Assembly: GCF_050920415.1 (NCBI RefSeq) | Contig: NZ_CP169309.1 | Direction: 5' to 3' (one strand) | Length of the DNA: 64,000 nt | From: Escherichia coli | Lineage (GTDB): Bacteria; Pseudomonadota; Gammaproteobacteria; Enterobacterales; Enterobacteriaceae | Shown here: positions 1 to 64,000 of the stretch, piece after piece | How positions within the stretch are numbered: position 1 is the first letter of the stretch | Layout of the letters: every line of letters begins with the position of its first letter | Position numbers and translations under genes: made by a program | The notes under the pieces: model-generated | The model's input: only the letters and a program-made list of their open reading frames with translations | Databases searched by the model: none | Told to the model about the DNA's origin: nothing

Positions 1-609
1 AACGATAAATTCAATCCCCAACGCCATCAGCAATAGCCCCATAATACGCGTAATCACGTTGATGCCGGTCTGGCGTAAAACCCGTACCAGCCACGGTGCC
101 ATGCGGAACAATCCCCAGCAGCATAAAGCAAACAATGCAATAGCCACAAAGAAACCAAATAGATAGCTAATACTGTGATAACGCGTACCCCAGACGATGG
201 TGGAACTAATCGCCCCTGGCCCCGCCATCAACGGCAACGCCAACGGCACCACACCAATGCTTTCACGTACCGCGGTTTCTGATTTTTCTTGCTTGTTCTG
301 TTTATCCTCGCCAAGCTTGCCGCTGATCATCGACATCGCTATTGTCACCACCAGGATGCCACCGGCGATACGGAATGAATCAATTGATATACCAAAAAGT
401 TGCAGAATCGTGTCGCCGAGAAAAAGCGAGATCCACAAGATAATGGCCACAGACAGGTTGGCTGTAAGGTTCGTTTTGTTTCGCGCTGCCGCTGTCTGAT
501 AACTGGTCATGCTGATAAAGACGGGAATAATCCCTACCGGGTTGACCAGCGCAAATAACCCGATGAAAAATTTGAAGTAAACGGGAAAATCAAAAAGGGT
601 CTGAATCAC
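1..609 (-). CDS. ychE: MarC-family inner membrane protein YchE (start at 609; 3' end runs off the window)
   Basis: Minus-strand translation from GTG at 609 gives VIQTLFDFPVYFKFFIGLFALVNPVGIIPVF..., a multi-TM hydrophobic protein; GGAG Shine-Dalgarno-like motif just upstream; divergent from adhE as expected. Confidence 0.8.
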   Translation of the reverse strand, partial: MIQTLFDFPVYFKFFIGLFALVNPVGIIPVFISMTSYQTAAARNKTNLTANLSVAIILWISLFLGDTILQLFGISIDSFRIAGGILVVTIAMSMISGKLGEDKQNKQEKSETAVRESIGVVPLALPLMAGPGAISSTIVWGTRYHSISYLFGFFVAIALFALCCWGLFRMAPWLVRVLRQTGINVITRIMGLLLMALGIEFIV

Positions 610-1085
610 GGTTAGCTCCGAAGCAAAAGCCGGATAATGTTAGCCATAAATAAGGTTAAAAAGACGCGCTGACAATACGCCTTTTGACAGCATTTTTCAC
701 CTCCTAACTACTTAAAATTGCTATCATTCGTTATTGTTATCTAGTTGTGCAAAACATGATAATGTAGCCAACAAATCATACTACAATTTATTAACTGTTA
801 GCTATAATGGCGAAAAGCCATGCTGAAAGGTGTCAGCTTTGCAAAAATTTGATTTGGATCACGTAATCAGTACCCAGAAGTGAGTAATCTTGCTTACGCC
901 ACCTGGAAGTGACGCATTAGAGATAATAACTCTAATGTTTAAACTCTTTTAGTAAATCACAGTGAGTGTGAGCGCGAGTAAGCTTTTGATTTTCATCGGT
1001 TAAGCAAATCATCACCGCACTGACTATACTCTCGTATTCGAGCAGATGATTTACTAAAAAAGTTTAACATTATCAGGAGAGCATT

Positions 1086-3761
1086 ATGGCTGTTACTAAT
1101 GTCGCTGAACTTAACGCACTCGTAGAGCGTGTAAAAAAAGCCCAGCGTGAATATGCCAGTTTCACTCAAGAGCAAGTAGACAAAATCTTCCGCGCCGCCG
1201 CTCTGGCTGCTGCAGATGCTCGAATCCCACTCGCGAAAATGGCCGTTGCCGAATCCGGCATGGGTATCGTCGAAGATAAAGTGATCAAAAACCACTTTGC
1301 TTCTGAATATATCTACAACGCCTATAAAGATGAAAAAACCTGTGGTGTTCTGTCTGAAGACGACACTTTTGGTACCATCACTATCGCTGAACCAATCGGT
1401 ATTATTTGCGGTATCGTTCCGACTACTAACCCGACTTCAACGGCTATCTTCAAATCGCTGATCAGCTTGAAGACCCGTAACGCCATTATCTTCTCCCCGC
1501 ACCCGCGTGCTAAAGATGCAACCAACAAAGCTGCAGATATTGTTCTGCAGGCTGCTATCGCTGCTGGTGCGCCGAAAGACCTGATTGGCTGGATCGATCA
1601 ACCTTCTGTTGAACTGTCTAACGCGCTGATGCACCACCCAGACATCAACCTGATCCTCGCGACCGGTGGTCCGGGTATGGTTAAAGCCGCATACAGCTCC
1701 GGTAAACCAGCTATCGGCGTAGGCGCGGGTAACACTCCAGTCGTTATCGATGAAACTGCTGATATCAAACGTGCAGTTGCATCTGTACTGATGTCTAAAA
1801 CCTTCGACAACGGCGTAATCTGTGCTTCTGAACAATCTGTTGTTGTAGTTGACTCTGTTTATGACGCGGTACGTGAGCGTTTCGCTACCCACGGCGGTTA
1901 CATACTGCAGGGCAAAGAGCTGAAAGCAGTTCAGGATGTTATCCTGAAAAACGGTGCGCTGAACGCGGCTATCGTTGGTCAGCCAGCCTATAAAATTGCT
2001 GAACTGGCAGGCTTCTCTGTACCAGAAAACACCAAGATTCTGATCGGTGAAGTGACCGTTGTTGATGAAAGCGAACCGTTCGCACATGAAAAACTGTCCC
2101 CAACTCTGGCAATGTACCGCGCTAAAGATTTCGAAGACGCGGTAGAAAAAGCAGAGAAACTGGTTGCTATGGGCGGCATCGGTCATACCTCTTGCCTGTA
2201 CACTGACCAGGATAACCAACCGGCTCGCGTTGCCTACTTCGGTCAGAAAATGAAAACGGCCCGTATTCTGATCAACACCCCGGCGTCTCAGGGTGGTATC
2301 GGTGACCTGTATAACTTCAAACTCGCACCTTCCCTGACTCTGGGTTGTGGTTCCTGGGGTGGTAACTCCATCTCTGAAAACGTTGGTCCGAAACACCTGA
2401 TCAACAAGAAAACCGTTGCTAAGCGAGCTGAAAACATGTTGTGGCACAAACTTCCGAAATCTATCTACTTCCGCCGTGGCTCTCTGCCAATCGCGCTGGA
2501 TGAAGTGATTACTGATGGCCACAAACGTGCGCTCATCGTGACTGACCGCTTCCTGTTCAACAATGGTTATGCTGATCAGATCACTTCCGTACTGAAAGCA
2601 GCAGGCGTTGAAACTGAAGTCTTCTTCGAAGTAGAAGCTGACCCGACCCTGAGCATCGTTCGTAAAGGTGCAGAACTGGCAAACTCCTTCAAACCAGACG
2701 TGATTATCGCGCTGGGTGGTGGTTCCCCGATGGATGCCGCGAAGATCATGTGGGTCATGTACGAACATCCGGAAACTCACTTCGAAGAACTGGCGCTGCG
2801 CTTTATGGATATCCGTAAACGTATCTACAAGTTCCCGAAAATGGGCGTGAAAGCGAAAATGATCGCTGTCACCACCACTTCTGGTACAGGTTCTGAAGTC
2901 ACTCCGTTTGCGGTTGTAACTGACGACGCTACTGGTCAGAAATATCCGCTGGCAGACTATGCGCTGACCCCGGATATGGCGATTGTCGATGCCAACCTGG
3001 TTATGGACATGCCGAAGTCCCTGTGTGCTTTCGGTGGTCTGGACGCAGTAACTCACGCCATGGAAGCTTATGTTTCTGTACTGGCATCTGAGTTCTCTGA
3101 TGGTCAGGCTCTGCAGGCACTGAAACTGCTGAAAGAATATCTGCCAGCGTCCTACCACGAAGGATCTAAAAATCCGGTAGCGCGTGAACGTGTTCACAGT
3201 GCAGCAACTATCGCGGGTATCGCGTTTGCGAACGCCTTCCTGGGTGTATGTCACTCAATGGCGCACAAACTGGGTTCCCAGTTCCATATTCCGCACGGTC
3301 TGGCAAACGCCCTGCTGATTTGTAACGTTATTCGCTACAACGCGAATGACAACCCGACCAAGCAGACTGCATTCAGCCAGTATGACCGTCCGCAGGCTCG
3401 CCGTCGTTATGCTGAAATTGCTGACCACCTGGGTCTGAGCGCACCGGGCGACCGTACTGCTGCTAAGATCGAGAAACTGCTGGCATGGCTGGAAACGCTG
3501 AAAGCTGAACTGGGTATTCCGAAATCTATCCGTGAAGCTGGCGTTCAGGAAGCAGACTTCCTGGCGAATGTGGATAAACTGTCTGAAGATGCATTCGATG
3601 ACCAGTGCACCGGCGCTAACCCGCGTTACCCACTGATCTCCGAGCTGAAACAGATTCTGCTGGATACCTACTACGGTCGTGATTATGTAGAAGGTGAAAC
3701 TGCAGCGAAAAAAGAAGCCGCTCCGGCTAAAGCTGAGAAAAAAGCGAAGAAATCCGCTTAA
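1086..3761 (+). CDS. adhE: Bifunctional acetaldehyde-CoA/alcohol dehydrogenase AdhE
   Basis: 891-aa [29 protein letters not shown]...; N-terminal aldehyde dehydrogenase domain and C-terminal iron-containing ADH domain ([10 protein letters not shown]). Confidence 0.97.
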
Positions 3762-3785
3762 TAAGTAGCGCTGTCTGGCAACATA

Positions 3786-3813
3786 AACGGTCCCTTCTGG
3801 GGCCGTTTTTTTG
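3786..3813 (+). terminator. Rho-independent terminator downstream of adhE
   Basis: 9-bp stem AACGGTCCC / GGGGCCGTT with TTCT loop, followed by a T-run (3806-3812). Confidence 0.7.
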
Positions 3814-4063
3814 TTTTACCCAAAGCAACTTTCCCATAAACCGACAGCATTTGCCTTCATCATATTTACGGCGATGTATAACGCCTACACACAGCGATAT
3901 TGTACTTTACAGGTCACAAGTCAACGTCACTGTAAAAGCGATCTGTGAGGGGTATAGTGGCGTTAAAGAACTGTCGAGAAGGGTATATACACCGGATGAA
4001 GTGCGTAAAATGAACTGACAGGATAAAAGCGCCCTGCTCACCCTGTCAGTAAAGAAATTCTTA

Positions 4064-4681
4064 TTAATCGTGGCGATGCCTTTCCTGAATAGCCGTTAAT
4101 GAGCCGACTTCTAACGCCTCTTTATAGTGTTTGCGGCATACAGAAACGTAGCGTTCATTACCACCAATAACCACCTGCTCACCTTCGTTATAAGGTCTGC
4201 CTGCTTGATCAAGACGCAGCACCATGCTTGCTTTACGGCCACAAAAACAGATGGTTTTTAATTCAACCAGTTTGTCGGACCATGCCAGTAAGTATTGGCT
4301 GCCAATAAATAATTCACCTCGAAAATCGGTACGTAAACCATAACAAAGTACGGGTATATCGAGTTGATCTACAACCTCCGATAATTCATATACTTGTTGT
4401 CTGGTTAAAAACTGGCATTCATCAACCAGTACGCAATGAATTGCCTGCTGTTCATGTTCCGCACGAATCTCATCAAATAATGATGAATTTTGGTTAAATA
4501 ATTTTGCAGGCGATGACAAACCTATACGCGAGCTGACTTTCCCGGCACCAAAGCGATCATCAATTTCTGCCGTATATACGACAGTGCGCATGCCGCGTTC
4601 CTGGTAATTGTATGAAGATTGCAACAATGCTGTAGACTTACCCGCATTCATTGCGGAATAGTAGAAATATAGCTGTGCCAT
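4064..4681 (-). CDS. tdk: Thymidine kinase
   Basis: 205-aa [33 protein letters not shown]...; P-loop, Tdk family. Confidence 0.95.
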
Positions 4682-5213
4682 CAGCCACAGGCCCTCAATG
4701 ATATGAAATAAAGTTGGCTGGAGTTTATCATAATTCGTCAGTTTTTCAGCTCAACAGTATGCATAGAAGTGGTATATGCGTTCTCCCTTACGAAGCCTTG
4801 CATAATCCTTCTGAGCTATCATTACAACTGCCTCGCTTGTTATAAGCGGGTAAATGACTGCTGGTAACTATTCACAATCTTTAACCTGTTGCGCAAGTAA
4901 TAGCCCTCTGTTGACCTCCTGGAGATAGTGCAATACTAAGTCCCTGCTCTTATTGCGACTGTTCTACTTTTCATCATTCGCTTAATAGAGAATTCTCGTA
5001 AACACGACTAATACAGAAGACTGAAAGGTCGTCAGCCTACGATAATCTCCCCATAAAATGTGACATGAATCAGGAAGTTTTAACCTCACGTGCTGCGAAA
5101 TCATCGGCGCAAATAGGGCTATATGCCGCGTCTTTTCTGGCTAATTTTATGAAAAGATATTTATTGGCGGCACAAAATAAAGAACAATTTTGAATTCCTT
5201 ACATTCCTGGCTA

Positions 5214-5242
5214 TTGCACAACTGAATTTAAGGCTCTATTAT
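5214..5242 (+). promoter_or_regulatory. Candidate sigma70 promoter of hns (-35 TTGCAC 5214-5219, -10 TATTAT 5237-5242, 17-bp spacer)
   Basis: Hexamers with correct spacing about 45 bp upstream of the hns ATG; sits in the long AT-rich tdk-hns divergent region. Confidence 0.5.
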
Positions 5243-5284
5243 TACCTCAACAAACCACCCCAATATAAGTTTGAGATTACTACA

Positions 5285-5698
5285 ATGAGCGAAGCACTTA
5301 AAATTCTGAACAACATCCGTACTCTTCGTGCGCAGGCAAGAGAATGTACACTTGAAACGCTGGAAGAAATGCTGGAAAAATTAGAAGTTGTTGTTAACGA
5401 ACGTCGCGAAGAAGAAAGCGCGGCTGCTGCTGAAGTTGAAGAGCGCACTCGTAAACTGCAACAATATCGCGAAATGCTGATCGCTGACGGTATTGACCCG
5501 AACGAACTGCTGAATAGCCTTGCTGCCGTTAAATCTGGCACCAAAGCTAAACGCGCTCAGCGTCCGGCAAAATACAGCTACGTTGACGAAAACGGCGAAA
5601 CTAAAACCTGGACTGGCCAGGGTCGTACTCCAGCTGTAATCAAAAAAGCAATGGATGAGCAAGGCAAATCCCTCGACGATTTCCTGATCAAGCAATAA
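5285..5698 (+). CDS. hns: Nucleoid-associated protein H-NS
   Basis: 137-aa [47 protein letters not shown]...[10 protein letters not shown]; recognised H-NS sequence. Confidence 0.97.
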
Positions 5699-5722
5699 TC
5701 TTTTGTAGATTACACTTGCTTA

Positions 5723-5749
5723 AAATCCCGCCATCGGCGGGATTTTTTA
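5723..5749 (+). terminator. Rho-independent terminator after hns
   Basis: AAATCCCGCC-ATCG-GGCGGGATTT perfect stem with A-run upstream and T-run downstream (possibly bidirectional). Confidence 0.75.
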
Positions 5750-5784
5750 TTGTCCGGTTTAAGACAATTTAATAAGAATAAGCT

Positions 5785-5818
5785 ATAAAAAAACGGCGTC
5801 GATTGCTCAACGCCGTTT
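5785..5818 (-). terminator. Rho-independent terminator after galU
   Basis: AACGGCG...CGCCGTT inverted repeat preceded on the plus strand by an A-run (T-run on the minus strand), about 25 nt past the galU stop. Confidence 0.6.
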
Positions 5819-5841
5819 CGTGGATAACACCGATACGGAAG

Positions 5842-6750
5842 TTACTTCTTAATGCCCATCTCTTCTTCAAGCCAGGCTTTAAATTCCGTGCCAAGGGTGT
5901 TATGACGAATACCGTATTCAACGAAGGCCTGCATGTAACCTAATTTATTACCGCAGTCATGGCTCTTCCCTTTCATATGATAGGCTTCCACCGTTTCTTT
6001 TTCGATCAGCATATCAATTGCGTCGGTGAGCTGAATTTCATCACCAGCACCCGGAGGGGTTTTTGCCAGCAACGGCCAAATATCCGCGCTAAGAACGTAA
6101 CGACCCACAATAGCGAGATTAGACGGCGCAACATCCGCTTTTGGTTTTTCAACCACGCCAACCATCGGTACGCTTTCACCCGGCGCTAATTCAACGCCTT
6201 TGCAATCCACAACGCCATATGCGGTCACATCAGCAACCGGTTCAACCATGATCTGGCTATGACCCGTTTCATCAAAGCGGCGGATCATCTCTGCCAGGTT
6301 ATCCTGTGACAAATCGGATTCATATTCATCCAGAATAACGTCAGGCAAAATAACAGCCACAGGTTCATCACCCACTACCGGGTGAGCACACAATACCGCG
6401 TGTCCCAGGCCTTTCGCCAGCCCCTGACGAACTTGCATAATAGTCACGTGCGGCGGACAAATAGACTGCACTTCATCAAGCAGTTGACGTTTTACACGTT
6501 TTTCCAGCATTGCTTCCAGTTCAAAACTGGTATCAAAGTGGTTTTCAATAGAGTTTTTAGATGAGTGAGTAACCAGCACAATTTCAGTAATGCCAGCCGC
6601 AATACATTCATTCACGACGTATTGAATTAATGGCTTATCGACAAGTGGCAGCATCTCTTTCGGGATGGCTTTCGTCGCCGGCAACATCCTGGTTCCTAAT
6701 CCCGCAACGGGGATAACGGCTTTTTTGACTTTCGTATTAATGGCAGCCAT
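5842..6750 (-). CDS. galU: UTP--glucose-1-phosphate uridylyltransferase
   Basis: 302-aa [38 protein letters not shown]...; nucleotidyltransferase G-x-G-T-R motif. Confidence 0.95.
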
Positions 6751-6951
6751 TTAAATTCTCCTGGACTGTTCGTGTTTTGAACGTGTTCATATTTCTGTAT
6801 CGCATCCCAGTATATCAGCACCCCGAAGGGGCTAAGTTCTGAAAAGGAGGCGAGTTAGCATAATTAAGACAATTACTTATACGAATGGCGACGATAGTAC
6901 CACCAGCCGACATTAGCAGGTAATGCAAATTTAGCCCGCGTTATCGTTTGC

Positions 6952-7965
6952 TCATTCTGCAGACAACATCAAGCGAAGCCGACCACCGGTTCCCCATATT
7001 TGGCATTGCCAGGCATCGCATCGCTGGCTCAATTGATTCAAATAAGCGTTACCTAAAGTGCCTAACGGAACACCATTACTGATTTGCACCTGGTGTTCGC
7101 CAGTATTTAACGTCGCATTCAGACCCGCAGAAACCAGAATGAGATTTTTCAGTTCGCGATGATAATAGCCAACTAATAGCGGAAACTGCCCCGGCAGATT
7201 GGCCTGACGGAGTAAATGGTTTACCTGCTTCAATAACGCGCCCAACTCTGGCAACCGTTGATTTTGATGTGCAAGCTGTTCCTGTAATAATCCGTTAAAC
7301 AATGCGCGTAATAACAAGGCAGCAAGTACGCCATTATGTCCAGCTCTGGTGACATCAAGGCAATAAAATGCCAGATCGTTTTCCGAAAGTGCGGCAATAT
7401 CAAGCACCAGGCCGGGTTTGTCCGCGGCAACCAATTGACGATAATTAACCCGGCAATGGGAAATCACCTGCTGAACCGGCGGTTGCAATTCCTGTAATAA
7501 TTTCGCCGCTGCGGCAGGGTTATCAACCATTGCATCCCAGTCTCGAAAAAGCCTCTCCTCTTCCTCAACGCGGGAATTAAACATGCTGGGATAGAGACAG
7601 GCAAAAACCATCTCGCGCAAGCGATTCAGATCTTTAACTGGTTTCAGCAAAACATCTTCAACGCCCAGACGTAACGCTTTGGCAATATCTGCCATATTTT
7701 CAGTGGCAGATATCACCAGAACCGGTGTCTGGTCACCTCTGTTGCGTATATGTTCCAGCAGTTTAAGCCCGTTCATTCGTGGCATCGCGATATCACATAT
7801 CATCAGGTCTGGAGTGAAACCTCCCAGCAACTCAAGGGCATCCACCCCATCAGCCGCCAGTACCGTTGTCGCTCCCAATGAGGAAAACCACGAATCCAGA
7901 AGCGAGCGAAATACCTGCTCATCTTCAACAATGAGAATCTGTTTTCCGACCAATGGCTGCGTCAT
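6952..7965 (-). CDS. rssB: Response regulator RssB (RpoS proteolysis adaptor)
   Basis: 337-aa ORF MTQPLVGKQILIVEDEQVFRSLLDSWF...; CheY-like receiver followed by a PP2C-like domain. Confidence 0.95.
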   Translation of the reverse strand: MTQPLVGKQILIVEDEQVFRSLLDSWFSSLGATTVLAADGVDALELLGGFTPDLMICDIAMPRMNGLKLLEHIRNRGDQTPVLVISATENMADIAKALRLGVEDVLLKPVKDLNRLREMVFACLYPSMFNSRVEEEERLFRDWDAMVDNPAAAAKLLQELQPPVQQVISHCRVNYRQLVAADKPGLVLDIAALSENDLAFYCLDVTRAGHNGVLAALLLRALFNGLLQEQLAHQNQRLPELGALLKQVNHLLRQANLPGQFPLLVGYYHRELKNLILVSAGLNATLNTGEHQVQISNGVPLGTLGNAYLNQLSQRCDAWQCQIWGTGGRLRLMLSAE

Positions 7966-8056
7966 GTTCTCTCCCCTGACTGGCTTTACTCAATAGTGGC
8001 ATGCTATTGCCACCTGCGCCTGTCAGAATTAACTTAAGTGTAGATAAAAATTCTGG

Positions 8057-8962
8057 TCAAATGTTGGTGCGTACCAACGGCAAAAGTTCGTCCATTTTCT
8101 TTTCCACTGCCAGCTGCCCAGCCGCAATGGCAGCGTGCGCGCGATGGAAATCAAGCGTAGATATTTGCGGGCAAACAGGTTGAATCAGAATATCGGGCGG
8201 ATCACCTGCCATGCGGTTTCTTTTAAGGCGGTTCTCCAGCACCTGGATAGAAGTGGTCATAATCTCTGTTGCCGTTGGCGCTGTCACCGCCCGACGTGTC
8301 GTTATGCTGCCCAACCTTTCTTTCAGACGCGCATGCCACGGCAGAGAATCACCATTCTCGCTATTTTCTTCACTGACATTAAAGGAGAGCAGATCTTGTT
8401 GCATCAAATGAGCATCGTGCTGCAGGTCGACCGCTATCACAATATCAGCACCCAATGCACGCGTGAGCGAAATAGGAATTGGGTTAACTACTGCCCCATC
8501 AACCAGCCAGTAGCCGTTATGCGCAACGGGTGCCATTAGTCCTGGAATACTGCATGATGCACGAATAGCAAGATGGAGATCGCCTTCAGTAAACCATAAT
8601 TCGCGCCCAGTACTTAAATTGGTGGCAACAGCCGCGAAGCGACGGGAACAATTTTCGATCTCTGTTTCCGGCATTATTTCGCGATATTGATTGAAGACAC
8701 GCTCGCCGCGCAGTAACCCACCGCGCTGCCAGGAGAGATCCATCAGGCGTAAAACATCCCAATAACTGAAAGAGGTTACCCAATCTTCCAGCGCAGATAA
8801 TCGATCGCATGCATAGGCCGCGCCCACCAGCGAACCAATTGAGCATCCTGCAACGATATCAATTTCAATACCCACTTTTTTTAGCGCATTAATAACGCCA
8901 ATATGCGACCAACCTCTCGCCGCGCCAGATCCCAGCGCCAGCCCTATTTTTATCTTTCTCAT
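8057..8962 (-). CDS. rssA: Patatin-like phospholipase RssA
   Basis: 301-aa ORF with GSGAARGW glycine-rich loop and GCSIGS (G-x-S-x-G) lipase motif; immediately upstream of rssB. Confidence 0.9.
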   Translation of the reverse strand: MRKIKIGLALGSGAARGWSHIGVINALKKVGIEIDIVAGCSIGSLVGAAYACDRLSALEDWVTSFSYWDVLRLMDLSWQRGGLLRGERVFNQYREIMPETEIENCSRRFAAVATNLSTGRELWFTEGDLHLAIRASCSIPGLMAPVAHNGYWLVDGAVVNPIPISLTRALGADIVIAVDLQHDAHLMQQDLLSFNVSEENSENGDSLPWHARLKERLGSITTRRAVTAPTATEIMTTSIQVLENRLKRNRMAGDPPDILIQPVCPQISTLDFHRAHAAIAAGQLAVEKKMDELLPLVRTNI

Positions 8963-9074
8963 TATTCCCGCAAGATTCCCCTGGAATGCAATCGTAGCAA
9001 CATCGCTACTGCTCGGTTAACATAGTGCTACTCAGGCGGTTAATACGCCGTTATTGTTTCCAGGGAGATTATTT

Positions 9075-9533
9075 GTGTCTCAGCTTTGTCCCTGTGGTAG
9101 TGCTGTCGAGTATAGCCTATGTTGCCACCCTTATGTGTCTGGTGAAAAGGTTGCACCTGATCCAGAACATCTCATGCGTTCGCGTTACTGCGCTTTTGTG
9201 ATGCAAGACGCAGATTATTTAATAAAGACCTGGCATCCATCTTGTGGAGCGGCGGCGTTACGTGCCGAATTGATTGCCGGATTTGCGCATACTGAATGGT
9301 TGGGATTGACCGTATTTGAACATTGTTGGCAGGACGGCGACAATATCGGATTTGTCAGTTTTGTTGCTCGATTTACCGAAGGTGGCAAAACAGGCGCCAT
9401 AATTGAACGTTCACGATTTTTGAAAGAAAACGGTCAATGGTACTATATTGACGGTACACGTCCGCAGTTTGGCCGCAACGCTCCCTGCCCTTGTGGTTCA
9501 GGTAAAAAATTTAAAAAGTGCTGCGGCCAATAA
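9075..9533 (+). CDS. ychJ: SEC-C metal-binding-motif protein YchJ (UPF0225)
   Basis: Start taken as GTG at 9075 ([20 protein letters not shown]...); the track ORF begins at an upstream TTG. Cys-rich CPCGS...CC motifs at both termini. Confidence 0.8.
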
Positions 9534-9582
9534 TGGTTGACGGTACGGTTAAGCAAACACTCTCAACAAGGTTTTTCCAGCA

Positions 9583-10425
9583 ATGCATTCACTCCAACGT
9601 AAAGTTCTGCGTACTATTTGTCCGGACCAAAAAGGTCTGATCGCCCGTATTACTAATATTTGCTATAAGCACGAGTTAAATATCGTGCAGAACAATGAAT
9701 TTGTTGATCACCGTACCGGGCGCTTTTTTATGCGCACGGAACTGGAAGGCATTTTTAATGATTCCACCCTGCTGGCGGATCTCGACAGCGCATTGCCAGA
9801 AGGCTCCGTACGTGAGCTGAATCCTGCCGGTCGTCGCCGGATAGTGATTCTGGTCACTAAAGAGGCGCATTGCCTTGGCGATTTGTTGATGAAAGCCAAT
9901 TACGGCGGCCTGGATGTCGAAATCGCGGCAGTTATTGGTAACCACGATACTTTACGTTCTCTGGTTGAGCGTTTTGATATTCCGTTTGAGCTGGTAAGTC
10001 ATGAAGGATTAAGTCGCAACGAGCACGATCAAAAAATGGCGGATGCCATTGACGCTTATCAGCCTGACTACGTGGTGCTGGCGAAGTATATGCGCGTATT
10101 AACGCCAGAGTTCGTAGCACGCTTCCCGAATAAAATTATCAATATTCACCATTCATTCCTGCCAGCGTTTATCGGTGCACGTCCCTATCACCAGGCCTAT
10201 GAGCGTGGCGTGAAGATTATTGGTGCAACCGCTCACTATGTGAATGACAATCTGGATGAAGGCCCAATCATCATGCAGGACGTTATTCATGTCGATCATA
10301 CATACACGGCTGAAGATATGATGCGTGCAGGTCGTGATGTCGAGAAAAACGTATTAAGCCGCGCGCTTTACAAAGTGCTGGCGCAGCGTGTATTTGTTTA
10401 CGGTAACCGGACGATTATTCTTTAA
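9583..10425 (+). CDS. purU: Formyltetrahydrofolate deformylase
   Basis: 280-aa ORF MHSLQRKVLRTICPDQKGLIARITNICYKHELNIVQN...; ACT domain plus formyltransferase domain. Confidence 0.95.
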   Translation: MHSLQRKVLRTICPDQKGLIARITNICYKHELNIVQNNEFVDHRTGRFFMRTELEGIFNDSTLLADLDSALPEGSVRELNPAGRRRIVILVTKEAHCLGDLLMKANYGGLDVEIAAVIGNHDTLRSLVERFDIPFELVSHEGLSRNEHDQKMADAIDAYQPDYVVLAKYMRVLTPEFVARFPNKIINIHHSFLPAFIGARPYHQAYERGVKIIGATAHYVNDNLDEGPIIMQDVIHVDHTYTAEDMMRAGRDVEKNVLSRALYKVLAQRVFVYGNRTIIL

Positions 10426-10507
10426 TCGCTGGCAAAATAGAACTGGTTGCCTTTAATCCGTTACGGATGAAAATTACGCAACCAGTTCATTTTTCTCAAC
10501 GTAACCC

Positions 10508-10543
10508 TTTACAGCGGCGTGTCATTTGATATGATGCGCCCCG
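10508..10543 (+). promoter_or_regulatory. tyrT promoter (-35 TTTACA 10508-10513, -10 TATGAT 10530-10535, GC-rich discriminator GCGCCCCGC)
   Basis: Matches the classic stringently controlled tyrT promoter; 16-bp spacer; leaves a leader of about 43 nt before the mature tRNA 5' end at 10586. Confidence 0.8.
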
Positions 10544-10585
10544 CTTCCCCACAAGGGAGCAGGCCAGTAAAAAGCATTACCCCGT

Positions 10586-10670
<85 letters not shown>

Positions 10671-10704
10671 TCTCAAGCATTACATCAAAATTTGAATTAT
10701 CCCT

Positions 10705-10770
<66 letters not shown>

Positions 10771-10789
<19 letters not shown>

Positions 10790-11506
10790 TCACTTTCAAA
10801 AGTTCCTGAAATCCCCAACAAATCCACAATTAAATATTCTGCCCATGCGGGGAAGGATGAGAAGCTTCGACTAAGGTTCGACTCGAGCGCCAGCGAGAGA
10901 GCGTTGCCGCAGGCAACGACCCGTAGGGCGAAGCGCGCAGCGCTGAGTAATCCTTCCCCCACCACCATCACTTTCAAAAACCCCTGTATTCTCCAACGAA
11001 TCCGTAACTGAATATTCTGCCCATGCGGGGAAGGATGAGAAGCTTCGACTAAGGTTCGACTCGAGCGCCAGCGAGAGAGCGTTGCCGCAGGCAACGACCC
11101 GTAGGGCGAAGCGCGCAGCGCTGAGTAATCCTTCCCCCACCACCATCACTTTCAAAAACCCCTGTATTCTCCAACGAATCCGTAACTGAATATTCTGCCC
11201 ATGCGGGGAAGGATGAGAAGCTTCGACTAAGGTTCGACTCGAGCGCCAGCGAGAGAGCGTTGCCGCAGGCAACGACCCGTAGGGCGAAGCGCGCAGCGCT
11301 GAGTAATCCTTCCCCCACCACCATCACTTTCAAAAACCCCTGTATTCTCCAACGAATCCGTAACTGAATATTCTGCCCATGCGGGGAAGGATGAGAAGCT
11401 TTGACTAAGGTTCGACTCGAGCGCCAGCGAGAGAGCATTGCCGCAGGCAACGACCCGTAGGGCGAAGCGCGCAGCGCTGAGTAATCCTTCCCCCACCACC
11501 ATCACA
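10771..11506 (+). repeat. tyrT-operon 178-bp tandem repeats (4 full units starting at 10771, 10949, 11127, 11305, plus a 24-bp partial); rtT RNA/tpr region
   Basis: Each unit starts with the tRNA 3' motif AATCCTTCCCCCACCACCATCAC; exact 178-bp period read from the sequence; copies near-identical apart from the first unit and two substitutions in the fourth. Confidence 0.9.
11391..11480 (+). pseudogene. tpr: tpr (protamine-like peptide) frame interrupted by TAA at codon 6
   Basis: ATG AGA AGC TTT GAC TAA... encodes MRSFD-stop; the same TAA is present in all four repeat copies. Read-through would give the Arg-rich 29-aa peptide I recall for K-12 tpr (from memory). Confidence 0.35.
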
Positions 11507-11623
11507 CCCTTAAATACTCAAAACCTGTTACTTCAAGCTAATTTGCCCCGTGGCACCGCGTTTACCGGACCTACAATATCCTCCCCTATATGTCAGATAA
11601 GCGAATCACTCCGCAGCGTACCC

Positions 11624-11650
11624 ATAAAAAAACCCCGCCGAAGCAGGGTC
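11624..11650 (-). terminator. Rho-independent terminator after narI
   Basis: Minus-strand CCCTGC-UUCG-GCGGGG hairpin (one G-U pair) followed by a U7 run, about 20 nt past the narI stop. Confidence 0.6.
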
Positions 11651-11669
11651 TGTGTGAACTAAAATTCAC

Positions 11670-12347
11670 TTAGTGGCGAGCGCGCACCAGCTGATACTTA
11701 CGTGTCAGATACTCCACCGGGACACTCCAGATGTGCACCAAACGCGAGAACGGGAACAGCAGGAATAACGTCATCCCCAACACCAGGTGCAGACGGAAGA
11801 TAAACGCCACACCATCAAGGTGTTGAGAAGCGCCACCGTGGAAGGTCACCACCGACTGCGCCCAGCCAACCAGTTTCATCATCTCGCTACCGTCCATATG
11901 TTGGGCAGAAAATGGAATAGTCAGCAGACCCAACGCGCACTGGATAACGAGCAGCGACAGGATCAGGATGTCCGCCCCGGTAGTCGTTGCACGCACACGC
12001 GGGCTGAACAGGCGGCGTTTCAGCAACAGCACGCCGCCAATCAGACACAGCACGCCGCTGGCACCACCAGCAATCATCGCCATTTTCTGTTTCACTTCAA
12101 TTGGCAACCACGCTTCATACATCCAGTGCGGCGTCAGCATACCGAAGAAGTGGCCGACAAAAATCCCCAGAATTCCGATATGGAACAGGTTCGACGCCAG
12201 GTTCATCCCTTTGCGATCCAGCATCTGGCTGGATGCCGCGCGCCAGGTGTACTGCCCGTAGTCATAGCGCAGCCAGCTACCAATCAGGAAGACGGCCCCG
12301 GCTATGTACGGGTAGATATCAAAGAAGAACATATTCAGGAATTGCAT
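11670..12347 (-). CDS. narI: Respiratory nitrate reductase gamma subunit (heme b)
   Basis: 225-aa polytopic membrane [38 protein letters not shown]...; last gene of narGHJI. Confidence 0.95.
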
Positions 12348-13057
12348 TAGTGCTGTCCTCCGGTGGTGATATTCAGATATTGCGGCGCGACGGCACCGGC
12401 AAAGCGACGCTGATGAGCAGTGATTGCTGAATCACCGCAACCTTTGTCAGCAAAGAACTTAACCTGCTCTTCTTCCCAGACAGCATCCAGCGCCTGTGGC
12501 GTATCGTCGCGCGCTTCGTCGGCAATTTTTTCCGCCACTTTGTCGCTGTCGATAGCGGTATTCGCCAGTTTCAGCAGCAGATCAAACAGCACGGCATAAC
12601 GGCTTTCACGCTGTTGCAGACGCGCGCTCAGCAACGCCAGAATCGGCGCGATATCTTTCAAACCTTCCACAGCTTCGCTTTGCGGCAGCTGCGCCAGATA
12701 CTCCAGATACAGCGGCAGATGATCCGGTAATTCACGACTGTTCAATTGCAAACCGTGCTGCTCATACTGTGCCAACAAGTCAACCATTGCCTGGCCGCGA
12801 TCGCGGGATTCACCGTGAACATGCTCAAACAGCAGCAACGACGTGGCGCGACCACGGTCGAACAGTTCGCTGTACTGGGCCTGAGCATCCAGCGGATCCA
12901 GCGCTGTTAAATCGCGCAGGAAAATGCCCAGCGCATGGGCATCCTCTTTCGACAGATTTTCCGACGCAGCAATCGCCTCAAACATCTCTTGTTGATGCTG
13001 CCATAAGGCAGCATCCGGATATTCAAGGAGACGCGATACAATCACGAGTTCGATCAT
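12347..13057 (-). CDS. narJ: Nitrate reductase molybdenum cofactor assembly chaperone
   Basis: 236-aa [35 protein letters not shown]...; overlaps narI start and narH stop. Confidence 0.95.
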
Positions 13058-14592
13058 GGGTGCGGCTCCGTTTTACTGGTCACGTCGATGGCATCGATAC
13101 GGCGGCTGTTGAACAGATTGAATTTGGTATCTGAACCGTGGCAGCCGTCACCAAAGGTAAAGCCACAGCCATTTTTCTCCGGGAAGGCTTCCCGCGCCAG
13201 TTCACGGTGACTGCTCGGCACCACAAAGCGATCTTCGTAGTTGGCAATTGCCAGATAACGGTACATCTCCTGTGCCTGAGCTTCGGTCAGACCGACCTCT
13301 TCCAGCGCACGGGTATCAACTTTACCGTCAACGGTTTCAGCACGTTTGTAATGACGCATCGCCAGCATACGTTTCAGCGCGCGCAGTACCGGTTTGGTAT
13401 CACCGGCGGTCAGCAGATTCGCCAGATACTGTACCGGGATACGCAGGCTTTCGACGTCTGGCAAAATACCGTTGCTGCCCAGCTCGCCCGCATCTGCCGC
13501 AGACTGAATCGGCGACAGAGGTGGCACATACCAGACCATCGGCAGCGTGCGATATTCCGGATGCAGCGGCAGCGCCAGTTTCCATTCCATCGCCATTTTA
13601 TAAACCGGCGACTGCTGTGCGGCTTCAATAACGCTCAGCGGAATACCATCTTTAATCGCCTGCTCGATGACGTTCGGATCATTCGGATCGAGGAACACGT
13701 CCAGCTGACGCTGGTAGAGATCTTTCTCGTTCTCGGTGCTGGCTGCACGTTCAATCGCGTCGGCATCGTACAGCAGCACGCCAAGATAACGGATACGACC
13801 GACACAGGTTTCAGAGCACACCGTCGGCTGACCGGCTTCAATACGCGGATAGCAGAAGATGCACTTCTCAGACTTACCGCTCTTCCAGTTGAAGTAGATT
13901 TTTTTGTACGGGCATCCGGTGATGCACATACGCCAGCCGCGGCATTTGTCCTGGTCGATCAGGACGATGCCATCTTCTTCACGCTTGTAAATCGCACCGC
14001 TCGGGCAGGTCGCCACACATGCCGGGTTCAGGCAGTGTTCGCACAGGCGTGGCAAATACATCATGAAGGTGTTTTCGAACTGGCTATACATCGCCTTCTG
14101 GATGTTGTCGAAGTTCTTGTCTTTCGCCAGTTTGTCAAACTCGCCGCCCAGGTCATCTTCCCAGTTCGGTCCTTTTTCGATTTTCGCCATCCGTTCGCCG
14201 GTAATCAGCGAACGTGGACGGGCAATCGGCTGCGATTTGCTGCCTTCCGGCGCGGTATGCAGGTTCTGATAGTCAAAATCGAACGGCTCGTAATAATCGT
14301 CGATCCCCGGCAGATGCGGGTTAGCGAAGATTTTACCCAGCAGCATGGCGCGGTTACCCATGCGCGGTTGCAGTTTGCCGTTGATTTTTCGGATCCAGCC
14401 GCCTTTGTATTTTTCCTGGTTTTCCCAGTCTGTCGGGAAGCCCTGGCCCGGCTTGGTTTCCACGTTGTTGAACCACGCGTATTCCACGCCTTCACGGCTG
14501 GTCCAGACGTTTTTACAGGTCACTGAACAGGTGTGGCAACCGATGCACTTATCCAGATTCAGCACCATGCCGACTTGTGAACGAATTTTCAT
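13054..14592 (-). CDS. narH: Respiratory nitrate reductase beta subunit (Fe-S)
   Basis: 512-aa ORF with multiple ferredoxin-type Cys clusters (CIGCHTCSVTC, CEHCLNPACVATC). Confidence 0.96.
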   Translation of the reverse strand: MKIRSQVGMVLNLDKCIGCHTCSVTCKNVWTSREGVEYAWFNNVETKPGQGFPTDWENQEKYKGGWIRKINGKLQPRMGNRAMLLGKIFANPHLPGIDDYYEPFDFDYQNLHTAPEGSKSQPIARPRSLITGERMAKIEKGPNWEDDLGGEFDKLAKDKNFDNIQKAMYSQFENTFMMYLPRLCEHCLNPACVATCPSGAIYKREEDGIVLIDQDKCRGWRMCITGCPYKKIYFNWKSGKSEKCIFCYPRIEAGQPTVCSETCVGRIRYLGVLLYDADAIERAASTENEKDLYQRQLDVFLDPNDPNVIEQAIKDGIPLSVIEAAQQSPVYKMAMEWKLALPLHPEYRTLPMVWYVPPLSPIQSAADAGELGSNGILPDVESLRIPVQYLANLLTAGDTKPVLRALKRMLAMRHYKRAETVDGKVDTRALEEVGLTEAQAQEMYRYLAIANYEDRFVVPSSHRELAREAFPEKNGCGFTFGDGCHGSDTKFNLFNSRRIDAIDVTSKTEPHP

Positions 14593-17500
14593 TTTACGCT
14601 CTCCTGTACCTGGTCATTGCCTTCGCCATCTAACCAGTCAATGTTCTTCATCTTACGCACTACAACAAATTCATCGCGGTTAGAACCTACAGTGCCGTAG
14701 TAGTTAAAGCCGTATGCCAGATGGGCATAGCCGCCGATCATATGCGTCGGTTTCGGCGTGATACGGGTGACCGAGTTATGAATACCACCGCGCTGGCTGG
14801 TGATTTCTGAACCCGGCAGGTTAACGATACGTTCCTGCGCGTGGTACATCATGGTCATCCCTGCCGGAACACGCTGGCTGACAACCGCACGGGCAGTCAA
14901 TGCACCGTTGCTGTTGAAGACTTCAATCCAGTCGTTGTCGGCGATACCCAGCTCTTTGGCATCGGCTTCACTCAACCAGACCACCGGACCACCGCGACCT
15001 AAAGTCAGCATCAGCAGGTTGTCGCTGTAGGTGGAGTGGATACCCCACTTCTGGTGCGGTGTCAGGAAGTTGAGCGCTTTTTCCGGATTACCGTTAGATT
15101 TCTGGCCCATCACTTCTTTCACTGAACGGGTGTCGATCGGCGGACGATAAACCAGCAGGCTTTCACCGAAATCACGCATCCACTGATGATCCTGATACAG
15201 CTGCTGACGGCCAGAGAGCGTACGCCACGGGATCAGCTCGTGAACGTTGGTGTAACCGGCGTTGTAAGAAACATGTTCATCTTCAAGGCCAGACCAGGTC
15301 GGGCTGGAGATGATTTTGCGCGGCTGTGCCTGGATATCGCGGAAGCGGATCTTCTCGTCTTCTTTATTCAGCGCCAGATGCGTATGGTCACGACCGGTAA
15401 ACTCGCTCAGGGCAGCCCAGGCTTTCACGGCTACCTGACCATTGGTTTCCGGTGCCAGCGTCAGGATCATCTCTGCCGCATCAATTGCGGTGTTCAGCAT
15501 CGGCTGGCCTTTTGCCGGACCTTCCGCTTTGGTGTAGTTGAGCTTACGCAGCAGATCCATCTCGCTCTGGGTGTTCCAGGCAATCCCTTTACCGCCGTTA
15601 CCGATTTTCTCCATCAGCGGACCGATAGAGGTAAAGCGTTCGTAAGTTGCCGGATAATCGCGCTCTACGACCATAATGTGCGGTGCAGTTTTACCTGGGA
15701 TCAGGTCGCATTCGCCTTTTTTCCAGTCTTTCACATCCAGCGGCTGCGCCAGTTCAGCGGCAGAGTCGTGCTGGATCGGCAGCGTAACGATGTCGGTTTC
15801 TTTGCCCAGATGACCAACGCACACTTCGGAGAATTTCTTCGCGATGGCTTTGTAGATTTCCCAGTCGCTTTTCGCTTCCCAGGCCGGATCGACCGCCGCA
15901 GACAGCGGGTGAATAAACGGATGCATATCCGAAGTATTCATGTCGTCTTTTTCGTACCAGGTCGCCGTCGGCAAAATGATGTCGGAATAGAGACAGGTGC
16001 TCGACAGACGGAAGTCCAGCGTCACCACCAGATCCAGCTTGCCTTCCAGACCGTTGTCCTGCCAGTCCACTTCTTCCGGCTTCACGCCGCCCTGCTGACC
16101 CAGGTCTTTACCCTGGATACCGTGCTCCGTCCCCAGCAGGTACTTGAGCATAAACTCATGACCTTTACCGGAAGAACCGAGCAGGTTAGAACGCCAGATG
16201 AACAGGTTACGCGGGTGGTTTTTACCGTTTTCTGGTTGTTCTGCCGCAAAACGGATAGAACCCTCTTTCAGGGATTTCACGGTGTAATCCACCGGATTCA
16301 TGCCCGCTTTTTCCGCTTCGCGAGCGATAGTTAGCGGGTTAGTGCCTAACTGCGGCGCAGACGGCAGCCAGCCCATGCGTTCTGCACGGACGTTGAAGTC
16401 GATCAGATGTCCGGTATAGCGGGATTTATCCGCCATCGGCGACAGCAACTCTTCTGCGGTCACAGTTTCATAACGCCACTGGCTGGAGTGGTTATAGAAA
16501 TAAGAGGTGCTGTTCATGTGACGCGCCGGACGCTGCCAGTCAAGAGCAAACGCCAGCGGCTGCCAGCCGGTTTGCGGACGCAGTTTTTCCTGACCTACAT
16601 AGTGCGCCCAGCCGCCACCGCTCTGACCTACACAGCCGCAGAAAATCAGCATGTTGATCAGACCACGATAGTTCATATCGAGGTGATACCAGTGGTTCAG
16701 CCCCGCACCGACGATAATCATCGAACGACCGTGCGTCTTGTCAGCGTTGTCAGCAAATTCACGGGCAATGCGGATAATCTGGCTGCGAGAAACGCCAGTG
16801 ATCTGCTCGGCCCATGCCGGGGTGTAAGCTTTCACGTCGTCATAGCTGGTTGCGCAGTTAACGTCGTTCAGGCCACGTTCCAGACCGTAGTTTGCCAGCG
16901 TCAGATCATAAACGGTGGTCACCAGAGCAGTGCTGCCATCAGCCAGTTGCAGACGTTTTACCGGCAGCTTGTGCAGCAGCACATTTTCCAGCTCCACTTT
17001 ATTGAAGTGTTCCGTGCCGTCGCCACCAAAGTACGGGAAGCCCACTTCAGCGATCTCATCCTGGCTACCCAGCAGGCTCAGTTGTAGCTCAGTTTCTTCG
17101 CCGGTTTTGCCGTCGCGCTGCTCAAGATTCCATTTGCCCTTCTCGCCCCAGCGGAAGCCAATAGAACCGTTCGGTGCAACCATTTCGCCATTGGTATTGA
17201 AGGCGACTGTTTTCCATTCCGGATTGTTTTCCTGGCCCAGCGCATCCACCAGATCGGCAGCGCGCAGCATACGACCCGCAGCGTAGTAACCGTCGCGCTC
17301 TTCCAGCATCACCAGCATTGGCATGTCGGTATAACGACGCACATAGTCGGTGAAATACTGGCTTGGGTTGTCGAGGTGGAATTCACGCAGCATCACGTGG
17401 CCCATCGCCAGCGCCATTGCTGCGTCGGTGCCCTGTTTCGGTGCCAGCCACAGATCGCACAGTTTGGCGATTTCAGCGTAGTCCGGCGTGACGGCAACGG

Positions 17501-18332
17501 TTTTGGTGCCTTTGTAGCGCACTTCAGTAAAGAAGTGAGCATCCGGAGTACGCGTCTGCGGCACGTTTGACCCCCAGGCGATGATGTAGCTGGAGTTGTA
17601 CCAGTCAGCAGATTCCGGTACGTCAGTTTGCTCGCCCCAGGTTTGTGGAGACGCAGGAGGCAGGTCGCAGTACCAGTCGTAGAAGCTTAAGCAAGTACCG
17701 CCAATCAGCGAAAGATAGCGAGCACCCGATGCGTAAGAAACCATCGACATTGCCGGAATTGGCGAGAAGCCAGCGACGCGGTCCGGGCCGTAGTTTTTGA
17801 TGGTGTAAACGTTAGAGGCAGCGATCAGTTCGTTCACTTCCTGCCAGGAAGAACGAACAAAACCACCACGTCCACGCGCTTGTTTAAAGCTTTTCGCTTT
17901 ATCGGCGTCTTCAATGATAGAAGCCCATGCCTCAACCGGATCGCTATGCTGCGCCTTCGCTTCACGCCACATTTTCATCAGGCGTTTGCGCATCATCGGA
18001 TATTTCAGACGGTTGGCGCTATAGAGATACCAGGAGTAGCTGGCACCGCGCGGGCAGCCGCGAGGTTCATGGTTTGGCAGATCCGGACGGGTACGCGGAT
18101 AGTCAGTTTGCTGGGTTTCCCAAGTCACCAGACCGTTTTTAACGTAGATTTTCCAGCTGCAGGAGCCGGTGCAGTTTACCCCATGGGTAGAGCGGACGAT
18201 TTTGTCATGCTGCCAACGCTGGCGATATCCATCCTCCCAGTCACGGTTGGTATTGAGAAGCTGGCCATGCCCATCGGCAAAGGTTTCGCCCTTCTGTTTG
18301 AAGTAGCGAAACCGGTCCAGGAATTTACTCAT
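14589..18332 (-). CDS. narG: Respiratory nitrate reductase alpha subunit (Mo-bisMGD)
   Basis: 1247-aa ORF MSKFLDRFRYFKQKGETFADGHGQ...; N-terminal HGVNCTGSCSW Fe-S motif. Confidence 0.97.
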   Translation of the reverse strand: MSKFLDRFRYFKQKGETFADGHGQLLNTNRDWEDGYRQRWQHDKIVRSTHGVNCTGSCSWKIYVKNGLVTWETQQTDYPRTRPDLPNHEPRGCPRGASYSWYLYSANRLKYPMMRKRLMKMWREAKAQHSDPVEAWASIIEDADKAKSFKQARGRGGFVRSSWQEVNELIAASNVYTIKNYGPDRVAGFSPIPAMSMVSYASGARYLSLIGGTCLSFYDWYCDLPPASPQTWGEQTDVPESADWYNSSYIIAWGSNVPQTRTPDAHFFTEVRYKGTKTVAVTPDYAEIAKLCDLWLAPKQGTDAAMALAMGHVMLREFHLDNPSQYFTDYVRRYTDMPMLVMLEERDGYYAAGRMLRAADLVDALGQENNPEWKTVAFNTNGEMVAPNGSIGFRWGEKGKWNLEQRDGKTGEETELQLSLLGSQDEIAEVGFPYFGGDGTEHFNKVELENVLLHKLPVKRLQLADGSTALVTTVYDLTLANYGLERGLNDVNCATSYDDVKAYTPAWAEQITGVSRSQIIRIAREFADNADKTHGRSMIIVGAGLNHWYHLDMNYRGLINMLIFCGCVGQSGGGWAHYVGQEKLRPQTGWQPLAFALDWQRPARHMNSTSYFYNHSSQWRYETVTAEELLSPMADKSRYTGHLIDFNVRAERMGWLPSAPQLGTNPLTIAREAEKAGMNPVDYTVKSLKEGSIRFAAEQPENGKNHPRNLFIWRSNLLGSSGKGHEFMLKYLLGTEHGIQGKDLGQQGGVKPEEVDWQDNGLEGKLDLVVTLDFRLSSTCLYSDIILPTATWYEKDDMNTSDMHPFIHPLSAAVDPAWEAKSDWEIYKAIAKKFSEVCVGHLGKETDIVTLPIQHDSAAELAQPLDVKDWKKGECDLIPGKTAPHIMVVERDYPATYERFTSIGPLMEKIGNGGKGIAWNTQSEMDLLRKLNYTKAEGPAKGQPMLNTAIDAAEMILTLAPETNGQVAVKAWAALSEFTGRDHTHLALNKEDEKIRFRDIQAQPRKIISSPTWSGLEDEHVSYNAGYTNVHELIPWRTLSGRQQLYQDHQWMRDFGESLLVYRPPIDTRSVKEVMGQKSNGNPEKALNFLTPHQKWGIHSTYSDNLLMLTLGRGGPVVWLSEADAKELGIADNDWIEVFNSNGALTARAVVSQRVPAGMTMMYHAQERIVNLPGSEITSQRGGIHNSVTRITPKPTHMIGGYAHLAYGFNYYGTVGSNRDEFVVVRKMKNIDWLDGEGNDQVQESVK

Positions 18333-18423
18333 CGGTTTTCTCCTGTGGGAGCCTGTCGGCTCTCTGATAAATCGACATTGCTAATGTTTAAGGGCAAGGT
18401 AACGCTCTGAAACAGCGTGGGAA

Positions 18424-18481
18424 TTGATAACGATCAAGAGTGATGGGGATGAAAAATAAAGTAAATTCCTAAGATACCCCT
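18424..18481 (-). promoter_or_regulatory. narG promoter elements: FNR box TTGATAACGATCAA (18424-18437) and NarL heptamer TACCCCT (18475-18481)
   Basis: Perfect TTGAT-N4-ATCAA palindrome about 90 bp upstream of the narG start; TACCCCT heptamer further upstream. Confidence 0.7.
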
Positions 18482-18724
18482 TTAGGATAATTAACAGTTA
18501 CATCATAAAATACTGTAAATTAAGGCATTTTATACCTGTAGTTATTTAAACTATTAAGAATTTTATGCAGATGGGTATTAAGGAGTATTCCCCATGGGTA
18601 ACATATTAATGGCTCTTAATGAAATCCGGCGAAATAAGCCATATAACATTAGTATGTTGTAACTAAATGATGCATAAAAAAAGCGCGACATCATGCCGCG
18701 CAAAGGATAATCAAATATTAAGAT

Positions 18725-20116
18725 TTATTTTTTAGAATGCCGACCATATACCGCCCAGGTAATCACTACGCAGGCGATATAGAAAATCAAAAATACTTTC
18801 ATTGCGCCGACTGGCGAACCCGTTAATGCCAGCGAGCTACCGAACGCTTTCGGGATAAAGAAGCCACCAATCGCGCCAATCGCAGAGATGAAACCCAGCG
18901 CCGCCGCCGTGTCGGTTGCCGCTTCACGCATCGCACGTTCGTCAGAACCCCCTTCTGCTTTCACGCGATCCATTGTCAGTTTACGGAAGATCACGGAAAT
19001 CATCTGGAAAGTGGAACCACTACCCAGCCCAGCTGTCAGGAACAGCGCCAGGAAGACTGCGAAGAACGCCATGAAGCTTCCGCCCTGTCCGTCAGTCGGT
19101 AAGGTCAGGAACAGCAGGCCGCTGAAAATCGCCATCAGGATAAAGTTCACCAGTGTGACACGAGTTCCGCCCAGACGGTCAGATAATGCACCACCTGCAG
19201 AACGCGCCAGCGCACCAATAAACGGCCCGAAGAAAGCGTATTGCAGAATCTGAACATCCGGGAACTGCGTTTTTGACAGCATCGCAAAGCCCGCGGAGAA
19301 GCCGATGAAGGAGCCGAAGGTTGCCAGATACAGCAGGCTCATAATCCACAGATGACCCCGTTTGAGTACCGGCAACTGCTCCTTGATGGAGGCTTTCGAG
19401 GTAGCAAGATCGTTCATGCCAAACCACGCCGCAATGGTGAAGATGGCAAGGAACGGCACCCATACCCAGGACGCATTCGCCAGATACAGCTCAGTCCCAT
19501 CCGGCTGTTTGACACCCTGGCTACCAAATACTGCGAAAATCGACAGTGATACCACCAGCGGAGCAACCAACTGCATGACGCTGACGCCCATGTTGCCCAG
19601 ACCACCATTCAGACCCAGCGCGCCACCCTGCTTCTGTTTCGGAAAGAAGAAGCTGATGTTTGCCATACTGGATGCGAAGTTCGCGCCAGCAAAGCCGCAC
19701 AGCAGAGAGATGATGATGAAGACGCTATAAGGCGTGGAGGTATCCTGCACGGCAAAACCCAGCCAGACGCAAGGAATAATCAGAATACCGGTGCTGAACG
19801 CCGTCCAGCGACGACCACCGAAGATAGGAACCATAAAGGAGTATGGAACACGTAACAACGCGCCAGAAACCGAAGGCAGCGCCGTCAACATAAATAGCTG
19901 ATCGGTCGTAAAATTAAAACCGACTTTCGGTAAGTTCACCGCAACAGCACTGAATAACATCCATACGCAAAACGCCAGCAGCAGACAGGGAACGGAAATC
20001 CACAGGTTGCGGCTGGCAATACGTTGACCGCGTTGTTGCCAGAACGCAGGATCTTCCGGTCGCCAATCTGTAATGACAGCTCCAGTAGCCCTTTCGGGGG
20101 CGGATGAGTGACTCAT
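18725..20116 (-). CDS. narK: Nitrate/nitrite antiporter NarK (MFS)
   Basis: Start taken at ATG 20116 (MSHSSAPERATGAVITDWRPEDPAFW...), 463 aa; the track ORF begins two codons upstream at GTG. 12-TM MFS protein. Confidence 0.93.
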   Translation of the reverse strand: MSHSSAPERATGAVITDWRPEDPAFWQQRGQRIASRNLWISVPCLLLAFCVWMLFSAVAVNLPKVGFNFTTDQLFMLTALPSVSGALLRVPYSFMVPIFGGRRWTAFSTGILIIPCVWLGFAVQDTSTPYSVFIIISLLCGFAGANFASSMANISFFFPKQKQGGALGLNGGLGNMGVSVMQLVAPLVVSLSIFAVFGSQGVKQPDGTELYLANASWVWVPFLAIFTIAAWFGMNDLATSKASIKEQLPVLKRGHLWIMSLLYLATFGSFIGFSAGFAMLSKTQFPDVQILQYAFFGPFIGALARSAGGALSDRLGGTRVTLVNFILMAIFSGLLFLTLPTDGQGGSFMAFFAVFLALFLTAGLGSGSTFQMISVIFRKLTMDRVKAEGGSDERAMREAATDTAAALGFISAIGAIGGFFIPKAFGSSLALTGSPVGAMKVFLIFYIACVVITWAVYGRHSKK

Positions 20117-20175
20117 AGACACCTCTGATACTCGTTTCGATGTCTGCCACCTTAGTGTCTGTAGCTAAAGGCAAT

Positions 20176-20227
20176 TTGATGTAAATCAAACGATAAGATA
20201 ACTTTATCTATCATTGATATTTATCAT
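20176..20227 (-). promoter_or_regulatory. narK promoter: two FNR boxes (TTGATGTAAATCAA 20176-20189; TTGATATTTATCAT 20214-20227)
   Basis: Two TTGAT-N4-ATCA(A/T) sites in the narK-narX divergent region, consistent with FNR-activated narK. Confidence 0.65.
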
Positions 20228-20454
20228 TACCCATAGTGAGTACAGTGATTTCATAAAAATTATGAGATTTTTCACGGTGCTGTAAAATCCCTACCCTTAC
20301 CGATGTAAAGCGACTAACCACGTGGCAAATAAGGAGTAACTCTTTCCGGGTATGGGTATACTTCAGCCAATAGCCGAGAATACTGCCATTCCAGAATGTA
20401 TCGTCACATTCATTAAGGTTATTGCTCATTTAAAGCCTGAAGGAAGAGGTTTGC

Positions 20455-22251
20455 ATGCTTAAACGTTGTCTCTCTCCGCTCACCCTGGTTAATCAGGTTG
20501 CGCTTATTGTGTTGCTTTCTACTGCTATTGGACTGGCGGGGATGGCGGTTTCTGGCTGGCTGGTACAAGGCGTTCAGGGCAGCGCCCATGCGATCAACAA
20601 AGCGGGATCGCTGCGCATGCAAAGTTACCGTCTGTTGGCGGCAGTGCCATTAAGCGAGAAAGACAAGCCCTTAATTAAAGAGATGGAACAAACGGCATTT
20701 AGCGCCGAGTTAACCCGAGCAGCAGAACGAGACGGACAACTGGCGCAACTACAGGGTTTACAAGATTACTGGCGTAATGAACTGATCCCTGCGCTGCTGC
20801 GTGCACAAAACCGCAAAACGGTGTCAGCGGATGTCAGCCAGTTTGTTGCCGGGCTTGATCAACTGGTATCTGGTTTTGACCGCACCACGGAAATGCGCAT
20901 TGAGACAGTGGTGCTGGTCCATCGGGTAATGGCGGTATTTATGGCACTTTTACTGGTGTTCACTATTATCTGGTTGCGGGCGCGACTGCTACAACCGTGG
21001 CGGCAGTTGTTGGCAATGGCGAGTGCCGTCAGCCATCGCGATTTTACCCAACGCGCGAACATCAGCGGGCGCAACGAAATGGCTATGCTTGGAACTGCGT
21101 TGAACAATATGTCTGCAGAACTGGCGGAAAGTTACGCCGTACTTGAGCAGCGGGTTCAGGAGAAAACCGCCGGGCTGGAACATAAAAATCAGATCCTCTC
21201 TTTTTTATGGCAGGCCAACCGCCGTTTGCATTCCCGCGCCCCGCTGTGTGAACGCCTGTCACCTGTACTCAACGGCTTACAGAATTTAACCCTGCTACGT
21301 GATATCGAACTGCGGGTGTATGACACTGATGATGAAGAGAATCATCAGGAGTTTACCTGCCAGCCAGATATGACCTGCGATGATAAAGGCTGTCAGCTCT
21401 GCCCGCGCGGTGTACTCCCCGTTGGCGATCGCGGCACAACCCTGAAGTGGCGGCTGGCTGACTCTCATACGCAGTACGGTATTTTGCTGGCAACCCTGCC
21501 GCAGGGGCGTCATCTTAGTCATGATCAACAACAACTGGTGGATACCCTGGTTGAACAACTCACCGCCACGCTTGCGCTGGATCGCCATCAGGAACGTCAG
21601 CAACAGTTGATCGTGATGGAAGAGCGTGCCACCATTGCGCGCGAACTGCATGATTCTATTGCCCAATCTCTCTCTTGCATGAAGATGCAGGTGAGTTGTT
21701 TACAGATGCAGGGCGATGCGCTGCCAGAAAGCAGCCGCGAACTGTTAAGTCAGATCCGTAACGAACTGAATGCATCCTGGGCGCAGTTGCGTGAATTGCT
21801 CACCACATTCCGCTTGCAGCTCACCGAGCCTGGATTACGTCCGGCACTGGAAGCGAGTTGCGAAGAATACAGCGCCAAATTTGGCTTCCCGGTGAAGCTG
21901 GATTATCAATTGCCGCCTCGTCTGGTGCCTTCGCATCAGGCAATCCATCTGTTGCAAATTGCCCGTGAGGCATTAAGTAACGCCCTCAAACATTCGCAAG
22001 CGAGTGAGGTCGTGGTGACAGTGGCGCAAAACGATAATCAGGTCAAACTGACCGTCCAGGATAACGGCTGCGGCGTGCCTGAAAATGCCATCCGCAGCAA
22101 TCACTACGGCATGATAATAATGCGCGACCGTGCGCAAAGTTTACGAGGCGATTGCCGCGTCCGCCGTCGTGAATCAGGTGGCACCGAAGTGGTGGTCACC
22201 TTTATTCCCGAAAAAACTTTCACAGACGTCCAAGGAGATACCCATGAGTAA
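20455..22251 (+). CDS. narX: Nitrate/nitrite sensor histidine kinase NarX
   Basis: 598-aa ORF with two TM segments, HAMP, H-box ELHDSIAQ and ATPase domain. Confidence 0.96.
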
Positions 22252-22894
22252 TCAGGAACCGGCTACTATCCTGCTGATCGACGATCACCCGATGCTGCGA
22301 ACTGGCGTAAAACAGCTTATCAGTATGGCACCAGATATCACCGTGGTTGGCGAAGCGAGTAATGGCGAACAGGGTATTGAACTGGCGGAGTCTCTTGATC
22401 CCGATTTGATCTTGTTAGATCTCAATATGCCCGGCATGAACGGTCTGGAAACGCTGGATAAACTGCGCGAAAAGTCCCTCTCCGGGCGCATTGTGGTATT
22501 CAGCGTCTCTAACCATGAAGAAGATGTGGTCACCGCACTGAAACGCGGCGCGGATGGCTATCTGTTAAAAGATATGGAACCGGAAGATCTGCTGAAAGCA
22601 TTGCATCAGGCTGCTGCTGGCGAAATGGTATTAAGCGAAGCATTAACGCCTGTTCTGGCCGCCAGCTTGCGCGCTAACCGTGCCACTACTGAACGCGATG
22701 TTAACCAGTTAACCCCACGCGAGCGCGACATTCTCAAGCTGATTGCCCAGGGTTTGCCAAACAAGATGATTGCCCGCCGCCTGGATATCACCGAAAGCAC
22801 AGTAAAAGTGCACGTCAAGCACATGCTGAAGAAAATGAAGCTCAAGTCTCGCGTGGAAGCAGCAGTATGGGTGCATCAGGAGCGCATTTTCTGA
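22244..22894 (+). CDS. narL: Nitrate/nitrite response regulator NarL
   Basis: 216 aa starting [22 protein letters not shown]...; overlaps the narX stop by 8 nt; receiver plus LuxR-type HTH. Confidence 0.96.
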
Positions 22895-24352
<1,458 letters not shown>

Positions 24353-24353
24353 A

Positions 24354-24441
<88 letters not shown>

Positions 24442-24474
24442 AAGTGTCTAATTCCCTGAATACAGGAGTAAATA

Positions 24475-24828
24475 ATGCAAAAAATCGTGATCGTTGCCAA
24501 TGGCGCACCTTACGGGAGCGAATCCTTGTTTAACAGCTTACGGCTGGCCATTGCGCTACGAGAGCAGGAGAGCAACCTGGATCTGCGCTTGTTCCTGATG
24601 TCTGATGCGGTCACAGCCGGGTTGCGCGGGCAAAAACCAGGGGAAGGCTACAACATTCAGCAAATGCTGGAGATCCTTACCGCTCAGAATGTACCGGTGA
24701 AATTGTGCAAAACCTGTACCGACGGGCGCGGGATTAGTACACTTCCTCTGATTGATGGGGTGGAAATCGGTACTCTTGTGGAACTGGCGCAATGGACGCT
24801 GTCAGCCGATAAAGTGCTCACATTTTAA
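24475..24828 (+). CDS. ychN: DsrE/DsrF-like protein YchN
   Basis: 117-aa ORF MQKIVIVANGAPYGSESLFNSLRLAIAL... Confidence 0.9.
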   Translation: MQKIVIVANGAPYGSESLFNSLRLAIALREQESNLDLRLFLMSDAVTAGLRGQKPGEGYNIQQMLEILTAQNVPVKLCKTCTDGRGISTLPLIDGVEIGTLVELAQWTLSADKVLTF

Positions 24829-24871
24829 TGTTTGAGGGGGCGTCTGACGCCCCACTATGAGGGAAGTTTAC

Positions 24872-25567
24872 TCAGGCGAATCCCGGCCGTAACACACCAT
24901 CCGGATAATTCTCCGCCAGCAGTTTTTTTACCGATACCAGCAAATCATTCAGCCCATCGTCCTGCATTCCCAGTTTGATAAGCTCCTGTTCCAGTGAAAA
25001 CAGGTATTGTGCGTTGGTTCCCAGTGGACCGCTCGCCGCCGCAATCAACGGCGCGATGACCTGAGCGCGAGTGTCAGATTCATATTCCGGATGTCGCGGG
25101 TCCATAATAAACACAATGGCGTTTACTGTGCGTCCATCATCAAGATCAAGCTGACACCAGGTTGGCAGATAACAGCCGGTAATCATCTCGCGCTTCCACA
25201 ACAGGGTTAGTTCCTGCTCCAGCGTCTCTTCTGGCAGTCGATAGGCGACGCCTGTGGTGCGTCCGCCCTCTTTCAGTGCAAGCATCCGTCCCGGCTGGTG
25301 CGCAGTCCCGCGCCCGGCGGTCAGGCGCAGGCAAAACGCGCGATGCCATCCAACCAGTGTACCGGTGCACGACTCGGTAAACTCCAGTGCCGGATTCCAC
25401 ATCAACGATCCATAACCGAAGATCCACACCGGTCCCTCATCAGGTCGACAAGCCAGCGTCGCCGCCAGCGAAGCCGCCCGTTGCTCTGCTGACCATAAGA
25501 GTGATTCTTCAATGGCACCAAATGCCGTTTTACAATCGGCATTCATCAAGAAATCACGCGTTATCAC
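24872..25567 (-). CDS. chaC: Glutathione-specific gamma-glutamylcyclotransferase ChaC
   Basis: Start taken at GTG 25567 (231 aa; V-ITRDFLMNADCKTAFG...); the track ORF extends 12 codons upstream. GYGSLMWNP motif. Confidence 0.85.
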   Translation of the reverse strand: MITRDFLMNADCKTAFGAIEESLLWSAEQRAASLAATLACRPDEGPVWIFGYGSLMWNPALEFTESCTGTLVGWHRAFCLRLTAGRGTAHQPGRMLALKEGGRTTGVAYRLPEETLEQELTLLWKREMITGCYLPTWCQLDLDDGRTVNAIVFIMDPRHPEYESDTRAQVIAPLIAAASGPLGTNAQYLFSLEQELIKLGMQDDGLNDLLVSVKKLLAENYPDGVLRPGFA

Positions 25568-25723
25568 CTTACACCTCCGCCACTGCATACTTCCCTGCGA
25601 CAACTTTTTGGTGTCTTCCGGACATTTTACTGCTCATTTTGAAACCATTAACGGGACAATATGCAATCCACGGACCACTTGCAAGGCAACACCGCACGAA
25701 TAGCTTTAACTAAGCTACCGGTT

Positions 25724-25954
25724 TTACGATTTTTTATGCCATTTATCATCATCCCCTTTGGCATATTCATGCTTCACAGCAGCCCAGGCCACTTTATGCG
25801 CGGTTTCTTCGCGACTGGCGTCATCACGCCGATCTTCTTTATCTTTATATTGATCCCATGCGCTGTTGAACGCTTCTTTATAGATATCCTGAGCATGAGA
25901 CGGTAGCACGTGCTTTACGCTTTCCGGCAGATCGCTTTTCGTTTTATACGGCAT
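25724..25954 (-). CDS. chaB: Cation transport regulator ChaB
   Basis: 76-aa ORF MPYKTKSDLPESVKHVLPSHAQDIYKEAFNSAWDQYKDKEDRRDD... Confidence 0.9.
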   Translation of the reverse strand: MPYKTKSDLPESVKHVLPSHAQDIYKEAFNSAWDQYKDKEDRRDDASREETAHKVAWAAVKHEYAKGDDDKWHKKS

Positions 25955-26223
25955 CGTTGACTCCTTTTACAAAGTTGAACATTAAGTGTGGTCAACAATA
26001 TCCACTCTTGCCAAAACATAAGAATTTTCATGTCAGACTCTTCTTAAGAAACGCTAAAACAAACATTGTCTAAACGCATTGCTTATTTTTATGGCCCGAT
26101 GAGTAAAAAATCGACAGCGGGGTAAAAATTCGTAAAATGTTACCGATATCCAGACACTTTCTGTTATTTTTCCTACCTATTTTTTACATTTTCGATAAAT
26201 TCATCTGCAAAGGGATAACCATA

Positions 26224-27324
26224 ATGTCAAATGCTCAAGAGGCGGTAAAAACCCGCCACAAGGAGACTTCGCTTATTTTCCCGGTTCTGGCGCTGGTAGT
26301 GCTGTTCCTGTGGGGAAGCAGCCAGACACTACCAGTGGTCATTGCCATCAACCTTCTTGCTCTTATTGGTATTTTAAGTAGCGCCTTTAGTGTTGTCCGT
26401 CATGCGGACGTATTAGCCCATCGCCTGGGAGAACCTTACGGTTCGCTTATTCTTAGCCTTTCAGTGGTTATTCTTGAAGTCAGTTTGATTTCAGCTTTAA
26501 TGGCAACCGGCGACGCCGCGCCAACGCTAATGCGTGATACGCTCTATTCAATCATTATGATTGTTACCGGTGGGCTGGTTGGCTTTTCATTATTGTTGGG
26601 CGGACGCAAGTTTGCCACCCAATATATGAATCTGTTTGGTATCAAGCAGTATTTAATTGCGCTGTTCCCCCTGGCGATAATCGTACTGGTATTTCCAATG
26701 GCTCTGCCTGTGGCGAATTTTTCAACCGGTCAGGCGTTACTGGTAGCATTAATTTCTGCGGCAATGTATGGCGTATTTTTGCTGATCCAGACCAAAACGC
26801 ATCAAAGTTTATTTGTCTACGAGCACGAAGATGACAGTGATGATGACGACCCGCACCACGGTAAACCGTCTGCCCATAGCAGCCTGTGGCATGCTATCTG
26901 GTTGATTGTCCATCTGATTGCCGTTATTGCAGTCACCAAAATGAACGCCAGCCCGCTGGAGACATTGCTCGACAGCATGAATGCCCCTGTCGCCTTTACT
27001 GGCTTCCTGGTGGCTCTGTTGATTCTGTCGCCGGAAGGTTTAGGTGCGTTAAAAGCAGTGTTGAACAACCAGGTCCAGCGCGCGATGAATCTGTTCTTTG
27101 GTTCAGTGTTAGCAACCATTTCGCTTACCGTACCTGTCGTCACGCTAATTGCCTTTATGACGGGTAACGAATTGCAGTTTGCACTTGGTGCGCCTGAAAT
27201 GGTGGTGATGGTGGCCTCTTTAGTGCTGTGCCATATCTCCTTCTCCACCGGACGTACTAACGTGCTCAATGGCGCAGCGCATCTGGCACTGTTTGCCGCC
27301 TATTTGATGACGATATTTGCCTGA
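26224..27324 (+). CDS. chaA: Na+(Ca2+)/H+ antiporter ChaA (CaCA family)
   Basis: 366 aa from ATG 26224 (MSNAQEAVKTRHKETSLIFPVLALVVLF...); the track ORF begins 29 codons upstream at TTG; acidic DDSDDDD loop. Confidence 0.92.
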   Translation: MSNAQEAVKTRHKETSLIFPVLALVVLFLWGSSQTLPVVIAINLLALIGILSSAFSVVRHADVLAHRLGEPYGSLILSLSVVILEVSLISALMATGDAAPTLMRDTLYSIIMIVTGGLVGFSLLLGGRKFATQYMNLFGIKQYLIALFPLAIIVLVFPMALPVANFSTGQALLVALISAAMYGVFLLIQTKTHQSLFVYEHEDDSDDDDPHHGKPSAHSSLWHAIWLIVHLIAVIAVTKMNASPLETLLDSMNAPVAFTGFLVALLILSPEGLGALKAVLNNQVQRAMNLFFGSVLATISLTVPVVTLIAFMTGNELQFALGAPEMVVMVASLVLCHISFSTGRTNVLNGAAHLALFAAYLMTIFA

Positions 27325-27614
27325 CAGTTATATCTCCTCCGATGACAGAAATCGGGGGAGATAATATAAATTCCTGCTTATTGTATTTCTTCATACTACC
27401 TGAACAGGTCGTTAATCAGAATTGCGAGCCTGTACCACAACCTGCACGAAACCACTGCAACAGCTGTTGAAAAGCCGGAATGTACTCTTTATTGCAAACA
27501 TTTCAGGGATGAAGTGAAGATGAATTGAGACGTAATATCCACACCAAGCCGGCGTTATCCGGTGAGGCGCAATGTTGCGGGGGCTTTATCCCTGGTGGCA
27601 TTGGTTGCTGGAAA

Positions 27615-27681
27615 GAGAAAACCCCCGCACGTTGAGAGGTAAAACCTGACAACAGAACGGGGGCTAATCTTGAACCATCAA
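27615..27681 (-). ncRNA. rdl: Rdl-type antisense RNA (antitoxin), copy 1, approximate ends
   Basis: Minus-strand sequence ...AGATTAGCCCCCGTTCTGTTGTCAGGTTTTACCTCTCAACGTGCGGGGGTTTTCTC matches the Rdl RNA as I remember it; ends in its own hairpin plus U-run. Confidence 0.5.
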
Positions 27682-27729
27682 CAATTCAAGAATAGCCGCA
27701 AAATGTTGTCATTACAACAAGGCGGCTAT

Positions 27730-27837
27730 ATGACGCTCGCGCAGTTTGCCATGATTTTCTGGCACGACCTAGCGGCACCGATCCTGGCGGGGATTATTAC
27801 CGCAGTGATTGTCAGCTGGTGGCGTAACCGGAAGTAA
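27730..27837 (+). CDS. ldr: Ldr-family type I toxin peptide (35 aa)
   Basis: ATG...TAA encodes MTLAQFAMIFWHDLAAPILAGIITAVIVSWWRNRK, a single-TM peptide ending WWRNRK; near-identical to LdrA/B/C. Confidence 0.85.
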   Translation: MTLAQFAMIFWHDLAAPILAGIITAVIVSWWRNRK

Positions 27838-27885
27838 GGTGAAAACGGGCGTCAGGCTGCCGTGATGGCAATATGCGCCCGAAAC

Positions 27886-27919
27886 CGGCCGCAGGGGTAA
27901 CAGCCTGCGGCCCTTTTTG
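27886..27919 (+). terminator. Rho-independent terminator of ldr copy 1
   Basis: GGCCGCAGG-GGTAACAG-CCTGCGGCC stem-loop followed by TTTTT. Confidence 0.75.
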
Positions 27920-28150
27920 TCTTTATCTCTTCTGCAAGTAAATATTGGCAACCCGAGCTGGAAGCATCATCCAGAGCACTCATGAAACGACTGTAACAGC
28001 TGTTGAAAAACCGGAATGCACTCTTCATTGCAAACATTTCAGGGATGAAGTGAAGATGAATTGAGACGTAGTATCCACACCAAGCCGGAGTTATCCGGTG
28101 AGGCGCAATGTTGCGGGGGCTCTATCCCTGGTGGCATTGGTTGCTGGAAA

Positions 28151-28217
28151 GAGAAAACCCCCGCACGTTGAGAGGTACAACCTGACAACAGAACGGGGGC
28201 TAATCTTGAAACCAGAC
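28151..28217 (-). ncRNA. rdl: Rdl-type antisense RNA (antitoxin), copy 2
   Basis: Minus strand reads GTCTGGTTTCAAGATTAGCCCCCGTTCTGTTGTCAGGTTGTACCTCTCAACGTGCGGGGGTTTTCTC, with terminal hairpin and U-run. Confidence 0.55.
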
Positions 28218-28264
28218 ACTTCAAGAATAGCCGCAAAATGTTGTCATTACAACAAGGCGGCTAT

Positions 28265-28372
28265 ATGACGCTCGCGCAGTTTGCCATGACTTTCTGGCAC
28301 GACCTGGCAGCACCGATCCTGGCGGGAATTATTACCGCAGCGATTGTCAGCTGGTGGCGTAACCGGAAGTAA
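28265..28372 (+). CDS. ldr: Ldr-family type I toxin peptide (35 aa), copy 2
   Basis: Encodes MTLAQFAMTFWHDLAAPILAGIITAAIVSWWRNRK; differs from copy 1 at two residues (I9T, V26A). Confidence 0.85.
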   Translation: MTLAQFAMTFWHDLAAPILAGIITAAIVSWWRNRK

Positions 28373-28419
28373 GGTGAAAACGGGCGTCAGGCTGCCGTGA
28401 TGGCAATATGCGCCCGAAA

Positions 28420-28454
28420 CCGGCCGCAGGGGTAACAGCCTGCGGCCTTTTTTG
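28420..28454 (+). terminator. Rho-independent terminator of ldr copy 2
   Basis: Same GGCCGCAGG...CCTGCGGCC hairpin followed by TTTTTT. Confidence 0.75.
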
Positions 28455-28465
28455 TATCCGGCCCC

Positions 28466-28500
28466 ATGAAAAAAGCCTTAACGCAGAACGCTAAGGCTTT
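28466..28500 (-). terminator. Stem-loop/terminator downstream of kdsA (possibly bidirectional)
   Basis: AAGCCTTA...TAAGGCTT inverted repeat flanked by an A-run and a T-rich tract, about 20 nt past the kdsA stop. Confidence 0.5.
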
Positions 28501-28519
28501 AGTTTTCAGGCAAAAAAGA

Positions 28520-29383
<864 letters not shown>

Positions 29384-29409
29384 TTAATCTTGAGTAAAAT
29401 GTCGATTAA

Positions 29410-30219
29410 TTAATGCAGCACAATATGTTTATGCGCGATGTTATTTATTTGCGCACGGAGCATTTCGCTGATCGGGTCTTCCGGACACTGTTCAACGAAA
29501 TAACTTAAATCGTTCAACGCAACGTGTTCGCAATCCAGTTGCGCATAAATCAACCCGCGATCGCGAATTTCATAGGGATCTTCCGGGTTGAATTGTAATA
29601 ATGCTTCGCTGGTACGTAGCGCCAGCTCCATCTGATTTTCTTCCATCAACGAAGCTTTGAGTGTATCCAGCAATTTGCGGATTACCTCAATGTTATCAGC
29701 TTCATCAAGGTCTTCATAAAACAGTTCCGCCGACGGGCTGATATTTCCCTTTAACCATACGTCCAGCATATGTTCGCTTAACGATTCACCGTTAAAAGGA
29801 TTAATCAGCCAAATTTCGCCATCCGGACATTCAATGCGCAGTATCAGCTGCGTAGGGAAAATCACCGGCAGCAGCGGCAAATCGAGACGATTCGCGACCC
29901 ATAATAAAACGGCACCTAATGATACGGCACTGCCCTGTCGATTCTTTAACACCTGGTCCAGCCATAATGCATCGGAAAGACGATAAACGCCGCGTGAGGC
30001 TTTAAATCCCCAGTCGCCGTAAAACAGCGCGATCAGTTTTTCCAGCTGCTCTTCTAAAGGCAGAAGCTGGCTGATTTCTTCCTTCGCCAGAGTAACGAGA
30101 CGCTCCAGTTCGTCGTAAACATCTTGCGAGGGAAAATCGCGGCGGATTGCTTCGCAAGCCAGGATCATGCCTTCGCACAATGGCGCTTTATTAAATTCGA
30201 AATCAGCTAACGATCTCAT
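29410..30219 (-). CDS. sirB1: SirB1/YchA (transglutaminase-like/TPR protein)
   Basis: 269-aa ORF MRSLADFEFNKAPLCEGMILACEAIRRDFPSQDVYDELERL...; conserved position between kdsA and sirB2. Confidence 0.88.
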   Translation of the reverse strand: MRSLADFEFNKAPLCEGMILACEAIRRDFPSQDVYDELERLVTLAKEEISQLLPLEEQLEKLIALFYGDWGFKASRGVYRLSDALWLDQVLKNRQGSAVSLGAVLLWVANRLDLPLLPVIFPTQLILRIECPDGEIWLINPFNGESLSEHMLDVWLKGNISPSAELFYEDLDEADNIEVIRKLLDTLKASLMEENQMELALRTSEALLQFNPEDPYEIRDRGLIYAQLDCEHVALNDLSYFVEQCPEDPISEMLRAQINNIAHKHIVLH

Positions 30220-30222
30220 GAC

Positions 30223-30615
30223 TTACCCCAGTAACGGTACTTTTGTGGTGGCGAGTTTAATGATGATGTACAGCACCACCAACGCCAGCGGGAAGGCAAT
30301 AATGCGCGCCTGCTGACTGTGCATACGACGATAATCGAGTGCAATAAAACCCAAAACGATATAAATGATAACTCCAAACAGCTTTTCAGTCAGCCACTGT
30401 GCCTGCCCGGAAAATGGCAGGATGTGCGCTTTAGCCATCAACGCAATGCCGCTTAACAATAACACCGTATCGACAACCGGCGGCACAATGCGCGTCCAAC
30501 GAGCAAATGCCTGTGGATGCTTCTGATAACGTAGCCAGAAACGTAAGGTTAATAGCCCTACAGAAAGCGCAATGCTAATGAGATGAACGCTAAGCAGTGT
30601 AGAAAAACTTGTCAT
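30223..30615 (-). CDS. sirB2: SirB2/YchQ small inner membrane protein
   Basis: 130-aa hydrophobic ORF MTSFSTLLSVHLISIALSVGLLTLRFWLRY... Confidence 0.88.
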   Translation of the reverse strand: MTSFSTLLSVHLISIALSVGLLTLRFWLRYQKHPQAFARWTRIVPPVVDTVLLLSGIALMAKAHILPFSGQAQWLTEKLFGVIIYIVLGFIALDYRRMHSQQARIIAFPLALVVLYIIIKLATTKVPLLG

Positions 30616-31445
30616 TGATAATAGCGGCCGAGCGTTACGCGCTCGTTATCACCATAGTCCCGACAGGTTTCGACGTCATGATATCCCGCGTGGATAAATA
30701 CCTGTCGCACCGCTTCGCCCTGCTGCCAGCCATGTTCCAGAAGCAGAAAGCCGCCGGATACCAGCGCGTTACGCGACTGTTCGATGATATGCACGATGTC
30801 TGCCATTCCACTGTCTGCCGCAACCAGCGCAGTGAGCGGCTCAAAGCGGACATCGCCTTGTTGAAGATGTGGGTCCTGCTCGTCAATATACGGCGGATTA
30901 CTGACAATCATCGCAAACTGCTGCCCGGCTAGCGCGCTAAACCAGTTGCTTTGCAGAATATGGATATTTTTGATCGCCAGATTCTGGGCATTACGTTGCG
31001 CCAGGGCGATAGCATCAGGCATACGATCTACAGCGGTAATTTCGCAGTCCGGGCGCTCGCTAGCCAGCGCCAGCGCAATCGCCCCGGTACCCGTCCCGAG
31101 ATCGAGAATACGGCAAGGTTGTTCAGGCAACCGCGCCAGTGCCTGCTCCACCAGACACTCCGTATCCGGGCGCGGAATTAAGGTCGCTGGCGAAACAAAT
31201 AACGGCAGCGACCAGAATTCTCGCACCCCGGTTAAATGAGCAATAGGTTCACCATCGCGACGACGCGTCAGTAGCGCATCAAGTTGCTGACATTGTTCGT
31301 CAGTCAGCTGCGTTTCACCAAAGGCGAGAATAAAAGTACGCCCTTTGCCGGTAACATGCTCCAGCAGGATTTCAGCATCACGCCGCGGGCTTTCGCTCGC
31401 CTGAAGTTGGCTTATTGCTTCACGTAACCAGTGTTGATATTCCAT
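30612..31445 (-). CDS. prmC: Release factor glutamine N5-methyltransferase PrmC (HemK)
   Basis: 277-aa ORF with SAM motif LDLGTGTGAIALALA and catalytic NPPY (VSNPPYIDE); overlaps sirB2 start and prfA stop. Confidence 0.95.
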   Translation of the reverse strand: MEYQHWLREAISQLQASESPRRDAEILLEHVTGKGRTFILAFGETQLTDEQCQQLDALLTRRRDGEPIAHLTGVREFWSLPLFVSPATLIPRPDTECLVEQALARLPEQPCRILDLGTGTGAIALALASERPDCEITAVDRMPDAIALAQRNAQNLAIKNIHILQSNWFSALAGQQFAMIVSNPPYIDEQDPHLQQGDVRFEPLTALVAADSGMADIVHIIEQSRNALVSGGFLLLEHGWQQGEAVRQVFIHAGYHDVETCRDYGDNERVTLGRYYQ

Positions 31446-32527
31446 TATTCCTGCTCGGACAACGCCGCCAGTTGATCGGCCTGATGTTCCTGGATAATCG
31501 GTTCAATCAGCATATCCAGCTTACCTTCCATCACTTCATCCAGACGGTAGAGCGTCAGGTTGATGCGGTGATCAGTAACGCGCCCCTGCGGGAAATTGTA
31601 AGTACGGTTACGGTCGCTGCGATCGCCACTCCCCAGCAGGTTACGACGGGTAGACGCTTCGGCCTGTTGCCGTTTTGCCATTTCTGCAGCGTGGATGCGA
31701 GCACCAAGTACAGAAAGTGCTTTAGCTTTGTTTTTATGTTGTGAACGTTCGTCCTGACATTCAACAACAATCCCGGTCGGCAAGTGAGTAATACGAATTG
31801 CCGAATCGGTGGTGTTAACGTGCTGACCACCCGCCCCTGACGAGCGGAAAGTATCAATGCGCAAATCTGCTGGGTTGATGTCCGGGAGTTCTGCGTCAGG
31901 CAGTTCTGGCATTACCGCAACGGTACAAGCAGAAGTATGAATTCGACCCTGCGATTCCGTAGCAGGCACACGCTGCACGCGATGACCGCCAGATTCGAAT
32001 TTCAAACGACCATATACACCATCACCGCTAATTTTGGCGATGATCTCTTTATAGCCACCATGTTCACCCTCGCTGGCGCTCATGATTTCTACACGCCAGC
32101 GGCGGGCTTCGGCGTAACGGCTGTACATACGGAACAGATCGCCAGCGAAGAGCGCCGCTTCGTCGCCGCCGGTTCCGGCACGGACTTCGAGGAAGGCGTT
32201 ACGTTCGTCATCAGGATCTTTTGGTAGTAACAGAACCTGTAATTGCTGTTCCAGTTGCTCGCTTTTTTCTTTAGCTTCGCGCAGTTCATCCTGCGCCATC
32301 TCACGCATTTCAGGATCGTCGAGCATCATCTGTGCGGTTTCGATATCTTCCTGAACCTGTTGCCAGTCGGTAAAACAGCGCGAAACATCACTTAACTGCG
32401 CATATTCGCGTGATAATGCGCGAAAACGTTCCTGGTCGGCGATAGTTTGCGCCTCACCCAGCAATGCCTGAACTTCTTCATGGCGTTCATGCAGGGCTTC
32501 CAGTTTGGCAACGATAGAAGGCTTCAT
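31445..32527 (-). CDS. prfA: Peptide chain release factor 1
   Basis: 360-aa ORF with GGQ motif ([23 protein letters not shown]). Confidence 0.97.
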
Positions 32528-32568
32528 AGGCGTAAATGCACCCTGTAAAAAAAGAAAATGATGTACTG

Positions 32569-33825
32569 CTACTCCAGCCCGAGGCTGTCGCGCAGAATAT
32601 TCAGGCGTTCGTTATCCCCGTCACGGGCGGCCTGTTGAAGTGATTTCGTTGGCACATGGATCAGGCGGTTAGTCAGTTTCCATGCCAGATCCTGCATAAT
32701 GGCTTGAGCGTCGCCGCCCTGCTCAAGGGCCGCTAACGCTTTGGCGGTTAACTCATCGCGAACTTGCTCTGCCTGGCTGCGATACTCGCGAATGGTTTCG
32801 CTGGCGCTTTGTGCACGCAGCCACGCCATAAATTCGCTGGTTTCCTGGGCGACGATAGTCTCCGCCTCAACTGCGGCAGCTTTACGTTGCGCCAGGTTGT
32901 GCGAAATAATGCTTTGTAGATCGTCAACACTATAAAGGTAAGCATTCGCCAGTTTGCCAACTTCCGGCTCAACATCGCGCGGAACGGCAATATCTACCAA
33001 CAGCATCGGTTGGTTGCGACGGCTTTTTAATGCGCGCTCCACCATGCCTTTTCCGATAATCGGTAACGGGCTGGCGGTGGAACTGATGATGATATCGGCT
33101 TCGCGCAGACGTTCGTCAATATCGCTCAAGGCAATCACTTCTGCGCCGACTTCATCTGCCAGAATTTGGGCGCGTTCGCGAGTACGGTTGGCGATAATCA
33201 TCTTCTGTACTTTGTGTTCACGTAGATGACGCGCCACCAGCTCGATGGTTTCGCCCGCACCCACCAGCAGTACCGTCACCGTAGAGAGCGATTCAAAGAT
33301 CTGACGCGCCAGCGTACAAGCCGCAAAAGCGACAGACACAGCGCTGGCACCGATATCGGTTTCAGTACGAACGCGTTTTGCGACAGAGAAAGATTTCTGG
33401 AACATGCGTTCCAGTTCGCTGGCCTTCATATGGCCTTTTTGCGAATCGGCAAACGCCTTTTTAACCTGACCGAGGATCTGCGGTTCCCCCAGAACCAGTG
33501 AATCCAGGCCGCTGGCAACACGCATTAAATGGCTAACTGCATCGTTATCCTGATGCCAGTAGAGGCTTTTACGCAGATCGTCTTCATTGAGATTATGGTA
33601 ATCGCAAAGCCAACGAATTAACGCCTCTTGCAGGTTATCCTGCTCTTCAACGCTAAGATAAAGTTCTGTGCGGTTACACGTCGACAGTACCACGCCGCCC
33701 TGCACCATCGGCTGCGCAAGCAGGCTGTCAAGCGCCTGATCGAGCTTATCCGGCGAAAACGATACACGTTCTCGCAGCGATACAGGAGCCGTTTTATGGT
33801 TGATACCGAGTGCTAAAAGGGTCAT
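32569..33825 (-). CDS. hemA: Glutamyl-tRNA reductase
   Basis: 418 aa from ATG 33825 ([23 protein letters not shown]...); the track ORF extends 66 codons upstream from a non-ATG start. Confidence 0.94.
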
Positions 33826-33969
33826 GTCTGCGGGAAATAATACCAACGTTGATAGGGTTAGTCTGCTCGCATCATACAGGATGCGCGAGATCAATAAAAG
33901 AGAGTGCCCCCTTTTGGAGTAATTGCCGAAAGCCGTTAGATTCTGGCAATTAAGACAACTTGAACATAG

Positions 33970-34661
<692 letters not shown>

Positions 34662-34662
<1 letters not shown>

Positions 34663-35513
34663 TGCGGACACAGTGGCCCTCTCCAGCAAAACTTAATCTG
34701 TTTTTATACATTACCGGTCAGCGTTCGGACGGTTACCACACGCTGCAAACGCTGTTTCAGTTTCTTGATTACGGCGACACCATCAGCATTGAGCTTCGTG
34801 ACGATGGGGATATTCGTCTGTTAACCCCCGTTGAAGGCGTGGAACATGAAGATAACCTGATCGTTCGCGCAGCACGGTTGCTGATGAAAACAGCAGCCGC
34901 CAGCGGGCGTCTTCCTACGGGAAGCGGTGCAGAAATCAGTATTGACAAGCGTTTGCCGATGGGCGGCGGTCTAGGTGGTGGTTCATCCAATGCCGCGACG
35001 GTGCTGGTGGCATTAAACCATCTCTGGCAATGCGGGCTAAGCATTGATGAACTGGCGGAAATGGGGCTGACGCTGGGCGCAGATGTTCCTGTCTTTGTTC
35101 GGGGGCATGCCGCGTTTGCCGAAGGCGTTGGTGAAATACTAACGCCGGTGGATCCGCCAGAGAAGTGGTACTTGGTGGCGCACCCTGGTGTAAGTATTCC
35201 GACACCGGTGATTTTTAAAGATCCTGAACTCCCGCGCAATACGCCAAAAAGGTCAATAGAAACGTTGCTAAAATGTGAATTCAGCAATGATTGCGAGGTT
35301 ATCGCAAGAAAACGTTTTCGCGAGGTTGATGCGGTGCTTTCCTGGCTGTTAGAATACGCCCCGTCGCGCCTGACTGGGACAGGGGCCTGTGTCTTTGCTG
35401 AATTTGATACAGAGTCTGAAGCCCGCCAGGTGCTAGAGCAAGCCCCGGAATGGCTCAATGGCTTTGTGGCGAAAGGCGTTAATCTTTCCCCATTGCACAG
35501 AGCCATGCTTTAA
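34662..35513 (+). CDS. ispE: 4-diphosphocytidyl-2-C-methyl-D-erythritol kinase
   Basis: 283-aa ORF; GHMP kinase motif [14 protein letters not shown]; ATG overlaps the lolB stop. Confidence 0.95.
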
Positions 35514-35537
35514 GCCGGGCAAGCTGAGTTTCGGTGA

Positions 35538-36611
<1,074 letters not shown>

Positions 36612-36628
36612 TCGAACCCGGCTCAAAG

Positions 36629-36651
36629 ACCCGCTGCGGCGGGTTTTTTTG
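36629..36651 (+). terminator. Rho-independent terminator after prs
   Basis: ACCCGC-TGCG-GCGGGT hairpin followed by TTTTTTT. Confidence 0.7.
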
Positions 36652-36735
36652 TCTGTAATATCCATTTGTATGACCTATGCCTCCTTCACCTGCCATTTAG
36701 TTGACAGATGATGCGCTCACGGATGAAACATTATT

Positions 36736-38415
36736 GTGAACAAAATATTTTCCTCACATGTGATGCCTTTCCGCGCTCTGATCGACGCTTGCTGGAAAGA
36801 AAAATATACTGCCGCACGGTTTACCCGTGACCTGATTGCCGGGATAACCGTCGGGATTATTGCTATCCCGCTGGCGATGGCGTTGGCTATTGGTAGTGGT
36901 GTGGCACCCCAGTACGGTTTATATACCGCAGCTGTTGCGGGGATTGTCATTGCTCTGACGGGGGGGTCACGCTTTAGCGTTTCCGGTCCGACTGCGGCAT
37001 TTGTGGTAATTCTCTATCCCGTTTCGCAACAGTTTGGACTGGCAGGACTGCTGGTCGCGACCTTGCTGTCGGGGATCTTTTTGATTCTGATGGGGCTGGC
37101 ACGCTTTGGTCGCCTGATTGAGTATATTCCGGTTTCCGTCACCTTAGGTTTCACCTCGGGTATCGGGATCACCATCGGTACCATGCAGATTAAAGATTTT
37201 CTCGGTCTGCAAATGGCCCATGTCCCGGAACATTATCTACAAAAAGTCGGCGCATTATTTATGGCGCTGCCGACCATTAATGTGGGTGATGCTGCCATTG
37301 GCATTGTGACGCTTGGCATTCTGGTTTTCTGGCCGCGTCTGGGCATTCGTTTGCCTGGTCACCTTCCGGCCTTACTCGCTGGTTGCGCGGTGATGGGGGT
37401 TGTTAACCTGCTCGGCGGACATGTTGCTACCATCGGTTCGCAATTCCACTACGTTCTGGCCGATGGTTCTCAGGGTAACGGTATTCCGCAATTGCTGCCA
37501 CAACTGGTGCTGCCATGGGATCTACCTGATTCAGAATTCACGCTAACCTGGGATTCTATTCGCACACTGCTGCCTGCGGCATTCTCAATGGCAATGCTCG
37601 GCGCAATCGAATCTCTGCTCTGCGCCGTGGTACTGGATGGTATGACCGGAACGAAACACAAAGCGAACAGCGAACTGGTTGGACAGGGACTGGGGAATAT
37701 CATCGCCCCGTTCTTTGGTGGTATTACCGCTACAGCTGCCATCGCGCGTTCTGCCGCTAACGTCCGTGCCGGGGCAACTTCCCCTATCTCGGCGGTGATC
37801 CACTCTATTCTGGTTATTCTTGCCCTGCTGGTACTGGCACCGCTGCTCTCCTGGCTGCCGCTTTCCGCCATGGCGGCCCTGCTGTTGATGGTAGCGTGGA
37901 ACATGAGTGAAGCGCACAAAGTGGTCGACTTGCTGCGTCATGCGCCGAAAGATGACATCATCGTCATGCTACTGTGTATGTCATTGACTGTGCTGTTTGA
38001 TATGGTTATTGCCATCAGTGTGGGGATCGTGTTGGCATCGCTGCTGTTTATGCGTCGTATCGCGCGTATGACTCGCCTGGCACCAGTAGTCGTAGACGTT
38101 CCAGACGATGTCCTGGTTCTGCGCGTTATTGGCCCGCTGTTCTTTGCTGCGGCTGAAGGCCTGTTCACGGACCTCGAGTCACGCCTCGAAGGCAAGCGGA
38201 TTGTCATTCTGAAGTGGGATGCCGTTCCGGTGCTTGATGCTGGTGGCCTTGATGCATTCCAGCGTTTTGTGAAGCGTCTGCCCGAAGGATGTGAACTCCG
38301 CGTGTGTAACGTGGAATTCCAGCCGCTGCGCACTATGGCTCGCGCAGGGATTCAACCGATCCCGGGACGCCTGGCGTTCTTCCCGAATCGTCGCGCGGCG
38401 ATGGCGGATTTATAA
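36736..38415 (+). CDS. dauA: C4-dicarboxylate transporter DauA (SulP family, STAS domain)
   Basis: 559-aa ORF from GTG: [51 protein letters not shown]... Confidence 0.93.
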
Positions 38416-38469
38416 GTACGAAATTGACCAGTCAGCGCAAACTGACTGGTCAGCAAACGGCATTATTTG

Positions 38470-38748
38470 TTAGCTATGACGGCGATTATCGCTACGGCGG
38501 CAACGTTTGTCATAGTGGCGAACCCACCAGTAACGGTCGCACACCTGTTCATGCCCGCCAACACGGGCACCCGCCAGCCAGAGAATGGCACCGACGAAAA
38601 TACTTAGCACTGCACCATGTGCGAAATACTGGGGCATATTAAACTGTGGTAACTGGTTGAGGATTGAATACCCCACGCCGACCACCATTACCACCAGACC
38701 CAACCCCATGAGCACGTTACCGAGTAACGAAGCGTTTTTGCGTTTCAT
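38470..38748 (-). CDS. ychH: Small inner membrane protein YchH
   Basis: 92-aa ORF MKRKNASLLGNVLMGLGLVVMVVGVGYSILNQLPQF... Confidence 0.85.
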   Translation of the reverse strand: MKRKNASLLGNVLMGLGLVVMVVGVGYSILNQLPQFNMPQYFAHGAVLSIFVGAILWLAGARVGGHEQVCDRYWWVRHYDKRCRRSDNRRHS

Positions 38749-39025
38749 ATGTCACCTCCGGAACTTTCTGGGTTGTAACAGGGAATACCCCTCTTCCTTA
38801 TGTGTAAAGTATAGACAACACCCTGTGGGTTATGTGCGGGCGTGATCACAATTACAACCCTTATTTCAACAAAACTTTACAAATAAACGCCTGAACACCT
38901 TGACTTTCTAATAGTCCACTTAGGCAATTATTGCGTTATCTGCATTTGATACGCAGTTTTTTGTCAAGCGGGGCCGCAACCAGTAAACTACGCGCCAGTT
39001 ATGTACACACTCAGGACAAAAAAAC

Positions 39026-39610
39026 GTGACGATTAAATTGATTGTCGGCCTGGCGAACCCCGGCGCTGAATACGCCGCAACGCGACATAATGCTGGTGCC
39101 TGGTTCGTTGACTTACTGGCAGAGCGTTTGCGTGCTCCGCTGCGCGAAGAGGCTAAATTCTTTGGTTATACTTCGCGAGTCACCCTTGGAGGCGAAGATG
39201 TCCGCCTGTTAGTCCCGACTACATTTATGAATCTCAGCGGCAAAGCCGTTGCGGCGATGGCCAGTTTTTTCCGCATTAATCCGGACGAAATTCTGGTTGC
39301 CCACGACGAACTGGATCTGCCACCTGGCGTCGCCAAATTTAAGTTGGGCGGTGGCCATGGTGGTCACAATGGACTGAAAGACATCATCAGTAAATTGGGT
39401 AATAACCCTAACTTTCACCGTTTACGCATCGGAATCGGTCATCCAGGCGATAAAAATAAAGTTGTCGGTTTTGTGTTAGGCAAACCGCCTGTTAGTGAAC
39501 AGAAGTTAATTGATGAAGCCATCGACGAAGCGGCACGTTGTACTGAAATGTGGTTTACAGAGGGCTTGACCAAAGCAACGAACCGATTGCACGCCTTTAA
39601 AGCGCAATAA
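39026..39610 (+). CDS. pth: Peptidyl-tRNA hydrolase
   Basis: 194-aa ORF from GTG: [32 protein letters not shown]... Confidence 0.95.
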
Positions 39611-39726
39611 GTCGTTGTCTGCGGCATTTTTGCCGAGTGCCGTGTATAATAGGCAAAGTTATTTCCATTTCTGCAATCTGTTAGCAATAACAGGTTGATT
39701 ATTAAGATATTAAGGTGATTTAAATC

Positions 39727-40818
39727 ATGGGATTCAAATGCGGTATCGTCGGTTTGCCCAACGTCGGGAAATCTACCCTGTTCAACGCGCTGACCAAAGC
39801 CGGTATTGAAGCGGCCAACTTTCCATTCTGCACCATCGAGCCGAACACAGGCGTCGTACCAATGCCTGACCCTCGCCTGGATCAACTGGCTGAAATCGTA
39901 AAACCGCAGCGTACGCTTCCCACGACCATGGAATTTGTCGATATCGCCGGTCTGGTAAAAGGCGCATCGAAAGGCGAAGGTCTGGGTAACCAGTTCCTGA
40001 CCAACATCCGTGAAACCGAAGCGATCGGTCACGTTGTTCGCTGCTTTGAAAACGACAACATCATTCACGTTTCCGGCAAAGTTAACCCGGCGGATGATAT
40101 TGAAGTTATCAACACAGAACTGGCGCTGGCAGACCTCGACACCTGCGAACGTGCGATTCATCGCGTACAGAAGAAAGCCAAAGGCGGCGATAAAGACGCG
40201 AAAGCCGAGCTGGCGGTACTGGAAAAATGCCTGCCACAGCTGGAAAACGCAGGTATGCTGCGCGCGCTGGATTTAAGCGCTGAAGAGAAAGCGGCTATTC
40301 GTTACCTGAGCTTCCTGACGCTGAAACCAACAATGTACATCGCCAACGTCAACGAAGACGGTTTTGAAAACAACCCGTATCTTGACCAGGTGCGTGAAAT
40401 CGCGGCGAAAGAAGGTTCTGTTGTGGTTCCGGTTTGTGCTGCTGTTGAAGCAGACATTGCCGAACTGGACGACGAAGAACGTGACGAGTTTATGCAGGAG
40501 CTTGGGCTGGAAGAGCCGGGCCTAAACCGCGTGATCCGTGCCGGTTATAAGCTGCTGAACCTGCAAACTTACTTCACCGCTGGGGTGAAAGAAGTGCGTG
40601 CATGGACCATTCCGGTTGGTGCAACCGCGCCGCAGGCCGCTGGCAAAATCCATACTGATTTTGAAAAAGGCTTTATCCGTGCACAAACTATTTCGTTCGA
40701 AGATTTCATCACTTACAAAGGTGAACAAGGCGCGAAAGAAGCGGGCAAAATGCGTGCAGAAGGTAAAGATTACATCGTTAAAGATGGCGATGTAATGAAC
40801 TTCCTGTTCAATGTCTAA
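39727..40818 (+). CDS. ychF: Ribosome-binding ATPase YchF (Obg family)
   Basis: 363-aa ORF with G1 motif [15 protein letters not shown] and TGS domain. Confidence 0.96.
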
Positions 40819-41064
40819 TTAATTTGTTGTCTCATGAGGTTTCGCTAAATCTCATGAAGAGCGCAAAAGTATATAAAATCCACGCAATTGCGTGGATTTT
40901 TTCATTTCACCGAGTCCTAACCATTCTTATAACATCCTACACTTTTGTGCTTATTGCCTATAGTGAACCACGAGAATAATTAAAGACATAAGTGTTCAGA
41001 TGAGGGATATCTCATTAGCAATGAGATCACGTAAGTTTGTGTTCCACTGCACATCAGACACCTT

Positions 41065-41295
41065 TTACAGCTGATCAATATTGATCACGTTCCAATATGC
41101 TGGCGAGAAAAGGACTTGCCTGAAGAGCAATATCCAGCAGATAAAGCCCCCGAATAACGTGATTACGTGCGATCCTGGCAAGATGAAAATGATAACCAGT
41201 ATCACGATAATAACGATATGCCAGAAAATCCATTGATCAAAAATGAATATCGATGTTTTTTGCTTTTTCTTATTAGTAATGCAAAAATGGCTCAT
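41065..41295 (-). CDS. Hypothetical small membrane protein (76 aa), unannotated candidate
   Basis: ORF MSHFCITNKKKQKTSIFIFDQWIFWHIVIIVILVIIFILPGSHVITLFGGFICWILLF... has a Lys-rich N-terminus followed by one or two hydrophobic helices; lies in AT-rich DNA, so a chance ORF cannot be excluded. Confidence 0.25.
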   Translation of the reverse strand: MSHFCITNKKKQKTSIFIFDQWIFWHIVIIVILVIIFILPGSHVITLFGGFICWILLFRQVLFSPAYWNVINIDQL

Positions 41296-41663
41296 ATTGT
41301 TTTTGTTATGCAGTTACATCAAGCGAAAATCCCATAACTAATTAGGATTATTACCAAAAATATTCACCAAATTATTTAACCGCTGTTTGTTGTAATGTTT
41401 TTGTCATATTCATAGTAACGAATTGGAATAAGTAACGACAACTTAGGGAATAACTCGATCTAAACTCACCTTTGTAAAGGGGATGTTAAATATATATTAA
41501 TTCCTGTGTTCCTGATTTTGCCCGGTAATAGAGAATTATTCTCAGAGCAGCTCATCATGATTGCACCATACAAATATCATGATGATAAGAGGATATTATT
41601 CATTGACTTAAACAAAATGACAAAATCCATAGACCCATAGCTTGGGTACTATATAGGAGTGGT

Positions 41664-44531
41664 ATGGGCATCAAACAACACAATGGGAATACCAAAGCCG
41701 ATCGTCTCGCTGAATTAAAAATCCGTTCGCCCTCCATTCAACTGATAAAATATGGCGCTATTGGTTTGAATGCAATTATCTTTTCCCCCCTGCTGATAGC
41801 TGCTGATTTAGGAAGTCAAAATGGCACCAATATTACTATTAATGATGGTGACAGAATTACAGGAGATACCGCCGATCCATCAGGAAACCTCTATGGTGTA
41901 ATGACCCCAGCAGGAAACACGCCTGGCAATATCAACCTGGGTGATGATGTCACCGTCAATGTCAACGACGCCTCTGGATATGCAAAGGGAATCATTATTC
42001 AGGGCAAGAACAGCTCTCTGACAGCTAACCGACTTACAGTAGATGTTGTTGGTCAAACCTCTGCCATCGGCATTAATTTAATTGGTGACTATACACATGC
42101 TGACTTAGGCACAGGCAGCACCATTAAGAGTAACGATGACGGCATCATTATTGGGCATAGCTCAACACTAACAGCCTCTCAATTCACCATTGAAAACTCG
42201 AACGGTATAGGCCTAACCATCAATGACTATGGCACCAGTGTCGATCTTGGAAGCGGTAGTAAAATCAAGACCGATGGAAGTACAGGTGTTTATATCGGTG
42301 GTCTCAACGGCAATAACGCCAACGGTGCTGCGCGTTTTACGGCGACAGACCTGACAATCGATGTTCAGGGCTACAGCGCCATGGGAATAAACGTACAGAA
42401 AAACTCTGTTGTCGATCTCGGAACAAACAGTACCATTAAAACCAATGGCGATAATGCACACGGCCTCTGGAGCTTTGGCCAGGTGAGCGCGAATGCACTC
42501 ACTGTTGATGTAACTGGAGCCGCTGCCAATGGCGTCGAAGTTCGTGGTGGTACAACCACTATCGGTGCTGATAGCCATATTTCTTCCGCGCAGGGCGGTG
42601 GCCTCGTAACCAGTGGTTCAGACGCGACAATCAATTTTTCTGGCACGGCAGCGCAACGAAACAGCATCTTTTCCAGCGGTTCTTATGGTGCCTCAGCCCA
42701 GACGGCAACGGCTGTTATCAACATGCAAAATACCGATATTACGGTTGATCGTAATGGCAGTCTGGCGCTGGGTTTGTGGGCGCTCAGCGGCGGTAGAATA
42801 ACCGGAGACAGTTTGGCTATCACCGGCGCGGCAGGAGCCAGGGGGATTTATGCCATGACCAACAGCCAGATCGATCTCACGAGCGATCTGGTCATTGATA
42901 TGAGTACACCCGACCAGATGGCCATCGCAACGCAACATGACGATGGTTATGCCGCCAGCCGCATCAACGCCTCGGGTCGTATGCTTATCAACGGTAGCGT
43001 TCTTTCTAAAGGTGGGCTAATCAATCTGGATATGCACCCTGGGTCGGTTTGGACAGGTTCTTCCCTCAGCGATAATGTCAATGGCGGAAAACTGGACGTT
43101 GCAATGAATAACAGCGTCTGGAACGTAACAAGTAATTCTAATCTCGACACGCTGGCGCTGAGCCATTCAACTGTCGATTTTGCCAGCCACGCGTCAACTG
43201 CCGGCACATTTACCACATTAAACGTAGAGAACCTTAGCGGTAACAGTACCTTTATTATGCGTGCTGATGTTGTTGGCGAGGGTAATGGCGTTAATAATAA
43301 AGGAGATTTATTGAATATCTGCGGGAGTAGTGCTGGTAATCACGTATTGGCTATCCGTAACCAGGGCAGCGAGGCCACAACGGGAAATGAAGTTCTGACA
43401 GTGGTAAAAACCACTGACGGCGCGGCCTCGTTCAGCGCGTCTTCTCAGGTTGAGTTGGGGGGATATCTGTATGATGTGCGTAAAAATGGCACTAACTGGG
43501 AGCTTTATGCTTCCGGGACAATTCCGGAGCCGACTCCTAATCCAGAGCCCACACCAGCTCCCGCTCAGCCCCCCATAGTCAACCCCGATCCTACGCCTGC
43601 CCCCGCTCCCACGCCTAAACCCACCACGACCGCAGATGCTGGCGGCAATTATCTCAATGTCGGTTACTTATTGAACTATGTTGAAAACCGTACGCTGATG
43701 CAACGGATGGGTGACCTGCGAAATCAGGGTAAAGACGGTAATATCTGGTTGCGCAGTTATGGGGGAAGCCTGGACTCCTTTGCCAGTGGCAAACTGAGCG
43801 GCTTTGACATGGGTTACAGCGGTATCCAGTTTGGTGGGGATAAACGTCTCTCTGATGAAATGCCGTTGTATGTCGGTCTGTATATTGGCTCAACACATGC
43901 ATCGCCGGACTATAGCGGAGGCGACGGTACCGCACGTTCAGACTACATGGGAATGTACGCCAGTTACATGGCACACAACGGTTTTTACAGCGATCTCGTT
44001 GTAAAAGCATCGCACCAGAAAAATAGTTTCCACGTACTGGACAGTCAGAACAACGGCGTTAACGCCAACGGCACTGCGAATGGATTGAGCATCTCCCTGG
44101 AAGCCGGGCAGAGGTTCAACCTGACCCCTACTGGTTATGGGTTCTATATAGAGCCGCAAACCCAGCTCACATACAGCCACCAGAATGGGATGGCTATGAA
44201 GGCGAGTAATGGTCTCAATATACATCTGAATCACTACGAATCGCTGCTGGGGCGTGCCAGCATGATACTGGGATATGACATCACCGCAGGCAACAGCCAG
44301 CTGAATGTCTATGTGAAGACTGGCGCTATCCGCGAGTTTTCAGGGGATACCGAATATCTGTTGAACAACTCCCGGGAGAAGTACAGTTTCAAAGGTAATG
44401 GCTGGAATAACGGCGTGGGAGTCAGTGCACAGTATAACAAACAGCACACATTCTATCTCGAAGCGGATTACACGCAGGGTAACCTCTTTGATCAGAAGCA
44501 AGTCAACGGAGGATATCGCTTCAGCTTTTAA
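41664..44531 (+). CDS. ycgV: Autotransporter adhesin (YcgV-type; type Va secretion)
   Basis: 955-aa ORF; GGAG SD upstream; repetitive Gly/Thr/Asn-rich beta-helix passenger; Pro-rich linker PEPTPNPEPTPAPAQPPIVNPDPTPAPAPTPKPTTT; C-terminal beta-barrel ending ...GGYRFSF. Confidence 0.9.
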   Translation: MGIKQHNGNTKADRLAELKIRSPSIQLIKYGAIGLNAIIFSPLLIAADLGSQNGTNITINDGDRITGDTADPSGNLYGVMTPAGNTPGNINLGDDVTVNVNDASGYAKGIIIQGKNSSLTANRLTVDVVGQTSAIGINLIGDYTHADLGTGSTIKSNDDGIIIGHSSTLTASQFTIENSNGIGLTINDYGTSVDLGSGSKIKTDGSTGVYIGGLNGNNANGAARFTATDLTIDVQGYSAMGINVQKNSVVDLGTNSTIKTNGDNAHGLWSFGQVSANALTVDVTGAAANGVEVRGGTTTIGADSHISSAQGGGLVTSGSDATINFSGTAAQRNSIFSSGSYGASAQTATAVINMQNTDITVDRNGSLALGLWALSGGRITGDSLAITGAAGARGIYAMTNSQIDLTSDLVIDMSTPDQMAIATQHDDGYAASRINASGRMLINGSVLSKGGLINLDMHPGSVWTGSSLSDNVNGGKLDVAMNNSVWNVTSNSNLDTLALSHSTVDFASHASTAGTFTTLNVENLSGNSTFIMRADVVGEGNGVNNKGDLLNICGSSAGNHVLAIRNQGSEATTGNEVLTVVKTTDGAASFSASSQVELGGYLYDVRKNGTNWELYASGTIPEPTPNPEPTPAPAQPPIVNPDPTPAPAPTPKPTTTADAGGNYLNVGYLLNYVENRTLMQRMGDLRNQGKDGNIWLRSYGGSLDSFASGKLSGFDMGYSGIQFGGDKRLSDEMPLYVGLYIGSTHASPDYSGGDGTARSDYMGMYASYMAHNGFYSDLVVKASHQKNSFHVLDSQNNGVNANGTANGLSISLEAGQRFNLTPTGYGFYIEPQTQLTYSHQNGMAMKASNGLNIHLNHYESLLGRASMILGYDITAGNSQLNVYVKTGAIREFSGDTEYLLNNSREKYSFKGNGWNNGVGVSAQYNKQHTFYLEADYTQGNLFDQKQVNGGYRFSF

Positions 44532-44630
44532 GTGCGGGATAGACAAGCCCTTAAACGATGCTGAAAATTTTTAGCGTGCGCCGGAATGAAATACAGATCA
44601 CTCTGATGTATCAGAAATCGTCTCTGTCTT

Positions 44631-46550
44631 TCATACCCGGCGCTTAAACTGCCCTGCATCAATGCCATGTTGCTTCATTTTCCGCCACAGCGTAGTGCGG
44701 CCGATTCCAAGTAAAGCCGACATTTCCTGAATGCGACCGCCTGTGACCTGGGCTGCGTTAATAATTGCCTCTTTTTCAACTTCCGCAAATGACAGACTGG
44801 TGGAAAGGCGAGTGGCGCTGACATCATCTGTCGCCTGCTCGGTAAACAGATGTTCAGGTAAATCACTGACGCGAATGCGCCCGTTATCACTACTCAGAGC
44901 AAGATTCTCGATGACGCTGTAAAGTTCAAAATCGTTGCCTGGCCATGCACAAGAAACCAGGCGAGCGAGGGCATCGTCATCAATTTTCAGACGCGTAGAG
45001 AAGCGTTTTTCAAGACTGCGTAATTTGTTATTCACCAGCGCCGGAATGCTGCCACGCCGCATACGCAGAGGCGGGATGGTAATTTCAAATGCATGCAGCG
45101 CGTAATACAGCTGGCGACTAAAGCGATTTTGTTCCACCAGCATTGCCAGGTCCGCGGTCGTTGTGGCAATCACTTTGACATCAATTGGTATTAAACGCCG
45201 CGCATCCAGTCGCGTGATAACACCCTGCTTGATAACCTGAAGCAAAGCAGACTGTAACTCCACCGCCAGATATTCAATCTTTTCAAGAAACAGCGTGCCG
45301 CCGTGCGCCAGTTCCAGTCGACTCAGACGACCATTTTCATTGTCCGTGCGATCGCCGCCAATAAATTCTTCCGCCAGCGCCGCATCACCATATAACTCAC
45401 AATTGACGGCGATATAAGGCCCCGCTGCACGCTCACTTTCATTATGAATTGCCTGACTTAGCAGTGCCTTGCCCACGCCCTCTTCTCCACAAAGCAGGAC
45501 AGGAAAGCTACTGCGCGCCGCCTGGCGACCAAAATGAATCAAGCGGCGGGTTTGCGGATCGTCCTGTGGCATATGAGCGAAAGTATGGCTGACTTTTCCT
45601 AATTGACTGGTCATTAACTGCCGCATCTGTTCCACAGGATGGAGCAACAAAATAAAGCTGGTTCCCTGCGTTTCTATTATCGGTTTAAGGGTTATCACCG
45701 CATCAATAAACTGGTGCTGACTTTCAAAGGTTGCTTCTACGTGTTTGAGCGGATGTGCCTGTTTTATTGCTTGTTGCAATACGGCGGGTAACGTTAAGAG
45801 TTCAGTGATCGCCCTTCCCTGACTTGCCGTCGCGTCAAGGCGCAAGGCCCGCGCCGCCTGGGCATTGATAAATTGCAAATTACCCTGCTCGTCCCAGCTA
45901 ATCACGCCATCATCCATACTTTCTAACAGGGCATTAAGTTGATTTAAATGACGGTTAGTTTCAGCGAGCAAACTGTCCGTCAGCAGTAAATTTCCGACCT
46001 CGCGTGCGATTGCCAACGTCAACGGCAAATCAGCTGCGGTAGTTTGCTCAACCGGACACGCCAGCGCTATTGTTCCCGTCAATCGGCCCTTGCTGTCAAA
46101 CAACGGTGTTGCACAAAAGGCCCAGTTCCAGAGTGCCTGTTTGAAATGTTGATCGGCCATCGTTTTCACGGCCTGACCAGAGATAGCCGCTAACGATAGC
46201 GCACAGGTACCAATAATTCCCTCTGCGCAATACGTGCCGTCATTGAATCCCAGGACACTAAGCTGGTGCAGCGTTTGTGGATCACCAAAACGACTAAGGA
46301 TGCAGGCGGTTTCATCAAGGATGAACAGTCCGCACGCCCGCGATTCCATATATTCCCAGGCATCTTCCAGCGCAGCCTGCCCGAGCGTCAGCATCGCTTT
46401 CTTACGCCGATAGATAGTAGCAAATGTCACGCCCTGGGCCTGGTGCGGTACGCTCCATGTCTCCCGTTTCATCAGTTTATTGCATCGCTCCCAGGAGGCT
46501 GCAATTAAGGGAGATATGCCCCGTTCATCGTTGTTAAAAGCGCCACTCAT
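44631..46550 (-). CDS. dhaR: Dihydroxyacetone kinase operon transcriptional activator DhaR (GAF/PAS, sigma54-type AAA+, HTH)
   Basis: 639 aa from ATG 46550 (MSGAFNNDERGISPLIAASWERCNKLM...); the track ORF extends 27 codons upstream. AAA+ motif GEEGVGKALL, C-terminal HTH. Confidence 0.92.
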   Translation of the reverse strand: MSGAFNNDERGISPLIAASWERCNKLMKRETWSVPHQAQGVTFATIYRRKKAMLTLGQAALEDAWEYMESRACGLFILDETACILSRFGDPQTLHQLSVLGFNDGTYCAEGIIGTCALSLAAISGQAVKTMADQHFKQALWNWAFCATPLFDSKGRLTGTIALACPVEQTTAADLPLTLAIAREVGNLLLTDSLLAETNRHLNQLNALLESMDDGVISWDEQGNLQFINAQAARALRLDATASQGRAITELLTLPAVLQQAIKQAHPLKHVEATFESQHQFIDAVITLKPIIETQGTSFILLLHPVEQMRQLMTSQLGKVSHTFAHMPQDDPQTRRLIHFGRQAARSSFPVLLCGEEGVGKALLSQAIHNESERAAGPYIAVNCELYGDAALAEEFIGGDRTDNENGRLSRLELAHGGTLFLEKIEYLAVELQSALLQVIKQGVITRLDARRLIPIDVKVIATTTADLAMLVEQNRFSRQLYYALHAFEITIPPLRMRRGSIPALVNNKLRSLEKRFSTRLKIDDDALARLVSCAWPGNDFELYSVIENLALSSDNGRIRVSDLPEHLFTEQATDDVSATRLSTSLSFAEVEKEAIINAAQVTGGRIQEMSALLGIGRTTLWRKMKQHGIDAGQFKRRV

Positions 46551-46777
46551 ATCCCGCATCCTTTGTGACAAAAGGTGTTCCGGCTCGCAATTTTTAGTAT
46601 TAAAACGCGTAAAAGTTTCAATATGGAACATTCATTAAAACATATGTTTCACCATGAAACATAATTTGGGCTAATTTTCTTTTCCCTTACCTGATGCACA
46701 ATGGATTTATCGGCAGTCAGTGGTCGCCGTGTCGTTGAACATCATCCATGCCCTACCGTAATTGCTGGAGCAAGATA

Positions 46778-47848
46778 ATGAAAAAATTGATCAATGATGT
46801 GCAAGACGTTCTGGACGAACAACTGGCGGGTCTGGCGAAAGCACATTCATCGCTGACACTGCATCAGGATCCGGTGTATGTCACCCGAGCTGATGCCCCC
46901 GTTGCAGGAAAAGTCGCCCTGCTGTCGGGCGGCGGCAGCGGACACGAACCGATGCACTGCGGTTATATCGGTCAGGGGATGCTTTCGGGGGCCTGTCCGG
47001 GCGAAATATTCACCTCACCGACGCCCGATAAAATTTTTGAATGCGCCATGCAAGTTGATGGCGGCGAAGGTGTACTGCTGATTATCAAAAATTACACCGG
47101 CGATATTCTTAACTTTGAAACAGCAACAGAATTACTGCACGATAGCGGCGTAAAAGTGACCACCGTGGTCATTGATGACGACGTTGCAGTAAAAGACAGT
47201 CTTTATACCGCTGGGCGGCGCGGCGTTGCCAACACCGTATTAATCGAAAAACTCGTAGGCGCAGCGGCAGAACGTGGCGACTCGCTGGAGGCTTGTGCAC
47301 AACTGGGGCGTAAGTTGAACAATCAGGGCCATTCTATTGGTATCGCCCTCAATGCCTGTACCGTTCCTGCCGCGGGAAAACCTTCTTTTACGCTGGCAGA
47401 TAATGAGATGGAGTTTGGCGTCGGCATTCATGGTGAGCCGGGTATTGACCGCCGCCCCTTCTCCTCCCTTGACCAAACCGTCGATGAAATGTTCGACACC
47501 CTGCTGGAAAATGGCACATACCACCGCACGCTCCGCTTCTGGGATTATCGACAAGGTAGCTGGCAGGAAGAGACGCAAACTAAACAACCGCTTCAGTCTG
47601 GCGATCGAGTAATTGCACTCGTCAACAATCTTGGTGCAACTCCGCTTTCTGAACTGTATGGCGTCTATAACCGCCTGGCCACGCGTTGCCAGCAAGCGGG
47701 CTTGACTATCGAGCGCAATTTAATCGGCGCGTATTGTACCTCACTGGACATGACCGGTTTTTCCATCACCTTACTGAAAGTTGATGACGAAACGCTGGCG
47801 TTATGGGACGCCCCGGTCCACACCCCGGCGCTTAACTGGGGTAAATAA
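46778..47848 (+). CDS. dhaK: Dihydroxyacetone kinase, DHA-binding subunit
   Basis: 356 aa from ATG 46778 (MKKLINDVQDVLDEQLAGLAKAH...); divergent from dhaR. Confidence 0.94.
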   Translation: MKKLINDVQDVLDEQLAGLAKAHSSLTLHQDPVYVTRADAPVAGKVALLSGGGSGHEPMHCGYIGQGMLSGACPGEIFTSPTPDKIFECAMQVDGGEGVLLIIKNYTGDILNFETATELLHDSGVKVTTVVIDDDVAVKDSLYTAGRRGVANTVLIEKLVGAAAERGDSLEACAQLGRKLNNQGHSIGIALNACTVPAAGKPSFTLADNEMEFGVGIHGEPGIDRRPFSSLDQTVDEMFDTLLENGTYHRTLRFWDYRQGSWQEETQTKQPLQSGDRVIALVNNLGATPLSELYGVYNRLATRCQQAGLTIERNLIGAYCTSLDMTGFSITLLKVDDETLALWDAPVHTPALNWGK

Positions 47849-47858
47849 GGAGATAACC

Positions 47859-48491
47859 ATGTCACTGAGCAGAACTCAAATTGTTAACTGGCTCACTCGC
47901 TGTGGAGAAATTTTCAGCAAAGAGAGCGAGTATCTTACCGGACTGGATCGCGAAATTGGCGACGCTGACCACGGGCTAAATATGAACCGTGGCTTTAGCA
48001 AGGTGGTAGAAAAACTCCCTGCTATCGCAGATAAAGATATCGGTTTCATTCTCAAGAATACCGGCATGACGCTGCTTTCCAGCGTCGGTGGTGCCAGTGG
48101 TCCGCTGTTCGGTACTTTCTTTATCCGCGCCGCACAGGCGACACAGGCACGGCAAAGCCTGACGCTGGAAGAACTGTATCAGATGTTCCGCGATGGTGTA
48201 GACGGCGTAATCAGCCGCGGGAAAGCCGAACCTGGCGATAAAACTATGTGTGATGTCTGGGTGCCGGTGGTGGAATCGTTACGTCAGTCCAGCGAGCAAA
48301 ATCTCTCTGTTCCGGTGGCGCTCGAAGCCGCCAGTAGCGTCGCTGAATCCGCTGCACAAAGTACGATTACGATGCAAGCCCGCAAAGGCCGCGCCAGTTA
48401 TCTCGGTGAACGCAGTATTGGTCACCAGGATCCCGGCGCGACCTCCGTGATGTTTATGATGCAAATGCTGGCGTTAGCCGCAAAAGAGTAA
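47859..48491 (+). CDS. dhaL: Dihydroxyacetone kinase, ADP-binding subunit
   Basis: 210 aa from ATG 47859 (MSLSRTQIVNWLTRCGEIFSKESEYLTGLDREIGDADHG...). Confidence 0.94.
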   Translation: MSLSRTQIVNWLTRCGEIFSKESEYLTGLDREIGDADHGLNMNRGFSKVVEKLPAIADKDIGFILKNTGMTLLSSVGGASGPLFGTFFIRAAQATQARQSLTLEELYQMFRDGVDGVISRGKAEPGDKTMCDVWVPVVESLRQSSEQNLSVPVALEAASSVAESAAQSTITMQARKGRASYLGERSIGHQDPGATSVMFMMQMLALAAKE

Positions 48492-48501
48492 GGAAATGGT
48501 G

Positions 48502-49920
48502 ATGGTAAACCTGGTCATAGTTTCACATAGCGCCCGACTGGGAGAAGGTGTCGGTGAATTAGCCCGTCAGATGTTAATGAGTGATAGCTGTAAAATCGCC
48601 ATTGCCGCGGGAATTGACGATCCCCAAAATCCCATTGGTACCGATGCCGTCAAAGTGATGGAGGCCATCGAGTCCGTTGCCGATGCCGACCATGTGCTGG
48701 TGATGATGGATATGGGTAGCGCATTATTGAGTGCTGAAACTGCACTGGAGTTGCTGGCCCCCGAGATCGCCGCAAAAGTACGTTTGTGTGCGGCACCGTT
48801 AGTCGAAGGTACACTGGCAGCAACAGTCAGCGCGGCCTCGGGAGCAGATATCGACAAAGTTATCTATGACGCCATGCATGCGCTGGAAGCCAAACGTGAA
48901 CAACTGGGTTTACCGTCCTCCGACACCGAAATCGCTGACACATGTCCTCCGTACGATGAAGAAGCCCATTCTCTGGCCGTGGTCATTAAAAACCGTAACG
49001 GCCTTCATGTACGTCCGGCCTCCCGGCTGGTTTATACCTTATCGACATTTAATGCCGATATGTTGCTGGAGAAAAACGGTAAATGCGTCACGCCGGAGAG
49101 TATTAACCAGATCGCGCTACTACAAGTCCGCTATAACGATACGCTGCGCCTGATTGCGAAAGGGCCAGAAGCTGAAGAGGCGCTGGTTGCTTTCCGTCAG
49201 CTGGCTGAAGATAACTTTGGTGAAACGGAAGAAGTTGCTCCGCCTACTCAGCGGCCCATTCCGCCTGTTTCGGGTAAAGCCTTTTATTATCAACCAGTTT
49301 TATGTACGGTACAGGCAAAATCAACTCTGACCGTGGAAGAAGAACAAGAACGATTACGTCAGGCAATTGACTTCACGTTATTAGATCTGATGACGTTAAC
49401 AGCGAAAGCAGAAGCGAGCGGGCTTGACGATATTGCCGCAATCTTTTCTGGTCACCATACACTGTTAGATGATCCAGAACTGCTGGCGGCGGCAAACGAA
49501 TTTCTTCAGCATGAGCATTGCACAGCAGAATATGCCTGGCAGCACGTTCTTAAAGAACTAAGCCAGCAATACCAACAACTGGATGATGAATATTTACAGG
49601 CTCGCTATATCGATGTGGACGATCTTCTACATCGCACCCTAATCCACCTGACGCAAACGAAAGAAGAACTCCCGCAATTTAACTCGCCAACCATTTTACT
49701 GGCGGAGAACATTTATCCGTCTACGGTTCTGCAACTGGATCCGGCGGTTGTAAAAGGGATCTGCCTTAGCGCCGGAAGTCCGGTATCCCACAGCGCCCTA
49801 ATCGCCCACGAACTGGGGATTGGCTGGATTTGCCAGCAGGGTGAGAAACTGTATGCGATACAACCTGAAGAAACGTTAACGCTGGACGTTAAAACGCAAC
49901 GTTTCAGCCATCAGGGATAA
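48502..49920 (+). CDS. dhaM: PEP-dependent dihydroxyacetone kinase phosphotransferase subunit DhaM (EIIA-HPr-EI-like fusion)
   Basis: 472 aa from ATG 48502 (MVNLVIVSHSARLGEGVGELARQM...); HPr-like segment with NGLHVRPAS. Confidence 0.93.
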   Translation: MVNLVIVSHSARLGEGVGELARQMLMSDSCKIAIAAGIDDPQNPIGTDAVKVMEAIESVADADHVLVMMDMGSALLSAETALELLAPEIAAKVRLCAAPLVEGTLAATVSAASGADIDKVIYDAMHALEAKREQLGLPSSDTEIADTCPPYDEEAHSLAVVIKNRNGLHVRPASRLVYTLSTFNADMLLEKNGKCVTPESINQIALLQVRYNDTLRLIAKGPEAEEALVAFRQLAEDNFGETEEVAPPTQRPIPPVSGKAFYYQPVLCTVQAKSTLTVEEEQERLRQAIDFTLLDLMTLTAKAEASGLDDIAAIFSGHHTLLDDPELLAAANEFLQHEHCTAEYAWQHVLKELSQQYQQLDDEYLQARYIDVDDLLHRTLIHLTQTKEELPQFNSPTILLAENIYPSTVLQLDPAVVKGICLSAGSPVSHSALIAHELGIGWICQQGEKLYAIQPEETLTLDVKTQRFSHQG

Positions 49921-49929
49921 ACCACCGTT

Positions 49930-49957
49930 CGGATGGCATCGTTCTGATGCCATCCGG
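49930..49957 (+). terminator. Strong stem-loop downstream of dhaM (REP-like or terminator)
   Basis: Perfect 11-bp inverted repeat CGGATGGCATC-GTTCT-GATGCCATCCG starting 10 nt after the dhaM stop; T-run is displaced about 20 nt. Confidence 0.4.
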
Positions 49958-50240
49958 CAATTTACTCTGCTCTGATATTTTTTAACTACCTGTTATATTT
50001 TTTACCAAATCATGATGATTTTTTCTGCGCTAATCGCAAACCAAACGTCGCTGGCTGGCTAATAAACAGACTTTATTTAATTACTCTATTTCACCCTTAT
50101 TTATCCCTTTAATCTCCTTTTCCAAAATGCCTGACAGTTCGCAGAATGAGATTTCGATCATGCAGTTAGTGCGATCCTGAACTAAGGTTTTCTGATACTT
50201 GAATACCGTTTTGTTCGGTTTCGCCCAAGGAGAATGATTG

Positions 50241-51938
50241 ATGAAAGCCACCGCCCCTCCTCGCCCGCAAAAAATAGCGTTAATTCCCGCCTGCGTTTTG
50301 TTGTGTTTCGCTGCGCTAGCGGTGCAGGCAGAAGAAACGCCAGTAACGCCACAGCCGCCTGATATTTTGTTAGGGCCGCTGTTTAACGATGTGCAAAACG
50401 CCAAACTTTTTCCGGACCAAAAGACCTTTGCTGATGCCGTGCCGAACAGCGATCCGCTAATGATCCTTGCAGATTATCGAATGCAGCAAAACCAGAGCGG
50501 CTTTGATCTGCGCCATTTCGTTAACGTCAATTTCACTCTGCCGAAAGAGGGAGAGAAATATGTTCCGCCAGAAGGGCAGTCGCTGCGCGAACATATTGAC
50601 GGACTTTGGCCTGTATTAACGCGTTCTACCGAAAACACCGAAAAATGGGATTCTCTGTTACCGCTGCCGGAACCTTATGTCGTGCCGGGCGGACGTTTTC
50701 GCGAGGTATATTACTGGGACAGTTACTTCACCATGTTAGGGCTTGCCGAAAGCGGTCACTGGGATAAAGTCGCGGATATGGTGGCCAATTTTGCTCATGA
50801 AATAGACACTTACGGGCATATTCCCAACGGCAACCGCAGTTACTATTTAAGCCGCTCGCAACCGCCATTCTTTGCCCTGATGGTAGAGTTACTGGCGCAG
50901 CATGAAGGCGATGCCGCGTTGAAGCAATACCTGCCGCAAATGCAAAAAGAATATGCTTACTGGATGGACGGTGTTGAAAACCTGCAAGCCGGACAACAGG
51001 AAAAACGCGTTGTAAAACTTCAGGATGGTACCCTTCTCAACCGCTACTGGGACGATCGCGATACGCCACGACCAGAGTCATGGGTGGAAGATATTGCCAC
51101 CGCCAAAAGCAACCCGAACCGGCCTGCCACTGAAATTTACCGCGACCTGCGCTCTGCCGCTGCGTCTGGCTGGGATTTCAGCTCGCGCTGGATGGACAAT
51201 CCGCAGCAGTTAAATACCTTACGCACCACCAGCATCGTACCGGTCGATCTGAACAGCCTGATGTTCAAAATGGAAAAAATCCTCGCCCGCGCCAGCAAAG
51301 CTGCCGGAGATAACGCGATGGCAAACCAGTACGAAACGCTGGCGAATGCCCGTCAAAAAGGGATCGAAAAATATCTGTGGAACGATCAACAAGGCTGGTA
51401 TGCCGATTACGATCTGAAAAGTCATAAAGTGCGCAATCAGTTAACCGCTGCCGCCCTGTTCCCGCTGTACGTCAATGCGGCAGCGAAAGATCGCGCCAAC
51501 AAAATGGCGACGGCGACGAAAACACATCTGCTGCAACCAGGCGGCCTGAACACCACGTCGGTGAAAAGTGGGCAACAATGGGATGCGCCAAACGGCTGGG
51601 CACCGTTGCAGTGGGTCGCGACAGAAGGATTACAAAACTACGGGCAAAAAGAGGTGGCGATGGACATTAGCTGGCACTTCCTTACCAATGTTCAGCACAC
51701 CTATGACCGGGAGAAAAAGCTGGTGGAAAAATATGATGTCAGCACCACCGGAACAGGGGGCGGCGGTGGCGAATATCCATTACAGGATGGCTTTGGCTGG
51801 ACCAATGGCGTGACGCTGAAAATGCTGGATTTGATCTGCCCGAAAGAGCAACCGTGTGACAATGTTCCGGCGACGCGTCCACTCAGTGAATCAACAACAC
51901 AGCCGCTAAAACAAAAAGAGGCGGAACCTACGCCTTAA
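50241..51938 (+). CDS. treA: Periplasmic trehalase
   Basis: 565 aa from ATG 50241 ([32 protein letters not shown]...); AAGGAGA SD 7 nt upstream; signal peptide; termini differ from the K-12 sequence I recall. Confidence 0.94.
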
Positions 51939-52070
51939 CTTTACTGTATATCGAGCAATGCCATTACGTGCATAAAATTGGCATTGCTCTTTCTTCATCA
52001 CGAAATACCACTCTTTCTACAGTCTATGCCTTTATTTTCTTTTATTAGGGAAGATTTTAATTTTATTTTA

Positions 52071-52090
52071 TCAACTTATTAATCATTACA
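52071..52090 (+). promoter_or_regulatory. Candidate Fur-box-like site (CTTATTAATCATTAC)
   Basis: Partial match to the GATAATGATAATCATTATC Fur consensus in the AT-rich region upstream of the uptake operon; judged by eye only. Confidence 0.25.
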
Positions 52091-52216
52091 CCTCTATTTA
52101 TATTTTTCCCCACTCCCCATTCTCCCTGACAATTTTCTTGTGGAACAAAGTGTTATTTAAGAAACAAGCAAATCATTCTGTCTCTTTAGACAAATTTTGA
52201 CATCAAACATGATCTT

Positions 52217-52250
52217 TTTCGCTATATATGTAAGTATATATCGGTTTTAA
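52217..52250 (+). promoter_or_regulatory. Candidate sigma70 promoter for the uptake operon (-35 TTGACA 52217-52222; A/T-rich -10 region about 52241-52249)
   Basis: Consensus TTGACA hexamer about 50 bp upstream of the ATG at 52268, followed at 17-19 bp by CTATAT/TATATG; CAGGA SD before the ATG. Confidence 0.4.
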
Positions 52251-52267
52251 TTATCAGGATATTACTT

Positions 52268-53290
52268 ATGTCACTAACCAGACGGAGGTTTACACAGATT
52301 CTTGCGTCGACATTGTTCCTGCATCATCTGCCGTCCTTTGCACAATCAGTCAAATTCTGGGCCTCACTGACGCTTCCCGAAGCCCAAAACATTACACGCA
52401 TCGTCAGCGCAGGCGCGCCCGCCGATTTACTATTGCTGGCTGTCGCGCCAGAAAAAATGGTCGGTTTTTCCTCTTTTGATTTTGCCCGTCAGGCATTAAT
52501 TCCATTGCCAGAGCACATTCGCCAGTTCCCCAGGCTGGGACGACTCGCCGGGCGCGCCAGCACACTCTCGCTGGAAGGGCTTATGGCATTACATCCCGAT
52601 TTGGTCGTTGATTGCGGCAATACGGATGAAACCTGGATCTCCCAGGCACGGCAGGTTAGCGAACAGACACAAATACCCTGGTTATTGCTTAACGGGAAAC
52701 TGGAACAATCAGCAGAACAGTTAACAACGCTTGGCAAAACGTTAGGCGAAGAGCACCGCGCCGCAGAACAAGCCAATCTCGCCAGCCGCTTCGTTGGTGA
52801 AGCTAAGGCATTCGCCACCTCACCCGCCGCTAACCTCAGCTTTTATGCTGCGCGCGGTCCTCGAGGGCTGGAAACGGGCTTACAGGGTTCGTTGCATACC
52901 GAGGCGGCGGAATTATTAGGTTTGCACAACGTCGCGCAAATAGCCGATCGCCACGGTCTGACACAGGTTTCCATGGAAAATCTCCTGCGCTGGCAGCCGG
53001 ATATTATTCTGGTTCAGGAGGCCGTTACTGCAGATTTTATTCGTCGTGATCCTCTCTGGCAGGGCGTGAAAGCGGTTGCGGAACAACGCATCTTATTTTT
53101 AAGTGGCCTGCCCTTTGGCTGGCTGGGTGCCCCGCCGGGAATCAACCGTCTTCTGGGATTACGCAGACTTCACGCCTGGCTGGATCCCGCCATCAATCGC
53201 CAGTTTAAAAGTGACATGCAGCATTACGCCCAACTGTTCTGGCATTGCCCATTAAGTGACGCTGACTATCAAAAATTGGTGGCGAGCTAA
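52268..53290 (+). CDS. Periplasmic substrate-binding protein (FecB/BtuF-like) with twin-arginine-type signal peptide
   Basis: 340-aa ORF MSLTRRRFTQILASTLFLHHLPSFAQS...; RRRF motif then hydrophobic region and AxA-like cleavage site; first gene of a coupled operon. Confidence 0.8.
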   Translation: MSLTRRRFTQILASTLFLHHLPSFAQSVKFWASLTLPEAQNITRIVSAGAPADLLLLAVAPEKMVGFSSFDFARQALIPLPEHIRQFPRLGRLAGRASTLSLEGLMALHPDLVVDCGNTDETWISQARQVSEQTQIPWLLLNGKLEQSAEQLTTLGKTLGEEHRAAEQANLASRFVGEAKAFATSPAANLSFYAARGPRGLETGLQGSLHTEAAELLGLHNVAQIADRHGLTQVSMENLLRWQPDIILVQEAVTADFIRRDPLWQGVKAVAEQRILFLSGLPFGWLGAPPGINRLLGLRRLHAWLDPAINRQFKSDMQHYAQLFWHCPLSDADYQKLVAS

Positions 53291-54270
53291 TGAGAACCGT
53301 AAACGGATGTATTTTGCTGCTGGCAGCTATCAGTATCACTTTTGCCGCCGTAAGTGGGGCTTATCATCTCGATATACAGCAACTGCTGGCGCTCATTCTG
53401 CGTCAAGAAAATGTTCCTGTGCAGGAACAAATTGTCTTCTGGCAAATCCGCGTGCCGCGTATTCTTGCTGCGCTGTTTCTGGGCGCGGCGCTGGCAGGGG
53501 CCGGAACCACCTATCAGGGAATGTTCCGTAATCCCTTAGTGTCACCGGATATTTTAGGCGTCTCCGCCGGTGCCGGACTTGGTGCCTGCGCGGCAATCCT
53601 GTGGGGATTATCCATTGTTTACATCCAGCTGTACGCATTTTGCGGCGGGCTGATGGTGGTCGCGGGCGTCTGGTTGATTACGCGTCGGGTGACCCGCCAC
53701 GATCCGATCTTAACCCTGGTGCTGGTAGGCATTGCGTTAGGAACGTTGTGCGGAGCGGGGATATCGCTAATAAAAACGCTGGCCGATCCTTACACCCAGT
53801 TACCGTCAATTACCTTCTGGTTGCTGGGGGGGCTGTCCACCGTGACCTTACGCGATCTCTGCTATGCTGCACCGATCATTCTCATAGGCTCCTTGCCCCT
53901 GTTTTTTCTCCGCTGGCGCATGAATTTACTCACGCTTTCCGACGACGAAGCCCATTCGCTGGGACTGAACGTGACACGTCTGCGCTTTGGATTGATTGTC
54001 TGCGCCACACTCATCACCGCCAGCACGGTAGCAATAGCGGGCATAATTGGTTGGGTCGGCCTGGTCGTTCCGCACATTGCCCGCTTGTTGACCGGTCATA
54101 ACCATCAGCAGCTATTGCCCATGGCAATGTGTACTGGCGCGATTCTGCTCCTGCTTACCGATACGCTGGCACGCAGCATTGGAACAACAGAAATCCCACT
54201 TGGCATTCTGACCGCTTTTGTTGGTGCACCGTTTTTCCTGTTTTTGTTGTTACGCGGAGGTCGCCAGTGA
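53290..54270 (+). CDS. ABC transporter permease (FecCD family)
   Basis: 326-aa polytopic ORF; start overlaps the upstream stop (TAATG); FecCD-like segment SPDILGVSAGAGLGA. Confidence 0.85.
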   Translation: MRTVNGCILLLAAISITFAAVSGAYHLDIQQLLALILRQENVPVQEQIVFWQIRVPRILAALFLGAALAGAGTTYQGMFRNPLVSPDILGVSAGAGLGACAAILWGLSIVYIQLYAFCGGLMVVAGVWLITRRVTRHDPILTLVLVGIALGTLCGAGISLIKTLADPYTQLPSITFWLLGGLSTVTLRDLCYAAPIILIGSLPLFFLRWRMNLLTLSDDEAHSLGLNVTRLRFGLIVCATLITASTVAIAGIIGWVGLVVPHIARLLTGHNHQQLLPMAMCTGAILLLLTDTLARSIGTTEIPLGILTAFVGAPFFLFLLLRGGRQ

Positions 54271-55025
54271 CTTTGCTTGCCGTCCGTCATGCGTCTCTGG
54301 GTTACTCCCGCCATCCGATGCTACGCGACGTGTCCTTCACCCTGTCGCAAGGAACAATTTGTTGTCTGTTAGGAGCCAATGGTTGCGGCAAAACCACACT
54401 CATGCGCTCCATTCTTGGCGTTATACCGTTATTAAAAGGCGAGATCTTACTGGATAGCCTCCCTGTGCAGACACTCAGCCATCGCCAGCGCGCGCAGGCT
54501 ATTGCCTGGGTGCCGCAGGCGCACGACGGCATTTTTGCTTTTAGTGTGCTGGATATGGTGTTGATGGGCCTGGCCCCCACCATAGGCGCTTTTTCCGTTC
54601 CCGGTAAGCAAGAACGCCTGAAAGCAACGGAGCAACTGGAAAAGCTGGGCATTTTGCATCTGGCGACACGACGCTGGAATACACTTAGCGGCGGTGAACG
54701 TCAGCTGGCTTTAATCGCCCGTGCACTCGTCCAGCAACCGCGCTTGTTATTACTGGATGAGCCTGCCTCCAGCCTCGATTTCGGTCATCAGATCCAACTA
54801 CTGGACACGCTGGCGCAGCTCAAAAATAACGGCATGACAATGCTAATGTCGACTCATCATCCGCTCCATGCCAACGCCATTGCCGACAGCATTATCCAGG
54901 TAGAGCCAGATGGACGAGTAACACAAGGCTTACCGACCGAACAGTTAACAACGAACAAACTGGCTGCCCTGTATCGGGTTTCTGCCGACCAGATTCATCA
55001 TCACCTCTCTGCAATTAGCCACTAA
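54267..55025 (+). CDS. ABC transporter ATP-binding protein (FecE-like)
   Basis: GTG start overlapping the permease stop (GTGA); Walker A GANGCGKTT, signature LSGGERQ, Walker B LLLLDEPASSLD; the track ORF extends upstream in the same frame. Confidence 0.85.
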   Translation: MTLLAVRHASLGYSRHPMLRDVSFTLSQGTICCLLGANGCGKTTLMRSILGVIPLLKGEILLDSLPVQTLSHRQRAQAIAWVPQAHDGIFAFSVLDMVLMGLAPTIGAFSVPGKQERLKATEQLEKLGILHLATRRWNTLSGGERQLALIARALVQQPRLLLLDEPASSLDFGHQIQLLDTLAQLKNNGMTMLMSTHHPLHANAIADSIIQVEPDGRVTQGLPTEQLTTNKLAALYRVSADQIHHHLSAISH

Positions 55026-55034
55026 GGAACAATC

Positions 55035-55847
55035 ATGCTCATTGATGATATTGATTTTGCGGACCTTTACCTGCAGCAACTCAAGCTGGCCCACCGCACA
55101 GAAAAAACGCCGGATCACTGGGATCAACGGGCGGAAAAAATGGCGGAAAATTGCGCCTCGCCTACGGACAGCTACCTGCAACAACTGACCGCTAAAATTG
55201 ATCTGCAAGGCGCGCAGACCTTATTCGATATGGGCTGCGGACCGGGTACCGTATCGCTGGCGCTGGCTGACAAACTCACGACGATTTATGGCATTGATTA
55301 CAGTCAGGGGATGCTGAAGGTTGCCGCCCGTCGCGCCGCCGCGCTAAAGGCAGACAATGTCCACTGGATCCAGCGCGCATGGGAAGAGGACTGGAGTGAC
55401 CTGCCACGCTGCGATATTGCCGTGGCTTCCCGCTCCACTCTGGTGGCTGATATGCGCCAGGCAATGAGCAAACTGAATAATCAGGCACGGCTTCGCGTCT
55501 ATACGACTCATCTGGTCAGCACCTCGTTCGTCTCTCCAGCCATTCAGCGGGCGGCTGGTCGGGAAGTGATCGAATTACCCAACTATATCTTTGCGCTCAA
55601 CGTCCTGTATCAGATGGGAATTTATGCTCACGTTGATTTTATCCGCGGACAAAATTGCCCACAGGATAACAGCACCTGGGAACGTTTTGAGCAGAACGTC
55701 AGCTGGAGTCTGGGCGCGCTTAACGACGATGAGCGTGAGCGGTTATATCGCTGGTATCAACAACAAGATGCTCGTGCCCTCGCCCCTGCCAGCCGCGACT
55801 GGGCGCTCATCTGGTGGGATAGCGTACCGCAAGAGGCACTGCGATGA
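55035..55847 (+). CDS. Class I SAM-dependent methyltransferase
   Basis: 270-aa ORF with SAM-binding motif I (LFDMGCGPGTVSLALA) and acidic motif II (IYGIDYS); AAGGA SD upstream. Confidence 0.75.
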   Translation: MLIDDIDFADLYLQQLKLAHRTEKTPDHWDQRAEKMAENCASPTDSYLQQLTAKIDLQGAQTLFDMGCGPGTVSLALADKLTTIYGIDYSQGMLKVAARRAAALKADNVHWIQRAWEEDWSDLPRCDIAVASRSTLVADMRQAMSKLNNQARLRVYTTHLVSTSFVSPAIQRAAGREVIELPNYIFALNVLYQMGIYAHVDFIRGQNCPQDNSTWERFEQNVSWSLGALNDDERERLYRWYQQQDARALAPASRDWALIWWDSVPQEALR

Positions 55848-56698
55848 TTTTCCTTTCTCAGGCACAAATCGATGCGTTACTGCTGGAAGATATCCAGGGC
55901 GGTGACCTGACCACGCGAGCATTAAATATTGGACACCAGCATGGCTATATAGAGTTTTTTCTCCGTCAGGGCGGCTGCGTCAGCGGCATTTCTGTCGCGT
56001 GTAAGATGTTAACTACGCTGGGATTAACTATTGATGACGCGGTCAGCGACGGTTCACAAGCGAACGCGGGTCAGCGGCTAATCCGTGCGCAAGGTAATGC
56101 CGCAGCACTTCATCAGGGATGGAAGGCAGTCCAGAATGTGCTGGAGTGGAGTTGCGGTGTTTCTGATTATCTCGCTCAAATGCTGGCGTTACTTCGTGAA
56201 CGTTACCCTGATGGCAATATCGCCTGCACCCGAAAAGCAATTCCGGGTACCCGCTTACTGGCCTCGCAGGCAATTCTGGCTGCCGGAGGACTGATTCATC
56301 GTGCCGGATGTGCGGAAACCATATTATTGTTTGCCAACCACCGCCATTTTCTTCATGACAATCAGGACTGGTCAGGCGCAATCAATCAGTTACGTCGCCA
56401 CGCACCCGAGAAGAAAATAGTTGTTGAAGCCGACACGCCGAAAGAGGCAATCGCCGCGTTACGCGCGCAACCAGACGTACTTCAGCTCGACAAATTTAGT
56501 CCGCAACAGGCAACTGAAATTGCGCAAATAGCACCGTCGCTGGCTCCCCACTGCACGCTGGCTCTGACCGGCGGAATTAATCTGACAACACTCAAAAATT
56601 ACCTCGACTGCGGCATTCGCCTTTTTATTACCTCCACGCCTTACTACGCGGCACCTGCTGACATTAAAGTCAGTCTGCAACCCGCAGCCTCTATTTAA
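55844..56698 (+). CDS. ModD-family protein (quinolinate/nicotinate-nucleotide pyrophosphorylase fold)
   Basis: 284-aa ORF MIFLSQAQIDALLLEDIQGGDLTTRAL... with TRKAIPGTR motif typical of the NadC/ModD family; ATG overlaps the methyltransferase stop (ATGA). Confidence 0.7.
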   Translation: MIFLSQAQIDALLLEDIQGGDLTTRALNIGHQHGYIEFFLRQGGCVSGISVACKMLTTLGLTIDDAVSDGSQANAGQRLIRAQGNAAALHQGWKAVQNVLEWSCGVSDYLAQMLALLRERYPDGNIACTRKAIPGTRLLASQAILAAGGLIHRAGCAETILLFANHRHFLHDNQDWSGAINQLRRHAPEKKIVVEADTPKEAIAALRAQPDVLQLDKFSPQQATEIAQIAPSLAPHCTLALTGGINLTTLKNYLDCGIRLFITSTPYYAAPADIKVSLQPAASI

Positions 56699-56723
56699 TT
56701 CTTTGTTAAACGGAATTTATTCT

Positions 56724-64000: not shown

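Follow-up and report, generated by a model that had tools for sequence, protein, structure and literature searches.

A predicted ModE operator over the core promoter of a TonB-dependent uptake operon of Escherichia coli annotated as an iron transporter

The window analysed here, a stretch of 64,000 nucleotides of Escherichia coli DNA, contains a leader of 329 bp between treA and a six-gene uptake operon (positions 51939-52267, + strand), which fits exactly between the treA stop codon at 51938 and the ATG of a substrate-binding-protein gene at 52268. With 30.1% GC, as against 52.3% in treA, 52.5% in the operon and 50.4% in the whole window, this region is indeed the AT-rich promoter leader described in an initial annotation of the sequence, and the two T-rich strings quoted there are both present, at 52031-52050 and 52055-52072. 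The leader is part of a variable segment missing in K-12, whose homology to the window ends exactly at the treA stop codon. Among 5426 complete E. coli genomes, 2136 (39%) contain it, and the uropathogenic strain CFT073 has the same leader.

The six genes of the operon all lie on the + strand. The first one (52268-53290), annotated as 'iron ABC transporter substrate-binding protein', encodes a periplasmic substrate-binding protein of the Peripla_BP_2 class, the usual ligands of which are siderophores, haem or cobalamin. Its best PDB match is 4PAG, an unnamed binding protein (3e-25), whereas the comparison with MolA of Haemophilus influenzae (HI_1472; 3PSA/3PSH) gave only a local match in the C-terminal lobe (8.5e-8), the N-terminal portion of MolA showing no similarity. 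The second gene (53290-54270) encodes a FecCD-type permease, that is, a type II importer, which the PDB search placed closest to MolB; the best solved relative is 2NQ2_A, HI1471 (1.5e-64), with HmuU at 2.7e-49 and BtuC at about 1e-41, and the identity to a Haemophilus-type MolB is 42%. It is followed by an ABC ATPase closest to MolC (54267-55025, PGAP coordinates), with 2NQ2_C, HI1470, as its best single-domain PDB match (8.4e-36), and by a class I SAM-dependent methyltransferase (55035-55847) that keeps the same position in all orthologous operons. The fifth gene (55844-56698) encodes ModD, as identified by TIGR01334 (4e-151; cut-off 178.85 bits) and by the Pfam QRPTase_N/C domains, a quinolinate-phosphoribosyltransferase-like protein that occurs with molybdenum transport genes; it is 45% identical to ModD of the Haemophilus-type mol cluster. 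The last gene (56724-58694) codes for a TonB-dependent outer-membrane receptor with plug and barrel, which resembles a generic siderophore or haem receptor and which, among solved structures, shows a weak plug-domain match to haem receptors and nothing else. The locus, named ECs1693-1699 in O157 Sakai and c1646-c1652 in CFT073, has been counted as iron uptake by Ogura et al. 2007 (PMC2323221), as it is by the NCBI annotation, and the literature on the O157 tags Z196x/ECs169x contained listing-type mentions only. In CFT073 grown in laboratory medium, the operon shows a low RNA polymerase occupancy (beta-subunit signal of 0.44-0.58, 'Class V'; PMC9765446), which could be compatible with repression and, equally, with an inactive promoter or partial silencing by H-NS.

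At the 5′ end of the leader, a probable intrinsic terminator of treA (51953-51997, + strand) is formed by an 11-bp perfect stem, whose arms (51953-51963 and 51979-51989) were detected by an inverted-repeat search, and a 15-nt loop, followed by CUUUCUUC. The hairpin has a predicted folding energy of -18.6 kcal/mol (z = -3.96), which was equalled by none of 200 shuffled sequences, and it is kept in all aligned E. coli variants; it escaped a simple terminator scan that allows loops of up to 8 nt. The middle of the leader, 3′ of this hairpin, is a poorly conserved and indel-prone AT-rich spacer. Of four short ORFs (20-34 codons) that overlap the leader, none is conserved or has a ribosome-binding site seen upstream, and inspection by eye around TTGACATCAA revealed only weak resemblances to FNR, CRP and IHF half-sites. 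At the 3′ end, a Shine-Dalgarno AGGA (52256-52259, + strand), invariant in the leader alignment, precedes the ATG of the binding-protein gene by 8 nt.

The one statistically outstanding feature of the leader, absent from the initial annotation, is the inverted repeat CGCTATATA-N6-TATATATCG at 52220-52243, with arms of 9 nt each (52220-52228 and 52235-52243) that are 89% complementary and stand 6 nt apart. This repeat is the core palindrome of a predicted ModE operator, or Mo-box, at 52218-52245, which reads TTCGCTATATA-TGTAAG-TATATATCGGT and has no assigned strand. The ModE consensus of E. coli is ATCGNTATATA-N6-TATATANCGAT, with a TATAT-N7-TAYAT core (PMC545781; Rodionov 2004), and the leader site matches 18 of its 20 specified positions (2 mismatches). 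Scans for ModE, Fur and Zur sites had been suggested in the initial annotation, and the match found by the first of them goes beyond chance, as none of 1000 shuffled leaders reached its score. A pattern search of the 64-kb window returned this single site, which matches on both strands, where 0.12 were expected, and in 90.9 kb of E. coli DNA it was the only match with 5 or fewer mismatches. The same scan was applied to the K-12 regions upstream of modA, moaA, dmsA and napF, which we take to be ModE targets, and it found exactly one site in each, with 4, 4, 3 and 2 mismatches, respectively; with scores of 16-18/20, each of these comparison operators is equalled or surpassed by the leader site. 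A modE gene was found in 5391 of the 5426 complete E. coli genomes. In a BLAST search with the 61-nt promoter core, most E. coli alleles differ from that of the window at 1-3 positions, which correspond to consensus 'N' and spacer positions, the identity bands being too coarse for an estimate of selection.

Upstream of the palindrome lies a -35-like hexamer, TTGACA (52197-52202, + strand), with a 6/6 match and an invariant TTGA. A consensus TTGACA had already been reported at 52217-52222; the hexamer is real but its position was mistaken, as it stands 20 nt further upstream. Since TTGACA arises on the + strand in 9% of shuffled leaders, the hexamer would have little meaning taken alone. The distance between TTGA and the palindrome is fixed at 17 nt in seven enterobacterial lineages, where the arrangement TTGAnn-N17-C(G/A)nTAT is found (E. 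coli, Escherichia sp. MOD1, E. albertii, Enterobacter sp., Citrobacter, Cedecea and Serratia fonticola), and the letters of the spacer between TTGA and the CG of the box are themselves not conserved. At the canonical spacing of 17 nt from TTGACA, the hexamer is CGCTAT (2/6 match to a -10 element), TATATA follows at 20 nt, and a possible extended -10, TGtAAGTAT, is present at 52229-52237; a scan of the leader with the sigma-70 consensus detected no + strand promoter. The conserved -35 allows a 5′ UTR of at most about 35-45 nt, and any transcription start would leave the predicted ModE box inside the core promoter, the distance from its centre to the downstream ATG being 36.5 nt here and 31 nt for the modA box of K-12.

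Alignment of the leader with those of E. albertii and Enterobacter sp. revealed a sole conserved block, TTGAyn-N17-CGnTATATATGnAAnTATAyAnCG, which takes the general form TTGAnn-N17-CGnTATATA-N6-TATATAnCG across genera. The best explanation of this pattern is that the functional core of the leader corresponds to 52197-52245. A Mo-box precedes the orthologous operon in Escherichia (three species and a cryptic clade were covered), Citrobacter, Enterobacter, Cedecea, Serratia, Providencia and Shewanella, where it sits 28-58 nt upstream of the binding-protein gene, and its arms are constant, the variation falling on the consensus 'N' positions and the spacer. The number of mismatches is 2-3 in E. 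coli variants, Escherichia sp. MOD1-EC7003 and E. albertii, 1 in Enterobacter sp. and Cedecea, and 2 in Citrobacter, Serratia fonticola and Shewanella dokdonensis. Providencia has degenerate boxes before its binding-protein gene (4-6 mismatches in 11 of 11 loci), and there the box lies downstream of a separate TAATTT -10. A second Mo-box precedes the receptor gene in Providencia, Serratia and Shewanella, and the Shewanella copy is a perfect match. The genes neighbouring the operon vary by genus, with no regulator gene linked to it in the orthologous loci compared, which points to a regulator acting in trans. The order treA-operon-ymgE is also found in Citrobacter, treA precedes the operon in Cedecea too, and K-12 retains the final 24 nt of the receptor gene, all of which suggests that the operon was ancestrally present and later lost in some E. 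coli lineages.

These data make it probable that the leader carries a ModE-molybdate operator, placed on the core promoter, that represses a six-gene operon for molybdenum (or tungsten) uptake annotated as an iron transporter. The -35 at 52197-52202 would be followed by the operator at 52218-52245, over the -10 and start-site region and 24-50 nt upstream of the ATG. With enough molybdate in the cytoplasm, a ModE-molybdate dimer would occupy the dyad CGnTATATA-N6-TATATAnCG and block RNA polymerase, as at modABC, whereas under molybdate scarcity ModE would leave its site and the operon would be transcribed, giving rise to the binding protein, the MolB-like permease, the MolC-like ATPase, the methyltransferase, ModD and the TonB-dependent receptor. 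From the match of the operator, its uniqueness, its position and its conservation across genera, together with the genes present and the MolBC and ModD homology, all of them observed in the sequences and their comparison, we infer the binding of ModE, the repression, the role of molybdate as the signal and the substrate that is transported. A near-perfect ModE site rather than a Fur box suggests that the operon serves the uptake of molybdenum and not of iron, and the gene content (MolB/MolC-like components, ModD and a receptor), taken with control by ModE, would make molybdenum (or tungsten) acquisition its most likely role. The metal-responsive control proposed in the initial annotation is likely, with molybdenum as the fitting metal through the predicted ModE site. 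With slightly more doubt than belief, we also put forward a complete ModE-controlled and TonB-dependent route for molybdenum or tungsten, in which the substrate would pass from the receptor to a Mol-type type II ABC importer and then be processed by ModD and the methyltransferase. The transported species could be the oxyanion, or else a metal chelate (a 'molybdophore'), as the binding protein belongs to the siderophore class.

A classical iron response, in which Fur-Fe2+ binds AT-rich leader sequence such as that at 52075-52089 and iron starvation switches the operon on, would agree with a gene content like that of siderophore and haem systems (Peripla_BP_2 protein, FecCD permease, TonB-dependent receptor), with the inclusion of the locus among the iron uptake loci of O157 Sakai (PMC2323221), and with the several 11-13/19 consensus matches that such an AT-rich leader yields, but we consider it very improbable. 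The string resembling Fur half-sites in the initial annotation, CTTATTAATCATTAC, does exist (52075-52089, + strand), with its start displaced by one position from that reported. Scored against the 19 positions of the consensus GATAATGATAATCATTATC, it reaches 11/19, a chance-level result given that shuffled leaders have a mean best score of 11.96; the highest Fur-like score in the whole leader is 13/19, attained by 24% of the shuffles, and real ent/fep boxes gave 13-16/19 in the same scan. The string lies about 110 nt upstream of the -35, without overlapping the promoter, and its letters differ between E. coli strains (O157:H7 reads AATCAGTAC), with no counterpart in Escherichia sp. MOD1-EC7003 and E. 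albertii; we judge it a non-functional chance match. Scans of the leader with the Fur 19-mer, the Fur 7-1-7 form and a Zur palindrome gave no score above chance when compared with shuffles and K-12 ent/fep controls. A simple consensus count separates true Fur boxes poorly, as the fepA-fes box also scores 13/19, and the rejection of Fur rests for this reason mainly on non-conservation, since no conserved Fur box or Fur-like site is present in 17 orthologous leaders, and on published ChIP and RNA data. Fur ChIP-seq in CFT073 shows no peak at 1487xxx-1489xxx, the nearest one being a weak peak inside dhaM, at 1491491, and c1646-c1652 are missing from the direct-regulon, indirect-regulon (RNA-seq) and proteomics tables (PMC7157518). 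The low GC content of the leader (30%) had also been read as typical of an H-NS-bound or horizontally acquired junction; on such a reading, silencing of an H-NS-coated island boundary would be the main control and the palindrome merely TA-rich promoter sequence. The segment is variable in E. coli, being present in 39% of the complete genomes, and in CFT073 the H-NS signals of c1652 (3.63) and treA (3.95) stand above the value of about 1 in their neighbours, together with the low RNA polymerase occupancy, while ycgY, the gene that replaces the operon in K-12, is H-NS bound (11.34) (PMC9765446). However, these leader-flanking signals of 3.6-3.95 fall below the cut-off of the authors of that work, by which the six operon genes are all 'H-NS not bound' in CFT073 (PMC9765446), and AT-richness is limited to the 329-bp leader, the operon body having a genome-like 52.5% GC. 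Moreover, the synteny in Citrobacter and Cedecea and the 24-nt remnant in K-12 indicate loss and not recent acquisition, and silencing would leave unexplained a CG-flanked dyad at a fixed position across genera with differing leaders. This origin and mode of control are very improbable for the leader, and H-NS may act as a second layer of control.

The dyad could also be the operator of some other regulator, or a pair of -10-like TATATA elements, with ModE uninvolved. The assignment to ModE comes from sequence similarity, TA-rich palindromes are low in information, and the TGnAA of the spacer is partly conserved in Escherichia, Citrobacter, Cedecea and Enterobacter, a conservation that ModE does not need and that may reflect the embedded extended -10 at 52229-52237. 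Nevertheless, the ModE consensus is respected in the flanking CG dinucleotides, in the spacing of exactly 6 nt and at the outer AT/CGAT positions, and the features of the box persist under a different promoter geometry, both in Providencia and in the second box before the receptor gene. The same signature is given by the four K-12 regions presumed to be ModE targets, and the operon has no conserved linked regulator gene, its cargo including ModD and MolBC homologues, which makes an operator of this other kind distinctly improbable. As for control at the RNA level, by a molybdenum cofactor (Moco) or cobalamin riboswitch or by a leader-peptide attenuator in the 5′ region, riboswitches of both classes are common ahead of such transporters, the spacer is long (329 nt) and the four small ORFs mentioned above overlap it. 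A permissive Rfam scan of 51500-52700 (E up to 10) detected no Moco or cobalamin riboswitch, only three chance-level matches to eukaryotic or archaeal snoRNAs and miRNAs, no strong hairpin other than the treA terminator occurs, the 5′ portion of the leader is prone to indels and lacks conservation beyond E. coli, and the conserved -35 leaves room for a 5′ UTR of no more than about 35-45 nt, so that such a mechanism is extremely improbable.

The predicted operator can be compared with that of modABC, the molybdate transport operon of E. coli, with which it shares the 24-bp frame CGnTATAT-N7-TAYATAnCG (CGTTATATTGTCGCCTACATAACG in modA of K-12, CGCTATATATGTAAGTATATATCG in the leader), a location over the core promoter about 30-37 nt upstream of the first ATG, and a molybdenum-linked transport cargo. 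The two differ in that the leader site has 2 mismatches and the modA site 4, in that a -10 is not evident in the leader, and in the type of transporter, which is a type I importer in modABC and here a type II (BtuCD-like) importer accompanied by ModD, a methyltransferase and a TonB-dependent receptor. ModE operators are familiar elements, and the experimentally defined ModE regulon of E. coli derives from K-12; since the operon is absent from this strain, it could never enter that regulon. The Fur-regulated fep, fhu, chu and fit systems also combine a TonB-dependent receptor, a class III binding protein, a FecCD permease and an ATPase downstream of AT-rich sequence, but to our knowledge they do not normally carry ModD and a methyltransferase, both of which are present here. 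They differ as well in their Fur boxes, as none that is significant or conserved was found in this leader and neither a Fur peak nor Fur-dependent expression is listed for it in CFT073 (PMC7157518). In Geobacter sulfurreducens, an E. coli-type ModE site lies upstream of the modD-containing operon modDABC (PMC545781, Table 6), where modD is joined, unlike here, to classical modABC genes and no outer-membrane receptor is present.

If the ModE box is functional, a locus known as iron uptake (ECs1693-1699, c1646-c1652) would have to be re-labelled as a molybdenum-responsive system, and a TonB-dependent receptor would be tied to molybdenum homeostasis, the first outer-membrane receptor dedicated to this metal. 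About 40% of E. coli genomes would have the pathway, among them uropathogenic CFT073, ST131 and O157:H7, under the annotation of an iron system. Pathogens in the inflamed gut and urinary tract respire anaerobically with the support of molybdoenzymes, and a second regulated route for molybdenum, restricted to certain E. coli lineages, would therefore matter for their fitness.

A close known relative of this operon is found in Haemophilus, where the MolBC-A system, or molABC-modD cluster (HI1469-HI1475), a 'secondary' low-affinity importer of molybdate and tungstate, is described as a secondary molybdenum transporter in PMC3928620 and PMC4031551, the linkage of modD following the composition given in PMC3928620. 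Its permease and ATPase are the closest solved relatives of those encoded here (2NQ2), and both systems have a linked ModD (45% identity). They differ in the binding protein, which is not clearly MolA-like here, and in the rest of their content, as the enterobacterial operon adds the SAM methyltransferase and the TonB-dependent receptor and is devoid of the ModA-like, CysU and SalX genes of the Haemophilus cluster; a literature search found no paper naming both 'MolBC' and 'TonB'. According to PMC4031551, transcription of molB in H. influenzae is repressed by molybdate via 'an unknown factor', for which, by extension, ModE would become a candidate if its control of the E. coli operon is true. 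A Mo-box-like site with 4 mismatches lies before the first gene of a Haemophilus-type cluster.

An inverted-repeat search of the region around the 329-bp leader (51939-52267), which separates the treA stop codon (51938) from the ATG of the first operon gene (52268), found two motifs only. One is a hairpin directly 3' of treA (11-bp stem, -18.6 kcal/mol, z = -3.96, U-rich tail), very likely the treA terminator, and the other is a dyad at 52220-52243 with arms CGCTATATA and TATATATCG. A scan for ModE sites, one of the checks proposed in the initial annotation, gave a clear match around this dyad, as 52218-52245, TTCGCTATATATGTAAGTATATATCGGT, agrees with 18 of the 20 specified positions of the E. 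coli ModE consensus, ATCGNTATATA-N6-TATATANCGAT (Rodionov et al. 2004, PMC545781). None of 1000 leader shuffles reached this score, and the box is the sole site with five or fewer mismatches in the 90.9 kb of E. coli DNA scanned. The same scan found a single site upstream of each of four K-12 ModE target genes, modA (4 mismatches), moaA (4), dmsA (3) and napF (2), the best of which the leader's box equals. With the pattern CGNTATATN7TAYATANCG and two mismatches allowed, the 64-kb window contains no match besides the leader site (0.12 expected). By all the sequence tests available, the dyad is a predicted ModE operator, one more in a class that is well known.

The six genes encode a substrate-binding protein (Peripla_BP_2), a FecCD-type permease, an ABC ATPase, a class I SAM methyltransferase, ModD and a TonB-dependent receptor, followed by the convergent ymgE. 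This order is kept in several genera, and in each a box precedes the binding-protein gene by 28-58 nt. Alignment with the leaders of CFT073, Escherichia sp. MOD1, E. albertii and Enterobacter sp. BIGb0383 revealed one block only common to all, TTGAyn-17 unconserved bases-CGnTATATATGnAAnTATAyAnCG. The box shows one mismatch to the consensus in Enterobacter sp. and Cedecea, two in Citrobacter, Serratia fonticola and Shewanella dokdonensis, three in E. albertii, and four to six at 11 Providencia loci. A second box precedes the receptor gene wherever there is an intergenic gap, as in Shewanella (L030 10757-10784, a perfect 20/20), Providencia (L008 10546-10573) and Serratia fonticola (L031 11489-11516), which implies that the receptor would be under its own ModE control in these three; E. 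coli has neither gap nor second box. The Shewanella operon (L030 7001-12771) lacks modD and keeps the methyltransferase gene and both boxes. The flanking genes differ by genus and no regulator gene accompanies the operon, so the regulating factor must be encoded elsewhere; modE is found in 5391 of the 5426 E. coli genomes.

Among nine aligned E. coli alleles, the leader is prone to indels over its 5' two-fifths (51939-52096) and almost unchanged between 52097 and the ATG. Length polymorphism within 51990-52060 (against L026, L027 and L021) includes, in two strains, a 7-nt duplication (GAAATAC C) just 3' of the treA hairpin; the O157:H7 leader has one additional ATTTT unit. Substitutions in the box hit consensus N positions and the spacer; in one allele the right arm is degenerate, and that strain, E500002 (L022), has a truncated binding-protein gene. 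This is a sign of decay, as are a stop codon within the binding-protein gene of M11957 (L025) and a frameshifted treA in O157:H7 F8798 (L021).

The gene content also points to molybdenum. ModD clearly belongs to its family (TIGR01334, 4e-151). In Serratia fonticola, a gene with a MOSC domain, the domain of molybdenum cofactor sulfurases, lies right after the receptor gene (L031 13556-14197), a further, circumstantial link. An E. coli-type ModE site precedes a modD-containing operon in Geobacter (PMC545781), and the nif cluster of Zymomonas holds modD and modE with TonB-dependent transporters (PMC8594446). Among solved structures, H. influenzae HI1471 (MolB) is by far the closest to the permease (1.5e-64, against 2.7e-49 for HmuU), and HI1470 (MolC) is the best single-domain match of the ATPase; HI1470-72 form the MolBC-A molybdate/tungstate importer, adjoining modD (HI1473) (PMC3928620, PMC4031551). 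Identity to a Haemophilus-type cluster is 42% for the permease and 45% for ModD, and the E. coli operon would be a variant of the Mol system that additionally encodes a methyltransferase and a TonB-dependent receptor. The binding protein matches MolA only locally (8.5e-8, N-terminal part unmatched), so that the substrate may be something other than free molybdate. Molybdate represses molB through 'an unknown factor' (Rice et al., PMC4031551), and ModE would fit this role: at a Haemophilus-type locus (L036), a Mo-box-like site with four mismatches (5139-5166) lies about 40 nt before the first gene, a weak test given a single AT-rich genome, and a half-good box (8209-8236) precedes molA. The order at L036 is ModA-like, CysU-like, SalX-like, ModD, MolA, MolB, MolC and ModA-like. 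According to a 2020 review, MolBCA is confined to some H. influenzae strains (PMC7759655). In the literature searched, we found no paper naming both 'MolBC' and 'TonB', nor one treating the E. coli locus as molybdenum-regulated; a computational prediction may already exist in curated regulon databases.

The box is centred 36.5 nt before the ATG, and the Shine-Dalgarno AGGA occupies 52256-52259, which leaves room for a transcription start only inside the box or immediately next to it. This geometry resembles that of modA (31 nt), unlike that of ModE-activated promoters, which have their boxes some 85-210 nt upstream, and repression through promoter occlusion would be the only arrangement that fits: ModE-molybdate on the box would occlude the promoter and the operon would be repressed. 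The initial annotation had noticed a consensus TTGACA, which does exist, at 52197-52202 rather than 52217-52222; it is unremarkable alone, since 9% of leader shuffles contain one. Nevertheless, TTGAnn and its constant 17-nt distance from the box recur in seven enterobacterial lineages and have the signature of a putative -35 and spacer. Providencia has a separate TAATTT 17 nt downstream of TTGACT, and there the box comes directly next, over the predicted start. In E. coli, CGCTAT stands at the 17-nt spacing, TATATA follows at 20 nt, an extended -10-like TGtAAGTAT lies inside the box spacer, and a promoter scan of the leader gave no canonical plus-strand promoter; the -10 would be the weakest link of the model. 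An Rfam search (E up to 10) gave no family match above chance level, Moco and cobalamin riboswitches included, and the small ORFs of the leader show no conservation. The best explanation of the leader, and a likely one on the sequence evidence, is a promoter repressed by ModE-molybdate.

The initial annotation had proposed iron or metal control, with a Fur-like site, and an H-NS-bound or acquired junction; its observations are partly confirmed, but the Fur and H-NS interpretation is not supported. The leader is indeed AT-rich (30.1% GC, against 52-53% in the flanking genes), with both T-rich strings in place (52031-52050 and 52055-52072). The Fur-like string is present at 52075-52089, yet it matches the classical Fur consensus at 11/19 positions, below the mean best of shuffled leaders (11.96); the best match over the whole leader, 13/19, is attained by 24% of shuffles, and three K-12 ent/fep control regions gave 13-16/19. 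The string is polymorphic in E. coli (AATCAGTAC in O157:H7) and missing from the aligned leaders of Escherichia sp. MOD1-EC7003 and E. albertii, and no positionally conserved Fur-like site occurs in 17 orthologous leaders. The CFT073 leader is the same as the one studied here, and the Fur ChIP-seq table of that strain has no peak at 1487xxx-1489xxx, the closest being a weak one in dhaM at 1491491; c1646-c1652 are in none of the direct-regulon, indirect-regulon or proteomics tables (PMC7157518). Fur control was rejected on the grounds of the scan, the conservation and these published tables. The dhaM peak (NC_004431.1; height about 20) lies 2.6 kb from the leader, a position equivalent to about 48.5-49.9 kb of the window. 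A Zur-type palindrome scan of the leader scored at chance level.

As for H-NS, ChIP values per gene in CFT073 range from 0.77 to 1.82 over five operon genes and reach 3.63 at c1652 and 3.95 at treA (PMC9765446), and a small H-NS patch over the AT-rich leader is possible. Against an acquired junction, the operon is ordinary in GC content, and in Citrobacter and Cedecea it likewise follows treA. K-12 homology ends exactly at the treA stop and restarts for the final 24 nt of the receptor gene (58671-58694), which K-12 (L003, ~4056) keeps beside ymgE. This remnant and the shared position point to an ancestral operon lost in K-12-like lineages rather than recently inserted. In K-12, ycgY occupies its place, apparently as a replacement, and is H-NS bound there.

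The window is E. coli chromosomal DNA, identical at 100% over this region to NZ_CP169399.1, and 2136 of 5426 complete E. coli genomes carry the leader, including CFT073 (c1646-c1652) and O157:H7. ECs1693-1699 of O157 Sakai, which correspond to this locus, were described as 'iron uptake locus 4', missing in K-12 (Ogura et al., PMC2323221). Within the treA 3' end, a minus-strand terminator-like hairpin with a T-run (51919-51935) would halt antisense transcription arriving from the leader side. A fusion of the binding-protein domain with a QRPTase_C (ModD) domain (protein P0010) is encoded on some E. coli contigs and suggests an internal operon deletion in those strains. Finally, a 2.5-kb contig labelled as a Collinsella sp. 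(actinobacterial) MAG, JAIJJM010000486.1 (L004), is 99% identical to the E. coli locus and almost certainly mis-binned.

Follow-up and report, generated by a model that had tools for sequence, protein, structure and literature searches.

A likely twin-arginine signal on the substrate-binding protein of a strain-variable Escherichia coli island that carries a conserved ModE operator

The window, by which we mean the whole 64,000-nucleotide stretch of Escherichia coli DNA analysed here, contains in order adhE, the nar genes, tyrTV-RtT, ldr/rdl, dhaKLM, treA and then ymgE, ycgR and emtA. Between treA and ymgE lies an island of six genes, led by the gene for a periplasmic substrate-binding protein (SBP). 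K-12 is without this island, which is found in 2150 of 5426 complete E. coli genomes (~40%). Its genes, together with the features upstream of and within the SBP gene, are as follows.

52197..52202, plus strand: TTGACA, a perfect -35-like hexamer, 17 nt upstream of the Mo-box
52220..52243, no strand assigned: ModE operator (Mo-box), CGCTATATA-TGTAAG-TATATATCG, ending 24 nt before the SBP start codon
52255..52258, plus strand: Shine-Dalgarno sequence AGGA, 9 nt before the SBP ATG, read from the sequence
52268..53290, plus strand: class III (cluster A) periplasmic SBP of 340 aa (PF01497, E 3e-17; WP_000060132.1)
52268..52342, plus strand: predicted signal peptide, residues 1-25 (MSLTRRRFTQILASTLFLHHLPSFA), mature start QS, delimited by sequence, homologue columns and pLDDT
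52277..52291, plus strand: twin-arginine motif T4-R5-R6-R7-F8, fitting S/T-R-R-x-F, with R5/R6 as the conserved pair
53290..54270, plus strand: FecCD/BtuC-type (type II importer) permease (PF01032, E 3e-89)
54267..55025, plus strand: ABC ATPase (PF00005; start as in RefSeq)
55035..55847, plus strand: class I SAM-dependent methyltransferase, cytoplasmic, assigned by profile matches
55844..56698, plus strand: ModD, quinolinate-phosphoribosyltransferase-like (TIGR01334, 502 bits against a cutoff of 179)
56724..58694, plus strand: TonB-dependent outer-membrane receptor with plug and beta-barrel domains (start as in RefSeq)

The upstream stop codon and the ATG at 52268 have no possible start between them, and the same ATG is adopted in RefSeq entry WP_000060132.1, which bears the label "iron ABC transporter substrate-binding protein"; the 340-residue product begins MSLTRRRFTQILASTLFLHHLPSFAQS. 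For the permease, the top NCBIfam match is BtuC, under its cutoff. Judged from profile matches and a predicted structure, the SBP is a plain two-lobe class III protein without an extra cofactor domain. PF01497 matches it with 63 bits (cutoff 27.5), and its AF2 model, with a pLDDT of 88, has two lobes and a long helix at residues 162-183. The top 50 Foldseek matches to this model are class III SBPs without exception. They are headed by 4pag, an uncharacterised protein and the nearest structure overall, and next by MolA (3psa), which among the fold matches is the best characterised (E 5e-15, TM 0.68) and shares ~19% identity with the SBP, the sequence match being limited to residues 214-289. Confidence is above 90 beyond residue 30 and falls to 50-65 over residues 1-30, which are modelled as unstructured or at low confidence.

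Does this N-terminal segment represent a genuine twin-arginine signal? The original prediction placed an S/T-R-R-x-F motif before the hydrophobic core, and this is borne out by the translation of 52268-52360, MSLTRRRFTQILASTLFLHHLPSFAQSVKFW. Compared with the canonical S/T-R-R-x-F-L-K, the SBP sequence T-R-R-R-F-T-Q fits at the S/T, at both arginines and at the phenylalanine and differs at the last two positions, R7 occupying the variable x. The default TatP pattern, RR.[FGAVML][LITMVF], is likewise matched at RRRFT. Such a lone match carries little weight, because the pattern by itself matches 7% of Gram-negative Sec signals as well (PMC1182353), a figure that speaks for the alternative in which the segment is an ordinary Sec signal, its arginines supply n-region charge only, and the SBP crosses SecYEG unfolded. 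The significance of the motif therefore comes from its conservation. Among 86 distinct homologue N-termini from Escherichia, Citrobacter, Salmonella, Klebsiella, Serratia, Yersinia and Shewanella (49-98% identity), the RR pair is kept in 83 and the fuller [ST]RRx[FL] in 80; the three sequences without RR are two starts mis-called at a methionine after the motif and one KKR variant. A role in charge alone predicts free exchange of lysine and arginine and a shifting position, whereas the pair is fixed in place in 83/86, preceded by S/T and followed two positions on by F/L. Across 29 aligned sequences R5 is conserved at 97% and R6 at 100%, against a mean of 45% for the other signal-peptide columns and of 62% for 20 arginine positions of the mature protein. 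The codons of the pair vary by genus (AGA CGG, CGT CGT, CGT CGC, CGC CGT, CGA CGT), and the constraint therefore acts on the protein and not on the DNA or RNA. A Rfam search of 51800-52400 at E <= 1 returned no riboswitch or other RNA upstream of the SBP gene, and a Rfam scan of the whole window matched tRNA-Tyr/RtT and rdlD only.

The h-region that follows the motif is short and weak. Its Kyte-Doolittle maximum is 1.48 over 10 and 1.23 over 12 residues, compared with 1.81 +/- 0.32 and 1.68 for 25 E. coli Tat signals (taken from table 2 of PMC7549933) and with 2.58 +/- 0.35 and 2.38 for 14 Sec signals, of which two come from this window. The SBP thus lies within or below the Tat range and, against the Sec alternative, well under the Sec range at both widths. 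At 8 residues the picture is less one-sided, since the best window, 2.38, falls between the Tat mean of 2.03 and the Sec mean of 2.71. This compact core, ILASTLFL, belongs with the points in favour of a Sec signal, as do the Sec-like length of 25 residues and the standard AxA-type cleavage site; nor does the h-region have the Gly/Ala richness usual in Tat signals. The receptor of the same island (56724-58694) carries an ordinary Sec signal, MRLKKRYLCTVLSLAFTQQAVA.

Signal peptidase I is predicted by the -3/-1 rule to cut after S23-F24-A25, giving a mature N-terminus at Q26. As the core is short and the site is predicted solely by this rule, one may also consider that the N-terminus stays uncleaved and serves as an inner-membrane signal anchor. 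We regard this as extremely improbable: small residues are kept at -3/-1, the column of A25 being Ala in 82% of homologues, a helix-breaking proline stands at -4, there is no lipobox, and a core of 8-11 residues is too short to span the membrane. The possibility that the E. coli SBP is a lipoprotein was considered separately and rejected, its signal being without a lipobox cysteine. The c-region, where a basic 'Sec-avoidance' residue would be expected in a Tat signal, holds H19-H20 and no K/R, and K29 is residue 4 of the predicted mature protein.

Profile models for Tat signals do not recognise the segment. Neither PF10518 nor TIGR01409 matched the E. coli SBP signal even at E <= 10, which again favours a Sec signal. 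To gauge this negative, the same models were run on a control of nine accepted E. coli Tat signals, of which TIGR01409 passed four over its cutoff (SufI, TorA, CueO, NapA) and missed FhuD, EfeO, YcbK and AmiC, and PF10518 passed two. The models are insensitive in these controls, so their silence puts the SBP signal with atypical Tat signals of the non-redox kind without excluding it as a Tat signal. The n-region of SufI (FtsP), MSLSRRQFIQ, is nearly identical to the MSLTRRRFTQ of the SBP, and at 27 residues (PMC7549933, table 2) the SufI signal, like the SBP signal with its predicted 25, ranks among the shorter E. coli Tat signals. The SufI h-region, however, is Gly/Ala-rich and scores 24.8 bits with TIGR01409, whereas that of the SBP is neither Gly/Ala-rich nor recognised.

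A wider view comes from a family scan with one genome per species, which yielded 71 loci whose N-termini were reconstructed. RR-type signals occur in Enterobacterales, most Shewanella, Stenotrophomonas, a Lysobacteraceae MAG and Lampropedia (MQRRDFL...). Sec-type signals occur in Pasteurellaceae, Morganella and three alphaproteobacteria, and one deltaproteobacterial orthologue has a lipobox and hence a lipoprotein signal; identity of these Sec- and lipoprotein-signal orthologues to the E. coli SBP is 38-50%. In Pasteurellaceae the signal runs from MKKW through a core of strong hydrophobicity into acidic residues. The 10-mer maximum is 1.94 +/- 0.32 for RR-type signals (n = 38) and 2.57 +/- 0.39 for signals without RR in the first 14 residues (n = 20, one of which combines a weak core with RRRR at a later position), with a Mann-Whitney p = 1e-6 that is descriptive only, because the lineages are statistically non-independent. 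Within a single family this split mirrors the one seen for the Tat and Sec reference sets of E. coli, and the far more hydrophobic cores of the K-K lineages count against the Sec alternative. TIGR01409 gave weak matches to 12/36 RR-type and to 0/14 Sec-type N-termini. Basic residues in the c-region or early mature part are found in 15/25 RR-type versus 5/13 Sec-type orthologues, the latter having acidic residues next instead. At the level of 50%-identity clusters, textbook motifs (MAINRRQFLK, MHNRRSFLK, MSMNRRSFLK, VKRRDFLG) mark the majority of the nearest complete representatives, and the more distant ones, many of them Gram-positive, are lipoproteins or of Sec type.

Taken together, the RR signals behave as a functional class of their own, in support of genuine Tat targeting. 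The orthologous family has changed its signal type, Tat or Sec, on several occasions, and Tat-type routing is a lineage-specific trait of the SBP clade. We consider it likely that residues 1-25 act as a working, somewhat atypical twin-arginine signal, and the Tat-signal part of the original prediction is upheld in this sense by the conserved RR, the weak h-region, the SFA|Q site and the RRxFLK of the closest representatives. The plain-Sec orthologues do indicate that the fold is exportable by Sec, and a purely Sec-type signal in the E. coli protein is nevertheless rather unlikely. Several native E. coli Tat signals can also be used by Sec in reporter fusions, according to the account of Tullman-Ercek 2007 given in PMC8262268, so that mixed routing of the SBP may occur; a Sec or mixed route has, in our estimate, a low but appreciable probability.

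Would Tat export be surprising for a protein of this kind? The original prediction took class III SBPs to be normally Sec substrates, a premise that is overstated, given that Tat-exported members are already known in E. coli FhuD and P. aeruginosa FepB and the E. coli island SBP would add another. FhuD is listed as a Tat substrate in E. coli and Salmonella (PMC7549933, table 2; PMC8262268, table 1; PMC1182353), and TatP overlooked this already known substrate (PMC1182353). Like the island SBP, it belongs to class III and bears a twin-arginine signal (MSGLPLISRRRLLTAMALSPLLWQMNTAQA) that neither TIGR01409 nor PF10518 matches. It belongs to another SBP subfamily, however, and is absent from the sequence and fold matches found for the island SBP; moreover, FhuD is Fur- and iron-regulated, binds siderophores and has its gene in K-12, in contrast to the island SBP, which ~40% of complete E. 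coli genomes carry. For P. aeruginosa FepB (PA4159), an amidase reporter validated the signal, MPTRRRSALPLLALALSLFATLAAA, as Tat-competent (PMC6085387). FepB shares with the island SBP its class III fold, a 25-residue signal and a T-R-R-R start, and differs in belonging to an enterobactin system, in its more hydrophobic core and in being non-orthologous. A TatP screen of the ExPEC strain PCN033 listed 25 substrates without the island SBP (PMC7549933), although PCN033 may not carry the island. In the literature and source names consulted, we found no mention of Tat for the island SBP.

Tat is a pathway for holo-proteins, and the same operon encodes two cytoplasmic enzymes without an assigned substrate. 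On these grounds one might suppose that the SBP uses Tat because it binds a cofactor or ligand in the cytoplasm, the ligand perhaps coming from the methyltransferase and ModD, and is exported loaded. Cytoplasmic folding or binding before export was also what the original prediction drew from the Tat motif, and the binding part finds no support in our analysis. Sec- and lipoprotein-type orthologues exist, in cassettes that are without the methyltransferase and in some cases include ModD, and Shewanella is without ModD yet keeps the RR. The mature SBP domain therefore has no intrinsic need of cytoplasmic loading, and its repeated move to Sec argues against an obligatory step of this kind. In addition, the SBP model is without an extra cofactor domain, FhuD and FepB use Tat without a cofactor, and a TonB-dependent receptor with an importer-type permease indicates uptake rather than export of a ligand. 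We thus hold pre-loading to be very unlikely. Tat routing of the SBP instead probably reflects fast or obligatory folding in the cytoplasm.

A further correlation concerns a single unpaired cysteine of the mature E. coli SBP, Cys116, which is located in PDLVVDCGN at the end of an N-lobe strand and would lie in the cleft. We take its position, equivalent to that of the BtuF residue Trp66, which touches its ligand, to be a ligand-contact point of class III SBPs; 4pag has a Trp there in the alignment. C116 is present in 18/25 RR-type and in 0/13 Sec-type orthologues (Fisher p = 1.6e-5, kinship ignored), and the mature proteins of these 13 have no cysteine at all. In Shewanella morhuae, where RR has changed to KKR, a Ser takes the place of C116. 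As a family-wide cause of Tat routing the cysteine was rejected: the more distant RR-type relatives are without it, and it was thus not the original reason for this routing. Speculatively, the pattern would fit a folded export that permits or protects an unpaired thiol in a periplasm containing DsbA.

Upstream of the SBP gene, the Mo-box at 52220-52243 has zero mismatches to CGNTATATA-N6-TATATANCG and matches perfectly the core of the E. coli ModE consensus as this is quoted in PMC545781, ATCGNTATATA-N6-TATATANCGAT. It is unique in the 64 kb window even when two mismatches are allowed, with 0.01 occurrences expected by chance. The palindrome was noticed when upstream regions of the orthologues were compared. 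In nearly all Enterobacterales and Shewanella orthologues a Mo-box with 0-2 mismatches lies ~50 nt upstream, and in most Pasteurellaceae orthologues one with 2-3 mismatches lies ~100 nt upstream; Affinibrenneria has it 282 nt upstream with 1 mismatch, and Shewanella fodinae has a second, perfect copy before the receptor gene. It was not found in the alpha-, beta- and Xanthomonadales relatives. A scan for the sigma-70 consensus found no complete promoter on the plus strand, and TTGACA at 52197-52202 is a candidate for the -35 element of the SBP operon. The Mo-box would then cover the expected -10/+1 region, where a repressor would sit. Together with molybdate, ModE may accordingly be pictured as repressing the operon through 52220-52243. 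No Fur box with <= 3 mismatches occurs near the operon, the sole such site in the window being at 41185, and regulation by iron is hence unsupported.

What, then, might the island take up? Probable control from a ModE operator suggests that the ligand is most likely a molybdenum or tungsten species and not iron. This reading draws on the conserved operator, on ModD, on the MolA-like fold and on a neighbouring MOSC gene in some genera, a MOSC/YiiM gene being added downstream of the cassette in Serratia, Klebsiella indica and Affinibrenneria. Across genera the gene cassette is maintained, the Shewanella version lacking ModD. The "iron" annotation of the SBP and operon is probably wrong; the names of the SBP cluster members are generic throughout, "iron" or "ABC transporter" only. 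The closest described counterpart in layout is H. influenzae MolBC-A (HI1470-72), a type II importer whose class III SBP has molybdate and tungstate as ligands and which adjoins modD (HI1473) (PMC3928620, PMC4031551). Both systems have a class III SBP, a type II permease with its ATPase and a linked modD, and the island has in addition the TonB-dependent receptor and the methyltransferase. MolA is a distant fold relative of the island SBP, and true orthologues of the latter are present separately in Haemophilus and Aggregatibacter. We found no description of a ModD/TonB/methyltransferase/ModE cassette in the literature, and the ModE site may have been predicted before.

From its operator and gene content, the island most likely serves to take up a molybdenum or tungsten species in a TonB-dependent manner under repression by ModE; that repression, the SBP ligand and the roles of the methyltransferase and ModD are presumed in this picture. 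How might the SBP enter such a system? By the route that we favour, it would fold in the cytoplasm, its T-R-R-x-F would be recognised by TatBC, and it would cross the inner membrane via TatA, no cofactor being involved. Signal peptidase I would free it after S-F-A25, and in the periplasm the SBP would load ligand arriving from the TonB-dependent receptor of the island and hand it over to the type II permease and ATPase. An elaborated version would have the ModE-repressed system take up molybdenum or tungsten perhaps as a chelate, with the Tat-folded SBP shielding its unpaired C116 from DsbA such that the thiol stays reduced for the ligand; this we regard as a long shot.

The Tat signal of the SBP is in itself an expected variation on FhuD and FepB. 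It would place a strain-variable addition on the list of E. coli Tat substrates and supply a third example among class III SBPs. The conserved ModE operator and the repeated switching between Tat and Sec in one family justify a modest experimental follow-up of the locus, and the family offers a natural system for asking which traits of a mature SBP favour Tat routing. If the proposed function is true, the island would amount to a mode of molybdenum uptake so far undescribed in E. coli, and a TonB-dependent molybdenum route in enterobacteria would be of interest for metal homeostasis and for pathogen fitness in the gut.

Directly 5' of the gene for the class III substrate-binding protein (SBP), first of the six-gene island, lies a perfect ModE operator, and boxes of this kind recur at loci carrying SBP orthologues (coordinates in the lower lines are local to each locus).

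Window 52220-52243: ModE operator, CGNTATATA-N6-TATATANCG
L002 8963-8986 and 12752-12775: ModE boxes
L003 ~8976-8999: ModE box
L005 7951-7974: ModE box
L007 7725-7748: ModE box

The operator is kept 5' of the SBP gene across Enterobacterales and Shewanella, and more weakly in Pasteurellaceae; in Shewanella fodinae a further box, 5' of the receptor gene, brings the number to two. The SBP operon, although annotated as an iron transporter, looks molybdate-regulated.

Members of the MOSC domain family, which has a connection to the molybdenum cofactor, are found beside the cassette in some relatives.

L003 15556-16197: MOSC/YiiM-domain gene
L006 14466-15110: MOSC/YiiM-domain gene
L007 14436-15254: MOSC/YiiM-domain gene

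In Serratia, Klebsiella indica and Affinibrenneria such a gene lies 3' of the cassette's receptor gene; the E. coli island has none. Within that island, the longest ORF of the ATPase begins at a GTG at 54129, which would give a 142-nt overlap with the permease gene (window 54129-54270). The RefSeq start at 54267, which we adopt here for the ATPase coordinates, reduces this overlap to 4 nt, a length typical of translational coupling.

The presence of one residue of the SBP correlates with the type of export signal.

Window 52613-52615: SBP codon for Cys116, in a DCG motif

Among orthologues in L009-L079, this lone cysteine in its DCG motif occurs in 18 of 25 with a twin-arginine signal and in 0 of 13 with an ordinary Sec signal (a test without phylogenetic correction), the mature proteins of the latter being entirely cysteine-free.

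Elsewhere, window 10586-11501 and 27616-28217 hold features that are ordinary for this E. coli region: a pair of tRNA genes with four RtT repeats after them, and a pair of rdlD antitoxin RNAs belonging to ldr/rdl loci.

The 2481-bp contig of L009 (JAIJJM010000486.1) matches the E. coli SBP gene at 99% identity and has the same ModE box, yet it was assigned to a MAG that bears the label Collinsella sp. (Actinomycetota); contamination during binning is the most likely cause, ahead of gene transfer. Several orthologues look truncated or disrupted (L027, L068, L078, L064 and P0077/P0078), the damaged-looking ones including those of Citrobacter braakii ATCC 51113 (N-terminus missing), Pectobacterium sp. 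PL152 and Pluralibacter, as well as E. coli/Shigella entries beginning at MLNGKLEQ. That several orthologues have this appearance suggests that the island is undergoing decay in some lineages.

Follow-up and report, generated by a model that had tools for sequence, protein, structure and literature searches.

Molybdenum uptake in enterobacteria, as it is generally taught, relies on ModABC together with non-specific anion transporters, while passage across the outer membrane is left to diffusion. ModABC belongs to the type I importers and uses a class II binding protein, and many ModABC-like operons end in a gene for ModD. Other metals enter, free or lightly complexed, through TonB-dependent receptors under metal-specific regulators, including ZnuD for zinc, OprC/NosA for copper and FrpB4 for nickel. 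We know of no TonB-dependent receptor that has been shown to take up an oxyanion.

Another described importer is MolBC-A (HI1470/HI1471/HI1472) of Haemophilus influenzae. This low-affinity system transports molybdate and is repressed by it, MolA binds tungstate as well as molybdate, and the physiological role of the system is debated (PMC4031551). The modD gene, HI1473, lies next to molABC (PMC3928620) and modD is also found in nifUSVW-modD operons (PMC4999443). ModD itself has the same two-domain fold as NadC (e.g., Mycobacterium tuberculosis 1QPR), with R-K, H-R, E, D and GG residues common to both. In the literature searched, no paper connects ModD or ModE to a TonB-dependent receptor or to the methyltransferase described below.

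Layout of the operon and relatives of its transport proteins

The locus lies in a 64,000-nucleotide stretch of Escherichia coli chromosome (the window), where six genes form an operon in the order binding protein, permease, ATPase, methyltransferase, ModD and TonB-dependent receptor:

52268–53290, + strand: binding protein, class III, Peripla_BP_2 type, with the twin-arginine signal TRRRF
53290–54270, + strand: permease of a type II ABC importer, FecCD/BtuC fold, MolB paralogue
54267–55025, + strand: ABC ATPase with a GTG start and NCBIfam matches to heme/corrinoid/FecE-type ATPases
55035–55847, + strand: class I SAM-dependent methyltransferase, 270 aa
55844–56698, + strand: ModD, 284 aa, QPRTase fold, type II phosphoribosyltransferase-like
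56724–58694, + strand: TonB-dependent outer-membrane receptor of an uncharacterised subfamily

The initial annotation of this DNA placed the methyltransferase and ModD inside a transporter operon, between the ABC ATPase (54267–55025) and the receptor (56724–58694); the coordinates agree with this, as does RefSeq, whose annotation of a 100% identical E. coli chromosome has these six genes. Its claim of translational coupling also stands: the junction reads CTGCGATGATTTTC, in which the ATG of ModD overlaps the TGA of the methyltransferase as ATGA. The GTG start of the ATPase, identical in RefSeq, overlaps the permease stop as GTGA, and the receptor gene begins 25 nt past ModD. Of 5426 complete E. 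coli genomes, 2140 (~39%) carry the pair. A horizontal-transfer island was considered and rejected, with a GC content of 52.5% in the cluster vs. 52.3% and 51.4% in the flanking treA and ycgR. A mobile element was likewise rejected, as all nine "plasmid" matches are rated non-mobilizable and several come from records of chromosome size. No genes for chelator biosynthesis or export occur in or adjoining the cluster.

Databases name the transporter "iron". The top PDB match of the permease is HI1471 MolB (2nq2, E 1.5e-64), ahead of HmuU, FhuB and BtuC. The permease and ATPase are 42 and 38% identical, respectively, to confirmed Mol orthologues. In some Haemophilus genomes a single ModD gene stands between MolABC and an orthologue of the E. 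coli transporter, and the latter set, on the other side of ModD from MolABC, is 58–60% (permease) and 41–42% (ATPase) identical to the E. coli proteins. Judged by these identities, the E. coli ABC transporter is a paralogue, not an orthologue, of MolBC-A. The two systems share the permease/ATPase fold class, a class III binding protein and an adjoining modD; however, the E. coli operon adds a TonB-dependent receptor and a methyltransferase, and its binding protein has a Tat signal. Orthologues of the binding protein mostly share an RR motif (43 of 51). The binding protein shows only weak NCBIfam matches, to the FecB, FepB and IsdE models. Among solved structures its closest relative is 4pag (E 3e-25), a "periplasmic binding protein" from structural genomics and ~30% identical to the binding proteins of the cluster. 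This structure is 38% identical to the binding protein of a Campylobacterales locus that brings together receptor, methyltransferase, ModD, ModBC and binding-protein genes. The match to MolA (3psa) is short, at just E 8.5e-8, and the identity only ~26%; the binding protein therefore need not bind a bare oxyanion.

The receptor carries the marks of a TonB-dependent receptor. The 99% identical P0391 has recorded plug and barrel domains (PF07715 and PF00593), and the translation has a TonB-box-like motif, DTLTV, after the N-terminal signal peptide and ends in ...EYTF, with an aromatic C-terminal F. It stays under the cut-off of every NCBIfam TonB model, those of curated subfamilies included: TonB-B12 (TIGR01779) gives 75.9 against a cut-off of 599.7, and the copper model TIGR01778, at E 1e-13, is also far under its cut-off. 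No close solved structure was found for the receptor. Its orthologue in Pseudomonas aeruginosa lies beside moaA and narGHJI, with a ModE-like palindrome 14 nt before the ATG.

The ModE operator and other regulatory signals

A predicted ModE site and a putative promoter element lie directly upstream of the first gene:

52197–52202, + strand: putative −35 hexamer of the operon promoter, exact TTGACA
52220–52243, no strand assigned: predicted ModE-molybdate operator CGCTATATATGTAAGTATATATCG, overlapping the −10/start region

The predicted operator, CGCTATATA-N6-TATATATCG, is 17 nt downstream of the TTGACA hexamer. It fits CGNTATATA-N6-TATATANCG with 0 mismatches; no other site in the 64 kb does so at ≤3 mismatches. 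Compared with the long consensus ATCGNTATATA-N6-TATATANCGAT, 18 of the 20 specified positions are matched, with 0 mismatches in the core from CG to CG. The ModE operator consensus of E. coli is quoted in an earlier study (PMC545781). The K-12 modA operator has two mismatches to the same consensus at a similar distance to the ATG, and the operon box is thus closer to the published consensus than that of modA. The two promoters agree in operator consensus, spacing and placement just 5′ of the first gene.

The site is conserved. In a phylogenetic footprint 5′ of the first gene, only TTGA, the ModE box and the Shine-Dalgarno sequence are kept; across 10 aligned genera with otherwise diverged flanks, TTGA does not vary, and the box is kept across Enterobacterales and Shewanella. 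The 82 ModD loci (1.41 Mb) hold 77 ModE sites at ≤2 mismatches, 65 of them directly 5′ of binding-protein, receptor, methyltransferase or ModD genes. Of the remaining 12, five stand just 5′ of ORFs with a modA match, and two are in front of receptor genes truncated by the locus end. Receptor orthologues in Proteus, Morganella, Providencia, Pectobacterium and Shewanella have their own ModE box, and boxes are also found 5′ of stand-alone methyltransferase-ModD pairs and of modABC-like-ModD operons.

Signals for iron or cobalamin were sought as well. A consensus scan gave no Fur site at ≤3 mismatches near the operon; the best intergenic match, with 6/19 mismatches, is background and is reached by 12% of random windows. 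Neither the Zur nor the NikR consensus has a match in the leader. No Rfam family, riboswitch or other RNA, exceeded its threshold between 49.5 and 60 kb at E up to 1; the lone match is a chance sRNA match elsewhere, and neither a cobalamin nor a Moco riboswitch was found. A generic sigma-70 and terminator scan returned nothing above the shuffled expectation, the operon promoter having been missed because its −10 is masked by the ModE box. With a conserved ModE operator in place of iron or B12 signals, the operon most likely serves to scavenge Mo or W, and it is quite probable from its sequence that it belongs to the ModE (molybdate) regulon and functions in Mo/W uptake. ModE control could nevertheless reflect a need for the operon when Mo is scarce and not import of Mo itself.

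The methyltransferase, ModD and their genomic company

The methyltransferase is of class I, as the initial annotation had it. It matches Pfam Methyltransf_31/25/12/11 (E 3e-11 to 7e-7), holds the SAM motif GCGPG and displays the Rossmann-type fold, motif I (GxGxG) and an acidic residue following strand 2. In structure it is a neighbour of methyltransferases that act on small molecules, among them the thiol S-methyltransferase TmtA. The top NCBIfam match, the corrinoid-protein-associated methyltransferase CpaM (NF043040), was rejected, as it scores 44.3 bits vs. a cut-off of 180 and covers the N-terminal part only. A fusion of methyltransferase and ModD was also rejected: neither of the long ModD proteins, P0144 and P0146, resembles a methyltransferase. 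P0144 bears an ABC signature motif. ModC-ModD fusion proteins appear to exist.

The second enzyme belongs to the ModD family. TIGR01334 (modD) gives 502 bits over profile positions 1–277 of 277 (cut-off 178.85), and both QRPTase_N (PF02749, E 2.9e-18) and QRPTase_C (PF01729, E 2.5e-31) are present, while the nadC model TIGR00078 gives 135.2 bits vs. a cut-off of 198.4 and is not reached. The AF2 model has a pLDDT of 96 and aligns with most QPRTases of bacteria and mammals at a TM of ~0.85, 0.89 being the highest value. In the PDB, ModD matches NadC or QPRT entries only, with no solved ModD structure among them. That ModD lacks a described function, as previously remarked, agrees with the class of TIGR01334 in NCBIfam, "hypoth_equivalog", and with the papers found, which give none.

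The initial annotation counted a lack of the NadC/ModD phosphoribosyl-binding residues against its reading. Most of the active-site residues of NadC are kept. ModD conserves R130/K131, H152/R153, E195, D/E216 and G243/G244; across 34 ModD sequences, E195, D/E216 and G243 each occur in 33 and G244 in 31. The quinolinate-binding residues of the M. tuberculosis enzyme (R105, R139, K140, H161, R162 and K172) are kept except R105, which is K94 in ModD, and K172. NadC K172/D173 corresponds to F163/A164, where F163 is invariant (34/34) and position 164 is variable; Q214 and K217 are specific to ModD. The exchange of Lys172 for an invariant Phe indicates that ModD is not a quinolinate enzyme. It appears to keep the PRPP/ribose-phosphate site and not the quinolinate site.

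The two enzymes keep different company. The comparison loci were the closest 80 of 431 candidates, and the context counts are biased towards Enterobacterales: in 73 of 82 ModD loci a molybdate-related ABC importer (the type II system of the cluster, MolABC or a ModABC-like system), the methyltransferase or a Mop/ModE homologue lies within 6 kb of ModD. ModD occurs with ModA, the TIGR01581 permease and ModC in Yersinia, Cedecea, Pasteurellaceae and Photobacterium, and with ModBC in Treponema and Campylobacterales. In Pectobacterium, a di-Mop molbindin gene is directly upstream of ModD. The neighbouring genes of the cluster are those of molybdenum (Mop, moaA, nar and modABC) rather than of tungstoenzymes. 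The methyltransferase is always found with this transporter, even without ModD, and does not travel with ModABC or MolABC, which take bare molybdate; for a cargo of bare molybdate there would be no obvious task for it. The distribution of ModD thus follows molybdenum, and that of the methyltransferase follows this transporter.

The initial annotation counted separation of the pair from the transporter in other genomes against its reading, and such separation is seen in part. ModD stands next to molABC or in modABC-like operons without the methyltransferase, five-gene versions that lack ModD and have perfect ModE boxes occur in Shewanella and Edwardsiella tarda, and the pair is found alone in Edwardsiella. 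The pair is therefore not an obligate unit for one imported molecule.

Cargo of the transporter and roles of the enzymes

The best reading, in which we have moderate confidence, is that the operon encodes a TonB-energised route of Mo/W uptake, induced by molybdenum starvation as part of the ModE regulon and equipped with ModD. ModE binding, inducibility and substrate are all predictions from the DNA. When molybdate is plentiful, ModE-molybdate would occupy the operator overlapping the promoter and turn the operon off; under molybdenum starvation, the operon would be transcribed. The outer-membrane receptor would capture a Mo or W species and move it to the periplasm with energy from TonB. The Tat-exported class III binding protein would then deliver it to the BtuCD-type importer, a paralogue of MolBC-A by homology whose substrate is proposed here. 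In the cytoplasm, the methyltransferase may act on the cargo or its ligand. ModD, a general companion of Mo importers, would most likely make or modify a small non-quinolinate compound that handles the incoming molybdenum. The specific chemistry given for these two steps is the least certain part and should be regarded as doubtful. ModABC, by comparison, has neither an outer-membrane component nor enzymes. ZnuD, OprC/NosA and FrpB4 share the design of a receptor under a non-Fur metal regulator that is coupled to a dedicated inner-membrane importer. They differ in that the cargo here would be an oxyanion-forming metal, and no sequence relationship beyond the receptor superfamily was found.

The alternatives concern the nature of the cargo and of ModD. 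A possible, if improbable, alternative is that the cargo is an organic or sulfur-bearing Mo compound, such as a Mo-chelate ("molybdophore"), thiomolybdate or a molybdopterin-type cofactor or a product of its breakdown, and that the methyltransferase, with ModD where present, dismantles or modifies the ligand and releases the metal. Such uptake would parallel the piracy of heme, B12 and siderophores. It would suit TonB receptors and type II (BtuCD-fold) importers, which normally carry bulky chelates or cofactors, and it is in keeping with the other relatives of the permease (HmuU, FhuB and BtuC), the distance of the binding protein from MolA, the absence of the methyltransferase from bare-molybdate systems and the small molecules on which its structural neighbours, TmtA among them, act. 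In P. aeruginosa, the receptor gene overlaps the gene for a Sec-signal protein matching a sulfite-oxidase (Moco-binding) fold, but this match is weak (E 4e-6 and 0.008). The cluster also has no chelator genes in or beside it, the Rfam search of 49.5–60 kb found no Moco riboswitch, and ModD at least, which also accompanies plain ModABC, is not specific to a ligand. One form of this scheme, in which the receptor and importer would take up organic or S-ligated Mo (a Moco-type cofactor or fragment, thiomolybdate or a foreign Mo-chelate) and the methyltransferase, with ModD where present, would strip or recycle the ligand, is unlikely. A tungstate-selective system, or one for vanadate or another oxyanion, with a methyltransferase that detoxifies the look-alikes tellurite, selenite and arsenite, is very unlikely. 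ModE also responds to tungstate, and MolA binds it; however, the matches on which detoxification would draw are all far under their family cut-offs, and molybdenum genes rather than tungstoenzyme genes neighbour the cluster.

The initial annotation, sound on the enzymes, their coupling, their position and the undescribed function of ModD, had framed the operon as one of siderophore or cobalamin type whose cargo is ribosyl-phosphorylated or methylated after import. This framing, which has no tie to molybdenum, is disfavoured and extremely improbable. The database names "iron ABC transporter" and "siderophore receptor" speak for it, as do the Fec, Fhu, Btu and Hmu superfamilies to which the binding protein, permease and ATPase belong and the corrinoid-associated model that heads the NCBIfam matches of the methyltransferase, although at 44 bits vs. 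180. Yet the Fur match is at background level, no cobalamin riboswitch or relevant Rfam match was detected, the conserved regulatory element is a perfect ModE box, the ABC part is paralogous to MolBC-A and ModD is tied across phyla to Mo transporters and, by published account, to nif genes (PMC4999443). The last alternative is that ModD is no enzyme here and that its basic former quinolinate/phosphate pocket holds molybdate, making it a cytoplasmic oxyanion-binding or hand-off protein. The conserved basic residues K94, R130, K131, H152 and R153, the loss of the substrate-specific K172, the presence of ModD beside every type of Mo importer whatever other enzymes are present and the apparent ModC-ModD fusions would all fit. 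The modD phenotype in Rhodobacter, too, is reportedly mild, as stated in the description of TIGR01334. However, E195, D216, GG and the S/T residues of the phosphate loop are kept as well (80–97%), and these serve no purpose but PRPP/Mg chemistry, which argues for retained catalysis; a purely binding role is quite unlikely.

The system occurs in Citrobacter, Proteus, Morganella, Providencia, Serratia, Pectobacterium and Shewanella in addition to ~39% of E. coli, and the receptor is also found in P. aeruginosa. If a ModE-controlled, TonB-energised route is confirmed, it would add an outer-membrane step to the picture of molybdenum uptake, and thousands of "iron transporter" annotations would be corrected. 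It would also bear on how bacteria compete for the metal in the inflamed gut and urinary tract, two sites at which anaerobic respiration is driven by molybdoenzymes. ModD, an orphan family for 30 years, is now found together with an uncharacterised methyltransferase in a genetically tractable organism and with a simple predicted inducing condition, Mo starvation, so that the function of both can be tested directly. Uptake of organic Mo, if true, would be the first bacterial pathway of molybdenum "piracy" and would provide the first biochemical roles for ModD and the methyltransferase.

Gene cluster and its distribution in E. coli

The window is E. coli chromosome, with 6.8 kb that is 100% identical to NZ_CP169399. 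Six closely packed plus-strand genes lie in it between treA (50238-51938) and ymgE/ycgR.

Genes of the cluster
52268-53290, +, periplasmic binding protein
53290-54270, +, FecCD-type permease
54267-55025, +, ABC ATPase; GTGA overlap with the permease gene
55035-55847, +, methyltransferase
55844-56698, +, ModD; shares ATGA with the methyltransferase stop codon
56724-58694, +, TonB-dependent receptor; starts 25 nt 3' of ModD

The junctions, including the shared ATGA, are those given in the initial annotation. Of 5426 complete E. coli genomes, 2140 have the methyltransferase-ModD pair, with a chromosomal location in essentially all cases. K-12 lacks the cluster and carries 0.6 kb with ycgY in its place; in the K-12 comparison locus (L085, 1241500-1248500), homology resumes in the final 24 nt of the receptor gene (window 58671-58694), and since this 3' end is all that is left, the cluster was probably lost there by replacement. 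A foreign island was considered and rejected: the GC content of 52.5% is in line with that of the flanking genes, which points to a presence/absence polymorphism.

The predicted ModE operator

The cluster had been framed as a siderophore or cobalamin uptake operon. This reading is now disfavoured, as consensus and best-match scans of the leader found no Fur box, the leader has no riboswitch, and it contains instead a box for the molybdate repressor ModE. This box (52220-52243) reads CGCTATATA-TGTAAG-TATATATCG, agrees without a mismatch with the core of the consensus for E. coli ModE, ATCGNTATATA-N6-TATATANCGAT (quoted in PMC545781), and is the sole match at up to three mismatches in the 64-kb window. 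The authentic K-12 modA operator has two mismatches and a similar distance to the ATG (19 nt, versus 24 nt at the cluster). A perfect TTGACA precedes the box by 17 nt, so that a repressor bound there would mask the -10/start region. Conservation across leaders from ten genera is confined to the TTGA, the box and the Shine-Dalgarno sequence. The key finding is that the conserved regulatory element of the cluster is a predicted ModE operator. The window has a single Fur-box-like site (41185-41203, GAAAATGATAACCAGTATC, 3 mismatches), some 460 nt 5' of a ycgV-like 955-aa autotransporter ORF (41664-44531).

Transporter and enzymes

Among solved structures, the permease is closest to MolB (HI1471), from the Haemophilus influenzae molybdate/tungstate importer MolBC-A (E 1.5e-64), with HmuU, FhuB and BtuC ranking behind it; H. 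influenzae modD (HI1473) neighbours the MolBC-A genes (PMC3928620). The permease is 42% identical to its MolBC-A counterpart and the binding protein about 26%; judged by sequence, the E. coli transporter is a paralogue of MolBC-A, not an orthologue. The binding protein is nearer to 4PAG, an unannotated structural-genomics entry, than to MolA, and 4PAG shares 38% identity with the binding protein encoded at a Campylobacterales locus with receptor, methyltransferase, ModD and ModBC genes. Its N-terminus (MSLTRRRFTQIL..., window 52268-52350) carries a twin-arginine (Tat) signal kept in 43 of 51 orthologues. A gene called modD was deleted in a study of Tat substrates in ExPEC, which gives no result for it (PMC7549933); we speculate that the deleted gene may be that of the Tat-signal binding protein. 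No close solved or curated relative of the receptor was found.

Both enzymes belong to the families first assigned to them. The methyltransferase belongs to the class I SAM enzymes (Pfam Methyltransf_31/25, invariant D-x-GCGPG motif); its model (pLDDT 88) is about equally like many small-molecule methyltransferases and so indicates no substrate. ModD reaches 502 bits with the TIGR01334 profile (cut-off 179), falls below the NadC family cut-off (135 versus 198 bits) and has both Pfam QPRTase domains. Its AlphaFold model (pLDDT 96) matches most quinolinate phosphoribosyltransferases from bacteria and mammals at a TM-score of about 0.85 (best 0.89) and 22-27% identity; the comparison found no solved ModD structure.

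The expected NadC/ModD active-site residues are kept in part, as aligned to Mycobacterium tuberculosis NadC and 34 diverse ModD sequences. ModD shares the fold and catalytic residues of NadC: R130/K131, H152/R153, E195, D/E216, the G243/G244 loop and S264 are conserved in the family, as judged from the 34 sequences, and correspond to the predicted machinery for PRPP, magnesium and phosphate. NadC Lys172 is lost, however, being an invariant Phe163 in ModD; Arg105 is replaced by Lys94, and Gln214 and Lys217 are peculiar to ModD. With the former residues kept and Lys172 lost, ModD looks like a functional type II phosphoribosyltransferase unable to bind quinolinate in the NadC manner. Two long ModD-family proteins (P0144, 524 aa; P0146, 495 aa) have a C-terminal ModD domain and no similarity to the methyltransferase; the ABC signature ISGGERQR in the N-terminal part of P0144 suggests ModC-ModD fusions.

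Association with molybdenum genes and proposed role

ModD loci were collected by scanning one genome per species; the best 80 of 431, together with two from earlier look-ups, gave 82 loci, and as these 80 are the closest, the counts are biased towards Enterobacterales. Transporter, methyltransferase and ModD occur together in 47 of the 82. The co-occurrence with TonB-dependent receptors sought after the initial annotation was found in 45 of these (Escherichia, Citrobacter, Raoultella, Enterobacter, Serratia, Symbiopectobacterium, Proteus, Morganella, Providencia, Pectobacterium, Erwinia, Affinibrenneria), the remaining two ending before the receptor gene. ModA/permease (TIGR01581 or ModB)/ModC genes adjoin ModD in 15 of the 82, and the methyltransferase-ModD pair stands alone in six (Edwardsiella, Leminorella and one short contig with an ATPase). 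In four Haemophilus loci, ModD is flanked by an orthologue of the E. coli transporter and, on the opposite side, by true MolABC (MolB, E 5e-165 to PDB 2nq2). In published comparative work, modD also occurs in NifA-regulated iscN-nifUSVW-modD operons of alphaproteobacteria (PMC4999443).

Across the 1.41 Mb of these loci (best 80 of 431 plus two), 77 sites were found that fit the ModE box at up to two mismatches, 65 of them directly upstream of binding-protein, receptor, methyltransferase or ModD genes. The remaining 12 include five a short way 5' of ORFs with a modA match and two before receptor genes cut off by the locus end. Proteus, Morganella, Providencia, Pectobacterium and one Serratia have a second box before the receptor gene. 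In Pectobacterium (L003, 4643-5071), and likewise at L042 and L043, a gene for a 142-aa di-Mop molbindin (TIGR00638, E 2.8e-40) lies immediately 5' of the cluster.

Some loci are unusual. A Campylobacterales MAG (L080, 2199-11783; L083 is similar) has a larger cluster comprising a second methyltransferase, a luciferase-like monooxygenase, the receptor, three small ORFs (one TauE/SafE-like), the methyltransferase, ModD, a 133-aa ORF, ModB and ModC, which hints at further chemistry around the module. In Edwardsiella hoshinae (L022, 10643-13432), a 405-aa ThiF/MoeB-like adenylyltransferase, a 226-aa ORF and an EamA-type transporter lie 3' of the stand-alone pair. A 3.2-kb Collinsella sp. MAG contig (L004) is most likely a binning contaminant and not an actinobacterial copy, given 98-99% protein identity to the E. 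coli ATPase, methyltransferase and ModD.

A search started from the receptor sequence found five-gene versions (binding protein, permease, ATPase, methyltransferase, receptor) without ModD, with perfect ModE boxes, in Shewanella (L088, 5216-11004) and Edwardsiella tarda (L089, 5282-10968). In Edwardsiella species, a methyltransferase-ModD pair also occurs on its own, behind a box of its own (L022, L036, L044). The methyltransferase is thus the constant partner of the transporter, and ModD a separable module accompanying molybdenum import of any kind. A Pseudomonas aeruginosa receptor orthologue (45% identical, in >2000 assemblies) adjoins moaA and narGHJI (L087, 8963-11525), linking the receptor family to molybdenum independently of methyltransferase and ModD. 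A ModE-like AT-rich palindrome, CGTTATGTAAAAAAATGCATAACG, lies 14 nt 5' of its ATG in an otherwise GC-rich leader, and the gene overlaps one for a 182-aa Sec-signal protein with a weak sulfite-oxidase/Moco-domain match.

The literature searched ties neither ModD nor ModE to a TonB-dependent receptor or the cluster methyltransferase, although regulon databases may list the site; no passage of a 2020 review of molybdenum in pathogens connects molybdate uptake with an outer-membrane or TonB component. The analysis shows the order and coupling of the genes, the families they belong to, the conserved operator, the homology to MolBC and the genomic association of ModD, methyltransferase and receptor with molybdenum genes, whereas all statements on regulation and substrate are predictions. 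That the operon belongs to the ModE regulon and takes up molybdenum or tungsten is likely; the fuller statement, which adds roles for both enzymes, is somewhat better than evenly supported, and the specific chemistry proposed for methyltransferase and ModD is doubtful. The main rival within this reading concerns the cargo, which may be a chelate, thiomolybdate or pterin-type compound rather than the bare oxyanion; such a cargo would account for both the need for a methyltransferase and the use of a TonB and BtuCD-type route. Less weight is given to a tungstate or detoxification role for the operon, and to a non-catalytic, anion-binding ModD.

In the predicted ModE-controlled uptake operon, ModE-molybdate would repress transcription, and during starvation a molybdenum or tungsten species would enter by way of the receptor, binding protein and importer. 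The methyltransferase may act on the imported cargo or its ligand, and ModD may catalyse a PRPP-dependent reaction of a substrate other than quinolinate, helping to handle the incoming metal.
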